A stretch of 64,000 nucleotides of DNA from Candidatus Latescibacterota bacterium (GTDB taxonomy: Bacteria > Latescibacterota > UBA2968 > UBA8231): positions 3,136,001 through 3,200,000 of the forward strand of contig OZ242214.1 of the NCBI GenBank assembly GCA_965206595.1. Direction: 5' to 3'. The stretch's first letter is position 1. Every line of letters starts with the position of its first letter. A program made the translations under genes and the position numbers. Shown here piece by piece: positions 1 to 64,000 of this stretch. Under the pieces are notes generated by a model. It did not search any database and was not told the DNA's origin. It saw only the letters and a list, made by a program, of their open reading frames with translations.

Positions 1-2
1 TG

Positions 3-695
3 CTCCACGAGCCTACGCTATCCGGCTGGCACGACGAACTATCCCGTGCCCAGGATACCCAACGGGTGATCCGCCGCGACGCCGGCTACCGCCATCCCGA
101 AATCGCGCAGGTCTGCCAGACTTTGAACGGCGGTACCCCGGCCAACGCCGCAGACCTCGCGGCACTCCTGATGGACCGGCTGGAGGAGCTTGCTCTGCAA
201 ATCCGCACCGGCAATACCGACGACTGGCGCCAGTACTGGAACGAACCGCACGGGCAATCCCCCACGCCCAAGCACGAGGACCGCTGCCGGGACATGCTGC
301 TCTCGGCCCTGCGGCAACGCCTTCCCCAAGGAGTCGACGCCCAGCCCGAGGGGCAGTACGCCCACGACAACCGCGCCGACATACGGGTTTCCTGCCGGGA
401 CTTCCAAGTGCCGGTGGAAGTCAAAAGGAACATGTATCGCAAGAGCAGGCACCGTGACTTATGGAGCGCGATGCGAAACCAGTTGATCGCCAAGTACACC
501 AGCGACCCGGACACCGGCGAATACGGCATCTACCTTGTATTCTGGTTTGGCAAGAAAGGCACTCCACCCCCACCCAAGGGGGACCCCCCGGCCAACGCCA
601 AGGATCTTAAAGAGCGACTGGAAGAAACCCTGACCCCCGTTGAAGCGCGGAAGATCTCGATCTGCGTCGTCGACGTAAGTCGACCGGATGAATAA
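3..695 (+). CDS. 3' end of a gene truncated by the window start; C-terminal PD-(D/E)xK nuclease-like domain, probably of a large defence-associated protein
   Basis: Frame is open from base 3. Pattern E..CRD.L...RADIRVS...VPVEVK resembles a PD-(D/E)xK core. Ends 6 bp before the R-M gene. Confidence 0.55.
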   Translation, partial: LHEPTLSGWHDELSRAQDTQRVIRRDAGYRHPEIAQVCQTLNGGTPANAADLAALLMDRLEELALQIRTGNTDDWRQYWNEPHGQSPTPKHEDRCRDMLLSALRQRLPQGVDAQPEGQYAHDNRADIRVSCRDFQVPVEVKRNMYRKSRHRDLWSAMRNQLIAKYTSDPDTGEYGIYLVFWFGKKGTPPPPKGDPPANAKDLKERLEETLTPVEARKISICVVDVSRPDE

Positions 696-701
696 GCGAG
701 T

Positions 702-3700
702 ATGACCGGCCAACTCTTCACCCATTACTTCCTCACCGACGGCATAAAGACCACGCCCGAGTGGCAGGCCTCGGTGGACGACCCCGAGAGGTTCGCCGCC
801 TTCAGGAAGGACGTTGCCCGGCGCTACGAAACCCTTAGCCGTTCGGCTGATCCCAACGAAGCGGCCACCGAGCAGGACCTGATCCGGCCGATCCTCGAGC
901 TTCTCGGATGGACCGACTACCTGCCGCAGCAGGGCACGGCCGGCAAGGAGGACATTCCCGACCACCTGCTCTTCGCCGACGCCGGCTCCAAGGAGCGTGC
1001 CACCGCGGAGCGCAACGCCGGCGCCCGCGCCCGGTACGCGATCGCCCTGGAGGAGAGCAAGCGCTTCGGCCTGCCCCTGGACGATCGCGACAGGGAGGCC
1101 GATTTCCACGCCCGGTCTCCCCACAGCCAGATCCTCCGCTACCTGGCCACGGCAGAAATCGAGTCGGAGAGCCGGGTCCGCTGGGGCATCCTCACCAACG
1201 GCCGGGTCTGGCGCCTGTACGACTACCGCGCCCGTCCCCGCGCCAGCGGCTACTTCGAGGCCGACCTCGCCGACCTCCTTGAGCCCGACAAGGAAGAGGA
1301 CCTGCGCGTCTTCCACCTGCTGTTCCTCCGCAACTCCTTCACGCCGCAGGAGGGAGCCGCGGCCTCCTTCCTCGAAGCCGCGCTCGCCGAGGGCCGCCGT
1401 TACGAGCAACAGGTCGCCCAGGATCTATCGGGAGTGGTGTTCGAAAGCGTCTTCCCTCGGCTCGTCCAGGCGCTCGCGGATTCCTCCCAGGCCAGCCTCC
1501 CGGAGGTCCACAAGGCCGCCCTGATCTTCCTCTACCGTCTGCTTTTCGTGCTCTACGCCGAAGATCGAGGCCTGCTGCCGGTCAACGACTCCCGGTACGA
1601 CGACTACGGCCTGCGCAAGCGGGTGCGCGACGACATCGCCCGCAGGATGGGGGACCGGGACACCTACTCGGCCCACGCCACCACCTACTACGACCACTTG
1701 ACGACGCTCTTCAGAATCATCGACCAAGGGGACGCGTCCATCGGCCTGCCCCCTTACAACGGGGGGCTGTTCGCGTCGCAAGCCGCCCCGCTGCTGGAAA
1801 CGGTCCGCCTCCCCGACGCCCAAGTCGCTCCCGTCATCTACGACCTCAGCCACGCAAAGGACCTGAAAGACGAGCGCCACTTCGTCAACTACCGCGACAT
1901 GTCCGTGCAGCAGCTCGGCTCGATCTACGAGCGCCTGCTCGAACGCGAGCCGGTCCGCGAAAACGGCGGCATCGCCATCCGCCCCAACCCGTACGCCCGC
2001 AAGGACAGCGGCAGCTTCTTCACCCCTCAGGAGCTGGTCGACCTCATCGTCGAACGCACCCTGAAGCCGCTGGCCGAGGAGCGTCTGAAGGCTTTCGAAG
2101 AGAAGGCCGCCGCACTCAAGAGCGACCGCCGGCCCAAGGGCCAACGGCTAACCGAACTGCTCAGGCTCGACCCGGCCGAGGCCGTGCTGAACCTGAAGGT
2201 GCTGGACCCGGCCATGGGCAGCGGCCACTTCCTGGTCACCGCGGTAGACTTCCTGTCCGACTACGTCGCCGAGCTGATCGAGAAGGTCGCCGCAGTCCCG
2301 GAGTGGCTCGACGGCGGGTACGCTTCGCCGCTGGTCGGGCGCGTGGCCGCGATCCGCAACGAGATCATCCGGCGTGCGGAAGAATCGAACTGGGTCCTCG
2401 ACCAAGCCCAGCTCACCGACCAGGCCATCATCCGCCGCATGGTCCTCAAGCGCTGCATCTACGGCGTGGATAAGAATCCCCTGACCGTCGAGCTGGCCAA
2501 GGTGTCGCTGTGGCTGCACAGCTTCACCGTGGGCGCGCCGCTTTCCTTCCTCGACCATCACCTGCGCTGCGGCGACTCGCTGGTCGGCATGCGGGTAGCA
2601 GAGGCGGTGCGGGACCTGAACCGGTTGGGCGGGCTGTTTGCCCAAAGCGCCATCCAGGGCGCGGAGACCGCAACCGAAGGAATGCGGCTCATCGAGGAGA
2701 TGTCCGACTCCGACGTGGCCGAGGTGCAGGAGTCGGCGGAGCTGTTCAGCGGGGTGGAGCGGACCACCGCGGACCTGCGCGGCCTGCTCGACATCCTCTG
2801 CGGCTGGCGCTGGCTCACGGCCGGCATGAAGAAGAAGGAGCGCGCGGCCTTCGAGGGACCGCTGGACGTCACCCTGGGCCGGCACTCGGCGGAAGCATTC
2901 AAGCTGTTGGTCCGGGGGCCGGGACATCTCGGCAACGACCCACCCAAGTACAAGGAATGGGCGCGGTTCGTCGAACGCTGGAACGAAGCCCGCGCCATCG
3001 CCGACCGGGAGGGTTTCCTGCACTGGGAGGTCGCCTTTCCGGGGGTGTGGCGCCGGTGGCAGGACAGCCGCCCGCAGGGAGGATTCGATGCCGTCATCGG
3101 CAATCCCCCGTGGGACCGCATCAAGCTGCAGGAAGTGGAGTGGTTCGCGACCCGTGATCCGGAGCTCGCCCTGGCGCCAACCGCGGCGGCAAGGCGAAAG
3201 GGCATTCAGCGGCTGCGCGACCAGGGATCGTCCCTGGCGTCCGCGTTCGACGCAGCCCGGGAGCAGTCCGAGAGCCTGGCCCGCATGATCCGATCCTGCG
3301 GCGACTACCCCTTGCTCGGAGGCGGCGACGTCAACCTGTACTCGCTGTTCGTCGAGCGGGCCACCGCCCTGATCAGGCCGGACGGCTTCGTCGGTTTGCT
3401 GACGCCGTCGGGCATCTACGCCGACAAGACCGCGGCCCCCTTCTTCAAGTCCGTTTCCACCGGCGGTCGGGTGGGCGGCCTGTTCGACTTCGAGAACCGC
3501 CGCCTTGGAACCGATCTGCCCCCCTTCTTCCCGGACGTTGATTCCCGCTTCAAGTTCTGCGCCCTCGTTTTCGGCGGAGAGGACCGGCGCTTCAACCGGA
3601 CCGCCTGTGCCTTCTTCCTGCACGACACGAGAACGCTCGCTGACGAGGATCGCTGCTTTCCCCTGGCCCCGGAGGACTTCGTTCGGGTGAACCCAAATAC

Positions 3701-4760
3701 AGGTACGGCGCCGGTGTTCCGGACGCGGAGAGATTCCGAGATCACCCGCCGCATCTACGAGCAGCACCCGGTGCTGGTGGATCGCTCCGGGGGTGAGGAG
3801 GTCCGGGCGTGGCAGGTGAAGTACGTGCGCATGTTCGACATGACCAACGACTCGCATCGCTTCAGGACTGGGGCCGAGCTCGATGCGGCGGGATTCTACC
3901 CGGTGCAGGGCAACCGCTGGAAGAAGGGGAGGGAGCTGTACCTGCCCCTGTACGAGGGCAAGATGGTGCAGGCTTTCGACCACCGGGCCGCCAGCATCGT
4001 GGTCAACCCGGAGAACCTGAACCGGCCCGCCCAACCGCGGGAAGCTACCGCCGGGGAACACGCCGACCCGGACTGGTTGCCCAATCCGCAGTTCTGGGTG
4101 AGAGAAAAGGAAGCTGAATGGCCAGAAGACTTGGGGTGGACGGTGGCCTTCAAGCATGTTACAGCTCCGACAAATATTCGGACAATGATCGCCTGTGTAG
4201 GACCACGCGCAGGTTTCGGCAATAGTCTGCCAATCCTGTTGCCTACCAACAAAACACCCGCCGAAATCCAGATATACAAAAAAAGTTCATATCTGGTCGC
4301 CGCAAATTTGAGCACATTCGCTTTTGATTTTGTCACGCGCCAAAAGGTCCAAGGACAGAATCTGAATTTGTTCATCGTCGAGCAGCTCCCCGTTATCGCA
4401 CCCGCCGACTACGACCGCCCATTCGGCGCCACCACCGCCCGCGACCTCGTCAAGGATCACGTCCTCCGCCTCACGTATACCGCACACGACATGGCCCCCT
4501 TCGCCCGCGACCTCGGCCACGACGGCCCACCCTTCCCGTGGGACGAGGAAGAACGCCGACACCTCCGCGCCCGCCTCGACGCCCTCTACTTCCATCTCTA
4601 CGGCCTCACCCGGGAGGACGCGGCGTACGTCCTCGACACCTTCCCGATCGTCCGCCGGGAGGACGTGGCCGCCTTCGGCCGCTACCGAACCCGCGAGCTG
4701 ATCCTCGCCTACATGAATGCCCTTGCAGCGGGGGATGTGGAGACGAGGGTGGCTGTGTAG
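702..4760 (+). CDS. Type IIG (Eco57I-like) fused restriction endonuclease / amino-methyltransferase
   Basis: 1352 aa. N-terminal PD...EESK nuclease with WGILTNG, motif X (GSFFTP), motif I (VLDPAMGSGHF), motif IV (GNPPW), C-terminal TRD region. Confidence 0.92.
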   Translation: MTGQLFTHYFLTDGIKTTPEWQASVDDPERFAAFRKDVARRYETLSRSADPNEAATEQDLIRPILELLGWTDYLPQQGTAGKEDIPDHLLFADAGSKERATAERNAGARARYAIALEESKRFGLPLDDRDREADFHARSPHSQILRYLATAEIESESRVRWGILTNGRVWRLYDYRARPRASGYFEADLADLLEPDKEEDLRVFHLLFLRNSFTPQEGAAASFLEAALAEGRRYEQQVAQDLSGVVFESVFPRLVQALADSSQASLPEVHKAALIFLYRLLFVLYAEDRGLLPVNDSRYDDYGLRKRVRDDIARRMGDRDTYSAHATTYYDHLTTLFRIIDQGDASIGLPPYNGGLFASQAAPLLETVRLPDAQVAPVIYDLSHAKDLKDERHFVNYRDMSVQQLGSIYERLLEREPVRENGGIAIRPNPYARKDSGSFFTPQELVDLIVERTLKPLAEERLKAFEEKAAALKSDRRPKGQRLTELLRLDPAEAVLNLKVLDPAMGSGHFLVTAVDFLSDYVAELIEKVAAVPEWLDGGYASPLVGRVAAIRNEIIRRAEESNWVLDQAQLTDQAIIRRMVLKRCIYGVDKNPLTVELAKVSLWLHSFTVGAPLSFLDHHLRCGDSLVGMRVAEAVRDLNRLGGLFAQSAIQGAETATEGMRLIEEMSDSDVAEVQESAELFSGVERTTADLRGLLDILCGWRWLTAGMKKKERAAFEGPLDVTLGRHSAEAFKLLVRGPGHLGNDPPKYKEWARFVERWNEARAIADREGFLHWEVAFPGVWRRWQDSRPQGGFDAVIGNPPWDRIKLQEVEWFATRDPELALAPTAAARRKGIQRLRDQGSSLASAFDAAREQSESLARMIRSCGDYPLLGGGDVNLYSLFVERATALIRPDGFVGLLTPSGIYADKTAAPFFKSVSTGGRVGGLFDFENRRLGTDLPPFFPDVDSRFKFCALVFGGEDRRFNRTACAFFLHDTRTLADEDRCFPLAPEDFVRVNPNTGTAPVFRTRRDSEITRRIYEQHPVLVDRSGGEEVRAWQVKYVRMFDMTNDSHRFRTGAELDAAGFYPVQGNRWKKGRELYLPLYEGKMVQAFDHRAASIVVNPENLNRPAQPREATAGEHADPDWLPNPQFWVREKEAEWPEDLGWTVAFKHVTAPTNIRTMIACVGPRAGFGNSLPILLPTNKTPAEIQIYKKSSYLVAANLSTFAFDFVTRQKVQGQNLNLFIVEQLPVIAPADYDRPFGATTARDLVKDHVLRLTYTAHDMAPFARDLGHDGPPFPWDEEERRHLRARLDALYFHLYGLTREDAAYVLDTFPIVRREDVAAFGRYRTRELILAYMNALAAGDVETRVAV

Positions 4761-4839
4761 ATGGGCAAGGTTGACTCTCCAGCAAAGAGCCCCGTCTTCT
4801 TGTACCGAAGATGGGAGCTTCTTTTCTTTGCCCCTAATG

Positions 4840-4983
4840 CAGCACCGCCACCCGGCCGGCCTGCACCACCTGCGCTGGGACGGCCACGACGAGGGAGCCT
4901 GCCGCAGGCCAGCGGCGTCTACGTGGTACCGGCTGGTGACCGCAGAGGCCGCGCAGACGCGCAAGCTGACCCTGCTGCGCTGA
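4840..4983 (+). pseudogene. Remnant of a FlgD-Ig / secretion-type C-terminal domain
   Basis: Frameshifted translation PAGLHHLRWDGHDEG..ASGVY/WYRLVTAEAAQTRKLTLLR* matches the tail of the WD40 protein ending at 42732 (PAGTHQVSWDGRDQRG..AAGVYLSRL..QTQRLLYLK). Confidence 0.6.
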
Positions 4984-5092
4984 AGACGGGATATGCTGAA
5001 TATTCGTCGTCAATCACTACCGACCGTACAAGGGGCGAACCAGCTCCCAATATGCCGGCGGTAGATCAACCATCGCATCACGGGAGATTAGA

Positions 5093-6016
5093 ATGCCTCG
5101 CGACTGGAAAGCCCTGTTCACCTCGTGGTCCAAACCGCCAAGCGATACAGAGGAAGCCAAGGCCGCCCGCGCGGCGAAAATGATCCGCCAAGCGATCCAC
5201 GAGCATGAGCCCCTAAAGGCCAAGCAGACAAGTGTGTACGCCACCGGCTCCTACAGAAACAACACGAACACACGGCTTGAGAGTGACATCGATGTTGCAG
5301 TGGTTCTCCATGACAGCTTCTTTTCAGAATACCCATCCGGTAAGCCTCCTCAGGCTTCAGACCTAGGATACCCTAAAGCATCCTACGGTCTTTCCGATTT
5401 TCGCACGGATGTCGGTCGCGCTCTAGCCAGCAAGTTCGGTGCAAGTAGCGTTACATCGGGCACAAAGGCGTTTGATGTACATGAAACTAGCGTGCGGCTT
5501 GACGCGGACGTAGCCGTCTTTCTGGAGCACCGTCGATACACAGGCAAGAAGAACAGCGATGGCACTTGGCACTATCTCGAGGGTGTAGAAATGCGCGGAA
5601 GTGAAAACAAGAAGATTATCAACTGGCATGAACAACACTATAACAAGGGCGTCGCCAAGAACGACCGCACGGGGCGGCGGTATAAGCGTGTTGCTCGGAT
5701 CCTGAAGCGATTGCGTGACGACATGCAGGAGGCAGGAAGCACGGAGGCAAGAACCGCTGCGGACGTTCCATCATTTCTACTCGAGTGCATCGCTTACAAT
5801 GCGTCCGATGATTGCTACCAAAAAGACCATTTATACGATGACGTGCAAGCGGTCGTAGCACAACTCTGGAACAAAACGAAACCGGAGACCGAAGACCTTG
5901 TTCTTGTCGAGGTAAGCGGTTTGAAGTGGCTCTTCGGCAGCACTCAGCCGTGGTCCAAGGCTACCGCGCATGAGTTCCTCATCCGTGCTTGGCAACACGT
6001 GGGATTCAGGCAATGA
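5093..6016 (+). CDS. CBASS cyclic oligonucleotide synthase (CD-NTase, CdnE-like)
   Basis: GSYRNNTN...SDIDV pol-beta NTase motif, third acidic residue in DADVAV, IINWHEQH..KN..T..RYK..RILK and VPSFLLEC; 307 aa. Confidence 0.9.
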   Translation: MPRDWKALFTSWSKPPSDTEEAKAARAAKMIRQAIHEHEPLKAKQTSVYATGSYRNNTNTRLESDIDVAVVLHDSFFSEYPSGKPPQASDLGYPKASYGLSDFRTDVGRALASKFGASSVTSGTKAFDVHETSVRLDADVAVFLEHRRYTGKKNSDGTWHYLEGVEMRGSENKKIINWHEQHYNKGVAKNDRTGRRYKRVARILKRLRDDMQEAGSTEARTAADVPSFLLECIAYNASDDCYQKDHLYDDVQAVVAQLWNKTKPETEDLVLVEVSGLKWLFGSTQPWSKATAHEFLIRAWQHVGFRQ

Positions 6017-6678
6017 GTAGAGCATACGCCACAATAATCGTTGCGCTCGTTGCCGCTACTTGGGCCATCTATTTTTTCGCACAGGGAGTCCAACTCGCAT
6101 GGAGCTTTCTGGTCCCTTTCTCTGTCGCAGTGGGTGTATTGACCTCCACAGGATTTGTGTTTAAACACTGGGCCTGGTACTGGCCAGGAGTGCATCTATT
6201 GACAAAGACCCCTCGGTTGACCGGAACCTGGGTGGGCAAACTCAGATCCAACTACATCCACGATGGCGAAACCGAGCCGCGTGGTCCCATCGACGTGGCC
6301 ATGGTGGTAACACAGTCCGTCGATGGGCTGAACGTTCGTCAGTACACTCAGGAGTCTTCCTCGACAACAGTGGCGGCATCCGTTTCTGAGGAACCTGGCG
6401 AACGGTTTTCGCTTGCTACGGTCTACTTGAACGAGCCCGAGATCCAGCTTCAGCAGACACGCAGCCCGATGCACTACGGTGCCACTCGACTCACTATCGA
6501 AGGACCACCGCGAAACCCCAAGAGGCTGACAGGAAACTACTGGACCGGTCGAAGAACATCCGGCTCGCTTGACCTCAAGTTCGTCTGCCGGTTCCGGGCG
6601 CACTCTTTTCAGGAGGCTTTGTCCCTTGAGAAGAATAGGCCTTCTCGCTTGGCGGGATTGTTTGGTAGTCGTTTGTAG
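6013..6678 (+). CDS. cap15: CBASS Cap15-like effector (2 TM helices + beta-barrel, S-2TMbeta)
   Basis: Two N-terminal hydrophobic helices, P.LTGTW.G.L.S, ESSS, Y.NEP, HYG, GNYWTGR.TSG. ATGA overlap with the CD-NTase stop. Confidence 0.85.
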   Translation: MSRAYATIIVALVAATWAIYFFAQGVQLAWSFLVPFSVAVGVLTSTGFVFKHWAWYWPGVHLLTKTPRLTGTWVGKLRSNYIHDGETEPRGPIDVAMVVTQSVDGLNVRQYTQESSSTTVAASVSEEPGERFSLATVYLNEPEIQLQQTRSPMHYGATRLTIEGPPRNPKRLTGNYWTGRRTSGSLDLKFVCRFRAHSFQEALSLEKNRPSRLAGLFGSRL

Positions 6679-6739
6679 GTTTTTCAAAGGTGGTCTAACA
6701 AGAAGGTGGTTCCAAGAACTCCGGGTTCGGTTTCTTGTG

Positions 6740-7200
6740 TGATCGTGCAGACGAGCGAGCGCCGCATCATCCGCCTGGGCTCCCGGCACGGCTTGCTCAA
6801 GGCCACTCAAGCCGAATCGGCTCGCCGACGAGGAGCCCGTGCTGGCCGACCTGACGGCGCCCCGGTGGTTGCACCATCGCCACCGGGACCGGGGCTGCCT
6901 GCGCCTCCTCGATTCGCATCGGTTTTCCTTCGCGCTCAAAACGCCGTGAGCGGGACCAACCATCTCCTGCTCTCGCCGATGAAACTGCCTGAGAAGCTGG
7001 CAGCTCTGGTCCCCCCGCCCCGGTTCCATCTACTGCGTTACCATGGGGTCCCGGCTTCAGCCCCGTGCCCGGGGCCGCGGCCGCACCGTGCCCGCCAAAC
7101 CGGTTGAGGCGTCGACGGCGGAAAACGGCGATTCGAGCGCTGGGCCCGCTCATCGCCCTGCGCTGACGGACGGGCCGCCGAAAGCCATTCCCCCGTCACG
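6740..7200 (+). mobile_element. Degenerate IS91/ISCR-family transposase fragment
   Basis: GTNHLLLSPMKLPEKLAALVPPPRFHLLRYHGV matches the conserved C-terminal motif of IS91-like Y2 transposases. No full ORF; ends are approximate. Confidence 0.65.
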
Positions 7201-7295
7201 AAGAATCCCCCAGCCGTCACCCAGATTCCCCCATATTCAGTTGAGGAGTCTCGGGTCCCAGGAGAACGCATGAGACCGCCAACGGAGTGCGCAGG

Positions 7296-10200
7296 ATGAC
7301 GCAACAGCGAAACGACGAGTTCCCCGACCAACTCCACATCAACCATGTTCGTGATGCCCTTTGGCGGCGTCCGGGCCAGGCGTCGGTGATGATCGGGAGT
7401 GGGTTTTCCCGGAATGCCAGAAAGAACCGGCCCGACGCCCCGGATATCCCTTTGTTGCCGGACTTGGCGGATGCACTGTCCAAGGATCTCTCCGTCTCAC
7501 GAGACAAACCGGAGTGCGAGGTCGATGCCTTGGAACTTGCATAGGAGTACGAGCGGGTCTTCGGCCGGGCGCGTCTCCACCAGTTCCTGATCGACTCGGT
7601 GCGCGACGAGGATTTCGGACCGGGCGAGCCTCACCTCAGACTGTTGAAGCTGCCGTGGAGGGATGTCTTTACGACCAACTGGGATACCCTGCTGGAACAG
7701 TGCCGTCGGGTGTCTGAGCGGTCGTACACTCTGGTTTCTTCGCCGACACAGCTTCCGCTTTGCGCGCCGCCCCGGATCGTAAAGCTGCATGGATCCTTGG
7801 GTGGGACCTTCCCACTGATCGTCACCAAGGAGGACTACGAGAGCTATCCAGAGAAGTTTGCTCCCTTCGTGAACACCGTACATCAAGCGATGATGGAGAC
7901 GGTCTTCCTGTTGCTCGGTTTCTCGGGCGAGGATCCGAACTTCCGGCGGTGGATCGGGTGGGTCGGAAAATACCTGGGGGAATCTGCCCCGAGAATCTAC
8001 TTGGCTGGCTGGCTCGGTCTAAGCCAGCTTGGCCGGAAGGAGTTAATTGGAAAGAACATTCGGCCCATCGACCTTGCGGAACACCCCAAGGCTGAGGAAT
8101 GGGAAGAGTCAAGGAAGCACGTAGATGCCTTGGAGTGGCTTCTCGTCTCCCTTGAGCAAGGAAGGCCCAATTCAGAGGATGGGCCATCTCACCTGGAACC
8201 GAACCGACTGAGTGTGCGGGCCGATCTTCGGCCTATGCCGTCTGTGGTCAATGCGCCTGAAGAGGAACTGTGGGAGCATGCCCCGGGAGAGCCCCACGAA
8301 CCTGCTTATCTGGAGAGAATCAGATATGTCGTGCGCGTATGGGGGAACAATCGAGAAAGTTGTCCATCCTGGCTGGTCATGCCCTTCGAGGAGGCGCAGG
8401 AAGTGCGTGCATACACCGATCACTGGCAGCCACCGATCCTTGCTGCGTTGCCGAACCTGGCCGACGGGGCCGAGCGTCTTGGTGCGCTGAGCGAGCTGGT
8501 CTGGCGGCGTGAGGCGGCATTCGATCCACTCTTCAAGGATCTCCAAAAGGCCGTTGGCGGTGTTCTCGAGGAGATCGACTGCGAGCGTCGTTTGGTCGGA
8601 GGCGAGGATCCAGGGGATCTGGATTGGGGCCGTGTTCGGCGTCAGTGGAGGACGCTGGCCGCGGCTCTCGTGACGGAGGCCCGATTTGACTTTGATCGCG
8701 AGAGGTTCGAGCACTGGATCGAACAACTGGCGCCCCTCATGGTGGAAGACGAAGACCTCGTCGAGCGGGTAGAGCATGAGAAGTGTCTGTGGGCGTTGAA
8801 CCAGCAAGACTATCCCCAGCTCAATGATCTGGTTGGGCAGTGGAACCCGCGAGCTACGGATCCGGCCTGGCTGTTGAGGAAAGCGGCAATGTTGGCAGAA
8901 CTGGGCCGTCACCAAGAAGCAAGAGAACTCGCGCTCGGCGTACTGGAGACGGTGCGTAGGTGGCCTGGCGGTCCGGCTAGTCTGGCCGGCGTCTCAAGGG
9001 AGGCATGGGCTCTGCGGCTCGCCCACGTGACCGACGACGACAGAGAGAACACGATTGCGAAGTTGCGCGAGTTGGAAGCGAGGTACCGCGAGTTTGCGCA
9101 GTATGGATGCGACCCGACAGCTGAGTTGCGGGCTCACGAGCCGGCAGTCGTGGGCAGCCCTCCGGTCGAGAAGCAAAAGCCGTTCGATCTCGGCAGGATT
9201 CCCGGGGAGGGTTTGAGCTTCAGCAACGTGGCCTACCATAGGGTTCTGGCGGCCCTGCGCGCGATAAGATTCGCCGAGGTAGTCGGATCGCCGAGCTTCG
9301 TCAGCGGCACTTTCCTAACCCGTGCGGCAGAGGCGCTCCTGCCCTACAGCCCGGAATGGGCCTCAGCGCTTGCCGTGCGCTGCGCAGACGGAGGTGCTGA
9401 TCGGCGGTTCTCGAGAACCTTGTCGCGCTGGCGGATCGCATTCATGGAGCCGGAGTTGGCCCGGTCTTTGGCCGAGTCCCAGCGCCGTACGATCGAGTAC
9501 GCACTCAAGCAGGTGGAACGCAGCACCCGTGCGGTTCAAACCTGGTGGCTCTGGAGCCAACGGCTCGAGGCCGCGATAGAAGCGTTGTCCCGGTTTGTTC
9601 TCCGCTTGAAACCCGAAGAAGTGGAGAGCGCGCTGCAGTTGGCGCGGTCCCTTTATTGCAATCCCCGGATTCACTCGCGCATCCAGTATTGCAAGCCCTT
9701 GGGCAATCTTCTGCGCAGATCATGGGAGGCCCTTCCTGGTACCCTACAGGCGCAACATGCACTGGACCTTCTCCGCCTGCCCATCGTCGGTGTCGACGGG
9801 TTTGCCGGGAACTCGGCAGACCACTACGAGGATCCCGGTTACATCATCGACGCCGCGAATTCGGTACGGGATTGCCCTGCCCCCGCCCGGTCCGAGGCTA
9901 ATGAGAGTGCCTGGGTCGAAGTTGTTCGTCTCGCCGACAAAGGACTGGGTACCGGAGGCACGGCGCGAAAGCGGGCGGCGGTCAGGCTGGCCGTTCTGTC
10001 GCGTTGGCAGAGGTTGACGTCGGACGAGCGGCAGCGGCTTGCCGGCTCGCTGTGGGGGTTCGGCTTGGATTGCGATGGTCTGCCGAGGGATGCGGACCTG
10101 CACCCGTGGGTGTTTCTGAAACTGCCGGAGCCGGAGCCTGGGATGGCTGAGAAACGGCTTCGCGCCGCGTGGGTAAAATCCGCGAACTGGGAGGACGAGA

Positions 10201-11108
10201 GTAGGGAGTCGCTGGAGAAGGTCCTTGCCGGCGCGGGGACTGCCCTGAGCAACCTGCCAGCACGCGGACACGAGATCACGCTCACTAATGCCGAGGTCGA
10301 TTCACTCCTGGCAGCGGTTGATCGCTGGGCAGCGATGGGACCCTCGACGATTCTTCCATGGAACCGCCCCCATATGTTGCAGGAGTGGCGCAGCACCTTG
10401 AGGAACGTCGCGGCGTTATTACTGGAGTTGGAAGCGAGCCCCACGACGGCACAGACATTGCTCGACACCGTGCGGAAGCTGGGCACTGAAAAAACGCCAG
10501 CATACGAGTTGGTGCCTGGAATCGTGAAGTCCGGCCAAGAGCTGGCCGGTTCCGCCGCGGCGTTGCTACGGATCGGGCTCGGAGGCTCGACACCTGAACA
10601 ACGCGAACAAGCAGCGAGCGCGTGCATAGGTCTGTATCGGTGGCTTCGGGCTTCTGTCTGGGAAGATTCCCGTCTACCACGGCCACCTGACCACTTGGTA
10701 TTTGAGATGGGCGAAATCATCGCGGCCCCCAGGTGGCTTGTTCTCTCCCAAGCTCTTGAGATTGCGGCATGGGTGTTCGAGGAGGGATCCACGGAGCACC
10801 GCGAGCTTCTACGGCCATCAGTCCTTTCAGGTCTCGAGTCTCTCCGGCGCGCGCTTGTCTTTCGGGAGATTTCTTCGCATCCCTTCGTCGAACAACCCCA
10901 GGTCAGCGAAGATGACGTGGACGTGCCTTGGCTCCGCTGGCGTTGCGTCCAATTGGCAAAGGCCATGGACACCGCCGGATTCGGAGACGAGGCGGCTGTA
11001 ACTGGGTGGCTGAAGGACGCCGAGACAGATCCATTGCCGGAGCTGCGCTTCGCGGTGGAAGACTGGCACGACCGTCGGGTTTCGAAAAACGCGCCTGCCT
11101 CAGAGTAA
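7296..11108 (+). pseudogene. DSR1-like defence-associated sirtuin (SIR2-like NADase + long helical C-terminus), interrupted by in-frame TAG at 7542-7544
   Basis: ORFs 7287-7544 and 7599-11108 share a frame. Motifs MIGSGFS before the stop; TTNWD, KLHGS and GFSGEDPNF after it. Confidence 0.8.
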
Positions 11109-11129
11109 GGGAACAGATCGGCCGATTTC

Positions 11130-11276
11130 ACCGCTCACTTTTCCCAGGAGGAAGGATGCTGCCATTGGTCGGCCATTCCCATCATATGGCCGATGGTGTG
11201 CAGTACCGTGAGACGCGGCCTCCTCGGGAAGGGATTGTTTGCCATTGAAAGTGGACGGAAGCCGTGAACCGGTCAT
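11130..11276 (-). pseudogene. Degraded partner gene of the 11273-11698 ORF
   Basis: ATG overlaps the upstream stop (ATGA). Protein-like pieces VSRYCTPSAI and DGNGRPMAASFLL lie in different frames. Confidence 0.4.
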
Positions 11277-11698
11277 TGAGGCTGATCGATAGATGAGGTG
11301 AACGATCGGATGGCATCCAGAACTCCCCCTTTTGGCAAGGTGCCGTTGACCCTCAATCGTATGTCGCTGTGCTTGGTTGACGCAGAGACGGCGGCAAATC
11401 GGATGAGGCCGGTGGTAAGGAACTCCAGGGCAAGGATGCCATCAGGGGGGATACGCCACTCGACCTGCGCCAAGCCGTTCGGGCTGATGCCGATCTCTGG
11501 ATCAGGCAGTGATCGTTCGGTCGTGAGGAAGCCAACCAGGGCTCTCATGGAATCAATCACCATGGAGGGTTCCTCCGGATCGTTCCTGGAAAGATCCTGG
11601 AGATATCTCAGTCGATCGGCAATCTGCTTTAAGCCCGATTCTTGGAGGAGGAGGAGGATTTCATTCTGCGTGTTGGCGCTGGCAATCATTGTTCCCAC
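11273..11698 (-). CDS. Hypothetical protein
   Basis: 141-aa ORF with globular composition (P.IGISPNG..Q.EW...GILALEF). Confidence 0.6.
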   Translation of the reverse strand: MGTMIASANTQNEILLLLQESGLKQIADRLRYLQDLSRNDPEEPSMVIDSMRALVGFLTTERSLPDPEIGISPNGLAQVEWRIPPDGILALEFLTTGLIRFAAVSASTKHSDIRLRVNGTLPKGGVLDAIRSFTSSIDQPQ

Positions 11699-12122
11699 GG
11701 GAGGGAGGTAGCAAATGTTATGTGAAGTAAAGGGAAAGAACCCTTAAGCTGGAACCCAAGTTTGCAGGCTACGCGCTGAACTGCCCTGCCGCTCAAACGC
11801 AGAAATCCTTGATGGGGCGCGGCATCGCCATCATGCACATCTACAGTAGCCAACTCAATCAATGACGCTGTATTGTCGGAGGCAACCGAACCTGATTTTG
11901 AATTCCCGTACTTGGAAATCAGCGCTGTGGGCACTGGTCTGCTGGTAAGTCAACCTACAAGGATTAGATTTGAAAGAGCACCCTCGCGGGCTGGGCGAAT
12001 CGTAAGAACCGGCGACACATCGTATCTACTGTTCGGACATACCTGAAGGCGACATGGACGGCCGCGCCTTTGACGAGGGCCTGCCAGCGGAAGAGGAGCT
12101 TCCAATCGAAAGCGGTGAGATC

Positions 12123-12362
12123 ATGACGGACTGGAGCAAGTGCCCGGCGGTCGAGAGCGTGCCCGGCAGGCTCAGCGGAGCCTGGGTTTTCACTGGGACG
12201 AGAGTGCCGGTTTCCGCCCTGTTCGGGAATCTGGCAGCGGGGGCCACGGTAGAAGAGTTCCTGGACTGGTTTGAAGGAGTGGAGAAGTGGCAGGTAAACG
12301 CAGTGCTTGAGCACATGGTCACCGACCTCGACGCCAGGGTGAAGCTTGAGAATCCTGTTTGA
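12123..12362 (+). CDS. DUF433-domain antitoxin
   Basis: DWSKCPAVESVPGRLSGAWVFTGTRVPVSALFGNLAAGATVEEFLDWF. Confidence 0.85.
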   Translation: MTDWSKCPAVESVPGRLSGAWVFTGTRVPVSALFGNLAAGATVEEFLDWFEGVEKWQVNAVLEHMVTDLDARVKLENPV

Positions 12363-12681
12363 CAACAACACCCCAAGGCCCCTACGCGGCCATCTTTCGG
12401 AACACGCCGTGGATACGGCCAGGGAGAGGGGGTGGGCCGAGTTGAGCAACGGGAATCTGCTGGACCGCGCTGAGCAAGAAGGCTACGAGATAATGATAAC
12501 CGCCGACCAGAGCATGAGGCACCAGCAGAACCTCGGTCGCAGGGGCTTGGCTGTCATAGTCCTGCTCTCCAACAGATGGCCTGATGTCCAACCGAGGATA
12601 GAAGATATCCGCGCCGCCCTGGACGGGATTCAGCCCGGTGAGGTGCGGGAAATCCCCATCCCGATGCGAGACGAGGCATAG
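12346..12681 (+). CDS. DUF5615 / VapC45-like PIN toxin
   Basis: RILFDNNTP...GWAELSNGNLL..AE..GY...ITADQ.M.HQQNL; overlaps the DUF433 gene. Confidence 0.85.
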   Translation: MRILFDNNTPRPLRGHLSEHAVDTARERGWAELSNGNLLDRAEQEGYEIMITADQSMRHQQNLGRRGLAVIVLLSNRWPDVQPRIEDIRAALDGIQPGEVREIPIPMRDEA

Positions 12682-12682
12682 C

Positions 12683-12850
12683 GTGACTACCGACACCAGC
12701 GAGAAGGGGCTTGAGCGCCTCATCTGCGAGGCGCTTACGGGCACCGCCTGTGACCCGCCTCAGGGCAGTGCGATTGCCGAGCGGCCAGTCCAGCTACGGC
12801 GCAGGGTGGATATGCGGAGACCCGCAGGACTATGACCGGGAGCACTGCCT
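12683..12850 (+). pseudogene. hsdR: 5' stub of a type I restriction subunit HsdR
   Basis: GTG-TTDTSEKGLERLICEALTG..., frameshift, then YGAGWICGDPQDYDREHC, typical of an HsdR N-terminus. Truncated where the convergent gene begins. Confidence 0.65.
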
Positions 12851-12906
12851 GACGTCTGCCACACCTGCCAGCGAGGATAATGCGAAAGGACGCCCCAGCT
12901 TCCAGG

Positions 12907-13554
12907 TCAGAAAACCAGCCGGGTATAATCCTCCCACTGGTGGAAGCCCAGGGTCGTAAGGTGTGCCGTCGAGGAGTGCTCGGGGTCTTCCAGGCCGCCG
13001 TTGTAATTGTAGCGGCAGACCGCGAAGGACCACTCGGTCCCCGGCCCCGGCGCTGAATCGAGGCCGAACGCCTTCCAGGGGATGCGGACCTCCACCGCCC
13101 ACCTGTCCTCGAGCCGCCAGACCCGCCGCAGCGTCCCGCTGTCCGGTGCGATCACCTCCTCCCAGCTGACCTCGCCCCCGGAAAACCGCTCCCGGTCGGG
13201 GATGTGGAGGTCCATCAGGTAGCCGTTGGGAGTGACGTGGATCTCCCAGTAGTCGCTGCGCTCGGCACCCGGCTTGACGAAGAACTCGGCGACGTCCCCG
13301 AGGGTCCACATGCGCTGGTTGTCCGCGGTTGCCTGCGAGAAGATGTCGCTGTCGGTGAAGCAGGTGTAGAAGCTGAGGCCCTCTTCGGCGGCTCCGACCA
13401 GGGCGCTCCCCTTTTCCGCGGGGAAAACCTCCGGCCCTTCCCAGTACCGGCGCAGCGGGAGCAGTGCGGATTCCCGGTACTTCTCCGGATGCTCGGCTCC
13501 GAAATCCTGGACGTCTCCCGAAACCCGGGGACAACGGATCGAGGGGGTTTCCAT
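12907..13554 (-). CDS. Carbohydrate-binding family 9-like (DOMON-like) protein
   Basis: MWTLGDVAEFF, YWEIHVTPNG, WAVEVRIPW. AAGGAG RBS before ATG 13554. Confidence 0.7.
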   Translation of the reverse strand: METPSIRCPRVSGDVQDFGAEHPEKYRESALLPLRRYWEGPEVFPAEKGSALVGAAEEGLSFYTCFTDSDIFSQATADNQRMWTLGDVAEFFVKPGAERSDYWEIHVTPNGYLMDLHIPDRERFSGGEVSWEEVIAPDSGTLRRVWRLEDRWAVEVRIPWKAFGLDSAPGPGTEWSFAVCRYNYNGGLEDPEHSSTAHLTTLGFHQWEDYTRLVF

Positions 13555-14131
13555 TTTGGGGGCTCCTTTGGTGGAAGGCAGGGGGAGATCCTGCTCGCCT
13601 TCGGCGACACGGAGCCCCTCCTGAACTAGTTGAGGCACTGTTCCGGTCCAGGAACGATGGCTGCCTGGGCCGCTGTGGAGCGGCTCGGAAAATTCCGCAC
13701 TCTCGATGGTTCCTGGACCGATCACGCCGAATAAATGGAACCAGATACCGGCAATTAACATGGTCTCCATCTGCTTCCCCCTCGCTTGACGGCCGCCTTG
13801 CCCGGGCGGCAGTTTGGTTTCCGGTCTCGCTACCGACCCTTCCCGATTCCATGAATAAGTGATTAAGCCGGAAGAAATCCCACCCGTATTCGACACCGAC
13901 AGGCGAATCGGCGTCGGGAAGAAGCCGGGGATCCGGGCCGTCATCGACCCGCCTCCCCTTCATGACCTTTTGACGAGCCCTACCCATATAGTGCTGCCCG
14001 GAACGATTTCATACCCATATGATGGGGTCGGGGCATCCCGGCCCTTTTCCTGAAACCGCTCGAGCAGAACATCGTACCGGTCCTCCACCTTTCGCGGACC
14101 GCGACCTGACCCGAAGACTCGAGGTGACGAC

Positions 14132-15331
14132 ATGAAGATCAAGAGCATCCGCGCCGTGCAGGCCCGCTTCCCCGAAACTGTCGCTGCCGGCCCCGGCCAG
14201 AAGCAGTACAACACGGCCCCCCGTCCCTCATGGATGGAGAGCGGCCCGGTCGCCAACCCGATGACCCGGTACCCCCGCTACGCCGCCTACCGGGCTTCCT
14301 GGACCCCGGCCTGGAGCGGCTTCGGCTGCCTGGTCGAAGCCGAGGACGGCAGCTGGGGGTTCGCCACCGCCAGCCACGGGCGCCCGGTGGCGGCGATCAT
14401 CGACGACTACCTCGGGCCGCGGCTGCTTGGTGAATCCTGCCTGGCCACGGAGAAGTGCTACGACATGATGGTGCGCATGGGGGCGCCCCACGGCGCCTCC
14501 GGCCTGCACTCCTACGCGGTCAGCGCCATCGACCTCGCCCTGTGGGACCTGAAGGGGAAGCTGCTGCAGCGTCCGGTGTACGAGCTCATCGGCGGCCCTG
14601 CCCGCGACGAGCTGTTCTGCTACTCGACCGGCGGCGACACCGACTGGTACATGGAGCTCGGCTTCCGGGCGACCAAGCTGCCCTGTCCGTACGGCCCGGC
14701 CGACGGCCTCGAGGGATTGAGGAAGAACGTCGCGCTGGTGGCCGGAACCCGCGAGCTGATCGGGGACGAGGTCGAGCTGATGCTCGACTGCTGGATGGCC
14801 TTCGACCTCGAGTACGCCGTCCGCCTCGGGGAGGAGCTGCGGCCCTGCAAGCTCAAGTGGATGGAGGAGGTGCTGCGTTCCGAGGAGCTCGACGCCCACG
14901 CCGAGCTGCGCCGGCGGCTGCCCTGGCAGACCCTGGCGACGGGAGAGCACTGGTACACGACGGCGCCGTTCCAGCAGGCGGCGAGCCGCTTCCTCGTCGA
15001 CATCCTGCAGCCGGACATCAACTGGGTGGGCGGCCTGACGGCGCTCGTCAAGATCTGCGCCATCGCCGAGGCGGCCGGCATCTCCGTCATCCCGCACGGA
15101 GGCGGCAACACCCCCTACGGCCAGCACGCCTGCTACGCGCTGCCGGCCATCCCCTGGACCGAGTGCTTCGTCGGCTCCGCCCCCGGGGTGCCGCCCGAGC
15201 AAGCGGCGCGGATCCCGGGGGCGGCGATCCCGAAGGAAGGGCGGATGAAGCCGTCCGGCGCCCCCGGCTTCGGAGTCGAGGTCACTCTCGACCAGCTGTC
15301 TCGGTTCGCCTACGGGTCGTCAGGGGGATAG
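14132..15331 (+). CDS. Mandelate racemase / enolase-superfamily dehydratase (L-rhamnonate dehydratase-like)
   Basis: SAIDLALWDLKGK, LMLDCWM, WMEE, ATGEH, QPDINWVGG, IPHGG. Confidence 0.88.
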   Translation: MKIKSIRAVQARFPETVAAGPGQKQYNTAPRPSWMESGPVANPMTRYPRYAAYRASWTPAWSGFGCLVEAEDGSWGFATASHGRPVAAIIDDYLGPRLLGESCLATEKCYDMMVRMGAPHGASGLHSYAVSAIDLALWDLKGKLLQRPVYELIGGPARDELFCYSTGGDTDWYMELGFRATKLPCPYGPADGLEGLRKNVALVAGTRELIGDEVELMLDCWMAFDLEYAVRLGEELRPCKLKWMEEVLRSEELDAHAELRRRLPWQTLATGEHWYTTAPFQQAASRFLVDILQPDINWVGGLTALVKICAIAEAAGISVIPHGGGNTPYGQHACYALPAIPWTECFVGSAPGVPPEQAARIPGAAIPKEGRMKPSGAPGFGVEVTLDQLSRFAYGSSGG

Positions 15332-16541
15332 TCCCTTCGCGGGGAAGGAGCGGCGGCGAGCAGAAGGGCGCACGCGGGCAGCAGAACGGGTGCCGCAGCC
15401 TCGCCGACTGTCCGCCCGCGAAACGTTCCCTCACCCGATCTCCTCGGCTACCAGCAGGATCGTCTGCCCCTGCTCGACCCGGGCCCCCCAGGCCTGGGTC
15501 ACGACGATACCGTCGGTGCCGGCCCTGACCTCGAAGGGCTCCTCGTCGAGGCGTTGGAAATCGTGCAGCAGCCCGACCGTCTGCCCCCTGGTCACGCGCT
15601 CGCCGCAATCGCGCAGCGGCTCGTAGTGGCCGGGGTACGGGGCCATCTCCGCGGCCCCGCCACGAACCAGGTGCTGGGTGCCGTCCGCATGGTGGCCGAT
15701 GGGCTCGATCTCCCCCCCGAGCTGGCCGTGGTGGATGGCCGCGGCGAGCACCCCCTGGCGGGCGTAGCGCACGCCGGCGACGTCGACCGAAGATCCGTAC
15801 CCGAGCTCGGTGCCGATCGCGAACTTCCCGAGGTCGTCCGCCTCCTGGTACATCCCCCGTGAAACCCCGTCCGACGGCGAGTTGGTTTGCGCCATGACCA
15901 CCGGCACCCCGAACCAGCGCGCCATCTGCTCGCGGCGCTCGTTCATCCCGGGATCGTCGCAGGTGAAGAAGCCGGCCCAGTGGGCGAAGCGGGCCACCTC
16001 GCCGCCCGAGTGCAGGTCGATGCAGATGTGGACGTGAGGCCAGATGCACTCGCGCACGAAGCGGACAATGCGGTGAGTGATCCCCGCCATGGCAGGGGTG
16101 GTGCCGGCGCCCTCGACGAAGACCCGGTTGAGGTTGAAGCCGTCGTCGCCCGTGCTCTCGCGGGCCCCGACGCGGAAGGCGGCGACGTTGAGGACCGGAA
16201 CCAGCACGATGCGGCCGAGGACGTCTTCGCTGCGGATTTCCCGCAACAGGTGCTTGATCGCCACCGGACCCTCGTACTCGTTGCCGTGGCAGGAGCCGAA
16301 CGCCACCAGGCCTTCGCCAGGCCGCGCCTGCGGGCCGGCGACGACGGTGAGGGGAATCAGGTGGCTTCCCCAGATACTGGTGTGGGACAGGGCGACCCGG
16401 TAGTCGCGCCGCCCCGGGCTCTCGAGATCGACTTCACCGGCCGTGACGATTCGGCGTTCCATATTCACATCTCCCTTGTCATCAAATGTTGTCCTCCACG
16501 CGAACGAAGCCGCTTCGCGGATTCGCGGGATAGTCCCTTCG
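15325..16541. repeat. 15-bp direct repeat GGGATAGTCCCTTCG at 15325-15339 and 16527-16541
   Basis: Exact match. Palindromic core GGGA-TAG-TCCC. The copies flank the 15431-16462 gene. Confidence 0.7.
15431..16462 (-). CDS. Succinylglutamate desuccinylase / aspartoacylase family (M14-like) protein
   Basis: HGNEYEG, NLNRVF, IDLHSGG, TELG and a C-terminal biotinyl-like domain. Confidence 0.85.
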   Translation of the reverse strand: MERRIVTAGEVDLESPGRRDYRVALSHTSIWGSHLIPLTVVAGPQARPGEGLVAFGSCHGNEYEGPVAIKHLLREIRSEDVLGRIVLVPVLNVAAFRVGARESTGDDGFNLNRVFVEGAGTTPAMAGITHRIVRFVRECIWPHVHICIDLHSGGEVARFAHWAGFFTCDDPGMNERREQMARWFGVPVVMAQTNSPSDGVSRGMYQEADDLGKFAIGTELGYGSSVDVAGVRYARQGVLAAAIHHGQLGGEIEPIGHHADGTQHLVRGGAAEMAPYPGHYEPLRDCGERVTRGQTVGLLHDFQRLDEEPFEVRAGTDGIVVTQAWGARVEQGQTILLVAEEIG

Positions 16542-16579
16542 GCTTCCCATCTCCTGAGCTTTCCCACCGAACTCCGAAG

Positions 16580-17524
16580 TCAGGAGCCGGACGTCGCCGA
16601 GAGGATGCGCTTGTCCTTGCGGTCGCTGGCCTCGTAGAAGAGGCGGAAGCGGCCGTCGGGCAGCTCGGTGACGCAGGGCTCGGAAACCATGTGGCAGTCC
16701 AGCGCCGCCCCGAGATCGAGGCAGGGCTCAGGTTCCTTGCGCCATTCCAGACCGTCCGTCGAAGTAGCGGTGAAGACGCCGCCGTTGATTCCCTTGCTCC
16801 AGGCAGCGTAGTACATCCGGTACCTGCCGTCACCGAGGCGGATGACCTCGGGCGAGTACACAGCGACGTTTTCGCGTTCCGTCTCCTGCGCGATGCGGGC
16901 ACCCGGTTCGAACTCCCACTGCAGCCCGTCGGTCGACAGGGCGCTGAGGATCTGCCTGGCTCCATCCGGATCCGGGCACCGCGGATGGGGATACCGGTGG
17001 AAGTAGAGACGGCGCCGGCCGTCTTCGAGGTAGAGGCAGCGTGGGGTGCCGTAGGACCATTCGCCGTCGCCGATGCGCACGCCTTCTTCCAATTCCCAGA
17101 GCAGGCCGTCCGCTGAAACGGCGCTGAGGATGACCGTCGGCGCCTCGCCGCTGCGCGCTTCGTAGTACATCCGCCAGCCGCCGTCGGGCAGCGGCACCAC
17201 GTCGGGGCAGAGGGTGCGCGTGGTGGCGTGGGGGCTGCTGAGGTCGACGCGGATCCCTTCCTCTTTGGTCCAGCCCTCGGCGTCGCCGGAACGGGCGCTG
17301 AGGATGTAGCCGACCGCATCGGGATCGGGATGAGCCGGTCCGAGGCCGGTGTAGTAGATGCGATAGCCGCCGGCCGGCAGCTGGACGACGTTGGGGGTCA
17401 GGATACTGCGGGAATCAAGAGGGCTGTCGAGATCGAGGGCGATCCAGGGATCCTTGGTCCAGTCGGTTCCGGGGTCGCGCTCGTGGTAGTGGACGGCGGT
17501 CAGGGGATCGAAGGGGCGTGCCAT
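16580..17524 (-). CDS. Beta-propeller (glycoside hydrolase GH32/43/130-like) protein
   Basis: Repeats of P.V..LPDG.(W/Y)RMYY and SA.S.DGL.W..E.G. Confidence 0.65.
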   Translation of the reverse strand: MARPFDPLTAVHYHERDPGTDWTKDPWIALDLDSPLDSRSILTPNVVQLPAGGYRIYYTGLGPAHPDPDAVGYILSARSGDAEGWTKEEGIRVDLSSPHATTRTLCPDVVPLPDGGWRMYYEARSGEAPTVILSAVSADGLLWELEEGVRIGDGEWSYGTPRCLYLEDGRRRLYFHRYPHPRCPDPDGARQILSALSTDGLQWEFEPGARIAQETERENVAVYSPEVIRLGDGRYRMYYAAWSKGINGGVFTATSTDGLEWRKEPEPCLDLGAALDCHMVSEPCVTELPDGRFRLFYEASDRKDKRILSATSGS

Positions 17525-17605
17525 TACAGGTCAACTCCGGGGAAGGTTGGATCGAATATCGTTCAGCGCTCGTAGCGGCTCCATGTACTGCGTTGCGGAC
17601 CAGAC

Positions 17606-20377
17606 TCACCTCGCCGGACCTCCAACAGGGAACCCTTCTTCCCCGGCTCCCTCCTGCCGGAGGATCCGTTGCAGCCTGAGGGCCATGGCCTCCCGCGGGT
17701 CGATTGCCAGGGCGGCGCCGAACAGCTCTCTCGCCTCTGCATCCTCCCCTCTCATCATTTGGATCAGCCCGGCCATGCTGCGCTCCCGGGCCCGCAGTCT
17801 CCTCTCTACATCCAGCAGGTCCTCGGGAGCGGCCTTGAGCCAGCCCCCTGCCTCGCTGACGAGCAAGGGCTGCAGACTGTCGAGAACTTCCGAGCCGTCG
17901 AGCCGCTCCTCCTGCGGCCGGTACCCCGCCCGGGTCCGCCGGTCGGTGTTGACGTTGCCCTCGCCGGCGTAGCGGGCAACCCCCTTTTCGTCCAGCCCGA
18001 GGGTGCCGAGGAAGGCTACCGGGTCCGCCAGCTCGACCTTGTCGAGGTTCGCAGCGATCGCGGGCCGCGCCAGCTTCCCGGCGAGCTCCTCCATGTCGAC
18101 GGCGAGCGGCTGCGGGGTGGCCAGCAAAATGGTGTAGACCTGGTTGACCCAGAGGGAGCTGTGCGGGAAGACCTGCGAGAAGGTGCGGACGATGGTCCGG
18201 TACTCCTCGACCGACAGCCCGTGGGTCGGCACCCACTGGGCCACCATGCCGCCCGGCTTCAGGCGCTGCCGGCAGAGCCGGTAGAACTCGCGCGTGTACA
18301 GGAGCCAGCTGTCCGCGGTGGTCGGATGGGTCGAGTCGCAGATGATGACGTCGTAGCGATCCCCGGTGCGCAGCAGGTGGTTCCTGCCGTCCTCGGCGAT
18401 CAGGCGCAGGTAGCCGGCGCCGAAGCGGTCGGCGATGCGGTTGTTGTACTCACCGAAGAGGGGAGCGGCGCCGAAGACCCCGGGGACGACCTCGGCGCAG
18501 GCCAGGTGTGCGGGACGGTGGAGCTCGACCGACGACAGGGTGACCCCCCCGCCGAAGGCGACGACCGCTACCTGCCGCGGGTCCGGGTGGAGCAGTGAGG
18601 CGAGGTTGCCGAGCATGCGGAAGGTCTGGATCGAGGCGAAATCGCTGCGCACCTCGCCGGTCCCGTTGACCCTCAGGGAGCGCTGGCCGCCGGCGCTTTC
18701 GTGAACGGTCACGGTGCCGGCGGTGCTTTCGCTGTAGTAGAGGAGCCTCCCTTTCGCCTCCAGGCCGGAGAGAAGGCGCACGAACAGGTCGCCGGGGATG
18801 GCCGCGTGGAGGGCGGCTGCTGCGGCCCCTGCGAGGACGAGCGTCCGCAGCCGTCTTGCCGGGCGCGACTGCGGAGCCAGGGCGACCAGGGCGGTCCCCG
18901 CGGCGATGTTGCACCAGGCCAGGGCCTCCACCGAGCCCTGGGTGCCGAGCCAGGGGACGAGGAGGAACCCGGCGGCGAGAGCGCCGGCGATCGCCCCCGC
19001 GGTATTGGCGGCGTACAGGTCGCCGACGGAGCGGCCGACGCGGTCGAGGCGGCGGACGTTGAGGCGGCCGGCAATCGGAAAGGCGGCCCCCATCAGGCAG
19101 GTCGGGACGATCGTCACCACGAGGGCGGCGAGAAACAGCTGGGCGAGCGGTGAGATGCCGAGGAGGTTGCCCAGGATTTCGAAGTACCCCGGCACCCCGC
19201 CCAGCAGGGCGGTCGACAGCAGTCCGAACAGACCTATCAGCAGCTCCGCCGCCCCCAGGGCGAGGACCGCGTCCCGGAGGCGGCCCGACAGCCGCGCCCC
19301 GGCCGCTCCCCCGGCGGCGATTCCGAGCAGGAAGGCGATCAGGATGACGGAGAGGCTCTGCGCCGTCGTGGTCCTGTTGAGGATGCTGAGGAGCCGCGTC
19401 CAGACCACCTCGTACCCGAGTGCGGCGAACCCGGACAGGCCGATGGCAACGAGGACCGCGGGGCCGATCCAGCCCGGGAGCGGCTCTTGTTCTGGGAGGT
19501 CCCGCCTTCCCGCACCTGCGGGGATGCCGGGGGTGTTGCCTGTGTCCGCCTGGGTGCCGGAGCTACCCGCGCTTGCCTGAGTCCCGGCGTCCTCCGAGAC
19601 GCCGTGCGAGCCTTCGGGGGTTGCAGGGGTTTCGGGTGGGCCTCCGGCCACCGTGGGACCGCCCATTACTTTCGTGGCATCGGAGGGACCTCCTGTAACC
19701 GCAACTGCCGGCTTCCCCTGGCATGCCCGGCTCAGAAGAAGAGCGGCGATACCCGCAAGGGCATTCCCCGCCGCGGCCGCCGCGGTCGCCCCCCAGGTTC
19801 CGGTGTGGGGAAGCAGCGCGAAGGCCGTGATCAGACAACCGGCCGCGGCGCCGAAGGTGTTGGCCGCGTAGAGCCTGCCGACCCCCTGCCCCGCTTCGCT
19901 TGCCCTGGTGACAGCGAAACGGCTGAGCACCGGCAGGGTCGCTCCCATCAGGGTCGTCGGCACCAGCAGCAGGGCGAAGGTCAGGGCGAACCGCGCCGCG
20001 GCGAACCCCCAGTCCCCGGTGACCCGGGAAAGGGCCGCGCAGCCCTCCTCCAGCCCGGCGATGGCGGCCGGCACAAGCAGCGCTACGGCCGCGATCCCCA
20101 GCTCGAGCAGACCGTACATCCGCAGCGGATCCTCCCGCCTGTCGGCGAGGCGTCCGAAGCCGAAACTGCCGAGGGCGAGTCCCGCCATGAAGGCGGCCAG
20201 CACCGTGCTCACCGCCCAGGTGCCGACCCCGAAAACCACCACCAGCATGCGCGCCCAGATCAGCTGGTACACGAGGGAGCAGGCCCCGGAGACGAAGAAC
20301 AGTACGAGAAGGGCGGGGACAAGCGTTGCGCCGGTCCTCCCCGGGCTCGGGGAGCGGATTTCCGCTTCGGATGCCAA
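17606..20377 (-). CDS. Fused membrane (MFS-like) / spermidine synthase-like protein with C-terminal TPR
   Basis: Duplicated TM module (SG..L.Y...W.R.L; LYAANT.GA..G) and SAM domain (EDGRNHL, YDVIICD, LYTREFY). Confidence 0.85.
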   Translation of the reverse strand: MASEAEIRSPSPGRTGATLVPALLVLFFVSGACSLVYQLIWARMLVVVFGVGTWAVSTVLAAFMAGLALGSFGFGRLADRREDPLRMYGLLELGIAAVALLVPAAIAGLEEGCAALSRVTGDWGFAAARFALTFALLLVPTTLMGATLPVLSRFAVTRASEAGQGVGRLYAANTFGAAAGCLITAFALLPHTGTWGATAAAAAGNALAGIAALLLSRACQGKPAVAVTGGPSDATKVMGGPTVAGGPPETPATPEGSHGVSEDAGTQASAGSSGTQADTGNTPGIPAGAGRRDLPEQEPLPGWIGPAVLVAIGLSGFAALGYEVVWTRLLSILNRTTTAQSLSVILIAFLLGIAAGGAAGARLSGRLRDAVLALGAAELLIGLFGLLSTALLGGVPGYFEILGNLLGISPLAQLFLAALVVTIVPTCLMGAAFPIAGRLNVRRLDRVGRSVGDLYAANTAGAIAGALAAGFLLVPWLGTQGSVEALAWCNIAAGTALVALAPQSRPARRLRTLVLAGAAAAALHAAIPGDLFVRLLSGLEAKGRLLYYSESTAGTVTVHESAGGQRSLRVNGTGEVRSDFASIQTFRMLGNLASLLHPDPRQVAVVAFGGGVTLSSVELHRPAHLACAEVVPGVFGAAPLFGEYNNRIADRFGAGYLRLIAEDGRNHLLRTGDRYDVIICDSTHPTTADSWLLYTREFYRLCRQRLKPGGMVAQWVPTHGLSVEEYRTIVRTFSQVFPHSSLWVNQVYTILLATPQPLAVDMEELAGKLARPAIAANLDKVELADPVAFLGTLGLDEKGVARYAGEGNVNTDRRTRAGYRPQEERLDGSEVLDSLQPLLVSEAGGWLKAAPEDLLDVERRLRARERSMAGLIQMMRGEDAEARELFGAALAIDPREAMALRLQRILRQEGAGEEGFPVGGPAR

Positions 20378-20383
20378 GGGTCG

Positions 20384-22258
20384 CTAGCGGCTTTGCGAAC
20401 CGCTCGGAGGTTCGCGGGGAACCGCTTCGCCGCTCCTCCGGGATACTCGCAGGCCCTTCAACTCCCTGACCTCGGGCTCAGCCCCCTGGCGAACGAAAAG
20501 CAGCTTGTTGGCGGGGACCGCCGCGACGGTCTGCTCGCTGCCGTCCGGCCACCTGACGGCGACCGACTCGACGGCCTCCAGGGTGCCGAGCCCGAAATGG
20601 GCGCGGATGTCGCTGGCCGACAGGTAGCTCCCGGAGCTGTCGACGACCCGCACCTGCATATGGCCCCCTGCCCGCACCCGGATCCCGGCGCCGGCGCCAT
20701 CGCGGTTGGACTTCGTCCCCTCGACCTCGACCACGAGGCAGTTCCCCTCCTCCCGGTCGTTGCGCAGCAAGGTGGGGGTGTCGTTGAGGTTGACCACCAG
20801 CACGTCGACGTCGCCGTCGTCGTCGTAGTCGCCGAAGCCGGCGCCGCGGCTGACCTTCTCGACCTTCAGCCCGGGACCGGCGGCGGCGCTGACGTCGGCG
20901 AACCCTTCGCTCCCGTCGTTGCGGAAGACCTGGTTTTGCTGGCGGTAGCTGGTACCGGTCGGGGCGTCGTCCACCTCGGGGAAGACGTGCCCGTTGGCGA
21001 CGAACAGGTCGAGGTCGCCGTCGTTGTCGAGGTCGGCGAACTGGGTGCCCCAGCCGAGGCGGGTCAGGGTCCCTGCTTCGAGATCGGCCTGCACCGTGAA
21101 GTCGGAGAAGCGGCCGCCCCCCTCGTTCCGGTAGAGGGTGTTGCTCTCGCGGAAGAAGTTGGTGACGTAGAGGTCGGGATCGCCGTCGCCGTCGAAGTCG
21201 CCGCTGTCTACCCCCATGCCCGCTTCCTCGTCGCCGTCGCCGCTGTAGGCGACCCCGGAAACCAGGCCCGATTCGGCGAAGGTCGCGTCGCCGCGGTTGC
21301 GGAACAGCAGGTTCGGTGTCTGGTCGTTGGCTACGTAGAGGTCGACGAGGCCGTCGCCGTCGAAATCCCCCGGCAGCACGCCGAGCCCGAAATGGATCGC
21401 CGAAGCCCCGACCCCGGAGCTTCCGGTGACGTCGGCGAAACGGCCGCCGCCGTCGTTGCGGTAGAGGACGTCGGCGGCCCCCTCCATGCCCAGGGGCCCG
21501 CAATAGGTCTTGATCCCGCCGACGTAGTCGCAGTCGACGCGCGGATTGTCGCGCAGGTCGAAGCGGACGTAGTTGGCGACGTAGAGATCGAGATCGCCGT
21601 CGTTGTCGTAGTCGAAGAAGGCGGCCCCGGCGCTGTACCCGTCTCCGGCGACCCCGGCCGCCGCGGTGACGTCGAAGAAGCTGCCGTCGCCGCGGTTCCC
21701 GTACAGGAGGTTGGCGCCGTAGTTGGTGACGTAGAGATCGCGGTCGCCGTCGTTGTCGATATCGCCGACCGCGCACCCGGCTCCCCACCCGGCGTCGTCG
21801 ACCCCGGCGGCCGCGGCGACGTCGGAGAAGCTGCCGTCGCCGTTGTTGCGGTAGAGGGAGTTCCCCGGACCGGAGCGCTCCTCGTAGGTCTCGAAGGTGG
21901 AGCCGTTGACGAGGTAGAGGTCGAGGTCGCCGTCGTTGTCGCTGTCGAAGAAACCGGCGCCGCTGCCGTGAGCCTCGAGGATGTACCTCTTCTCCATCCC
22001 TCCGAAGACGTTGAGGGCCGTGACCCCGGTGGCTTCCGCCTGGTCGCTGAAACGGATCTGCGGCGCGCAGACCGAGGGGGCGGCCAGGACGGCCAGCAGG
22101 TGCGCGCCCGTCAGGACGAGCCGCACCGGAGCCCGTCGGCTCGAAGGCCCTGGAAGGCAGGTCCGGGCATCGCCGCAGGAGCCCTGACGCCCCACCGCCC
22201 CGGACCCGGGATCCAACAAGCGGGAGCGGCCCGCTCCAGGTTTTTCATCCGGTCTCAT
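20384..22258 (-). CDS. CRTAC1-family FG-GAP repeat protein with ASPIC/UnbV domain
   Basis: Multiple D.DNDGDLDLYV.N repeats; C-terminal GSYLSASD...HFGLG...VRWPDG. True start may be further downstream. Confidence 0.88.
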   Translation of the reverse strand: MRPDEKPGAGRSRLLDPGSGAVGRQGSCGDARTCLPGPSSRRAPVRLVLTGAHLLAVLAAPSVCAPQIRFSDQAEATGVTALNVFGGMEKRYILEAHGSGAGFFDSDNDGDLDLYLVNGSTFETYEERSGPGNSLYRNNGDGSFSDVAAAAGVDDAGWGAGCAVGDIDNDGDRDLYVTNYGANLLYGNRGDGSFFDVTAAAGVAGDGYSAGAAFFDYDNDGDLDLYVANYVRFDLRDNPRVDCDYVGGIKTYCGPLGMEGAADVLYRNDGGGRFADVTGSSGVGASAIHFGLGVLPGDFDGDGLVDLYVANDQTPNLLFRNRGDATFAESGLVSGVAYSGDGDEEAGMGVDSGDFDGDGDPDLYVTNFFRESNTLYRNEGGGRFSDFTVQADLEAGTLTRLGWGTQFADLDNDGDLDLFVANGHVFPEVDDAPTGTSYRQQNQVFRNDGSEGFADVSAAAGPGLKVEKVSRGAGFGDYDDDGDVDVLVVNLNDTPTLLRNDREEGNCLVVEVEGTKSNRDGAGAGIRVRAGGHMQVRVVDSSGSYLSASDIRAHFGLGTLEAVESVAVRWPDGSEQTVAAVPANKLLFVRQGAEPEVRELKGLRVSRRSGEAVPREPPSGSQSR

Positions 22259-22316
22259 TAGTACCGTAATTCTAAACGATCGAGCTGTTCGTCACCCGGA
22301 GCCATACTCGGAAGAC

Positions 22317-23207
22317 ATGAGCGACGCGAGCAACGGAAGCGAAACCGGCGGCGGTTCCCCGTTCCCGGTCCTGACCCCGGCACAGCGGATGTATCTCGAG
22401 GTGAACGGGTACGTCGTCCTGAAGGAGTTCATCTCCCGGGAGCGGGTGCGGGAGCTGCTCGACACCATCTACCGGATGGAGGCGGAGTACCGCGCCACCG
22501 GCGACCTTCCCGGACCCGACTGCCACCTGTCGGCGACGGGCGAGGAGTACTTCCGCATCGACAACCTGCCCCACCTCGCCCCCTGCTTCTTCGACTACGT
22601 CACCGATCCCCGGATCGTCGCCGCGGCCGAGGAGATCACCGGCGGCACGGTGCGCCTCGAGCAGTCCGACGCCCACGTGCGCAGGCCGGGCGCCGCCAAC
22701 GAGAGCTACGGGTTCCACCGCAGCATCTCCAACGGCTACTCGCACGTCAGCGAGTCCGGGCTCTACCACTACTCGTTCGTCAAGGCCCTGACCAACCTGA
22801 CGGACCTCGGGCCGGACGACGGCGGCACCGCGGTGATCGCCGGCACCCACAAGGTGCCGCCCGAAGTCGGCAGGGAAGAAATGGTAGCCGCGGCCATGGA
22901 GGACCCGCGCCTCATCCACCAGGTCGAGGCTCCGGCCGGCTCGACCCTGCTCTTCTTCGAGTCGCTCATGCACTCCCACGGGATCATGGGCTCCGGCCGC
23001 AAGCGCGTGCTCGTTCTCGGCGGCTACACCCCGACGATGTTCCAGACCTGGCGCGGGTACGAGCCGAGCGCCGATTTTGTCGCCACCCTGTCGGATGAGC
23101 ACCGCGCCCTGCTCACCGGGGAAGCGCGCTACGGAGTGCCGCGAAAGGGGCGCGACCTCGGAACCCCGGCGCAGACCGCGCCTGCAAACGGAGGTAGCGG
23201 ATCGTGA
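22317..23207 (+). CDS. PhyH-family Fe(II)/2-oxoglutarate enzyme with atypical HxS motif
   Basis: NGYVVL, GFHRS, DDGGT.VIAGTHK, PAGS.L.F..SLMH...R. Confidence 0.8.
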   Translation: MSDASNGSETGGGSPFPVLTPAQRMYLEVNGYVVLKEFISRERVRELLDTIYRMEAEYRATGDLPGPDCHLSATGEEYFRIDNLPHLAPCFFDYVTDPRIVAAAEEITGGTVRLEQSDAHVRRPGAANESYGFHRSISNGYSHVSESGLYHYSFVKALTNLTDLGPDDGGTAVIAGTHKVPPEVGREEMVAAAMEDPRLIHQVEAPAGSTLLFFESLMHSHGIMGSGRKRVLVLGGYTPTMFQTWRGYEPSADFVATLSDEHRALLTGEARYGVPRKGRDLGTPAQTAPANGGSGS

Positions 23208-23989
23208 CCACGTCATTTGCAGACCACCTCGACGCCCGCTTCGAAGAGGAGGGCTACGTCCGCCTCGGACGCCTGCTTTGCGACGATGAGCTGTCGTCGC
23301 TGTGCCGGCGCAGCGACGACCTGATGCTCGGCAACGTCGTCATCGAGGGAATCGCCTTTCAGCTCGACCCGGAAAGCCCTGGCTACGGGGACCTGCCGGG
23401 GGGAACCGCCGGTCCCTCTCTGCGCACCCTCGACTACCGGCGCATCGACGAGCTCCACCTCGACTCGCTGTTCCTCGCCTACATGCAGCACCCCCTCTTC
23501 CGCGACCTCACCCGCCGCCGCATCGGCGAGAACGTCTCCGTGTTCCGCTCGATGTTCATGAACAAGCCCGCCAGCAGGGGGACGGAGCTGCCCTGGCACC
23601 AGGACGTCGGCAAGGGCTGGGGAATCGATTCCGACCCCACCACCACGGTCTGGACCGCTCTCGACGACGCCACCACGGCCTCGGGCTGCATGCAGATCGT
23701 GCCGGGCAGCCACAAGCTGGGGATCCTCAACGAGCGGCACTTCACTTCCGAGGAGGACCAGGCCGCCCACTGCAGCCCCGGCAAGTTCATCGATCTCGAG
23801 GTCGAGGCGGGCGAGGCGGTGCTGATCCACAACTGGATGCTGCATCGCTCCGGGGTCAACAGGACCGGCAGGCCGCGGCGCGCCTTCAGCATCGCCTACA
23901 TGGACGCCGCCACGAGAAGCCTCGACGGCGGCCGCTCCTTCCCGGTCATCTTCGGGGAAGGGGCCCTGAGGCCCCAGCAGGCTGCCTGA
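23204..23989 (+). CDS. PhyH-family dioxygenase
   Basis: PWHQD, GCMQIVPGSH, LHRSG.N...RRA. Confidence 0.9.
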   Translation: MTTSFADHLDARFEEEGYVRLGRLLCDDELSSLCRRSDDLMLGNVVIEGIAFQLDPESPGYGDLPGGTAGPSLRTLDYRRIDELHLDSLFLAYMQHPLFRDLTRRRIGENVSVFRSMFMNKPASRGTELPWHQDVGKGWGIDSDPTTTVWTALDDATTASGCMQIVPGSHKLGILNERHFTSEEDQAAHCSPGKFIDLEVEAGEAVLIHNWMLHRSGVNRTGRPRRAFSIAYMDAATRSLDGGRSFPVIFGEGALRPQQAA

Positions 23990-24135
23990 AGCCCGCGCTT
24001 CCGGACGAGCGCTGGCAACCCCGGGAGACGTGATCGAAAGGTATTCCCACAGAGGATCCGGTCGGTGTTGAACCGCGATCTTTCCCCTCGGGATCGGGGG
24101 ACCGCGGAAGCCGCGCGGAATTGCCCCCTCGGGCG

Positions 24136-25365
24136 CTATCCCAGGCGGCCGCTCTCCCAGGAAGCGAACCAGTTCTCCACCGTCATCGCCGCCGGCACTT
24201 CTTCGAACAGGTAGCGGGTCTCCCGTCCCTGGAAGCCGGGCAGGACGGTCTCCTCCTCTCCCTGCATGACCTCGTCGACCGGCTCGAACCGCTGCCACAG
24301 CAGGCTCGCCTCCTCCGGGGTGAAGCGCTCTCCCAGCGGCAGGCCCCACTGCAGGGTCATCGGGTGGACCATCCGCATGCGGGTCTTCTCGGTCTCGGTG
24401 AGTTCCTCCGGATCCCGGAAGCGCTGGTTGTAGATGTGGCGCGCCGTCTTGCTCAGGCAGATCGTCGACTTGACGATCCCCTTGTCGCCGCGGCCGGGAT
24501 GCAGCTTGTCGAGGGCGCCGCGGTAGGCTGCCTCGTCCCGGGCCATGACGGCGCGGAAAGCCGCCTCCGCGGAATCGATGTACTCCCGGGAGCGCCGGTG
24601 CCAGCGGGTGCAGGTCTCCTGCGCCGCCGGCGACAGGTACTCCATCCAGCGGATGTCGTCCCACTGCGTCAGGCGGGCGAAGCCGCCGTGGACGGTGCGG
24701 CGCATCTTCGTCGTGTAGTTGCTGCCCCAGTGCAGGATCGGCAGGATGTAGGCGACGCCGTCCCCGGCCTCGAGGTGGGTCTGAACCCCGCCGGGAACCG
24801 GGGCTCTCGGGTTGGCCGCCATCGACGCGTTCTCCTCCCCGGTGTTCGGGCGCACGTGGCTGCCCGGGACGACCCAGAGCACGTCGTCGTCGTAGAGGGG
24901 AATGTTCCACTGCACGTAGCGCGGGCCGTTCTCGAGGATGTCGTCGGCATAGGCCATCAGCGGCGCGTTCAGCGGCGGGTAGAAGTCGCGGTGCCAGGCA
25001 GCCGGCCCGCGCTCGGAGACCGGGTTGCACATCATCATCATCTCGGTGTTGGGGGCGTCCTCTTCGGCCAGCAGGTGGCTGCTCACGCCCTGGGTGTTCT
25101 CGTGCAGCCACAGCTCGATGGCAGGGGCGGTCTCCCGGTCGTGCTCCGCCCCCATGCCGTTGATGTGCAGGCGGGGCTGGCTGCCGGTCTCCCAGACGCC
25201 CCCGGGGGGGTCGTCCGGGCCGGTATTGCGCGCCCAGACCGCCCGCTGGCGCTCGACCAGGAGCTCGTGGCAGCGCCGCATTCTTTCCAGATCCCCCGGC
25301 GGAATCACCTGTCGCAGGATGACGAACCCCTGCTCGAGGAACTCGTCCCTGTTCGCTTTTATCAT
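24136..25365 (-). CDS. PhyH-family dioxygenase with C-terminal extension
   Basis: AWHRD, VVPGSH, ILHWGS..RRT. Start overlaps the upstream stop. Confidence 0.85.
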   Translation of the reverse strand: MIKANRDEFLEQGFVILRQVIPPGDLERMRRCHELLVERQRAVWARNTGPDDPPGGVWETGSQPRLHINGMGAEHDRETAPAIELWLHENTQGVSSHLLAEEDAPNTEMMMMCNPVSERGPAAWHRDFYPPLNAPLMAYADDILENGPRYVQWNIPLYDDDVLWVVPGSHVRPNTGEENASMAANPRAPVPGGVQTHLEAGDGVAYILPILHWGSNYTTKMRRTVHGGFARLTQWDDIRWMEYLSPAAQETCTRWHRRSREYIDSAEAAFRAVMARDEAAYRGALDKLHPGRGDKGIVKSTICLSKTARHIYNQRFRDPEELTETEKTRMRMVHPMTLQWGLPLGERFTPEEASLLWQRFEPVDEVMQGEEETVLPGFQGRETRYLFEEVPAAMTVENWFASWESGRLG

Positions 25366-26228
25366 GACTCCCCCATCGCGAGCATCCGCCTCGCCGAGGC
25401 GATGACCTGCTGCGCTATTTCTTCCGGCTCCTGCTTTTCCAGCTCGGCGTCGAAAGGCTCGACCGTCACCGGACCGTCGTAGCCGATCGCCTCGAGGCAG
25501 CGCACGAAGCCGGCCGCGTCGATGATTCCGGTGGCGCAGGGCAGCCGCCGCTCGAGGTCCATCTGCTGATCGCGGCCGCGGCCTTCGACGCCGTCGTTGA
25601 TGTGCACGAGAACGGTCTTCCGGTTGTCGAGGAGCCGGGGCAGCTCTTCCTCCGTGCTGCCGCTGGTGTACCAGTGGTAGCTGTCGAGCAGCACCCCGAC
25701 GTACTGCTCCCGCGCCGGCGCGATCGCCGCCGCGAGGTCGAGCATCGGCGGCAGGGCGTGGACGAACTCGTACTTCATCTCGTCCCGCAGCGTCTTCGGC
25801 CCGATGAACTCGAGGCCGAGACGGATGCCGTGGTCGGCCATCAGCCGCGCCATCGGGCCCAGGCGTTCTACGTGCAGTTCGAAGTTCGCTTCGTACTCGA
25901 GGTCGTCGCTGCAGGGCCGCGCCCCCGACACCCCGCGGTCGCAGCCGAGCCGGCGGGCCATCGGCAGCCACCGGCTCAGCTCATCCATCCGCTGCTCGTA
26001 GAGCGCCCGCTCTCCGGCGTAGTCCCAGGGCGCGCCGAAGCTGCCGAACTTCAGGCCCGCCGAGGCCATCGCCTCCTCGATCTGCTCCAGGGAGAGGGTC
26101 TCCCTGCCCTCGCCGATGCGGCTCAGCGGCAGATCGATCCCCGCGTACCCGTGGCGGGCCGCCAGCGGGATCAGGTCTCCCAGGGGCAGGTCGATACCGA
26201 CCGCGTCGGGATCCAGGTTGATATACAT
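25362..26228 (-). CDS. Sugar phosphate isomerase/epimerase (xylose-isomerase-like TIM barrel)
   Basis: LGLEF, LLDSYHW, VHINDG, GYDGPVTVEPF. Confidence 0.85.
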   Translation of the reverse strand: MYINLDPDAVGIDLPLGDLIPLAARHGYAGIDLPLSRIGEGRETLSLEQIEEAMASAGLKFGSFGAPWDYAGERALYEQRMDELSRWLPMARRLGCDRGVSGARPCSDDLEYEANFELHVERLGPMARLMADHGIRLGLEFIGPKTLRDEMKYEFVHALPPMLDLAAAIAPAREQYVGVLLDSYHWYTSGSTEEELPRLLDNRKTVLVHINDGVEGRGRDQQMDLERRLPCATGIIDAAGFVRCLEAIGYDGPVTVEPFDAELEKQEPEEIAQQVIASARRMLAMGES

Positions 26229-26423
26229 GTCCGCTTCCTTTCGACCCTCCGGGGGCGTCTACTGCCTGCTGCGGGCCGGTCTCTTGCGGCTACGCATCAA
26301 GCGGAAATCGGCCGGGCGGCCGCCCCGAGCCGGAAATCTGCTGCATTCCCCTTGCCGCGTCGATTGGGAGCGATTGCTCTTGTCCAGCTCGCCCGCAGGC
26401 CTTCGGGCCGGGCGTTTCGGCAC

Positions 26424-27416
26424 TTAGAACAGGTCCTCGAAGGCCACCGGCGGCGACCCGGAACCGGCCCTGATAAAAGAGATGAGGTCGAGGAGCTGCT
26501 GCACCGTGTAGCGGCTGGCGTAGGTATCCGGCATGGCGGAACGGGAGGTCTGCTGCTGGCTGAGGATCCGGTCCTTGCGGATGTTCCGGCGCACCGGCGG
26601 AAAGCCGGTGACGTCGAACAGCTTGACGCGGGTGCCGGTCTCCCCGAGGCGGAGGACTTCCAGGGTGTCCCCCGCGGTCGTCACCAGCTCGATGACGCGG
26701 CCGTCGGGAATAACGAAGAGGTCCGGGGTCAGGATCTCCCGCAGCAGCATCCGGGGCGGTGCCGAGGCCAGCAGTCCGAGCTCCGGGCCGACCGCGGTTC
26801 CCCTGCCGCCGATCGCGTGGCAGTGGGCGCAGCCGTGGTCGTCGCCGGAGTCGAAGAAGAGGGAGCGCCCCCTGCGGGGGTCCCCGACGAGGCCGGAAGT
26901 TCCGCCGGGGACCGGAGCCGGTTCGGTGGCCTTGCGTGCCCTGCGGACATCCGCCGCGGAGAATCTGCCGCCCCCGAACACCGGGTCCGGATCCCCGGGG
27001 GCCAGGTCCGCCAGCACCTGAATGAACGAGACGATGGAGGCGATCTCATCCTCGCTCAGCCGGTCCCCCCAGCTGCCCATGGTCGAGTTGGGGATGCCGT
27101 CCCTGATCACCCGGCCGAGGTAGTCGGGGGGCAGCTTCCTGCCGCGCAGCCGCGGCCCCCTGCCGGCGCGCCCCCCCTTGCCGTGGCAGTACCCGACCGA
27201 GCAGTTGCGGGCGAACAGCACCTGGCCCTGGAAGAGGACGGAATCGCGGTCAGTCGCGGAACCCGCTGCGAGATTGGAAGGCTCTTCGACCGTTCTTGGC
27301 GAACCCGCAGGGTTCGAAGCGGTCTCCCCGGCTACGGGCGCAGCAGCGAGAAATCCGCTGCAGACCAGAAGAACGGCGAGCATCCGGCGGCAGTGCACGG
27401 TCACGGCTCGGTCCAT
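26424..27416 (-). CDS. Periplasmic di-heme c-type cytochrome
   Basis: Signal peptide; CSVGYCH (CX4CH) and CAHCH motifs, each followed by GP.L and a distal Met. Confidence 0.8.
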   Translation of the reverse strand: MDRAVTVHCRRMLAVLLVCSGFLAAAPVAGETASNPAGSPRTVEEPSNLAAGSATDRDSVLFQGQVLFARNCSVGYCHGKGGRAGRGPRLRGRKLPPDYLGRVIRDGIPNSTMGSWGDRLSEDEIASIVSFIQVLADLAPGDPDPVFGGGRFSAADVRRARKATEPAPVPGGTSGLVGDPRRGRSLFFDSGDDHGCAHCHAIGGRGTAVGPELGLLASAPPRMLLREILTPDLFVIPDGRVIELVTTAGDTLEVLRLGETGTRVKLFDVTGFPPVRRNIRKDRILSQQQTSRSAMPDTYASRYTVQQLLDLISFIRAGSGSPPVAFEDLF

Positions 27417-27642
27417 CTCCGGATCGGCACCGCCCTTCCCTTGTTTTGGCGACCTGGAGCGTCGCCCTTAAAAGCTTCCTGGAGGTTGCGACCGGCTTTC
27501 CGCGGACTTGGCCCCTGGGCTGGCCGGCTCCTCTGCTTCTCCGCCCTCGGGCGCCCCGATCTTCGCCCGGCCCCCTTCAAGACGGTTTCCACCACGAGTT
27601 GCCGGAAACGCGGGAACGGGCGCCGCCCCGGTAGGCAGCCAC

Positions 27643-29322
27643 CTACTTCAGGGAGAAGACGAAGAGCGCCCCACCGCCGGGGAAGTCCTCCATCTCCGGC
27701 CAGATCTGCGGCAGCAGACCGCCGACCGCGGAGCCCCAGCCGGACGGCACGGCGATGTACTGGGTCCCGTCCACGGCGTAGGTGATCGGCGAGCCGCGGT
27801 GGCCGGAGCCGGTGTTGAAGCTCCACAGCACCTCGCCGCTCTCGGCGTCGAAGGCGAGGAACCGCCCCTCCGGGTCGCCGGTGAACACCAGGTTGCCCCC
27901 GGTGGCGAGCGAAGAGGCCAGCAGCGCGTACTTCGACCGGTAACTCCACTTCTTCTCCCCGGTGACCGGGTCGTAGGCGTCGAAGTGGCTGTACGGTTCC
28001 CCGTCCGGCGGGGGCTTCAGCTCCAACTCGGCGGCGATCCACTCGTCGCCCATCTCCACCTCCTGCTTCTCGGCGGTCACCTCCTGGCAGAACTCGAGGC
28101 CGGTCTGGTACAACAGCCCGGTCTTCGGGCTGTAGGCGGCGTGGTTCCAGCTCCTCCCCCCGCAGATGGAAGGGCAGAGGTAGACAGGTTCGTTCGGCGG
28201 CGGCTCGTTCCGTCCCTGCAACTCGCCGTTCGGCCCGACCCCGGTGATCCAGGTGATGTTGTCGGCGTGCGGCCAGGCGCCGATGAACTCGCCGTTGGTG
28301 CGGTCGAGGACGTAGGTGTAGCCCCCCTTGTTCGGGTTGATCAGCAGCTTGCGCATCTCCCCCTCCACCGGCAGGTCGACGAGAATCTGCTCGTACGCCG
28401 CGTCCCAGTCCCAGACGTCGTAGGGAATTTCCTGGAAGTGCCACTTCCGCTTCCCGGTATCCGGGTCGAGGGCGATCATGCAGTTGGTGTAGAGGTTCAG
28501 GCCGCGGCGGTCCTCGCCGTAGAAATCGGAGGAGGGGTTGCCGATGCCCCAGTAGAGCAGGTCGAGCTCCGGGTCGTAGGAGCCGGTCAGCCAGGTCGAG
28601 CCGCCCCCCAGCTTCCAGCTGTCCCCGAGCCAGGTTTCGTTCCCCTCCTCCCCTTCGCCCGGGATCGTGTAGAAGCGCCAGGCATGCCTGCCGGTCTCGG
28701 CGTCGTAGGCGTTGATGTACCCCCGGTGCGCGGAATCCCCCGCGGTCACCCCGACCACCACTTTGTCCTTCACCACCAGCGGCGCCCCGGTGATGTTGCA
28801 GCCGCACTCCTGCCAGTCCTCGATGGTGACGTCCCACACCAGCTCGCCGGTCTCGGCGTCGAGTGCTACCAGGTGGTTGTCTATGGTGCCCATGAAGACC
28901 AGTCCGTGGCCGAGGGCGACGCCGCGGTTCCAGGGGCCGTAGAGGAGTCCGAAGTCCTCCGGCTTGGGGTGGTAGTAGTGCCACAGCTCCTCGCCGGTGA
29001 CCGCGTCGATGGCGAACACCCGGTTCCAGGAGGAGGTGATGTACATGACCCCGTCGGCCACCAGCGGGGTACAGGAGAAGCCGCCGTCGACGACCCCGGT
29101 CTGAAACACCCAGGCCGCGGACAAGTCGGCGACGTTGTCGCGGTTGACCTGGTCGAGGGGGCTGTAGCGCCAGGCGTTGTAGGTACCGCCGTAGGTGAGC
29201 CAGTTCTCGGGTTCGCCGGCGGCGTTGACGAGGCGCTGGGCGTTGATTTCGCTCGCCTCCGGCGGCGCGGCTGCTATCAGCGCGAGGGCGGCGAGGGCGG
29301 CGGGGAGTCTTCCCGTTTTCAT
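27643..29322 (-). CDS. PQQ-dependent dehydrogenase (methanol/ethanol family)
   Basis: Signal peptide, WLTYGG.Y...RYSPL.Q, W-docking repeats A.DA.TG...W, WDWD, SPITY.VDG.QYIAV. Confidence 0.9.
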   Translation of the reverse strand: MKTGRLPAALAALALIAAAPPEASEINAQRLVNAAGEPENWLTYGGTYNAWRYSPLDQVNRDNVADLSAAWVFQTGVVDGGFSCTPLVADGVMYITSSWNRVFAIDAVTGEELWHYYHPKPEDFGLLYGPWNRGVALGHGLVFMGTIDNHLVALDAETGELVWDVTIEDWQECGCNITGAPLVVKDKVVVGVTAGDSAHRGYINAYDAETGRHAWRFYTIPGEGEEGNETWLGDSWKLGGGSTWLTGSYDPELDLLYWGIGNPSSDFYGEDRRGLNLYTNCMIALDPDTGKRKWHFQEIPYDVWDWDAAYEQILVDLPVEGEMRKLLINPNKGGYTYVLDRTNGEFIGAWPHADNITWITGVGPNGELQGRNEPPPNEPVYLCPSICGGRSWNHAAYSPKTGLLYQTGLEFCQEVTAEKQEVEMGDEWIAAELELKPPPDGEPYSHFDAYDPVTGEKKWSYRSKYALLASSLATGGNLVFTGDPEGRFLAFDAESGEVLWSFNTGSGHRGSPITYAVDGTQYIAVPSGWGSAVGGLLPQIWPEMEDFPGGGALFVFSLK

Positions 29323-29707
29323 GGCCTTGCTCCGTTTGCAGGGTGGTTGGCGGAACGGTCTCGACAAAAGCTGTTCGAGCGGGCCCTAACTAATCCCCTA
29401 TCGGATGGCGGCGCAATCGGGGCGCGGTGCTTCCCCGGAGATTCTCATTGCCCTCGCCCGCTCACGGTTTCCTGTTGCCGGCCTCCCCTTGGAATGCAAC
29501 TCCCCGGGGGCGCAACAGCCGTTGTCGGCGGCTGCATTCGGGGCGGCCCTGCCCCTGGTTCGCACCTGCCGCGCCTGCCGCAAGCAACCCCGTCCGGGTG
29601 AGGGCAGGTTCTGTTGACGGGGCCCGGACGCCCCCCTAAGCTACCGGCCGCAAGGTGATGAAAAGGCCCCGCCCCAGGCGCGGCGAACCAATTCGGGAGG
29701 ACTCGAA

Positions 29708-30466
29708 ATGGCAGTGGAACGAGACAGTGCAGCAGACGACGTGCAGCCCGGTCCGGTAACTGAAGCCCGGCGCCGCGGCCGCGGCCCCCTGATCTGGCTG
29801 GCCGGGGACCCGGAGGACCTGAAGGAGTGGATGCCCCTCGGCATCGCCGGCATCGTCACCAACACGGTTGTGCTCAACCAGATGGTCAAGAAGTACGGCC
29901 CGGTGATCGACGTCGTGAAGGCCTACCTCGACATCACCGACAAGCCGCTGGTGGTCGAAATCGACGGCCACAGCGTCGAGGAGCTGCTCGACGTCGGCCG
30001 CGTCTTCACCGCCATGTCGGACCAGATCATCCTCAAGATTCCCTGCACCGTGAACGGCCTCAAGGCGTTCGCCGCCTTCCGCGACGAAGGGGTGGAAACC
30101 TACTGCACCACCTGCTTCTCGCTGACCCAGGCCGCGGCCGTCGCCCAGGCCGGCGTCAACCACATCCTGCCGTTCTGCGACCCGGTGAAAGCGGTCGGAG
30201 GGGACCCCACCAAGCTCATCCGCGAGTGCGTGCGGATGTTCGGCGGCTGGGAGCAGCGCCCCTTCATCCAGGCCGCCCTGATCCGCTCGGTGGATACCGC
30301 GTACGCCGCCTTCCGCGACGGCTGCGACGAGCTGGTCACCATGTGGACGGTCTACCGCGACATGATGGAGCACCCCCTCACGGACCAGTGGAACCAGACC
30401 TTCATGGACGAGTGGGTCGACATGCACGAGAACGGCATGCTCGAGGGGCTGCCTGTGCGCCTGTAG
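29708..30466 (+). CDS. Transaldolase / fructose-6-phosphate aldolase family protein
   Basis: GIVTN, Schiff-base Lys in LKIPCT.NGL.A, FSLTQA..AQAG, HPLTD. Confidence 0.8.
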   Translation: MAVERDSAADDVQPGPVTEARRRGRGPLIWLAGDPEDLKEWMPLGIAGIVTNTVVLNQMVKKYGPVIDVVKAYLDITDKPLVVEIDGHSVEELLDVGRVFTAMSDQIILKIPCTVNGLKAFAAFRDEGVETYCTTCFSLTQAAAVAQAGVNHILPFCDPVKAVGGDPTKLIRECVRMFGGWEQRPFIQAALIRSVDTAYAAFRDGCDELVTMWTVYRDMMEHPLTDQWNQTFMDEWVDMHENGMLEGLPVRL

Positions 30467-30593
30467 CCGGATCCTGCACCGGGATAGCAGGGAGTTCCCA
30501 TGGAATGGCGCGATATCGCCAGGCTTATCGAGGCGGGTGAGGACGGGAAGACCGAATTCAAATGGTTGGCTGAAAGCTGAAGGGAGGCTATCG

Positions 30594-31034
30594 ATGGCGA
30601 GCCGACATGCCGACTGGCTGAAACAGGGCAAGCGAGACCTGGACCACGGACGCCGCTCGCTCAATGGGGGCGACTATGAGTGGGCCTGCTTTGCCGCCCA
30701 GCAAGGGGCGGAAAAAGCCGTCAAGGCGGTTATAGAGAAGGCCGGTGGCACGGCATGGGGACATTCTGTTACGGCGCTGCTTGAATCCTTGCCCGAGTCC
30801 CTGCGGCCCGATCAACTGCTGTTGGACGCCGCCAAGGCGTTGGACAAACACTATATCCCTGCTCGCTACCCTAATTCGCATCCGCAAGGAGCCCCTTATG
30901 AATACTACACGCGAGCTGAGGCACAGTGTGCGCTCGACCACGCCGGCCGGGTCATCGGCTTCTGTGAAGGTGTTCTGGCTGGACCGCCCGTGCCTCATGG
31001 AGCGCCTGAGGAATGCCGCCCGGACGCTCAGTGA
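30594..31034 (+). CDS. HEPN domain protein (HEPN/MNT TA pair)
   Basis: W..Q...DL, YEWACF.AQQ.AEKAVKA, WGHS, LDKHYIPARYP. Confidence 0.88.
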   Translation: MASRHADWLKQGKRDLDHGRRSLNGGDYEWACFAAQQGAEKAVKAVIEKAGGTAWGHSVTALLESLPESLRPDQLLLDAAKALDKHYIPARYPNSHPQGAPYEYYTRAEAQCALDHAGRVIGFCEGVLAGPPVPHGAPEECRPDAQ

Positions 31035-31332
31035 ACGCCACCCCGAGATCGAGCGAATCGTGCTGTTTGGTTCGCTGGCGCGAGGGGATGCCGTGCCGGG
31101 CAGCGATGCCGATCTGCTGATCGTCGTCAGCCACAGCGCCGAGGCTTTTCTGGAACGGACGGTGCGCTACCGCCCAACTGGTGTGGACGTGGGAGTCGAC
31201 GTGGTGGCATACACGAGAGAGGAACTGGCCGCGCTGCTGAAGGCGGGCAGTTCCTTTGTGCGACAGGCATTGCGGGAAGGGGTGGTGCTGGTCGGCGAAC
31301 CGGCAGGCGCACCGACCCTGCCACCAGAATAG
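30928..31332 (+). CDS. Minimal nucleotidyltransferase (MNT); start uncertain
   Basis: LFGSLARGDAVPGSDADLL; overlaps the HEPN 3' end. Confidence 0.82.
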   Translation: MRSTTPAGSSASVKVFWLDRPCLMERLRNAARTLSERHPEIERIVLFGSLARGDAVPGSDADLLIVVSHSAEAFLERTVRYRPTGVDVGVDVVAYTREELAALLKAGSSFVRQALREGVVLVGEPAGAPTLPPE

Positions 31333-31519
31333 CCGGATGCGTTCGCCCCCCTGCCGGCCACGTGGCCACAGACTTGCCGGCAAGACGTCGAGGTGGATTA
31401 CTCTCAACACCCGGTCACCCTGAGCAGCCCTCATCAACTTCAGCACCCTGTCGACGACTGGAAGTGATGGAGGAGATTCACGCGCCTCCGCCGCGGAACC
31501 AGAAACCACGAAGACGGAC

Positions 31520-32419
31520 ATGTTCAGAATTCGTCCTGACGACGCCGAGCAAAAGGCCCGGGCCTTCGGCGGCAGCCGCCTCGAGGAGATCCTGGAGGCG
31601 ATGGACCGGGACGGCCTCGTCGTGCTCGAGGACGTGGTGAACCCCGAGCACGTGGAAAAGCTCGGGGGGCGGATGAGGGCGGACATGGACGAGGTGAGGG
31701 CTCGGCGCCCGATCGGCGAGGAGTCGTCGAACGAGAGCCTGCCTCCGCCGTTGAACCACCCCTGGCTCTTCCGCGACGTCTGCTACAACGAGTTCGCGAT
31801 TCAGGTCGCCCACGCCATCCTCGGGGACGGGCTCTACTGGAACTTCTACAGCTCCAACACCGTGCATCCCCGCGAAACCCGGAAGCAGAACATCCATCAG
31901 GACGCCAGGCCCCTGTTCGTCGGGGAGACCGACAAGCCGCTGCCCCCGCACAACCTCGTTATCAACATCCCCCTGACCGACTTCACCGAGGCCAACGGCG
32001 CCACCGAGGTCTGGCTCGGCTCGCACAGGGAAACGGGCCGGCTCGTGGTCGGCGGGGACGATTACGAGGAGATGCTCGCCGAGCACCGGAAGCGGGACCG
32101 GGTCGTGCAGACGACGGCGAAGAAAGGCTCTCTGGTCATCCGCGACATGCGCCTCTACCACGGCGGCATGCCCAACCGCACCGACGAGCTGCGGCAGATG
32201 ATCGCCATGGTCTACAACCGCTACTTCTACCGCGTGCTGTGCTGGATGCCGTTCGCCAGGGGCACGGAGGATTTCTTCCAGCACCCGGTCCTGCAGGCGT
32301 TGTGCGCCTTCTTCGATGCGGAAGAGCTGGGCACGGACTACATCCACGAGCGGCATCGGAAGGGGCTCCCCGAGCTGGCGCAGGTGCCGGGAGTCGTCTG
32401 CGGCGGGACCCGGGCCTGA
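31520..32419 (+). CDS. PhyH-family dioxygenase
   Basis: IHQD, NGATEVWLGSH, RLYHGGMPN....R. Confidence 0.87.
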   Translation: MFRIRPDDAEQKARAFGGSRLEEILEAMDRDGLVVLEDVVNPEHVEKLGGRMRADMDEVRARRPIGEESSNESLPPPLNHPWLFRDVCYNEFAIQVAHAILGDGLYWNFYSSNTVHPRETRKQNIHQDARPLFVGETDKPLPPHNLVINIPLTDFTEANGATEVWLGSHRETGRLVVGGDDYEEMLAEHRKRDRVVQTTAKKGSLVIRDMRLYHGGMPNRTDELRQMIAMVYNRYFYRVLCWMPFARGTEDFFQHPVLQALCAFFDAEELGTDYIHERHRKGLPELAQVPGVVCGGTRA

Positions 32420-32597
32420 AGCGAGCGACCGTTCCGAAGGAGCAAGCGAGGCCATTGCTACAGGGTTCAATTGCGTCACCTTCATATCCATTTCCGGGTA
32501 CGTAAACGGCGCCGACACCATGCGAAGTCGGGCGACATCTTGCGCACCGAATCAAGATACGATACGATAATCCGAGTTTGAATCAGGAGTATCGGCT

Positions 32598-33803
32598 ATG
32601 GTCATCGAGCAAATTCACATCCAGAACTTCAAGGCGCTCAAAAACGTCGAGCTGAGGAACCTGCCCTCGCTGGCGGTTTTCGTCGGTCGGAACGGGACAG
32701 GGAAAACCACCTTGTTTCGCGTATTCTCGTTTTTAAAAAACTGTTTGGCGAACAACGTGCGTGTCGCCTTGCAAAACGAAGGCGGTTTCAACGGATTCAA
32801 GGAAGTGATTACCCGAGACACCGACACGTTAGATAGCATTATCATTGAACTCAAGATTCGTATGTCAATAGCCGAAAGAGAGCGCTTGGTGACCTATCGC
32901 CTGGAAGTCGGCCTGGAAGAGGGAGGCCCGATGGTTCGCCGGGAAATACTGCGCTACAAGCGTGCTTCTTATGGAGCGCCATTTCACTTCATCGATTTTA
33001 GCGGTGGCAAAGGCGCCGCGGTCAGCAACGAAGAGGATTTCAGTAAACCCGACACGGAGCTGACCAGGGAAAATCAAGCGGTTGATCCGGACGTGCTGGC
33101 CATCAGCAGTCTCGGACAATTGGAGCGCTTCAAGGCCGCAAGGGCATTTCGGGATCTGATAGAGAACTGGCATATTTCGGATTTCCATATCAACGACGCG
33201 CGCGGCAGGAAAAGCCTCGAGCCGGGCTTTCATCTTTCCAGTTCCGGAGACAATCTGCCTTCGGTGGCCCATCATCTCAAGGAAAGTTATCCCAATATTT
33301 TTGCAGAAGTACTGGAAAAGATGCGCCAGAGAGTCCCCGGCATCTCTCGTATCGAAGCCAGAACCGCGGAGGATGGAAGCTTGCTGATTCGCTACGCCGA
33401 CGGGGCTTTCAAGGATCCTTTTCTCGATTTCAACGTTTCAGACGGCACCATAAAGATGTTCGCCTATCTCCTGCTGCTACATGACCCTGAGCCGCACAAA
33501 ATCCTCTGTGTCGAGCAACCAGAAAACCAGTTGTACCCAAGGCTGATGAATATCCTTGCAGAAGAATTTGAAGAGTACGCCCGCAGAGGCGGCCAGGTAT
33601 TTGTTTCTACCCATTCACCGCAATTTCTCAACGCCATACCGGTGGAGAGCCTGTTCTTCATTGAAAAACATGAAGGCGTGTCGAAAATTCTGCCTTTTTC
33701 CTCGGACCCGCTAGTCAGCGAACAGCTTATGGCGGGGGACAAGGCGGGTTACCTGTGGGAACAAGGAATGCTGAAGGGGTTCGCTGAAAGAGCCGCACAA
33801 TGA
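32598..33803 (+). CDS. ABC-type (AAA_21-like) ATPase
   Basis: Walker A GRNGTGKT, signature VSDGT, Walker B ILCVEQPEN, H-loop STHSP; lower GC than flanks. Confidence 0.88.
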   Translation: MVIEQIHIQNFKALKNVELRNLPSLAVFVGRNGTGKTTLFRVFSFLKNCLANNVRVALQNEGGFNGFKEVITRDTDTLDSIIIELKIRMSIAERERLVTYRLEVGLEEGGPMVRREILRYKRASYGAPFHFIDFSGGKGAAVSNEEDFSKPDTELTRENQAVDPDVLAISSLGQLERFKAARAFRDLIENWHISDFHINDARGRKSLEPGFHLSSSGDNLPSVAHHLKESYPNIFAEVLEKMRQRVPGISRIEARTAEDGSLLIRYADGAFKDPFLDFNVSDGTIKMFAYLLLLHDPEPHKILCVEQPENQLYPRLMNILAEEFEEYARRGGQVFVSTHSPQFLNAIPVESLFFIEKHEGVSKILPFSSDPLVSEQLMAGDKAGYLWEQGMLKGFAERAAQ

Positions 33804-34337
33804 TCGTGCTCCTTACTGAGGAACCCTCCATGGAAGAATACTTGGAAATAATCGTGGCCCAATTCCATTCCCGGGGTGGACTGGTTGGTTCTGTCCTTTC
33901 AGGGAAAAAGAGACCTCGAACAGTCAATTCCCAAAAAAATGAAGGGATAGAACTATGGATGTCCGAACTTTATTATCTTGAGGGACAATGATGGCGGTGA
34001 TTGTTTCGCGATCAAGCAAAAATTATGTGCTATAGCGGAACAATCTGATAAACCATTTCACGTGCGAATTGTATGCCAGCAGTTGGAGAGCTGGCTGCTT
34101 GGCGACCTGCAGGCCATCAAGCAAGCCTATCCGAAGGCGCCCATTAAAGACAAGGCGAAGTTCCGGGACCCTGACCGGTTGACGAACGCCTCGCAGGAAT
34201 TGGCGAACTTGATCAATGTCCGGGCAAAGATCGAACGGGCAAAGAACATCGGCAGGCATCTCAATTTTAAGGAAAACCGCTCCCGCAGCTTTCACGTATT
34301 TATAAACACCTTTACACAATTGGTCCACTCTGCTTGA
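33800..34337 (+). pseudogene. DUF4276-family (TOPRIM-like) partner with a frameshift near 33865 and TAG at 33948-33950
   Basis: LTEEPSM, then in a shifted frame FQGKRDLEQSIPKKMKG*NYG..ILRD.D..DC, RIVCQQLESWLLGD, NRSRSF. Confidence 0.75.
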
Positions 34338-34426
34338 CAACCTGATAGCGCTCAATTCTTCGTTTCCGGTCCCGGCAAACCCAGCCAGCCGAGCAAAGGG
34401 GAAGTCAACAACTATTCATCCTCACC

Positions 34427-36008
34427 CTAAGCCGACAGCCAGTCGAGGATATTGCGAGTAATCCGGTCCACCGCGGGATCGCCTCCCTTCAGCCCCATGC
34501 ACCAGTCGGTGCACCCGGTCGTCACCACCGTTCCCCCGCGGCTGAAGGCGCCCAGGACCGCGGCCCCCTCAGTCAGCCGCCTGCCGGCGCCGGGGCCGTA
34601 AATCGCTTCCGAGGCCATGGCGATCGAGTCGTCGGCGTCGCTGAGGGAGGCGGGTGCGGTGGCGAGGATCTCGAAGGTTTCCGGAGTGCCGTCGCGGCAG
34701 GTCGGAACCGGCAGGCCGCCGGCCAGCTCGAACTCGCAACCGTCGCACTCGTAGCTGACGATCTGGTCCTTGCCGCCGAGCAGGTCCCCCTGCTTGAGCC
34801 CGGTCCTGGCGAACAGCCAGTGGCCGGGCCGGTGGATGGTGTAGGCCCCGGTCTGCGAGAAGCCGTGGTACCCCCCGTACGCGAAGCTGACCCCGGTCAG
34901 GCGGTTCTCCGGGCGGCCGATCAGGCGATGGCACCAGAGGGTCGACAGGGTGGCGTTGTTGCCGGAGGCGAAGTGCGGGGTCCCTTTCCATCTCATCCTT
35001 CCAGCAGACCAGGGCGCGCCCCTGCTCCTCGCTGCGCACCTGCCACCAGCTGACGTTGCCGCTGAAGAAGGCGGCGTTGCCGCCGGCGCCGACGAACCCC
35101 TCCAGGCTGTCCCGCATCGGCGCCGACCAGTACTCGTCGTGGCCGACCGACAGCACCAGCCGGTACCCTTCCAGCAGCCCCGGTGTGCTCTCGAGGTCGC
35201 CGTTGACGGCGTAGTCGATGGCGTACCCCGCGGCCTCCGCCCAGGCGACGAAATGCCGCTCCCAGTGATGCCAGCAGCTCAGCCAGGTCGAGAAGCCGTC
35301 GTGCACGGCGAGCTCGTCCTCCAGGTTCTCCAGCGTCGACAGGAAGCCGACGTCGAGGATGTGCCAGCGCTCTCCGGGGCGCTCGACGTGCACGCTGGCC
35401 CAGGGGGAAACCTGAACCCCTCCCGCGGCCAGCGAGTCGGCCAGGGCTTCCGGGACGACTCCCCGGTCGAGGTCCGCGGCGAACTCCGCGCTCACCGTGA
35501 ACAGGAACCGCTCCTTCCCGGGAAACCCGGCGAACGGCCGCTCGAAGGAGAGCCTGCGCGCCGGCCCCTGCGGGCCGTTGTAGAAGGTGGAGCCGCCAAA
35601 GGAGTTGTAAGCGGCTTCCGTGTTGGTCGGCCGCTGCAGCAGGATGGCGGCGTCGCGCCCGGGGTGGGCGGAGCGCACGACGAAGGCCGCCTCCCCGCCC
35701 ACCCCGAAGCCGGCCTCGTCCTCTCCCCGCAGCAGGGCGCAGTAGTACCCCGAAGGCCAGTCCGCGCCGACCGGGACGGTGAAGGAGACCGGCCAGCCGC
35801 AGCCCCTCTCCGAGGCGTCCGCGGGCACGGGATGCTCCCTGCCGGGAAGGCCCCAGCGCGTCCAGACCACCTGCCGGCGCGCCCCGATACGGGCGATCTC
35901 CACGCCGTAGAAATGCAGGTCGGTCGAGACGCAGAAGCCGATCTCGCCCCCCTGCGGCACGCTGAGCCGGTCGGTGTAGGCGTGGATAAAGGGGTCCTGT
36001 GCGGTCAT
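34427..36008 (-). pseudogene. N,N-dimethylformamidase beta-subunit family protein, frameshifted at about 34978
   Basis: AYN.FGG, SFERP, SVGHDEYWS, FFSGN..WWQVR; continues YECDG and VVTTGCTDW in another frame. One extra base in a C4 run. Confidence 0.8.
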
Positions 36009-36833
36009 AACGCGTCGCCTGGCGCGACAACCCGAGGTCCCGCACCCCCCTGCACGACCGCGGCGGTCCCCTCGCTGATGTGGCCGACCGTATCGCCGAG
36101 AGCGAACCACTGCACCCCCTTGGCGAACCAGTCGCGGACGGTGTCGGCGTCGAAGCCGATGGAGGTGCCGACCAGCAGGCCGGAGGCCGCTGCCTTGGCG
36201 ATCACGGTGTCGATCATCGCCGCGACCTCGGGATCGTTGCGGTTCCCATGCTTGCCCACCGACGCGGACAGGTCGCCTGGGCCGAGGACGATGCCGTGGA
36301 TTCCCGGCGTCGCCAGGATGCCGTCGAGGTTGCGCACCGCCTCGACGTGCTCGATCTGAACGATGCAGAGCACCTGGTCCCCGGCCGCGGCGACGTAGTC
36401 GCCGGCCGAGTCGAAGTACATCATGTTGCGGATTGGCCCCCAGCATGTTGCGGATTGGCCCCCAGCCGCGCACCCCCTCGGGCGGGTAGCGGAAGGCGCG
36501 CACCGCGGCCGCGGCCTCTTCGGCGGTGCAGACCATGGGCACGACGATGCCGGCCGGCGCCAGGTCGATGACGCGCTTGATGAGGACCGGGTCGTTCCAG
36601 CCGACGCGGACGAGGGCCGGCACCTGGGCGGCGCGCGCCGCCAGCAGGTGGGCGAGCACGGAGGGCAGGTCGAGGTGGGAGTGCTCGGTCTCGATCCAGA
36701 GGAAGTCGCTGCCGGCCTCGGCGGCCGCCTCGGAGGCGAGCGGATCGGTCAGGGTGATCTCGGTGCCGACCACGGGCCTGCCCTCGGCCACGGCCTCCCG
36801 GAAGCGTTCGACATGGTTGACGGACCTGGTCAT
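36005..36833 (-). pseudogene. HpcH/HpaI aldolase family protein, frameshifted by a 22-bp duplication
   Basis: WIETEH, VPMV, RYPPEGVRGWG, then VQIEH and LGPGDLS in a different frame. Confidence 0.85.
36422..36465. repeat. Perfect 22-bp tandem duplication CATGTTGCGGATTGGCCCCCAG x2
   Basis: Read directly at 36422-36443 and 36444-36465. Confidence 0.95.
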
Positions 36834-36838
36834 GGGAG

Positions 36839-37939
36839 TCATCTGCCTTTGAGGGGATGGACGCGGTCCTGCAGCGGGATGGAGAGCCGCACACCTGCGG
36901 CAAGGTGGGAGGCGTACACCCCCTGGACCATTTCGACGGTGTAGCGGACCGACCGGATGCTCGACAGGGGCTCGCGGTCCCCGGCGATGGCCGCCATGAG
37001 ATCGCGGGCCAGGATCTTGTTGCCGAGGTGCAGGAAGTTCTTCCCCTGCACCTCGGCAACAAGATCCTCCTCGTGCCAACGGTCCCAGACCAACCCGAGG
37101 TCCGGCAGCACCCGCGGCGCCGGATAGAGAAACACCTCCCCTGGCTGGCGCAGCTCGAGGCGGGCTTGCTCGCACTCGAGCGCCACCCCGAAGAGGTCGC
37201 CGATGCCGCGCTCGGGAGCGGCGAGGCCCGCGGTCGAGTCCCAGAAGCCGCGGGCGCCGTCGTCGAAGCCGAACATCGCCGAGATCGAGTCCCCGGCCAT
37301 GAGACCGACCGAACCGTCGCGGGCGTCGCCGGCGGCCGCGTCCCGGTCCCCGACGGCCACGTGCCCGCTGACCCAGCGCGGCAGGCCGGCGAAGGCGATC
37401 ATCAGGTCGAACATGTGGGTGCCGTGCAGCAACAGCTCCTCGCCGCCGCCGCGGCTGTCGTCCTTGGGGCGGCCCCAGAGGCGCAGCAGGCGGCCGTGTT
37501 CCCCGGCGGCGACCTCGCGGATCGCCCGCTGCACCGGCGCCATGGCCCGCCACTGGTGGGCGACCCCGACCTTGAGGTTGTCCGGCTCGACCGCGGCGAG
37601 GATGGCGTCGATGTCCGCCAGGCTTCCCGCGGCCGGTTTCTCCAGGTAGATGTGGCACCCCCCTGCGGCGGCCGCCTCGACCATCGGCACCCGCTCCCCG
37701 ACCCAGCCGGGGGCGATGACGCAGATGTCGGGCTTTTCGGCCTCCAGCATCCTGCGGTAGTCGGTGTAGAGCCGCGACACCCCGATCTTCTCCCCCGCGG
37801 CGGCCAACCCCTCGGGGTCACGGTCCGCGGCGGCTACCACGCGCGCCTCCTCGAGACCGCGGAAGGCGAGGTCGAGGCCGTGGGCGAAGCCGCCGCGGCC
37901 GGTCGAGCCGATGACGGCGACCCGGTACTGGTCAGGCAA
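36839..37939 (-). CDS. Gfo/Idh/MocA oxidoreductase
   Basis: VAVIG..G.G, YLEKP, HGTH.FD. Confidence 0.87.
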   Translation of the reverse strand: MPDQYRVAVIGSTGRGGFAHGLDLAFRGLEEARVVAAADRDPEGLAAAGEKIGVSRLYTDYRRMLEAEKPDICVIAPGWVGERVPMVEAAAAGGCHIYLEKPAAGSLADIDAILAAVEPDNLKVGVAHQWRAMAPVQRAIREVAAGEHGRLLRLWGRPKDDSRGGGEELLLHGTHMFDLMIAFAGLPRWVSGHVAVGDRDAAAGDARDGSVGLMAGDSISAMFGFDDGARGFWDSTAGLAAPERGIGDLFGVALECEQARLELRQPGEVFLYPAPRVLPDLGLVWDRWHEEDLVAEVQGKNFLHLGNKILARDLMAAIAGDREPLSSIRSVRYTVEMVQGVYASHLAAGVRLSIPLQDRVHPLKGR

Positions 37940-39032
37940 GGCCGCGCCTTCCCAGCACGAGGCTGCGGTCGGCGAGCGGCAGGTCGACGCGGACGCAGCC
38001 GCGGCGGTGGGACTCCCTCATGGCGATGGCGATCTCGAGCGCCTCGCGGCCGAACTCCCCCGGACAGGTGCGCTCCTCCCCTTCCTCGATGGAGCGGCAC
38101 ACCCCCTCGATGGCGTCGACCATGGAGCTGCGCGGGTACCACGGGTTGGGGAACTGCCGCTGCAGGGAGGTGCCGGTATCCGGGTCCATCGTCCACAGCT
38201 CGAACTGCGCGTGGGCGTTGCGCGACAGGATGCGGCCGCGCTCCCCGATGAACTCGACCGTCCACTGGAACCCGCTGTGCTGCTCGCAGCGCGAGTTCAG
38301 CAGGGCGCGGACCCCGTTCTCGTAGACGACGTACCCCGAGCCCGGAAGGTCGCCGCTCCCCGCGGCCTCGGCGTCGCTGTCCATGTGGCCGAAGACCCAG
38401 CTCGCCGGGGCCCCGGCGAACAGGCGCAGCAGCGCCAGGGTGTGGCTGCCGATGTTGGAGAGCGAGGAGGTGCAGTGGCAGACCATCGAGCGCAGCTCGC
38501 CGATGGCGCCGGCGGCGATCGCCTCGCGGGCGCTCGTGTACCAGCCGTACCAGTTGAGGTGGCAGGCCATCGCCAGGATGACCCCGTTGTCGCGGCAGGC
38601 GGCGATCATGGCGTCCGCCTCGGCCAGGGTCCGGCACATCGGCTTGGTGGCGAAGATCCCCTTCACCCCCGCTTCCGCGAGTCCGATCACCACCTCTGCC
38701 CGCTCCTCCGGGCCCGTGGTCACGGCGACGAGATCCGGTTTCTCCCGGGCCGCCATCTCGCGGTAGTCGCGGTAGAGGGCCTCGACGTTCCAGCGCCGCC
38801 GGAAGTCGTCGAGCTTGCCCTCGTCGACGTCGGCCGCGGCGACCAGCTCGGCGTTGCGCGCCTCGATGATGGCCGGGGCGTGCGCCCACGGCCACGGGTA
38901 GTGGGGCATGCCGATGTGCTCGTCGTCGATGGTGCTGCCCATGCGGCCGCAGCCGACCACCGCGGCGCGGTGGATCCTTCGGGGACGGGTCCGCTCAACC
39001 TCGCGGAACGCTTCACCGCGAACAGGTGCCAC
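37932..39032 (-). CDS. Gfo/Idh/MocA oxidoreductase
   Basis: VVGCGRMG, ATKPM (EKP variant), GSH. Confidence 0.85.
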   Translation of the reverse strand: MAPVRGEAFREVERTRPRRIHRAAVVGCGRMGSTIDDEHIGMPHYPWPWAHAPAIIEARNAELVAAADVDEGKLDDFRRRWNVEALYRDYREMAAREKPDLVAVTTGPEERAEVVIGLAEAGVKGIFATKPMCRTLAEADAMIAACRDNGVILAMACHLNWYGWYTSAREAIAAGAIGELRSMVCHCTSSLSNIGSHTLALLRLFAGAPASWVFGHMDSDAEAAGSGDLPGSGYVVYENGVRALLNSRCEQHSGFQWTVEFIGERGRILSRNAHAQFELWTMDPDTGTSLQRQFPNPWYPRSSMVDAIEGVCRSIEEGEERTCPGEFGREALEIAIAMRESHRRGCVRVDLPLADRSLVLGRRGLA

Positions 39033-39207
39033 GTTTCGGGCCTCTCGCTTTCGTCTGGGGGACGGGAGTTGGATATTTCCGGCGGCTGCCGGCGACGGAA
39101 GATACCGGGCAGCAGGGGCTGCGACAATGCGCCGCGGCGGCGCTTTCCCCGACAGCTTCTGCCCCCCGAAACCGCCCCAATTTTCACTCCTCAGACAAGG
39201 ACGAATC

Positions 39208-39948
39208 GTGAACGACTTCGACCAGGCTGTCCATGAGATCGAGATCTACGGCTTCACGGTGCTGGAAACGGTGCTCGACCCGACGGAAGTGGAACAGATG
39301 CGCGAGGCCCTGATCCGCTGCGAGCGGGAGGTCGGCACCGAGCACACCCACCGCGGATCGGCGCGGCACGTCTCCAACCTGCCGGTGCTCGACCCGGTCT
39401 TCTTCCGCTGCATCGACCACCCGCGCACCCTGCCGCTGCTCGAGCACTTCCTCGGGGACAACCTGATTCTCGGCAGCCTCAACTCCCGCATCGTGCGCCC
39501 CGGCGACGGCTACCAGGATTTCCACAGCGACATCCCGGTGGGGATGCTGAACATGGCCTCGCCGGTGATGATGAACACGGTCTGGATGCTCGACGACTTC
39601 AGCCCGGAGAACGGCGGCACCCGGGTGGTGCCGGGGTCGCACAAGAGCGGGCTCGGGGTCCCTCCCGAGGGGTTCGAGGTCGCCCACGTCGTGCAGCCGT
39701 CGGCGCCGGCAGGGAGCGTGCTGGTGTTCAACGGCCAGTGCTGGCACGCCGGCGGCGCCAACAACAGCAGCGCCAACCGCCACGCCCTCTTCGGGCATTA
39801 CCGCAAGCACATGCTGGTGTTCCAGCTCGACCCGCACGACGGGTTTCCCGCGCAGTGGTACGGGCGGCTCACCCAGCGCCAGAAGGAGCTCCTGCGCATG
39901 CAGCGCGGGCTCGGGGCCCTGCACGCCTCCGACAGCCACTTCCGCTGA
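39208..39948 (+). CDS. PhyH-family dioxygenase
   Basis: FHSD, NGGTRVVPGSH, WHAGGAN....R; GTG start inferred from the paralog at 45389. Confidence 0.88.
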   Translation: MNDFDQAVHEIEIYGFTVLETVLDPTEVEQMREALIRCEREVGTEHTHRGSARHVSNLPVLDPVFFRCIDHPRTLPLLEHFLGDNLILGSLNSRIVRPGDGYQDFHSDIPVGMLNMASPVMMNTVWMLDDFSPENGGTRVVPGSHKSGLGVPPEGFEVAHVVQPSAPAGSVLVFNGQCWHAGGANNSSANRHALFGHYRKHMLVFQLDPHDGFPAQWYGRLTQRQKELLRMQRGLGALHASDSHFR

Positions 39949-40193
39949 TCCTGCCTGCCCGCGGCAACCGTGGCGGTTGCCCATTCAAGGGGAACTTATA
40001 TACCAGGGTTACGAATGGGGCGGGATTGAGCAGTTAACTTCGGGGATGAAAAAGGCAAGCACTCAATCATAGCCTTGAGTGGCGTGATTGATGGCACGGA
40101 AACGTATGCCGTTGATGTGGTCCATGATGTTGTTGAAAATATGCTCACGGTCACAAGCAACAGTCAGTCGTAGGGAAGGATAAAGAACGAGAG

Positions 40194-42732
40194 ATGAAAA
40201 TCCTCTTTGGCTTAGCCGCAATCCTGTTTGTTCATACTGTCAGCGCCCAGGATTTTACTCGCTGGGATCTGCCAGAAGGGGCTCGACAACGCCTGGGTAA
40301 AGGGAGCATTCGGTCGATTGGCTACTTGCCTGGTGGCGCTCGGCTATCAGCGACTGGCAGTCTCGGGATCTGGCATCTATGATGCCCACACCGGTGCGGA
40401 AGTTGCCCTGATTCCCTGTATATATCGTGCCTATTCGGTTTCATCAGATGGGTCTGTACTGGCCTGTAATGTGGGATCCCGCATGCGATTGTGGGATACA
40501 GTCAGCGGACAGCGCAAACTCACCCTCGAGGAGTCTGGGAAGACGGGAATCGTGTCGTTTTCACCAGATGGGTCCACTCTCGCCGGTATTAGGACAAGCA
40601 AACGGGGAGAGAGGGACGAAAGAATACTACTGTGGGATGCGGTCAGTGGGAAACTGAAGGATACCCTTGAACCACAAGGGGATTTTTCGAATGTAATGTA
40701 TTCGCCGGATGGGATCACCTTGGCCGCTGTTGCGGTAGAGCAGAACAGCCCCGAGGAAAAGATTCAATCAGAGATCTGGGTGTGGGATGCGATCAGTGGG
40801 GAACTCATGACTACCTTCGAACTGCCAGAGTCTTTTCATAAATGGTGGATAAGGTATTCACCAGATGGATCCATGCTGGCCGTTATTGTCGGTCCGGTCG
40901 ATGAGGCAGAGATCTGGTTGTGGGATGTGGCCAGCGGTGAAGTCATCGGCACCCTCGAAAGGGCTAATAGGTTGTGGTCCCTGTTGTTCTCACCTGACGG
41001 TTCTGTGCTTGCAGGAGTATACAAACCAACAGGCGTGATCCTGTGGGATGTGGCAAACAGGGTAATCAAAGCTGTTCTCCCCAATGTTTTAGATGGTGAA
41101 AGAAGATCTAAAATAGACTTCATATCGTTTTCGCCAGATGGATCCACTCTAGCTGGTATCGACAGATCCGGTAGGATTGAGTTGTGGGATGTGGCCAACG
41201 ACGTTCAGCTTAAAAGAGTCCTTCAAGGAAAAGAGGTAAAGGGGTGGACTTCAGTATCCTACTCACCGGACGGGTTGTCCTTGGCCAGCAAAGAGGACAC
41301 CGGAATCCGAGTGTGGCACACAGCCAGCGGTCGCCCCATAGCCCTTTACGATGGCCATCTGTATGATGCCCGTGTGCTTGTCCACTCGCCGGATGGGAAA
41401 ACCCTAGCAGCAAGAACCAGTGAAGGCCAGGTCGTATTGTGGGATACAGATACCGGTCTGCAAAGGGCCATCTTCGACCGTTACTCCTATTCTCTGTCGT
41501 TTTCACCGGATGGATCAACTCTAGTGTGTGGGGGTGGTCCGGGCGTTCTGTTGGTGGATGCTGTCAGCGGTGAGCGTAAGCGTTTACTGAAATGGGAGGA
41601 GAGGCGTCGGACGGAATTTTTCTCCGCATCGTTTTTGCCGGATGGGAAGACCCTGGTGGCTCTCAATAGTGATGGAACGATTGTGGTGTGGAACGCGATT
41701 GACGGCCAACTCGAGGCCGTCCTTGAACCTGAACCTGATTGGCGAGTTGGTGCTTTCGCGATTTCGCCCGATGGATCCACTCTGGCCAATGCCTGGAATA
41801 CGGTCTGGATATGGGATGTGACCAGTGGTCAGCATATACGCACCTTCGCAAGTGGGGAAATCAGATCCATATCGTTTTCGTCCGACGGGTCTACTTTGGC
41901 GGTTGCGTTGACGGTGTACGATGAGCCCGGGTCCGGTAAGCCCTCTAATGGAAATGGGGACGATCATGGACCTGTTGGAACCCCAGAGATCCAGTTGTGG
42001 GATGTACCCAGCGGTAAACTCAAAGCCGCCAGCCATTCTTGGGCTGACGCCGTGAAGTTTTCGCCGAACGACCCCACCCTGTTAGCCAGCATTGATGATC
42101 GGGGACATATTCTATTTTGGGATGCGGACAGCGGGCAGCTCAGGACTACCCTTGAACCTGCAGAGATATATACCTTCACGTTTTCCCCAGATGGGTCTAC
42201 CTTGATTGGGGTCAATTTCAGGGGGATTTGGATGTGGGATGTGGGTAGCGGACAACTCATGGGAAATCATTGGGCGCCAGGTCAATTATTCCCGAGGCCC
42301 ACATTAGTACTAGGCCGACCTGCTATTTCACTTTCGTCAGATGGGTCCACTCTAGCCATTCCCGGCCGTGAGGGCACGGTGATGCTTTGGGATATGTCTA
42401 CTCCCACGATCACCCCTATACCCACGGCGGTTGAGTCTGCAGCCCCGCTGCCGGCGCAGACCGCCCTGCTGCCTAACTACCCGAACCCCTTCAATGCCAG
42501 TACCCAGATTTCCTACCGCCTGTCTGTTCCCGGTACGGTTCGGCTGGAGATTTACAACATCCTCGGGCAGCCCGTGCGGACGCTGGTAGACGAGGTTCAG
42601 CCTGCCGGAACACACCAGGTTTCCTGGGATGGCCGCGACCAGCGCGGGGCCCCGGTGGCGGCCGGAGTCTACCTGTCCCGGCTGCAGTATACCGGTGGGG
42701 TGCAGACGCAGCGGCTGCTCTACCTCAAGTAG
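40194..42732 (+). pseudogene. Secreted WD40-repeat protein with FlgD-Ig C-terminal domain; +1 frameshift at about 40374
   Basis: Signal peptide and TRWDLPEGARQRLGKG in one frame; SPDG.TLA...LWD repeats and NYPNPFN...WDG.D tail in another. An extra C in TGG-C-ATC-TAT breaks GIWIYD. Confidence 0.85.
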
Positions 42733-42778
42733 ATAAGGGTTCAGGACCGAAGCCGCATATCCAGAAGGAGATTGACCC

Positions 42779-43230
42779 GTGAGACGCCTTCTCCTCCTCT
42801 GCCTTCTGGGCTTGATGGCCAGCCCTGTTCTTTCGGCAACCAGCGACTGGGCGGCTACCGGCAACTGGCTGCCGCTCGCCGTGGGTAACTCATGGACCTA
42901 TTACCATCGCTATGGCAATTCAGATCGCAATCATCCGATTCCTGAGCATCCGTATACGGCGTATTTCACAGATACTTTCATGACCGAGGGGCCGCCGCCT
43001 CTGGTTATTTCCATACTGCGGACCGAGGAAGTCGAGGGTAAGACGTACTATGTGTTCAGCGACCTTCCAGACAACTGGCCTCCGGTGTCACCCTTGTTCA
43101 TAGCGGGCAAAAAGCTCCGATGGGAGGGCGACAACCTCGTGGAGAGAACCGATACCGGAGAGAAAATCATATTCCGATTCGGCGATGTCAGCCAAGGCAC
43201 CCTGGATTCCATTTCGCGGTGCGACAACCG
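42779..43230 (+). pseudogene. Secreted protein, apparently 3'-truncated
   Basis: Signal peptide and WLPLAVGNSWTY; after about 43200 the ORF is only the antisense of the hpcH-like gene. Confidence 0.5.
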
Positions 43231-43251
43231 GACGCGGCAGGTCGAAGACGC

Positions 43252-44022
43252 TCACTGCTGCTTCGGCGGGATCGCGGCCAGCAGCTGCGTCCAGGCCTTG
43301 CCGAGATCCATGACGTCGCCGCCGCAGATAACCAGGTCGCAGCCGGCATCCATCGCCGCCTCGAGCAGCGGCCCAGGAAGGGTGAAGATGCCGCTGAGCT
43401 TGCCTGCCGCCTTCGCCTTTTCGATGCAGGAGAGCACCATACCGCGCAGCCGCGGGTCGGTCATCTGCCCCGTGACCCCGAGGTTGACGGAGAGGTCCCC
43501 CGGCCCGAGGAAGATGCCGCTCAGCCCCTCGACGGCGAGGATCTCGTCGGCGTTGTCGACTGCTGCGGAAGTCTCGATCTGGGTGAAGAGGAAGGTGCGC
43601 TCGTTGGCCCGGGCCATCGCCTGCACCGGATCCTCGAGCCCGAAATCCATGCCCGGGGTGCGGGTGTTGTAGCCGCGCGCCCCCACCGGGGCGTACTTGC
43701 CGTACTCGACCACCCTGCGGGCGTACCCGGCGTCGTCCACCATCGGCACGACGAGGCTGCGCGCCCCCGACTCCAGGGCGCGCAGCACGTTGTTGCGCTC
43801 GCCGTCCGGCAGGCGCACCAGCGGGGCGGTCCCGCCGGCCTCGGCCGCGGTGCACATCGCCTCGACGCGCTCGAACCCGCTCGGGCCGTGCTCCATCTCG
43901 ATCCAGACCGCCTCCCAGCCGATGCGGGCGGCCAGCCTTACGAGCAGCGGCGAGCCGCTGTTGACGGTGACGCCGCGCACCCGCCGCGGCTTGCCCGCGG
44001 CGTCGAGAAACAGGTTGTCCAT
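43252..44022 (-). CDS. HpcH/HpaI aldolase family protein
   Basis: WIEMEH, VPMV, KYAPVGARG, TQIET, FLGPGDLS; RBS GAGGAG. Confidence 0.88.
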   Translation of the reverse strand: MDNLFLDAAGKPRRVRGVTVNSGSPLLVRLAARIGWEAVWIEMEHGPSGFERVEAMCTAAEAGGTAPLVRLPDGERNNVLRALESGARSLVVPMVDDAGYARRVVEYGKYAPVGARGYNTRTPGMDFGLEDPVQAMARANERTFLFTQIETSAAVDNADEILAVEGLSGIFLGPGDLSVNLGVTGQMTDPRLRGMVLSCIEKAKAAGKLSGIFTLPGPLLEAAMDAGCDLVICGGDVMDLGKAWTQLLAAIPPKQQ

Positions 44023-44297
44023 GGTTGCTCTCCTCGGCCCCGGGAGCCCTCCGGGAGGGCGCTCCCGCTGCCCGGGTGGTAGTTGGAACAGGTCCTTCCG
44101 CTTGCAGATGCGCTTCAGAGTATGGGAGCCGGTGGGAAAAGTCCATCCGCCGCGGTCGCACTCCTGGTTTCCGGCGCCCGCAATTCCTCCTGAATCAGCC
44201 GCCCGGCTACGCCGGGGTCCCACCCCTGGCTTCAGCACCGGCAGTTCCGCCCGAATCCGGCCGCCCCGTTCCTTCGGGGCCTGCCCCCGAAGACGCG

Positions 44298-45302
44298 CTA
44301 GCCCTCTTCGGGAATCACGCCGTCGAACCACTCGAGCACGCGCAGGGTGCGCTCGGTGCTCAGGTCGCCGTGCTTGCCGTCGTACTCCTCGTAGATGTGC
44401 GGCACCTGCGCTTCTTCGAGGCGCTCGTGGAGGATGCGGTGCCCGAGGTGGAAGTGGTACTCGTCGCGGAATCCGCAATCGGTGAACAGGTGCATGCCGC
44501 GGAAGGCGGCGGCGTACCTCTCGTACGCCCGTACCGGGTCGAAGTGCAGCCACTTCTCCCACACCTGCTCGTCGAGGTCGCCGTTGGGAAAGCGGATCGG
44601 CAGGTCGCCGCAGTACGGGGGGTTGTCCGGGTTGGGGGAATAGGCCGCGGCGAGGCCGTAGCAGATCCAGGAGTTGTAGTTGTCCCGGATCGGCCCGTTG
44701 AACCCCTTGGGCCAGGAGGAGTTCACCAGGTCGACGAGCCAGGGGACGTGGGTGACCTCGAAGTAGATGTCGGCGCTGCGGACCGCGGCCGCGGCGAAGA
44801 TCTCGGGGAAGCCGCCGCCGACGTGGAAGGCCCCGATGCCGCCGCTCGAGACCCCGGTCACCAGGCGGTGGCTGCGCTCCGGCACGGTGCGGTAATGGGC
44901 GTCGACGTACCCCACCACGTCGTCGGCCACGTAGCTGGCGTAGTTGCCGTTGATCCCCGAGTCGACCCACTGGCTGCAGCCCCAGCGGTTGTGGCCGTCC
45001 GGGGCGACGAGGATCATCTCGCGGCAGCTCTCCCCTTCCATCAGCTCGTCGGCGGCGTGCAGGAAGGAACGCCACCCCGGTCCCGAGGAGAGGGAGAAGT
45101 CGTTTGCCCAGGACCACGCGGTGCCGCCGAAGCCGTGCAGGATGTAGGCGACCGGGTAGCGCCGCGACTCCGACTCGCGGTAGGAACGCGGCAGCAGCAC
45201 GGCGAGGTTGCGAACCGCGGGATCCCCCAGCCTGTTGTCTTCGAGATGGCGCCCGTGAATGGTGTCGATCTGCAGTCGTTGCGCGCGTTCCTCCGGTGTC
45301 AT
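44298..45302 (-). CDS. Putative esterase (alpha/beta hydrolase)
   Basis: YPVAYILHGF, nucleophile GVSSGG, DCGFRDE, DGKH. Confidence 0.85.
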   Translation of the reverse strand: MTPEERAQRLQIDTIHGRHLEDNRLGDPAVRNLAVLLPRSYRESESRRYPVAYILHGFGGTAWSWANDFSLSSGPGWRSFLHAADELMEGESCREMILVAPDGHNRWGCSQWVDSGINGNYASYVADDVVGYVDAHYRTVPERSHRLVTGVSSGGIGAFHVGGGFPEIFAAAAVRSADIYFEVTHVPWLVDLVNSSWPKGFNGPIRDNYNSWICYGLAAAYSPNPDNPPYCGDLPIRFPNGDLDEQVWEKWLHFDPVRAYERYAAAFRGMHLFTDCGFRDEYHFHLGHRILHERLEEAQVPHIYEEYDGKHGDLSTERTLRVLEWFDGVIPEEG

Positions 45303-45388
45303 CGCCAGCTCCCTGGTTGCTGTTTTGAGCTACATTAAACCCGCATTGCCCTGCGAAAACAAGCGACATGCCGGCGGAGACGATCGTC

Positions 45389-46168
45389 ATGACCCCCTTC
45401 GAACAAGCGGTAACGGAAATCGAGATCTACGGATTCACCCTGGTGGCGGATGTCCTCGATCCCGGCCAGATCGAGGCCTTGAAAAGCGCCCTCATCCGCA
45501 GCGCCGGCGAGGTCGGACTGCACGGGTACGAAAACCGCAACGCCACCTCCGTGCTGGTCGCCAACCTGCCGGCGCGGGATCCGGTCTTTTTCCGGACCAT
45601 CGATCATCCCGCCATCCTGCCGATCCTCGAGCACTTCCTCGACAGGACCCTCATCCTCGGCAGCCTCAGCTCGCGCATCGTCCGGCCAGGGGACGGCGAG
45701 CAGGATTTCCACAGCGACATACCGGCTCACATGCTCAACCCGGTCTCCCCGGTCATGATGAACACCGTGTGGATGCTCGACGATTTCAGCCCCGAGATCG
45801 GCGGCACCCGCATCGTCCCCGGCTCGCACAAAAGCGGCCTCGCCGGCCCGCCGCAGGGGATGGAGGTCAGGCACGCGTTTCAACCCGAGGCCGCGGCGGG
45901 AAGCGTTTTGATCTTCAACGGCCAGTGCTGGCACGCCGGCGGCGCCAACAGCACCGGCCGCAATCGCCACGCCCTGTTCGCCCACTACCGCAAGTCGATG
46001 CTGATGTTCCAGCTCGACCCCCACGACGGTTTTCCGGCGGCGTGGTACGACCGACTGAACCGGCGCCAGAAGGAGCTGCTGCGCATGCAGTCCGGCCTCA
46101 ACGAAAGCCACGCCTCGGACGAGCACCTCGCCCGGTTGCTCCCCAGGCCGGATCGCCAGGGGAGTTGA
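45389..46168 (+). CDS. PhyH-family dioxygenase (close paralog of 39208-39948)
   Basis: FHSD, GGTRIVPGSH, WHAGGAN; long identical stretches shared with the paralog. Confidence 0.88.
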   Translation: MTPFEQAVTEIEIYGFTLVADVLDPGQIEALKSALIRSAGEVGLHGYENRNATSVLVANLPARDPVFFRTIDHPAILPILEHFLDRTLILGSLSSRIVRPGDGEQDFHSDIPAHMLNPVSPVMMNTVWMLDDFSPEIGGTRIVPGSHKSGLAGPPQGMEVRHAFQPEAAAGSVLIFNGQCWHAGGANSTGRNRHALFAHYRKSMLMFQLDPHDGFPAAWYDRLNRRQKELLRMQSGLNESHASDEHLARLLPRPDRQGS

Positions 46169-46206
46169 ACTTCCAGGTGCTCGAAATTGCCACGGAAGGT
46201 TAAGAA

Positions 46207-47118
46207 ATGAATCGACTTCTGATTGTCCTGATATTGGCAGGCGTAGCTGAAGCGCACAGCGGGGACCGCGTGTATCCCTTCTACGAGCTTACGGATGAAA
46301 TGCTGGAGCAGATCGACTTGCACGACGGGTTTATCGACGAGTGGTATGAGATCGGTGAACCGAGCATGACCCTGCTGGATTTCAAGACCAACGGCGACAT
46401 TATTCCACTCAATCCGTCCAATCTCGACTTTCGCATCTGGCTAGCTTGGCATGATGAGCCGAATCGTATCTATGTGGCTTTCATCATCAGTGACGATGAA
46501 TACAAGAACACCCATGATTGGTCCAGCGAAACAGCGACTATGAGATGGCTTGATTTTAATGACAGCATCACCCTCTACCTTGACGCCGATCACAGCGGTG
46601 GCAGGGGATTAGTAGATATTGCAGGTGATGTAGCCGATGAGGAAAGAATGCGTATTTTCGGACATACGCAGATGTATAATGTAATTGCTCAAACGGTAAG
46701 CGGCCCAACCATGGCCGCGGGTAGTATAATCAGGGAAAGAGAGCCCCGGCATAATCTACCCCCCTATGGAGATGCGGGGGGCGGAGTCTCAGGAGAGAAC
46801 CCGACTATCAGTGTTATCGAGTTCTTTGTCACTCCACGGGATGCATGGGGAGACAACCTGGAGGACACCCCTTTCAGCGAGCTGTCTGCGCATCAGATTA
46901 TTGGGTTTGTTCCCGTCGTCAACGATTTTGATCCTTCTGATCCGGATTGGGGATATTCTCCTACCCCCTGGCATCCAGAAGCCATTGATGATGACGATGC
47001 GCATCTGAGGCTTCATGATTATATGGCCGACCTCTTCCTTGATGGCTTGCTGCTTCCCGCTCAGGAAACAGCCGTCGAGTCCGTCACCTGGGGACGCATC
47101 AAGGCGTCTTTGGAGTAA
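46207..47118 (+). CDS. Secreted CBM9/DOMON-like protein with C-terminal TWGxIK motif
   Basis: Signal peptide, DG...EW, RIWLAW...NRIYVA...DD, ending TAVESVTWGRIKASLE. Confidence 0.7.
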   Translation: MNRLLIVLILAGVAEAHSGDRVYPFYELTDEMLEQIDLHDGFIDEWYEIGEPSMTLLDFKTNGDIIPLNPSNLDFRIWLAWHDEPNRIYVAFIISDDEYKNTHDWSSETATMRWLDFNDSITLYLDADHSGGRGLVDIAGDVADEERMRIFGHTQMYNVIAQTVSGPTMAAGSIIREREPRHNLPPYGDAGGGVSGENPTISVIEFFVTPRDAWGDNLEDTPFSELSAHQIIGFVPVVNDFDPSDPDWGYSPTPWHPEAIDDDDAHLRLHDYMADLFLDGLLLPAQETAVESVTWGRIKASLE

Positions 47119-47295
47119 GACCCTCATCGTCTTTCTGTTCCTGCTCGCTCAAGTCAGAGCCCACGATCCGAGCGGGAGCTCAGCCTCTGGTGCTGCAGGC
47201 GGGCCGGGCGGGGAGCCCGGTAATTTTGGCGCGGTACTGCTGTCTGTGAGCTACAACGAGAATTCACGAACCAGATCCGATAACGGAGAATCGAC

Positions 47296-48267
47296 ATGAG
47301 CGCAGACAAGGTGCGCTGGGGCATCATCAGCACCGCCCGCATCGCCGCAACCGCTTTCGTTCCCGCGGTGCGCCAGACCCGGCGGGGGGAGGTAACCGCG
47401 GTCGCCAGCCGCAGCCGCGACAAGGGGGAATCGTTCGCCAGGGAGCACGGGATCCCGCAGGTCTTCGACGACTACGCCAGCCTGCTGGCCAGCGACGAGG
47501 TCGACGCCGTGTACAACCCCCTCCCCAACACAATGCACCGCGAGTGGACGGAGGCGGCCGCGGCCGCCGGCAAGCACGTCTTCTGCGAAAAACCGCTGGC
47601 GACCACCGCGGCCGACGCCGAGGCGATGGTGGCCGCCTGTGAAGAGGCGGGGGTGGTCTTCTTCGAGGCCTTCGTCTTCCTCTACCACCCGCAGACCCTG
47701 AAGCTGCGCCGGCTTATCGACGAGGGGGCCATCGGCGAGCTGCTGCAGCTGCACGCCCACATGAGCTTCCCCATCCAGCGGCCGACCGACAACATCCGCA
47801 TGAACCGCGCCCTCGGAGGCGGCAGCCTCTACGACGGCGGCTCCTACCCGATCACCTTCTCCCGCTTCGCCTTCGGGGAAGAGCCGGCCGGCCTTCAGTC
47901 GAAGGTCCTGATCGACCAAGACTACCACGTCGACACCCGCGCGACCCTGATCCTGGAGTTCTCGGAAGACCGGACCGCCTCGATCCAGGGCGGCTTCGAC
48001 GCCTTCGGGGGGCAAGGGGCGGTGCTGTTCGGCAGGGAAGCGGCGATCGAGATCCCCAGACCCTACCATCCCCAGGAGCAGTCGAGCTTCGTCATTCGAT
48101 CGGGGGGGAGCGAAGAGGTGGTCTCCTTCGACAACGGGGTCGCGCCGTTCACGCCGGCGATCGAGCATTTCCACGATTGCGTGCTCGATGGGGCGGAGCC
48201 GCTGGTCACGGCGGCCAATGCGGTTGGGACGCTGCGGGTGATCGAATTCGTGCTGGCCGGGAGTTGA
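47296..48267 (+). CDS. Gfo/Idh/MocA oxidoreductase
   Basis: WGIISTARIA, VYNPLPN..H, CEKP, GGGSLYD.G.YP. Confidence 0.9.
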   Translation: MSADKVRWGIISTARIAATAFVPAVRQTRRGEVTAVASRSRDKGESFAREHGIPQVFDDYASLLASDEVDAVYNPLPNTMHREWTEAAAAAGKHVFCEKPLATTAADAEAMVAACEEAGVVFFEAFVFLYHPQTLKLRRLIDEGAIGELLQLHAHMSFPIQRPTDNIRMNRALGGGSLYDGGSYPITFSRFAFGEEPAGLQSKVLIDQDYHVDTRATLILEFSEDRTASIQGGFDAFGGQGAVLFGREAAIEIPRPYHPQEQSSFVIRSGGSEEVVSFDNGVAPFTPAIEHFHDCVLDGAEPLVTAANAVGTLRVIEFVLAGS

Positions 48268-48282
48268 GGGGGCGCTACGTTT

Positions 48283-48425
48283 TCAGGCCAACTGGACAGG
48301 GCCAGGATAACGCCCGACGGCTTCGTCAACCGTCAACAGCCGTAATCCCTTCGATCTGCGCCTTTGTAATTCGGCCGGTAAACAGGCTCACCGGCTTCCC
48401 ACACAGTGCCCTTGACGTCAACAGG
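48283..48425 (-). pseudogene. Internally deleted vapC (PIN) remnant
   Basis: Minus strand gives WEAGEP/LPAE then AQIEGIT/LLTVDEAVGRYPGPVQLA*, matching the intact PIN at 57707 (WAAGEPDRLPAE...AQIEGMTLLTVDEVVGRYPGPIQLF*). Confidence 0.8.
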
Positions 48426-48428
48426 ACC

Positions 48429-49256
48429 TTAATCCCGCCCCGTTTCTGACAAGGTAGCAAGTGTTTCAAGGGACTGAAAACAAATAGATCTTCGCAATTT
48501 GTGAAGGGATTTTTCCTTTATTTGGCGAATGCGTTCTCTGGTAAGGCCCATCTTTTCCCCAATTTCCTGAAGTGTGTGAGGCTCCCCCCCTTCAAGTCCA
48601 AAGTAAAGTTTGATAATTTGGTAATCTCGATTGTTTAATTTATGAAAACTAAAATCTATCTGTCTCCGCGCAGATTCTCGTAAGGAGGAAGTGTCCGGCG
48701 CGGGATTAGTAATATCACTATAAAGATTGCCATTTAGGGAGTCAGCATTTCCCAAATTTTCTTCGAAATAACACATATCCCTAGAATTAATTAGTTCTCT
48801 AATTTCTGTTTCTGAAAATTTTAAATCCTTGGAAATCTCGGTAAGGTCTGATTCTTCGAAATCGTCAAAATCCATTGTAGGAAGGGCTTTCCGAACCTTC
48901 CGAAGGATTGCAACCTTATTTAGAGGCATCCGGACCGTATGTACATCCTCCTCAAGAGCTTTTAAAATCGATTGTCGGATCCACCATACGGCGTAGGTGA
49001 TAAATTTATTCCCCATATCTCCGTCAAACCGATCTGCAGCCGTTATCAAGCCCAAATTACCCGCACTAATCAGGTCCGACAAAGGTAGCCCGCAATTCTG
49101 GAATGGGATAGCAACATAAATCACGAACCGCAAATTCCCGTTAATTAGTTCATCCCGCGCCTGGAGATCCCCGCATTTAATTCGGGATGACAATTCCACC
49201 TCGCGTTCACGGGATAAAGGGGTTGAGCCCATAATGTCCTTAAAAAGGACCCGCAA
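48429..49256 (-). CDS. RpoD/RpoS-like sigma-70 factor (regions 1.2-4); possibly the C-terminal half of a fusion with the upstream ORF
   Basis: NLRFVI, DLISAGNLGLITAADRFD, KFITYAVWWIRQSI, TLQEIG..GLTRERIRQI. AT-rich. Confidence 0.9.
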   Translation of the reverse strand: MRVLFKDIMGSTPLSREREVELSSRIKCGDLQARDELINGNLRFVIYVAIPFQNCGLPLSDLISAGNLGLITAADRFDGDMGNKFITYAVWWIRQSILKALEEDVHTVRMPLNKVAILRKVRKALPTMDFDDFEESDLTEISKDLKFSETEIRELINSRDMCYFEENLGNADSLNGNLYSDITNPAPDTSSLRESARRQIDFSFHKLNNRDYQIIKLYFGLEGGEPHTLQEIGEKMGLTRERIRQIKEKSLHKLRRSICFQSLETLATLSETGRD

Positions 49257-50020
49257 AACGTTTTCTTCCCCATCCGGAATTTTTTTTCAAAAATAGCTTT
49301 TTCAAACCAAGAATAAATCCTGTTATAGAATTTCCGATTACGTTCGCTGGAAGTTAGCTTGCTAAGCCATGAATTTAATATTCCATCGCAGTTAATTGGT
49401 TTATGATTAGCAACCATCCAGTTTGCACACTGTGATAGCGATATTTCCATCAAACTGTCTAGATCAATTGGGCTTGGATTCGGGAGTGAAATATCCCTGA
49501 TCAACGATGTGACGCGCTCAAAAACATCGCGAGAATTATCGAGTTTATTGGGCCGGCGCCCTACAACCGCCACACTCAAGCGTGTTCCAGCTCGAAAAAA
49601 TACAACAGTTGGAGGAGTTAGTCGCTTATCAATCTCGCGGGTAAATTCATCAAGTATCCCTCTCGGTGCATCAGGTCCCTTCAGTTCCACTGCGAGAAAA
49701 AGAAAGCTCCGATGTCGTCCGCCTTGATAATAGCCTGCCGACCTCCCCGACCCTTGGAGACAACTCGAGATTATTTGGTCATTAGTCATTTGGAAAACGA
49801 GCTTTACAGACTGGACATCTTCCCGGAAAGCACCTTCTGGTTCCGTATTGGGTCTAATTGCAGGAAATTTTTGGATGAAATCCTCTACACTGCCAGAGAG
49901 CTTAAAAGTTCGATCACTCTCGTATCCCAAAATCAAAAGAAGATCTTTAACAACTAAAGAAAGATCTCTGCCTTTTGAGGATGCTAAAGTAGATTGGATA
50001 TCTTCACGAATGCCGGACAT
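49145..50020 (-). CDS. Paralog of the N-terminal ~250 aa of the adjacent Eco57I-like methyltransferase
   Basis: Colinear with the 50198-53845 N-terminus (STLAS..GRD, LGY.S, SFLF.A.ELKG, EFTREI.KRL, N.RFY....WF). Similarity stops at about 49280. Confidence 0.85.
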   Translation of the reverse strand: MSGIREDIQSTLASSKGRDLSLVVKDLLLILGYESDRTFKLSGSVEDFIQKFPAIRPNTEPEGAFREDVQSVKLVFQMTNDQIISSCLQGSGRSAGYYQGGRHRSFLFLAVELKGPDAPRGILDEFTREIDKRLTPPTVVFFRAGTRLSVAVVGRRPNKLDNSRDVFERVTSLIRDISLPNPSPIDLDSLMEISLSQCANWMVANHKPINCDGILNSWLSKLTSSERNRKFYNRIYSWFEKAIFEKKFRMGKKTFCGSFLRTLWAQPLYPVNARWNCHPELNAGISRRGMN

Positions 50021-50094
50021 CCTGTAAAGAAAGATCTCTGCCTTTTGAGGATGCTAAAGTAGATTGGATATCTTCACGAATGCCGGACATCCTG
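49955..50094. repeat. Perfect 70-bp tandem duplication spanning the gene start
   Basis: TAAAGAAAGATCTC...CCGGACATCCTG at 49955-50024 and 50025-50094. Confidence 0.95.
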
Positions 50095-50197
50095 ATTACC
50101 TGATGATATAAAGATGGACCAGTTTTCAAAGTTCCATTGTTACAATCGAAAGAACATTCAAAAAAAAGATCTGTTCCACTCAAATTGTTCACTCATT

Positions 50198-53100
50198 TCA
50201 TTTCTCAATTGCCTGGATCTCCTTTCTCGTCAGTCCGTAAAGGTTGTACACTAATTGGTCTATTTCGCCTTCCTCCTCCTGGGTGTTTGCCGCCGGGTCG
50301 CGAGCTTTTTTCTTCAGGATTAGATCCACCAATCGAGAAAAGGGCCGTTGCTTTTCCGCCGGGATTATCGGAATTGGGATATTTTCAACGGAGGCATTTA
50401 TCCATCGAGTCACACCCATCCCAGAATTCAGTGCCATGTTGTCCATAAACCATGTAATTAGTGTTGAATTGAGTAAAGCACAAAGATATTTGATCGATTT
50501 TCCCGTCATAATAAATGTCGTGTTCAAGCAAAACACCCCATCAATATCGTAGGCAAATCTACCCTTATCTGTGAGATCCATCCAGATCAATTTTTTCTTT
50601 TGGAAATCTTCGTAGTAATTAGCACCCCATCGCTGGAGAGCATACCATTCGTACCGGATTCCAGTTTCCGATCTATTTCGGGAACTTAGGGCTGCCTTGT
50701 GTGAAAATAAATGCTGATAAATCGCAGGATACTGTTTTTTGAACAGATCCTCCGCCTTTTTACTGCTACCCTTGATTGTTGAATCAGAATGCAAAGGGAA
50801 ATGCCAAGGGACATTGATTAGCCATAATCCAGCCCAATTCGCTCGATATCGCTGAATGTCCCGCCCACGCAGCACCGGCTTGATGATCTCTGCAGAGTTT
50901 GGGGATTGTGCAACCAGCGCCGATCTAGTCGCTTCGTCAATGATGAAGGCACCATTGCAACCCGTTGTGATTCCACGATTGCGTTCACCTTCCCAATTTT
51001 TTATCGGCGTTCCTTTCTTCTGCATCTTGCCCATTACCATCTGCTCGGTTCGTGACAGTATGCTCCAAGGCTTATCTCCCTCCGGCCTCGCTTGCCCCCA
51101 CAACTTTTCCTCAGGCGGGAAATTTTTGGTTTTCAATTTGTCCATATCAACAGCATCAACCGCCTTGGACCTCCTGGCATCGTTCCCTTTCCGCAGTAGC
51201 AGGACACAGGTGTCGACGATGGTGTTTTCAAAAACGTCCTTCCCCATTTCCAGTAGCCGCAACGGGCTGTGCCGATCTGCGAAATAACGGCGCAGGGGTT
51301 TTCCGTACTCAGCTTTCAACCAGCTGTTTGAGGTGATGTAGGCCAGCAGCCCCCCAGGGCGAAGCTGCCGGCAGCCGCTCTCGTAGAACAGCTGGTAGAT
51401 ATCTCCGGTTCGGGCGAAGGTATCGTAACCTGCGTCCTTGTAGAGCTTGCCTAATTTGCCTCCTTCCTTCTGCAACTGGATGTAAGGTGGATTGCCGATA
51501 ATCAGGTCAAACCCTTCCTCGACCCCGAACATGTACTTCGCGTCGAACCAGGTGCTGCTGTCGTTCTGGTCGTAAGGATCCCAATGGGCTATCTGGTCCG
51601 CAGCCCCGGGTGGGAGGCCGGATTTCTCCAATTGCTTGGAGAGCCGACTCCGCAATTTCTTGTCAACCTTGATGCACTTCAGCTTTTCCTGTCGAGTATT
51701 GGCGTGAAAATGTCGTTCCCGGTTTGTCTGGATGTCCCTCTCCACCCGGTTAACGGCATCTGTCTGGCCGAGGGTGAACTGGTCCGGCTTGTCCAGGCCC
51801 AGGAGTGTGTCGGCGGCGACGAAGCGGGTCTCGAGGTTGGGCAGCGGCTTGATGCCGTGGTTCTCCGCGGTTTCGTCCGTGCTCTGCTCGATAGCCAGGG
51901 TTATAAAGAAGCGCAACTTGGCGATCTGGCAGGCGATGGTCTGGATGTCCACGCCGTAGATGCTGTTCTGGATGAGATAGAGCTTACGCCCGAAATCGGA
52001 GTCACGGTACTTTTCGAACGTGTCACTGATTTCCTTGAGCTCGGCATCGCGTTTCTGCTGGTTCTGTACCTCGAAGGCTTCCTGGGCGCTCATTCCCGCA
52101 ATTTCCTTCTGGAAGTTTTCCCAGAGCGCGTTTTCCGGATCGAGGCGTCGCAATGCCAGGGTCAGCTTGTGCAGGACTGCCATTGGGAAGGCCCCGGAAC
52201 CGACTGCCGGATCGAGCACCTTTGTCTCCGCAATCGCCCGCACAATGTTTGCCGCTTCCTTCTCTTCAAACAGATCGTTTGCATCGTTGAAGGCGTCTTC
52301 GTAGTCCAGCAGGTAGCGCAGCCGTTCTTGCCAGTAATCCGCGTCGCCAACATTAGGCTGCACTTTTTCCTCAAACGCCGCGACCAAAGCCTCATCCACC
52401 ATGTAGTCCACCACGGCCCTGGGCGTGTAGTAGGAGCCGGTCTGCTTGCGGGCCGTCTCACGGGTCTCGGGGTTGTAGGCCGCCAGCAGATTCTCGAAGA
52501 CTTTGCCGAGCAGCTCGGGGTCGAGGGCGACCTCCTGCTCTATGGGGGTGTTTTCCTCCACCGTGAACTTGAAGCGGTTTAGCAGTGGAAACAGACCGCC
52601 GCCCTCGTCGAAGAACAGGGCGTCAGGGACGTCCAGCTCCTGCCACGCCTCACGGCGCGCTTGTGCCGCCCGGGGGCTGTCGCTTGGGTCCGGATCGCTG
52701 AACATGTCGATGCGTTTGCCCCCGGCGCTTCTTGACTCGTCATCGTCCAGGCAGTCGAACAGGCCGCCATTGATGAACGGCGTCTGTTTCATCAGGTCCT
52801 CGAAACGCTTCGTATCCCGAATGAGGGTTCGGTAGCGGAAACGTGAAAAGACCCGGTGGCTAGGCTCGGTCCGGGTGGTGAAACCACGCTTTCCCATCTC
52901 GGTGTTGAGGGTCGCGAAGAAGAGGTTCTGCAGGACGGCGCGGTAGTAGTCCGAGCCGCCGAAGTCGTTCAGCAGCTCTTTCATTTCGGCGCCGACGAAC
53001 CACTCCTCTCGGACCAGCCCCTTTTCCTTGATGAACCAGACGAACAGGATTCGAGTGATCAACCGGATGACCTGCTGCTCCATAGGCACGGTCGAGGGGA

Positions 53101-53845
53101 ACTGCGCCTCTTCCACCGCCCAGTTGAACCAATCGAATAGCTCGCGGTAGAACCGCCGGTTGAGTTCCTCTGTGTCCAGTGCATCCAGCCAGGCGGCAAG
53201 CATGCTGTCGAAGTTGGGTTGCTTGCGTTGCAAACCCATCCATTGCAGCCGCTTTTCCAGCGAAAGGTCCTCCAGAATATCGAGGTGTGCCCGGTGCGGG
53301 TTGGCGGTGTCGATTTCGCGTATCAGGAAAACGCGGCCTTGCACATCGCGGCTACGATCGCGCTTGTGCTCGCGGCGGTGGACGAATGCCACGGTGAGCA
53401 GGCCGGAGCCGGCCCGGAAAAGGACGACCGCAGGTGCAATTAACCGTTTGTTTATCTCACGGGTGAATTCGGCGTACTGGCCGCGCGGGTAGCGAACCCC
53501 TTTCAGTTCGATCGCTACAAAGAGAAAGCTGCGGATGTTTCCGCTGTTGAATTCGCCGGTGTCAAACAGGGAATGTTGCACCCCCGAAGCGATTTCGGCG
53601 TCAGTGATCTGAAAGAGGATGCAAGCGGATGCGACGTTGTCGCGGAACGCCTGCTCCGACACCGTGCCTGGCTTCGGGGCGGGGTACTCCTTGATGAACT
53701 CTTTGATGTGGTTCCCCAGCCGTGGGGGCTTGAGCTCGCTCCGGTAGCCTAGGGCGGCGAGCAAATCCTGCGCCGCTGTGAGGAAATCCCTCCCCGGCAT
53801 GGAGGCCAGGGTGGAGCTGATTTTGTCGCGGTCTTGTTCAGCCAT
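50198..53845 (-). CDS. Eco57I-like N6-adenine DNA methyltransferase with TaqI-like C-terminal TRD
   Basis: NGGLF, TGSYYTP, VLDPAVGSGAF, GNPPY, LRGRDI.RY, KLIW..L, LLNS; 1215 aa. Confidence 0.92.
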   Translation of the reverse strand: MAEQDRDKISSTLASMPGRDFLTAAQDLLAALGYRSELKPPRLGNHIKEFIKEYPAPKPGTVSEQAFRDNVASACILFQITDAEIASGVQHSLFDTGEFNSGNIRSFLFVAIELKGVRYPRGQYAEFTREINKRLIAPAVVLFRAGSGLLTVAFVHRREHKRDRSRDVQGRVFLIREIDTANPHRAHLDILEDLSLEKRLQWMGLQRKQPNFDSMLAAWLDALDTEELNRRFYRELFDWFNWAVEEAQFPSTVPMEQQVIRLITRILFVWFIKEKGLVREEWFVGAEMKELLNDFGGSDYYRAVLQNLFFATLNTEMGKRGFTTRTEPSHRVFSRFRYRTLIRDTKRFEDLMKQTPFINGGLFDCLDDDESRSAGGKRIDMFSDPDPSDSPRAAQARREAWQELDVPDALFFDEGGGLFPLLNRFKFTVEENTPIEQEVALDPELLGKVFENLLAAYNPETRETARKQTGSYYTPRAVVDYMVDEALVAAFEEKVQPNVGDADYWQERLRYLLDYEDAFNDANDLFEEKEAANIVRAIAETKVLDPAVGSGAFPMAVLHKLTLALRRLDPENALWENFQKEIAGMSAQEAFEVQNQQKRDAELKEISDTFEKYRDSDFGRKLYLIQNSIYGVDIQTIACQIAKLRFFITLAIEQSTDETAENHGIKPLPNLETRFVAADTLLGLDKPDQFTLGQTDAVNRVERDIQTNRERHFHANTRQEKLKCIKVDKKLRSRLSKQLEKSGLPPGAADQIAHWDPYDQNDSSTWFDAKYMFGVEEGFDLIIGNPPYIQLQKEGGKLGKLYKDAGYDTFARTGDIYQLFYESGCRQLRPGGLLAYITSNSWLKAEYGKPLRRYFADRHSPLRLLEMGKDVFENTIVDTCVLLLRKGNDARRSKAVDAVDMDKLKTKNFPPEEKLWGQARPEGDKPWSILSRTEQMVMGKMQKKGTPIKNWEGERNRGITTGCNGAFIIDEATRSALVAQSPNSAEIIKPVLRGRDIQRYRANWAGLWLINVPWHFPLHSDSTIKGSSKKAEDLFKKQYPAIYQHLFSHKAALSSRNRSETGIRYEWYALQRWGANYYEDFQKKKLIWMDLTDKGRFAYDIDGVFCLNTTFIMTGKSIKYLCALLNSTLITWFMDNMALNSGMGVTRWINASVENIPIPIIPAEKQRPFSRLVDLILKKKARDPAANTQEEEGEIDQLVYNLYGLTRKEIQAIEK

Positions 53846-53849
53846 GGGG

Positions 53850-54149
53850 TCAGGGCGTGAGGGTCAGTGTCGAAGCCGGGCGGATGCCATCGGTGAGCCT
53901 ATTCCGCTCGCCAGCCAGTCTGCGAAAGTCACACTCCACCTGGATACCGTGCCAGAACTCGTCCGATTGGCCGAAGAAGGCGCCGAAACGAATGGACATG
54001 GCGGGTGTGATCGACCGCTTCGCGTGAACGATTTCGTTGATCGCACGCGGGGGCACGCCGATGGCACGGGCCATAGCGTTCTGCGAGATCCCCATGGGCT
54101 CCAGGTACTCCTTCAGAAGAATCTCGCCGGGCGTAATCGGACTTTCCAT
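53850..54149 (-). CDS. higA: HigA-family antitoxin
   Basis: [27 protein letters not shown]...KRSIT...FW..Q. Confidence 0.9.
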
Positions 54150-54187
54150 TTCAATAATACCCCTATGACGTTACAAGGTTCTGACAT

Positions 54188-54466
54188 CTAATGATAGTCC
54201 ACGATCGCCACTTGGTCAGGTCCCTCATCGGTCCACCGAAAGACGATGCGCCACTGGGCGTTGATCCGAATGGAGTGAAAGCCCGCCAAGTTGCCCCGAA
54301 GTACTTCCAGACGGTTGCCCGGCGGAACGGCGAGGTCGCTGAGCCTACTCGCCTGATTAATCTGAATGAGTTTTCTCAACGCCACTCGCGCTATTGCCGC
54401 CAAGCGGCGGTTGCTCCCAGTCTGGAACAGCTGCTCTGTGTCCCGATTTGCGAAGGATTGGATCAA
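54188..54466 (-). CDS. higB: HigB (RelE/ParE family) toxin
   Basis: IQSFA..TE.LF, PPGNRLE.L.G...G.HSIRIN.QWRI.F.W...IVDYH. Confidence 0.9.
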
Positions 54467-54478
54467 TCTGAGTGAGCG

Positions 54479-57400
54479 TTACGCGCTATCGCTGATCACG
54501 AGCCAAGTCACCAACTCGAAGCCCTCCAGGTCGTTCGGAGCTTCCGACGCCGCCGGCAGCACGAAGTCACGGCTGCCACCGAGACCAAGGCCCTTGGCCT
54601 GCGTTTTGCCGTGCGCCTCGGCAATTTGAGCGACCACGGCCTTCATCAGCTCGTCGTACCGCGCCATGTTCCTGCCGTTGTCAGTTTCCGTGTTGAAGGC
54701 ATCGCATAGCGCCAGGAGGGGCTCCGGCTTGCCCACCGACGTGGACTCGAAAACACCGAGGGCCTGGCGTGTGTTGGTGCACCCGAACCGGGTCTGCCCG
54801 TCGTCCTGGATGAACCCCATATAAAAGGGATGGACCGGACTGGCCATCCGCTGCCCAGACTTCACCTTCCCCTTACGCTGCCTGAGGAAGAAGATCACCC
54901 CGGGGACAGCGGGGGAAGCTGCGGGTTCGGTAATGGCATAGGCGCCATTGGGGACTCGTTCCAGCTCCTCCCGGTTCTGTTCGAGGTACTGCAGGAGTTG
55001 CGCGAAGAAGTAGTCCAGCGTGAAGTCGCTCATCGCCGGGCTGTCGTCCAGATCGTCGAGATCGAGGATTTCGTCACGGAGCCTGAGGAGCTGCTTGTCG
55101 CGGAAGTTCAGCTCCAACTGGGCCCCCTCTTCGGTGAGCGGGTCGTCTTCGCCACTGGCCGCCATGTCAGCGAGCATCATCCGCGCCCTCACCCGGTTCT
55201 CCAACCGCAGATAGGCGTCCATGTCCTTGGTGGGCCAGAAGTTCAGCATCCGCACCCTTTTATTGCGGCTGCCGATGCGATCAATGCGCCCGAAGCGCTG
55301 GATCAGCCTCACCGGGTTCCAGTGGATGTCGTAGTTCAGAGTGGTGTCGCAGTCCTGCAGGTTCTGCCCCTCGGAGATGCAGTCCGTCGCGATCAGCAGG
55401 TCAATCTCTTCGCCAAGAGTTGCCTGGCCCGGTCCCCGAGCCCTTGGGGCGAAGTTGGTCAGAATGGCGTTGAAGTTGTTGTCGCCGAGTGTGGTATGAG
55501 TGGCATCGCCGGCGACCATGGCCATCTTCAGGCCGAGTTCTGTGGCCAAAGGGGTCAGATGCTCATACAGGTACTCGGCGGTGTCCTTGAACGTGGTGAA
55601 CACCAGCACTTTGCGGTTGGTCCTGCCATCCTTGTCTGTTGTCGGGTTTTCGGCCTTATGCCGAATCACCCGCCTTATTTCGAGCAGTTTTCCGTCACGC
55701 TCCGGCGTTATGGCGGCGACACTCTTTCTCGCAACATCCAGCGTTGCCCGATCACGCAAAAGGTGCTGCCGCCAACGAGGAAGATCGAGTTCGCTCAGGT
55801 GGTACGGATCTCGCGCCCGGTTGATGAAGAACTCCTCGTCCTCCACATCCTCGTCAGGCAGAATGTCCGCTTGGTCGCTGGCCAATTGTTTTTTTTCGTA
55901 GCGATCGATCCGGGAGATCAGGTCGTCGATTTTCCCGACTGTGCGTTCAAGCGTCAGGGTCAGCGAGTGGGGTGAGCTCTCCAGCCGTTTCAGGAAGTTG
56001 GTGCGGATCATCCCGATGAGGAAGTTCTCGCGATCCTGTTGGTTGAAGTTCAACAGTTTACGCTCTTTGGCCAGTTCCTCAATCCGTGTCTCGTCCGTGA
56101 GGTAGTCGGTAGGTCGATACACGGACATCTCGAATCGGCTGATCTGGTCCGCCAGTTCCTTGTACGACAGCTCGCCCTTCCGGTCCGTGGGCGGATAGCG
56201 GTTGTCGGGCCTGTCATGGGTTGGAAACTGCCCGATCCGCTCCATCTCCTGGGAATAGAACCGCTCGATCTGACGGCGGGAGCGGGCAATGGAAACGGCG
56301 TCGAGGAGGCGGAGGAAATCCGCCCCCAGACTTTCCAGCAGCTCCGCCTTGTCGCGCTTGCCATTCCTCGTCCCAACCTCCCAACTCTTGAACTCCTTTT
56401 GCGCTGCGTTCAGCAGGGTGGAGATGTCCCCGATTCCGAGACTGTCCCAGAACACGTCCCTGCGCCCCGCGGTCATCAGGTAAATCTGGTTGCGCAGGTC
56501 GATAAGCGACGTGTTGACCGGCGTAGCCGACAGCATCAGCACCTTCGTGCGTGCGCCCTGACTGATGATTTCTTCGATCAGCCGCTTGTACCGCTGTCCG
56601 CCATCGTTTCGGAAGTTGTGCGACTCGTCGATTACGACGAGGTCGAAGTTGCCCCAGTTGAAGCGGGAAAGATCGACGTTTCCCGCCATGCCGTGGTCGC
56701 GGGAGAGGTCGGTGTGCGAAAGCAGGGTGTACCCGAATCGGTCGGCCATGAATGGGTTGCCAATTTGGGCGTTTTGCGACGGGTAGAGCGACCAGTTGTC
56801 TCGCAGTTTTCGGGGACAAAGCACCAGGACATTCTCGTTACGGAGCTCGAAATACTTGATAACGGCCAGGGCGGTGTAGGTCTTCCCTAGCCCTACGCTG
56901 TCGGCCAGGATGCACCCGTTGTTTCGCCGTAGGCGAAAAATGATGCTTTTCGCCCCGTCCTTCTGAAAATCAAACAGCGTTTTCCAGATTGCGGTGTCAT
57001 ACAGATGGATGTCGTCCAGACGCTGGTTTTCGTCGAGACGCGCGTCGATTTCTTCGCGGAACAGCTCCAACAGCGTCTTGAAGTAGATGAACTCCGGCCC
57101 GTACTCCTTTCCGATACGGTTGAGCGCGGTCAGCACCTCCTGCTTCACGTCGACGGTGAGTTCTGTGTCATTCCACAGTCCATCGAACCAGTCCCGTAGC
57201 TCTGCACAGCTCCCGCTGTCTGTAGTAGCCAGGTTGATTTCCAGATTGGGACTGATGCCGCCTCCGAGACCTCTTCTGGTGAAGTTGGAGCTTCCCACCA
57301 CCGCGGCTCCGGTATCTGAACCTTCGGTGAGGTACATCTTGCCATGCAGGAAGTTGGACCTGCTGATCGAGCGAACCGTCACGCGGTCGCGGTTGATCCA

Positions 57401-57703
57401 ACTGCTGCAGCGACGGGCAAGTGCCTTCTGCTGCAGTACGTGGTTCGGGACGAGCCCCTGTTCGGTCAGCTCGAAAGACTTGGGGTCCTTCTCCCCCGGG
57501 TCCAGTTCATCCACGGATGTCGGATCTCCGAAGAGAATGCGCACCTCTCTGACGGTATCGAGCTCATTGGCCAGCAACCCGTAGCCGTAGATGCTGAAAT
57601 AGGCCGATACCAGGCGGAAGGAGTCAGCGGTACCCAGGCCTTGGTGCAGGTAATCGGCGACAGTGCGCTTGCGGTTGTCGAGTATGTGTGTGGGGTCCGT
57701 CAT
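54479..57703 (-). CDS. PLD nuclease - SNF2-type helicase fusion
   Basis: LHGKMY...GSSNFT (PLD), LADSVGLGKT, DESH, SATP, SEGQNLQ, QRFGRIDRIG. Confidence 0.92.
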   Translation of the reverse strand: MTDPTHILDNRKRTVADYLHQGLGTADSFRLVSAYFSIYGYGLLANELDTVREVRILFGDPTSVDELDPGEKDPKSFELTEQGLVPNHVLQQKALARRCSSWINRDRVTVRSISRSNFLHGKMYLTEGSDTGAAVVGSSNFTRRGLGGGISPNLEINLATTDSGSCAELRDWFDGLWNDTELTVDVKQEVLTALNRIGKEYGPEFIYFKTLLELFREEIDARLDENQRLDDIHLYDTAIWKTLFDFQKDGAKSIIFRLRRNNGCILADSVGLGKTYTALAVIKYFELRNENVLVLCPRKLRDNWSLYPSQNAQIGNPFMADRFGYTLLSHTDLSRDHGMAGNVDLSRFNWGNFDLVVIDESHNFRNDGGQRYKRLIEEIISQGARTKVLMLSATPVNTSLIDLRNQIYLMTAGRRDVFWDSLGIGDISTLLNAAQKEFKSWEVGTRNGKRDKAELLESLGADFLRLLDAVSIARSRRQIERFYSQEMERIGQFPTHDRPDNRYPPTDRKGELSYKELADQISRFEMSVYRPTDYLTDETRIEELAKERKLLNFNQQDRENFLIGMIRTNFLKRLESSPHSLTLTLERTVGKIDDLISRIDRYEKKQLASDQADILPDEDVEDEEFFINRARDPYHLSELDLPRWRQHLLRDRATLDVARKSVAAITPERDGKLLEIRRVIRHKAENPTTDKDGRTNRKVLVFTTFKDTAEYLYEHLTPLATELGLKMAMVAGDATHTTLGDNNFNAILTNFAPRARGPGQATLGEEIDLLIATDCISEGQNLQDCDTTLNYDIHWNPVRLIQRFGRIDRIGSRNKRVRMLNFWPTKDMDAYLRLENRVRARMMLADMAASGEDDPLTEEGAQLELNFRDKQLLRLRDEILDLDDLDDSPAMSDFTLDYFFAQLLQYLEQNREELERVPNGAYAITEPAASPAVPGVIFFLRQRKGKVKSGQRMASPVHPFYMGFIQDDGQTRFGCTNTRQALGVFESTSVGKPEPLLALCDAFNTETDNGRNMARYDELMKAVVAQIAEAHGKTQAKGLGLGGSRDFVLPAASEAPNDLEGFELVTWLVISDSA

Positions 57704-57706
57704 GGG

Positions 57707-58093
57707 TCAGAACAGTTGAATCGGACCCGGGTAGCGCCCGACGACTTCATCCACTGTCAACAGCGTCATCCCCTCGATCTGCGCCTGGGCGACCAACAGC
57801 CGGTCGAACGGGTCCTTGTGGATCGGCGGCAGTGTATCCACCGCTACCGAATGGGCGCCGGTTACCACGAGTTCCGTGTAGCCGTGCTCCAGCAATCCCC
57901 GGCGCAGCACGCGCGGGTCGACCCTGAAGTCTTCCCGTCCCAAGCCTTTCTTGATAGCAACCTCCCAGAGCGATGCGGCGCTGTAAACCAACTCCGACTC
58001 CGGATCTTCGATCAAACTGCGCGCCTCCGCAGGCAACCGGTCCGGCTCACCCGCAGCCCAGAGCAGGACATGCGTGTCGAGAAGGAGATTCAC
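57707..58093 (-). CDS. vapC: VapC PIN-domain toxin
   Basis: LLLDTHVLLW, SAASLWE..IK, HKDPFDRLLVAQA. Confidence 0.92.
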   Translation of the reverse strand: MNLLLDTHVLLWAAGEPDRLPAEARSLIEDPESELVYSAASLWEVAIKKGLGREDFRVDPRVLRRGLLEHGYTELVVTGAHSVAVDTLPPIHKDPFDRLLVAQAQIEGMTLLTVDEVVGRYPGPIQLF

Positions 58094-58335
58094 GCGCCGC
58101 CTTCGAGCAACGCCTCGATCTCGGCGGAGCCCATCCGGTCGAAGTCGGGCGGTACCGAGATCTTCCCTTGCAGAAACCCCGTCCGGCTCGCGGTTGCGGG
58201 CTCCGGGGCATCCACCGCCACAACTTTGACCAAGGGCTTGCCTGCCCGCGCGATAACAAACGGCTCACCCTGGGCAGCACTCTCGACGAGACGCGAAAGG
58301 TGGGTCTTGGCTTCGTGCATGTTGACGGTGCGCAT
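58090..58335 (-). CDS. Phd/YefM-family antitoxin
   Basis: VNMHEAKTHLSRLV..A..GE.FVIA.AGKP; 4-bp overlap with vapC. Confidence 0.92.
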   Translation of the reverse strand: MRTVNMHEAKTHLSRLVESAAQGEPFVIARAGKPLVKVVAVDAPEPATASRTGFLQGKISVPPDFDRMGSAEIEALLEGGA

Positions 58336-58450
58336 GGCTTCCTCCCCTGACTTAGTCCGGAGACCTTAGTCTATCCAGGCCCATCTTGCAAGATAGGGCC
58401 GCAAAGTCCCGAAGGGTTTGTTTTGATTTTCTCCCACAGATAAGCCCTAC

Positions 58451-58501
58451 TTGACGGCCTCAACACCATCCGGTATGTTCAGTGTTTACTGAACACTGAA
58501 C
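58451..58501 (+). promoter_or_regulatory. Sigma-70 promoter with overlapping palindromic operator
   Basis: TTGACG (58451) - 17 bp - TATGTT (58474); inverted repeat TGTTCAGT-gttt-ACTGAACA at 58476-58495 plus an extra CTGAAC half-site; AGGAG RBS downstream. Confidence 0.75.
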
Positions 58502-58515
58502 GATCAGGAGTTCCG

Positions 58516-58848
58516 ATGCCATCGCAATTGGGAAAGACAATCCGTTCGAGGCGCCAAGAGATCAACCTCTCTCTTCGCGGACTTGCTCGCGCCATCGGGA
58601 AATCCCCCTCCTTCATCGTGGAAATCGAACGGAGCGAGCGCCCACCTGCGGTATCAGAGGATACCCTTCGCGAAATCGCGAACGCCATACAAGTAGAAGC
58701 AGATCTCCTGATTGTGCTGGCGGGGAAGACACCCACCGACGTCACCCCGAAGAGCGTGGAAGAGGTGGAGCTCTACCGTATGGTTCGTGGCCTCCAGGCA
58801 GATGAGCAAGAACAGGTCAAGAGGTATATCCGTAGTCGGAGAAAATGA
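58516..58848 (+). CDS. XRE-family HTH regulator
   Basis: LGKTIR..R....LSLR.LA..IG.SPSFI..IE. Confidence 0.88.
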   Translation: MPSQLGKTIRSRRQEINLSLRGLARAIGKSPSFIVEIERSERPPAVSEDTLREIANAIQVEADLLIVLAGKTPTDVTPKSVEEVELYRMVRGLQADEQEQVKRYIRSRRK

Positions 58849-58849
58849 A

Positions 58850-59908
58850 ATGAATGATGTCAACCTCAACCCTGCTGAAGAATTGACCGGTTTGACCCTC
58901 GATGGAGGTTGGCGAGTAATCGAGAAGTGCAGAAAGTCTGGGACTCAAACTGGTGGTTTCTTCAGTGTAGGGTATATAGTTGCGCGAGATGGACAGAAGG
59001 CCTACCTAAAGGCACTCGACTTCTATTCAAGTCTCGTGCTGGCCAGTGACCCTGCGCGTAGCCTGCAGCCCCTGATCGAAGCATTCAACCGGGAGCGAGA
59101 TCTCCTTGCCAAGTGCAGAAACCACAGGCTAACCCGAGTTATTGTGGCTCTGGATGATGGAGCAATCAGACCAAGTGGTACGAGCTTCCTTTATCCAGTG
59201 CAATACATCGTCTTTGAGCTCGCGGACGGTGACGTCCGAAACCAGATCACAACAGCTGACCGTCTGGACCTCGCTTGGGCGCTACGCGCATTGCACCAGA
59301 TTGCGGTCGGCTTGCAGCAACTACACGGCATCGGTGTTGCTCACCAGGACACAAAACCTTCAAATGTCTTGCTTTTCCAGGGAGGTGTGGTATCCAAGTT
59401 GGCGGATGTAGGAAGCGCCTCTGCCCGAGGAGAGACCCGGCCGTTTGGGGACCGAGACTATCTGGGTGATCCTACGTACGCTCCCCCTGAGTTGCGGTAC
59501 GGGGCACCGCCTGCAGATTGGGGACCTAGAAGCATGGGGTGTGATGTATACCACCTCGGAAGTATGATCGTCTGGATGTTCACCATGACTGCGATGACTC
59601 AGATCCTTCTCATGAGTTTGTCCCAGGACATGCACCCAGAAGCTTGGGAAAGTACCTACGATGAGGTGCTTCCTTATCTGAGGTCGGAGTATGAGGACAT
59701 TCTCGAATACTTGTACCCCGAGTTTCCCGAAGGTTTCCAGGACGATCTCACCGATATGGTGCGCCAGTTATGTGATCCTGACCCAGCTCGGAGAGGCCAT
59801 CCTCGAAGTCATCAGGAGATAGGGTCGCCTTACCGCTTGGAGAGGTATATTTCTAAGCTAGACCGACTAGCCAAGACAGCTGAATTCCGTCTCGTTGGTG
59901 AGATATAG
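58850..59908 (+). CDS. Hanks-type Ser/Thr protein kinase
   Basis: GGFFS.GY, YLKAL, HQDTKPSNV, LADVG, YAPPE, DVYHLG. Confidence 0.88.
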   Translation: MNDVNLNPAEELTGLTLDGGWRVIEKCRKSGTQTGGFFSVGYIVARDGQKAYLKALDFYSSLVLASDPARSLQPLIEAFNRERDLLAKCRNHRLTRVIVALDDGAIRPSGTSFLYPVQYIVFELADGDVRNQITTADRLDLAWALRALHQIAVGLQQLHGIGVAHQDTKPSNVLLFQGGVVSKLADVGSASARGETRPFGDRDYLGDPTYAPPELRYGAPPADWGPRSMGCDVYHLGSMIVWMFTMTAMTQILLMSLSQDMHPEAWESTYDEVLPYLRSEYEDILEYLYPEFPEGFQDDLTDMVRQLCDPDPARRGHPRSHQEIGSPYRLERYISKLDRLAKTAEFRLVGEI

Positions 59909-59909
59909 T

Positions 59910-61475
59910 ATGCCTCTCGGGTTGAGCGACAATAACCGCAGAGTAATTCCCACATGGAGGCCGAGCACTGTTTCAATGAAATTCGGGGAATCAGCACCTG
60001 TTTCCGGTTTGGAGGCAAGAGGCTTTCCAAGCGATGAATCATTAAGGGAAGCCAAACAGGACTGGATCGACAGTCCCACAGTCCCTTTCGCAGCTGGTCT
60101 GGTCATGGCGGCGCTATGCGCGGGGAAGGAAAATGAGGCATCGGATGCCGCAAAGTTACTTCTGGAGACAAAAGAGAGAGTTTCACCTCTGCTCCTCAGA
60201 TGTGCTCATCGGATTCTCGGCTCTGGTGAACCGGAAGCGCAGAGTTCAGAGGAGATCCCCAGTGCGCTCAGAGACTATCGTAGACGTCTGCGAGTTGGCC
60301 CAAACAATCCGTTCATATGGCTGGATCTTGCTCTAGAGTACAGCACCATTGGTAAGTTAAAGAGTGCGGAGAGGGCGATCGTTGTAGCTACCTCTTTGGC
60401 CGGCAGCAACCGTATCGTACTTCGCTCGGCCAGCAGATTTTTTCTCCACTGCGGGCGTAATGACCGGGCTCATTCTCTTCTGGTTACGGCGAAGGAACTC
60501 CAGAACGATCCTTGGCTACTATCCGCAGAAATTGCCGTTGGGGAACTAATGGGACAAACTTCCAGATATATTCGAATAGGGAGAGAAATGCTTGCTTCAG
60601 GGAAGCACTCCCCAAGGCAGCTTTCCGAACTGGCAAGCGCAATCGGGACATTGGAGCTTTCAGCTGGGAAAATCCGGCACTCCAAGCGACTCCTGACGGG
60701 ATCCCTCAAGGATCCTACCGATAACTCAGTTGCCCAGGCAATTTGGGCCCAAAGTGTTACCCCAGAATTAGGGCTGGGTCCGTCTTACTCTTCGGTACCT
60801 TACTCGTTCGAGGCTAGAGCATGGGACAACGCCATTGAAGGCAAATGGGAGGTAGCAATGACAGCCGCCCGAGATTGGCAAAATTACGAGCCAACCTCTG
60901 GACGTGCAGCAGTGTTCGGCTCTTGGATGGCAGCTGCAATGATCCGAGACTACGACGACGCCATCAAGATAGCAAAGCAGGGCCTTCTCGCCGATCCCAA
61001 AAAAATCGTTCTCGCAAACAACCTTGCCTTCGCGCTCGCCTGCAGCGGCCAACTAGACGCAGCAAGGAGGGTCCTTCAGAAGTGGCCGATTGCGAACCTG
61101 GCCGAAGAGCACAAGCCAATTATCCTCGCCACGAACGGCTTGTTAGCCTTTCGAGAAGGAGACAGGAACTCCGGAAGGGAGCTCTATCGTAGAGCCCGGG
61201 AGCTTGCGATCAATCAAAAGGAAAGAGGCAAATCAGTTTGGGCCGGACTTTATCATGCTAGAGAGGAGTACAGGATAGGCAACCATTTCGACGCAGATGG
61301 TCTAGTGAGGCGTGCCATCGGCGGAATTCCAAAAATACCTAAGAAGGACATCCCTGTCACAATTCGAATACTCGGGGAGGTCCTTGCTGTTGGGGGACGC
61401 GATGTGTCTGAAGTAATGCCGAAAAAAAAGAATCGTGGCCAAAGATTCGACACAATCAGAGAGAAATTCCCCTAA
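59910..61475 (+). CDS. TPR-repeat protein
   Basis: Helical repeats (PNNPFIWLDLALEY, ADP..IVLANNLAFALA); starts 1 bp after the kinase stop. Confidence 0.8.
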   Translation: MPLGLSDNNRRVIPTWRPSTVSMKFGESAPVSGLEARGFPSDESLREAKQDWIDSPTVPFAAGLVMAALCAGKENEASDAAKLLLETKERVSPLLLRCAHRILGSGEPEAQSSEEIPSALRDYRRRLRVGPNNPFIWLDLALEYSTIGKLKSAERAIVVATSLAGSNRIVLRSASRFFLHCGRNDRAHSLLVTAKELQNDPWLLSAEIAVGELMGQTSRYIRIGREMLASGKHSPRQLSELASAIGTLELSAGKIRHSKRLLTGSLKDPTDNSVAQAIWAQSVTPELGLGPSYSSVPYSFEARAWDNAIEGKWEVAMTAARDWQNYEPTSGRAAVFGSWMAAAMIRDYDDAIKIAKQGLLADPKKIVLANNLAFALACSGQLDAARRVLQKWPIANLAEEHKPIILATNGLLAFREGDRNSGRELYRRARELAINQKERGKSVWAGLYHAREEYRIGNHFDADGLVRRAIGGIPKIPKKDIPVTIRILGEVLAVGGRDVSEVMPKKKNRGQRFDTIREKFP

Positions 61476-61802
61476 CAGCTATAATGACAAAAAAATGACA
61501 CGGTCCTCAATTCCTGTCCTACTGGAGTTCCCGGATGTAAAATGTAACTAACCCGGATGCCAAGTGCTTTTGTGGGAGTCAAACCCTCCCAGGCGAACCA
61601 GCCGGGTTTGCACGGCCCCTTGCCAGCCATATAGCGAATGACCCGACCACGCTATGCGAAATCTGCGTTTTTTCGCCTAGCTATGCCGACTCGACGGTGG
61701 TCCAGCTCACGTTTGTGAAACTCAAAAAAATCTGAAGGCGTATCTGTTGCCAGACTGTGGGTACGGTGAATACGTGTGTCGTCTATCATGGCCATATATT
61801 AA

Positions 61803-61878
61803 ATAAGTCCAAAAAATCCTGCCATTTTCTAACACAACGCTTGATGAAAGTTAGCGGATCAGATGGGATCCTCTTCAC
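61803..61878 (-). pseudogene. Possible 5' stub of a DUF4258-like toxin gene
   Basis: GTG-KRIPSDPLTFIKRCVR, then frameshifted GRIFWTY; recognised from memory only. Confidence 0.35.
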
Positions 61879-61892
61879 CGAAACTCGACCGT

Positions 61893-63164
61893 CTACTTGA
61901 ACAGCTTGGGCCGCTTGATTTCGAGGTTGGCGCGATTAAGGGCCGGATCGAGAGGGGACATTCCCTCCAGCCTCGCGCGCAGAGCCAATGCTTCTTCGGA
62001 TTCTCCCTTACCCTCCCTGATCAAGCACCGGTATTCATCCAAGGCTTCTGTGAAGGTATTCCCGGGCGGGCGTTCGCCTACGCGCATAACCACGGAAAGA
62101 ACGTCCCCCGCCTCGGCCCCATAGGTCGCCCCACGCGGTGCCCCGGCGACAATGCGGTCTCCATCCGGGTACAGTTCCACAATGCTCTTCGGCTCGTCCG
62201 TGGTCAGCACCTGAGGACTGTGAGTGGATACGATATACTGCGCATTCGGGAACGTCCGCCGCAGGTCGTCGAGGATGCGCTGCTGCCACCCCGGATGCAG
62301 GTGCAGTTCCACCTCGTCGATCAGGACCACGGCCTCTGATGCAAGCGGGTCCTTCAGGTGCGGGTTACCCTGCGCCATCCGTCGCGCCAAGTCGGCCGCC
62401 AGCGCCAGCACGATGCGATAGCCCCCGCTCAGCTGGTCGAGGGAGAGCTTCTCTACCTGTTCTTGCCCTGATTTCCGGGACACCACGAAACGGGGCGGAT
62501 TCAACTCGGTGCGCGGATCGGACACTTCCGGCAGCATGGACGAGATCGCCTGGCGAACTGCGTCCAACTCCTTTAGCTGAAAATTGAAGTCGCGCCGCTC
62601 CTTCTGTTGCCGCAGTTCCTCGTCTTCCTTGGAATAGAACCAGGTGAAGAGCCCCTCGAAATCCGTGCGAGCGGAAAGCGCCCCCTCCAGGGCGGCTAAC
62701 CGGGGTACCCTGTGCTGAGAATTGCTCGGGGACAGTACTGATTGCGGCACACCTGCGACTGTGCGATCGGTACCATAAAAGGCGAAAATGGGCAAATCAT
62801 TCTGATCCGCATGGCTGATATCGACTAGCGCCTCCTCCACGGCACCCTGAAGAGCCAACCTCTCTTTCTCTTCTCGATCCGCATCTTTTCTATTTCCCTT
62901 CCACTCCGAAACGGTTCCCTCCACTGGGGCAAGCAAGACCCGCGGATCTCCCTTACCCTCGCGCCGATCCTCCTCGCAAAAATCAACGCCCGGTTCACAA
63001 GGGAACGATCGGAACAGGTCCCGCAACCCCACCGCGATCGCACTCAAAACACTCGTCTTGCCGTACCCATTGTCGCCGTGAAGCACGGTCAGCGACGGGT
63101 CGAGCTGCAGCTCGAGTTTCTCAAGCGCCCGATAGTTTTCAACCTTCACGAATTTCAGCTTCAC
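61893..63164 (-). CDS. PtuA-like ABC ATPase (Septu / retron effector family)
   Basis: GDNGYGKT, QLSGGY...L.ADLARR....NP, VLIDEVELHLHP.WQQ, STHSPQV. Confidence 0.85.
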   Translation of the reverse strand: MKLKFVKVENYRALEKLELQLDPSLTVLHGDNGYGKTSVLSAIAVGLRDLFRSFPCEPGVDFCEEDRREGKGDPRVLLAPVEGTVSEWKGNRKDADREEKERLALQGAVEEALVDISHADQNDLPIFAFYGTDRTVAGVPQSVLSPSNSQHRVPRLAALEGALSARTDFEGLFTWFYSKEDEELRQQKERRDFNFQLKELDAVRQAISSMLPEVSDPRTELNPPRFVVSRKSGQEQVEKLSLDQLSGGYRIVLALAADLARRMAQGNPHLKDPLASEAVVLIDEVELHLHPGWQQRILDDLRRTFPNAQYIVSTHSPQVLTTDEPKSIVELYPDGDRIVAGAPRGATYGAEAGDVLSVVMRVGERPPGNTFTEALDEYRCLIREGKGESEEALALRARLEGMSPLDPALNRANLEIKRPKLFK

Positions 63165-63484
63165 AGGCGCACCTCCTTTGTCTTGAATCTCGCCAGGGAC
63201 GACCCACTCCCCGTGTCCGCCCGTACGTTATGGAACGATGCCCGTCTCTTCTTCGAGTACCGGTAAACCTCCAGGACTTCCGCAACGGACTCGCCCCTTC
63301 CATCATTTTTGCAGCAGGACCGCAACCCGTGTTCCGGTCACCGAACCCCGGATGCCATGAATTATAAAGGACCATTCAGAGACCTGGTCAACCAGTCAGG
63401 CTATTGTTCATCGAGGTCATGCCATCGACTAGGATACCCAGGAACGCCACACCGGTCAGGGTGCCCGCCAGTAGCCAGCACCTC

Positions 63485-64000
63485 ATGATTCCCGCCCTGC
63501 TCATAACCGCCCTCCTGCTCGCAATGCCGGCCCCTTCCCAGCGGCTCGGCGAGATCCGGGGTGCCGTCCTCGACCGGGCTACCCAGCATCCGCTGCCCGG
63601 GGCAACAGTTGCTGTCCTCGACACCGAGCGGGGAACGGTGGCCGACGCCGAGGGCCGCTTCGCCCTGCCGCGCATGCCCGCGGGGGTGCATCGCCTGCGC
63701 GTATCGATGATCGGCTACGCCGCCATGGTGCGGACCGACGTGGTCGTGCGCCCGCGCCGGGTCACCGATGTCGAGATCGAGCTCGACGCCGAGGTGGTCG
63801 ACCTGGGGGAGGAGACCGTGGTCGTCGCCGACTACTTCTCCGATGCGGCCGGGGAGGCGGTCGGCGGGGTGAGCTTCAGCTACGAGGAGGTGCGGCGCTC
63901 GCCGGGATCGGCCGGCGACATAAGCCGCCTCCTGCAGGCCATGCCCGCGGTCAACATGAACACCGACGAGCGCAACGATCTCATCGTCCGCGGCGGCAGC
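63485..64000 (+). CDS. TonB-dependent receptor, 5' part (runs off the window)
   Basis: Signal peptide, carboxypeptidase-like domain (G.V.D..T..PL.GA.V, SMIGY), plug-type PGSAGDISR...MP.V...N.LIVRGG. Confidence 0.85.
   Translation, partial: MIPALLITALLLAMPAPSQRLGEIRGAVLDRATQHPLPGATVAVLDTERGTVADAEGRFALPRMPAGVHRLRVSMIGYAAMVRTDVVVRPRRVTDVEIELDAEVVDLGEETVVVADYFSDAAGEAVGGVSFSYEEVRRSPGSAGDISRLLQAMPAVNMNTDERNDLIVRGGS

Follow-up and report, generated by a model that had tools for sequence, protein, structure and literature searches.

An A8 run between a restriction-enzyme-like N-terminal domain and a sigma-70 factor in a defence locus of Candidatus Latescibacterota

In a stretch of 64,000 nucleotides from a Candidatus Latescibacterota genome (hereafter the window), a reading frame that resembles the N-terminus of a neighbouring methyltransferase meets, at a run of eight adenines, the reading frame of a sigma-70 factor. 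This arrangement raises the question of whether the two frames are the halves of one gene and, if so, what the change of frame between them represents. The features of the locus are collected in Table 1; NTD stands for the N-terminal domain encoded by the first of the two frames (ORF1).

Table 1. Positions in the window of the features discussed in the text
Feature	Coordinates	Strand	Remarks
NTD of fusion gene (248 aa)	49277..50020	-	Paralogue of the methyltransferase N-terminus; probable restriction-endonuclease-like alpha/beta fold
A8 run (T8 on plus strand)	49280..49287	-	Interdomain linker; site of the one-base frame change
Out-of-frame tail of ORF1	49145..49276	-	43 codons and stop; overlaps the sigma frame
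Sigma-70 family part	48429..49286	-	285 codons, open from TGA 49289-49287
Perfect 70-nt tandem duplication	49955..50094	-	Covers ribosome-binding region, ATG and first 22 codons of the fusion gene
Type IIG-like methyltransferase (1215 aa)	50198..53845	-	NTD, Eco57I/N6_Mtase and TaqI_C specificity domain (Pfam)
HigB-like toxin (54466-54188) and HTH_3 antitoxin (54149-53850)	53850..54466	-	Pfam
PLD (HKD) nuclease-SNF2 helicase (1074 aa)	54479..57703	-	PLDc_2, SNF2-rel_dom, Helicase_C (Pfam)
3′ end of PIN/VapC gene, one copy of 80-nt direct repeat	57707..57786	-	Intact gene 57707-58093
Degenerate vapC 3′ end, other island border	48283..48363	-	Families D2 and D10, 74-91% identity

Two reading frames and their uninterrupted relatives

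ORF1 (50020-49145, minus strand, 291 aa) is colinear with the N-terminus of the methyltransferase (46% identity over 246 aa, residues 6-249, E 1e-59), a similarity that at the sequence level is far beyond chance. It stops at the A8 run, where the alignment ends in ...FEKKF, and the 43 residues of ORF1 past the run match nothing, with no significant similarity to the methyltransferase after residue 248. At this point the minus strand reads TTT GAA AAA AAA TTC (A8, 49287-49280); the sigma factor is read in the −1 frame, in which the TGA listed in Table 1 is the nearest stop upstream. The colinearity, its end point and the relation of the frames had all been described in a first-pass annotation of this DNA, and our analysis bears them out. 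Reading across A8 with a −1 change gives EKK-IPDGEENVLRVLFKDI, with EKKIPDGEE at the junction, and the peptide expected there is ..FEKKIPDGEENVLR.. The run lies in the linker, and the DNA as written encodes the NTD followed by a nonsense tail; sigma factor would be made from this allele only by re-initiation at TTG 49256, which with ATG 49232 is a possible internal start, or by rare −1 slippage. The tandem duplication over the start of ORF1 was absent from the first-pass annotation; its upstream copy goes out of frame and reaches a stop.

Proteins carrying both domains in a single frame were found in about 45 clusters (526-570 aa), and relatives of 500-570 aa formed the top block when the sigma half was searched against longer proteins. 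The intact relatives consist of an NTD of ~250 aa, a short linker (KFPEGEE) and a sigma-70 factor with regions 1.2, 2, 3 and 4, and the 45 of them align end to end, with 70% mean column identity and invariant residues in both halves. The window copy keeps 82 of the 88 family-invariant residues in total, 31 of 33 in the NTD and 51 of 55 in the sigma half; its NTD is 54% identical (E 4e-97) and its sigma half 55% identical to the corresponding parts of the in-frame fusion P0004. The reading of the two window ORFs as halves of one gene is supported by these alignments. By both of its domains the window copy is a member of the NTD-sigma fusion family, from which it departs in having no uninterrupted reading frame.

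The sigma half can be assigned to the sigma-70 family from its matches to regions 2 (PF04542, E 2e-13) and 4 (PF04545, E 2e-17). Pfam was silent on regions 1.2 and 3 of the window copy at E ≤0.01, although the window sequence aligns through both; among the in-frame relatives, regions 1.2, 2 and 4 were detected in 45 of 45 and region 3 in 41 of 45. In a quick tree with SH-aLRT support only, the window sigma groups with the fusion sigma domains, in a clade (SH-aLRT 99) that is sister to a solo sigma of 286 aa from one genus with only ~13 residues ahead of its TLRLYF motif. The fusion NTDs likewise form one clade (SH-aLRT 95-99), nested among the methyltransferase NTDs of the phylum.

Within Candidatus Latescibacterota, the full-length fusion is present in 16 of 168 genomes, in three families. 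The gene order at these 16 other loci is helicase, fusion, methyltransferase: the helicase gene or fragments of it precede the fusion in all 16 loci, and the methyltransferase follows it in all 15 where the contig continues. In 10 of the 14 loci with an intact helicase, the stop codon of the helicase gene and the start of the fusion gene overlap or are a few bases apart. The in-frame two-domain homologues that the first-pass annotation had proposed to seek beside PLD-SNF2 and Eco57I genes thus exist in all 16 carrier genomes. Neutral evolution of the upstream domain, which it had named as evidence that would speak against its reading, does not agree with the dN/dS values of 11 pairs, which indicate purifying selection on both halves (NTD 0.17-0.36; sigma 0.19-0.36); these values refer to the family with the window copy left out, its nearest relatives being 54-58% identical and its synonymous sites saturated. 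Broken copies occur elsewhere: G141 carries a TAA nonsense codon, G058 is frameshifted, G137 retains an 85-aa remnant, and P0124 is a 385-aa internal-deletion form. Of the 30 genomes with a helicase gene, complete or partial, at ≥64% identity, 13 lack the fusion, which is therefore not a core subunit. A scan of genome contigs with sigma motifs returned mostly ordinary sigma factors, the full-length fusion being found only at L004 among the 80 loci kept. The fusion gene is a frequent but non-universal companion of the restriction system formed by the PLD-SNF2 protein and the NTD-bearing methyltransferase in this phylum.

Genomic setting of the window copy

The neighbouring genes of the window copy are of the same kinds. 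The methyltransferase matches the PADLOC model REase_MTase_IIG (E 3e-123) and the helicase matches 'HKD+Snf2' (E 4e-108). Their order in the window is helicase, HigBA, methyltransferase and fusion in one operon, with the fusion gene not between helicase and methyltransferase; HigBA fills the slot that the fusion gene holds in other genomes. The two vapC 3′ ends, at a spacing of 9424 nt, bracket a 9.4-kb island. GC content of the methyltransferase gene is about 0.58 and falls to 0.44 over its last ~700 nt. Spare inverted specificity cassettes follow the methyltransferase at L122 (the L004 locus), L117, L119, L120 and L173. The GC3 of the window fusion copy is 0.36-0.41 vs 0.74-0.77 in the rest of the operon, and the copy sits on long branches (0.78 and 0.91). 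Taking position, GC3 and branch lengths together, the window copy may never have worked with this helicase.

In the family, a conserved spacer of ~150 nt separates the fusion gene from the methyltransferase. It was considered as a structured RNA and rejected as such, with an RNAalifold covariation of +0.39, only 1 of 40 pairs compensatory and no Rfam match for the spacers of L115 and L117. The spacer holds TTGATG and TATAAT, 20 nt apart, and a consensus scan found no promoter with canonical spacing on the strand of the gene. A profile of the spacer (nhmmer) matched nothing in the window and gave one weak match genome-wide (E 0.38).

The change of frame at the A8 run

No shift of frame is needed at any of the 16 homologous loci, most of which have no A run at the junction. 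L118 has an A8 in frame, and L120 carries an in-frame A9 (GAA AAA AAA ATC CCA, reading EKKIPEGE); the fusion homologues other than L120 read E(E/K)KFPEGEE. The window allele is thus most simply an A9-to-A8 contraction in the linker, and the high retention of invariant residues makes the break look recent. As regards the run itself, a separately built contig of 1757 nt in each of X1, X2 and X3 spans positions 48300-49984 with 0 differences, 0 gaps and A8, and a contig across the copy-to-copy junction of the 70-nt duplication is also present in X1-X3. Another study (run X4) contributed identical pieces at 48776-48939 and 49656-49849, both outside the A run. A scan of metagenome contigs for near relatives of the window allele returned one locus, at 57% identity, and no near-identical A9 allele. 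We favour, with a probability of about 0.6, the explanation that one gene has been broken by a single-base frameshift. On this view a divergent copy, acquired horizontally, is in a mutational OFF state that may be reversible, as in phase variation, and the allele does not represent programmed recoding.

Three other explanations have to be weighed against this one. The slippage at A8 that the first-pass annotation had put forward would amount to programmed recoding, a ribosomal −1 shift at A AAA AAA or slippage of transcription at A8/T8 setting the ratio of NTD (291 aa) to NTD-sigma (531 aa) in a dnaX-like manner. The run offers, in the zero frame and spanning the codons GAA AAA AAA, the classic slippery heptamer A AAA AAA, so that some full-length product is possible. 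The −1 product is identical to an in-frame relative at each residue around the junction, and both halves are well kept. Nevertheless, the shift is used at none of the homologous loci, and a 131-nt segment that surrounds the run and extends past it folded with a minimum free energy of −30.5 kcal/mol vs a shuffle mean of −32.5 (z +0.54), 138 of 200 shuffles folding at least as well as the native sequence; the metagenome scan, moreover, yielded no near relative in which the site could be compared. With neither a conserved shift site nor a stable structure after the run, we regard programmed slippage as very unlikely.

That the organism in fact has A9 and an intact fusion gene, the A8 being an error of sequencing or assembly, is very unlikely. 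The genome is one contig of 7.05 Mb, homopolymers are the classic weak point of single-contig assemblies of this type, and the three supporting runs all come from one sample, with no recorded library type. Against an error stand the contigs of X1-X3 and the frequency of the frameshift signature, which was found at 17 of 301 homopolymers of ≥8 bases (5.6%) and at 191 of 5000 random positions (3.8%); since the former is only slightly above the latter, the assembly does not appear riddled with homopolymer errors. It has to be considered that the sample of X1-X3 is perhaps the genome's own assembly source and that contigs drop minority variants, so A9 may exist in a subpopulation, or the length of the homopolymer may be subject to a systematic error; the available contigs show A8 alone, and contigs cannot show minority alleles. 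A functional split, in which a free NTD competes with the methyltransferase for its partner while a stand-alone sigma is translated from TTG 49256, is also unlikely. The purine-rich stretch that the first-pass annotation had seen upstream of this codon is indeed there (GGGGAAG, 9 nt before it), the sigma frame runs for 285 codons without a stop, and, given the short leader of the sister solo sigma, initiation at TTG 49256 would leave region 1.2 almost complete. This codon, however, sits 110 nt within the nonsense tail of ORF1, no other locus is divided at the junction, and promoter-like sites for the sigma number 3 in the region vs 3.5 expected from shuffles. A single gene interrupted by a one-base mutation thus remains our preferred reading.

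Possible role of the intact protein and comparison with known systems

The NTD was modelled with AF2 at a pLDDT of 87. Its best structural match by VIA-align was DrdV residues 2-142 (Z 5.2, rmsd 3.9 Å, 123 aligned residues), followed by BpuSI and Hjc (both Z 3.9), every one of these Z values being below the level that the tool calls clear. Foldseek searches of the model against the PDB gave no match at E ≤0.001, a profile of 57 NTDs found no PDB sequence at E ≤1, and the domain had no match in NCBIfam or PADLOC. ORF1 showed no Pfam match to DUF4391 (PF14335) at E ≤0.01; 23 of 45 relatives match this family below its threshold (best E 1.8e-5, cut-off 29.9 bits). By sequence, D81, Q82 (E in the family), E112 and K114 are candidate catalytic residues of a PD-(D/E)xK type, with an acidic residue and an E-x-K. 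All 15 fusion NTDs retain E112 and 11 of the 15 retain K114, a residue present in only 15 of 31 wider representatives.

The first-pass annotation had proposed that such a sigma factor could tie RNA polymerase to the helicase/methyltransferase complex or serve as a decoy for phage anti-sigma proteins. In our reading of the intact protein, the NTD would dock on the C-terminal half of the helicase, where the methyltransferase's own NTD would otherwise bind, and docking would make the availability of sigma to RNA polymerase depend on the state of the restriction complex. The co-folding with the helicase suggested in the first-pass annotation did predict a contact between the NTD and helicase residues 545-1085, with an ipSAE of 0.42 (runs 0.50, 0.37 and 0.42) vs 0.02 for the best control, a value in the range of weak support: 58 of 80 solved complexes attained this mark, as did 2 of 110 mismatched pairs, and those passing at ipSAE ≤0.60 comprised only 7 of the 80 solved complexes together with both passing mismatches. 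The NTD/helicase runs shared at least 39% of contacts, with a partner pLDDT of at least 68. In the AF2 model of full-length P0004 (pLDDT 68.6, pTM 0.46) the two domains had no defined arrangement. A broader proposal is that NTD-sigma is a working third component of the restriction machine, its NTD docking on the C-terminal part of the PLD-SNF2 protein in competition with that of the methyltransferase, so that the motor would act as an anti-sigma factor and the state of the complex would set promoter choice; the A8/A9 tract here would then be a heritable switch or allow low-level slippage giving both NTD and NTD-sigma. We put this forward tentatively and consider it rather doubtful.

As a rule, separate anti-sigma proteins regulate sigma factors, and small controller proteins or phase variation regulate restriction systems. 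A sigma factor fused to the N-terminal domain of a restriction enzyme, kept under purifying selection within the restriction operon and present in 16 genomes, suggests a direct line between restriction motor and transcription. The window copy, being a broken, foreign and divergent allele, matters less in this regard than the intact family, of which three-gene loci such as L115 offer a small testable system.

Several known systems resemble parts of this arrangement. dnaX-type frameshifting shares the in-register A AAA AAA and differs in what is lacking here, a conserved shift site and a stimulatory structure. Phase variation of restriction-modification genes also involves a homopolymer in a defence gene; in the contigs here, which drop minority variants, a single length is seen. 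C proteins are dedicated transcription factors encoded with restriction-modification systems. The ECF sigma DdvS/anti-sigma DdvA pair is reported to regulate a CBASS-CRISPR island (PMC11506125). Both cases are alike to the present one in encoding a dedicated transcription factor with a defence system; there the regulator is either a small protein of its own or a sigma paired with an anti-sigma, whereas the present sigma is joined covalently to a copied domain of the restriction enzyme itself. The window methyltransferase and helicase are of the same kind as the Type IIG/IIL enzymes with an adjoining PLD-SNF2 gene, that is, the Cj0031-like enzymes with an Eco57I domain, for which an adjoining phospholipase D and SNF helicase gene and programmed inversions are described (PMC9881135); the passages of that account consulted here name no sigma partner.

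The first-pass annotation had stated that no such system is described. For the fusion itself this holds in the literature searched, where the NTD-sigma arrangement was not found, although sigma fusions could be among the domain architectures tabulated in the supplement of PMC12839542. It does not hold for a sigma-70 factor with a long N-terminal extension, which is already named as MzaA of the five-gene MZA anti-phage system (NF041931, PDLC02203). MzaA, the nearest analogue among known systems, is the best NCBIfam match of the window sigma half (E 4e-56) and its only PADLOC match. An assignment of the window sigma to MzaA was rejected, as the full-length NCBIfam cut-off was missed (191 bits vs 800) and only profile positions 475-712, the sigma C-terminal part, align. 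The partners also differ, being here a PLD-SNF2 helicase and a Type IIG-like methyltransferase and not the MZA genes. The two proteins nevertheless share a sigma-70 factor, a large non-sigma N-terminal extension and a place in a defence operon, and together they hint that sigma factors with foreign N-terminal domains recur in bacterial immunity.

In-frame fusions and their gene neighbourhood

With the sigma half as query and a minimum length of 500 aa, the best matches in the protein collection were a block of proteins of 500-570 aa with 45-55% identity to it. The seven relatives examined start with a ~250-aa N-terminus similar to that of ORF1, continue through a linker (..WFEQAVxExKFPEGEE..) and then enter sigma region 1.2; the N-terminus of the relative P0004 was 54% identical to ORF1 (E 4e-97). 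The in-frame homologues of the conceptual fusion that the first-pass annotation had proposed to look for were thus found, with 45 relatives that carry both domains and are alignable end to end at a mean column identity of 70%. Sigma regions 1.2, 2 and 4 were detected in all of them and region 3 in 41, and 23 gave a sub-threshold match to DUF4391 in the N-terminal part. In 11 pairs of in-frame genes, dN/dS values were 0.17-0.36 for the N-terminal domain (NTD) and 0.19-0.36 for the sigma domain. These data indicate that both halves are maintained by selection, including the upstream domain, for which neutral evolution had been considered.

Full-length copies of the fusion were present in 16 of the 168 genomes of the phylum, and the 10-20 kb around each copy were compared with the proteins of the window. 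The gene order in these loci is helicase, fusion, methyltransferase: the PLD-SNF2 nuclease-helicase (63-65% identical to that of the window) or fragments of it lie upstream of the fusion in all 16, and downstream of it a methyltransferase with an NTD (54-69% identical) is found in all 15 loci whose contig continues, as expected from the proposed adjacency. In 10 of the 14 loci that have an intact helicase, its stop codon overlaps the start of the fusion or is only a few bases away from it, the usual sign of translational coupling. The fusion is not a universal companion of the helicase, being missing in 13 of the 30 genomes with a whole or partial helicase gene at an identity of at least 64%. 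The distance from helicase to methyltransferase was 0.4-5.4 kb in the eight fusion-less loci compared, one of which (L173, genome G137) keeps an 85-aa remnant of the fusion NTD.

The slot between fusion and methyltransferase gathers inserts in four loci, consisting of two long ORFs each (412-420 and 331-339 aa) in L116 and L122, a 388-aa ORF in L119, and a 121-aa ORF plus a helicase fragment in L125. Judged by eye, the inserts resemble a ParA-type ATPase plus a DNA-binding partner, a transposase and a HigA-type antitoxin. In addition, a spare cassette for the specificity domain, in inverted orientation and sharing 45-57% identity with residues 956-1215 of the methyltransferase, directly follows the methyltransferase in L122 (the same locus as L004), L117, L119, L120 and L173, which is the layout of programmed-inversion specificity switching.

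The frame break in the window

The sequence observation of the first-pass annotation was correct in all details. Residues 5-248 of ORF1 match methyltransferase residues 6-249 with 46% identity (E 1e-59), and the similarity stops at FEKKF, encoded by TTT GAA AAA AAA TTC; the sigma domain is read in the -1 frame, whose last stop, a TGA, overlaps the beginning of the A8 run (49287-49280). The interpretation of this run as a slippage site joining NTD and sigma was not supported. No shift at this site is required in any of the 16 homologous loci, and folding of the RNA downstream of the run is not better than that of shuffled sequences (z +0.54), so that programmed recoding is left as a minority alternative. 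The junction reads GAG GAG AAA TTC CCA (EEKFP) in most homologous loci, GAA AAA AAA GTC CCA in L118, with an in-frame A8, and GAA AAA AAA ATC CCA in L120, where an in-frame A9 gives EKKIP. Since the -1 reading of the window junction is EKKIPDGEE, contraction of an A9 tract by one A would be the simplest history; a T or C lost immediately behind the run is another possible cause of the break, and its restoration would give EKKFP.

An assembly error at the run is a further minority alternative. Contigs built independently from three sequencing runs of one sample (X1, X2 and X3) cover positions 48300-49984 without difference, and a frameshift signature was scarcely more frequent at homopolymers of at least 8 bases (17 of 301) than at random sites (191 of 5000). 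The A8 is probably real, although these contigs conceal minority alleles and come from a library of unrecorded type. The genome contains very long G or C runs (up to C31 and G33), together with 51 A8 and 41 T8 runs, and the helicase gene of the window has its own in-frame A8 run (55889-55896, minus strand).

The break site falls in a short non-helical linker between the last helix of the NTD and the region 1.2 helix in the full-length AlphaFold2 model. The window copy retains 82 of the 88 family-invariant residues and 92 of the 124 residues conserved at 90% or more, and it is a divergent lineage with a single break, not a decayed one. Disrupted copies were also found elsewhere: that of genome G141 (L114) carries TAA for a Gln codon at codon 355, in a locus where the helicase is also split by ~1.3 kb, that of G058 (L122) has a frameshift near codon 413, and the relative P0124 is a 385-aa form with an internal deletion, devoid of sigma regions 2-3. 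A functional split of the gene into two proteins was also weighed, as a minority alternative. Altogether, we conclude that the window carries a mutational OFF allele, possibly reversible, and that its "slippery" junction is most likely an ordinary homopolymer frameshift.

Origin of the fusion and of the window island

In the tree of NTDs, those of the fusions group in a single clade (SH-aLRT 95) within the methyltransferase NTDs of the phylum. The fusion sigma domains also form one clade (SH-aLRT 99), whose sister is a solo 286-aa sigma of one genus, with an N-terminus (..DEENTLRLYF..) that aligns with the fusion linker. Furthermore, a ~150-nt spacer between fusion and methyltransferase is highly conserved in eight loci of two families (L115, at 11096-11251, L124, L126, L114, L117, L118, L120 and L125). 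It begins with a ~40-nt copy of a part of the helicase gene that lies ~175 nt before the helicase stop, and it contains, in order, TTGATG, 20 nt, TATAAT, GGAG and ATG. Neither covariation nor an Rfam match was found for the spacer as RNA, and it is not present in the window or in the loci of genus g24. The nested NTD clade, the sister solo sigma and the spacer with its initial helicase segment suggest that the helicase 3' end and the methyltransferase NTD would have been duplicated in tandem, with subsequent capture of a resident sigma gene.

Genes of the window island, in gene order; all lie on the minus strand
Feature	Position	Strand	Location in the island
PIN/VapC gene, intact	58093-57707	-	first in gene order
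PLD-SNF2 nuclease-helicase, 1074 aa	57703-54479	-	after the PIN/VapC gene
HigB-like toxin and HTH antitoxin (HigBA)	54466-53850	-	between helicase and methyltransferase
Type IIG-like methyltransferase, 1215 aa; Eco57I, N6_Mtase and TaqI_C domains	53845-50198	-	after HigBA
ORF1	50020-49145	-	after the methyltransferase
Sigma-70 frame, open	49286-48429	-	last of the island genes

The fusion copy of the window is foreign to its own operon. Its gene stands after the methyltransferase, and HigBA occupies the slot that belongs to the fusion in other genomes; its sigma half shares only 49% identity with the paralogues of the same genome, and the NTD of the window methyltransferase is placed outside the clade formed by methyltransferases found beside fusions in other loci. 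Both fusion halves have a GC content of 0.43 and the last 700 nt of the methyltransferase of 0.44, vs 0.58-0.59 in the helicase and the remainder of the methyltransferase and 0.67 in the flank; GC3 values are 0.36-0.41 in the fusion halves vs 0.74-0.77 in the rest of the operon. The break within the methyltransferase is sharp (0.44 at 50198-50900 vs 0.58 at 50901-53845), coincides with the start of the TaqI_C specificity domain, and the low GC runs on into the fusion gene. This suggests that recombination with a relative of low GC content exchanged the specificity domain, an event that probably brought in the fusion gene as well.

The entire helicase-HigBA-methyltransferase-fusion island is flanked by 80-nt imperfect direct repeats (48283-48363 and 57707-57786; 74-91% identity) 9424 nt apart, of which the latter is the 3' end of the intact PIN/VapC gene and the former a degenerate copy of the same end. 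No integrase was found inside the repeat-bracketed island, and the helicase ATG lies 3 nt downstream of the vapC stop. A perfect tandem duplication of a 70-nt unit (49955-50094) spans the ribosome-binding region, ATG and first 22 codons of the fusion gene; as the unit length is not divisible by three, its upstream copy hits a stop. The depths of the contigs agree with two copies in X2 and X3, and with perhaps three in X1. On the far side of vapC there are a protein-kinase-domain gene (58712-59908), the gene of a TPR protein (59895-61475) and an AAA_15/AAA_21 ATPase gene (61893-63164, minus strand), which may be further defence-island content.

The N-terminal domain, its predicted partner and known systems

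The NTD family comprises 665 representative clusters (E <=0.001). Among the 150 matches listed, the domain is almost always N-terminal or close to the N-terminus; just over half are methyltransferase-sized (~900-1380 aa), and most of the shorter ones look like fragments. The AlphaFold2 model of the NTD is an alpha/beta domain (pLDDT 87) that matched nothing in Foldseek; all structural matches were weak, the best being Type IIL/IIG N-terminal nuclease domains (DrdV Z 5.2, BpuSI Z 3.9) and other PD-(D/E)xK nucleases. A D-E...E-x-K pattern is retained in most fusions, and its lysine in only 15 of 31 wider representatives. The NTD may be an inactive nuclease fold serving assembly.

The coupling of fusion and helicase genes, the NTD paralogy and the conservation of the same residues in both suggest that the NTDs of fusion and methyltransferase share the same partner. 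When the fusion NTD of L115 was co-folded with residues 545-1085 of the helicase, the score was 0.42 vs 0.02 for the best control, which weakly supports the helicase in this role. Among solved complexes 58 of 80 attain the pass mark, and among mismatches 2 of 110; passes at <=0.60 include only 7 of the solved complexes and both passing mismatches; runs had at least 39% of contacts in common, with partner pLDDT of at least 68. Our best guess is that availability of the sigma factor would depend on the restriction complex.

The first-pass annotation knew of no described system like this. No fusion of a sigma factor to a domain of a restriction enzyme was found in the article texts of the literature searched, and to that extent the statement stands; it needs amending in that MzaA had already been named. 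Enzymes of the Type IIG-like kind that neighbour a PLD-SNF gene and have invertible specificity cassettes are described in PMC9881135. MzaA (NCBIfam NF041931, PADLOC), the best named match of the window's sigma half, although far under cut-off, is also a defence-system protein of the sigma-70 family whose N-terminus is long and foreign, but this N-terminus is unrelated to the fusion NTD.
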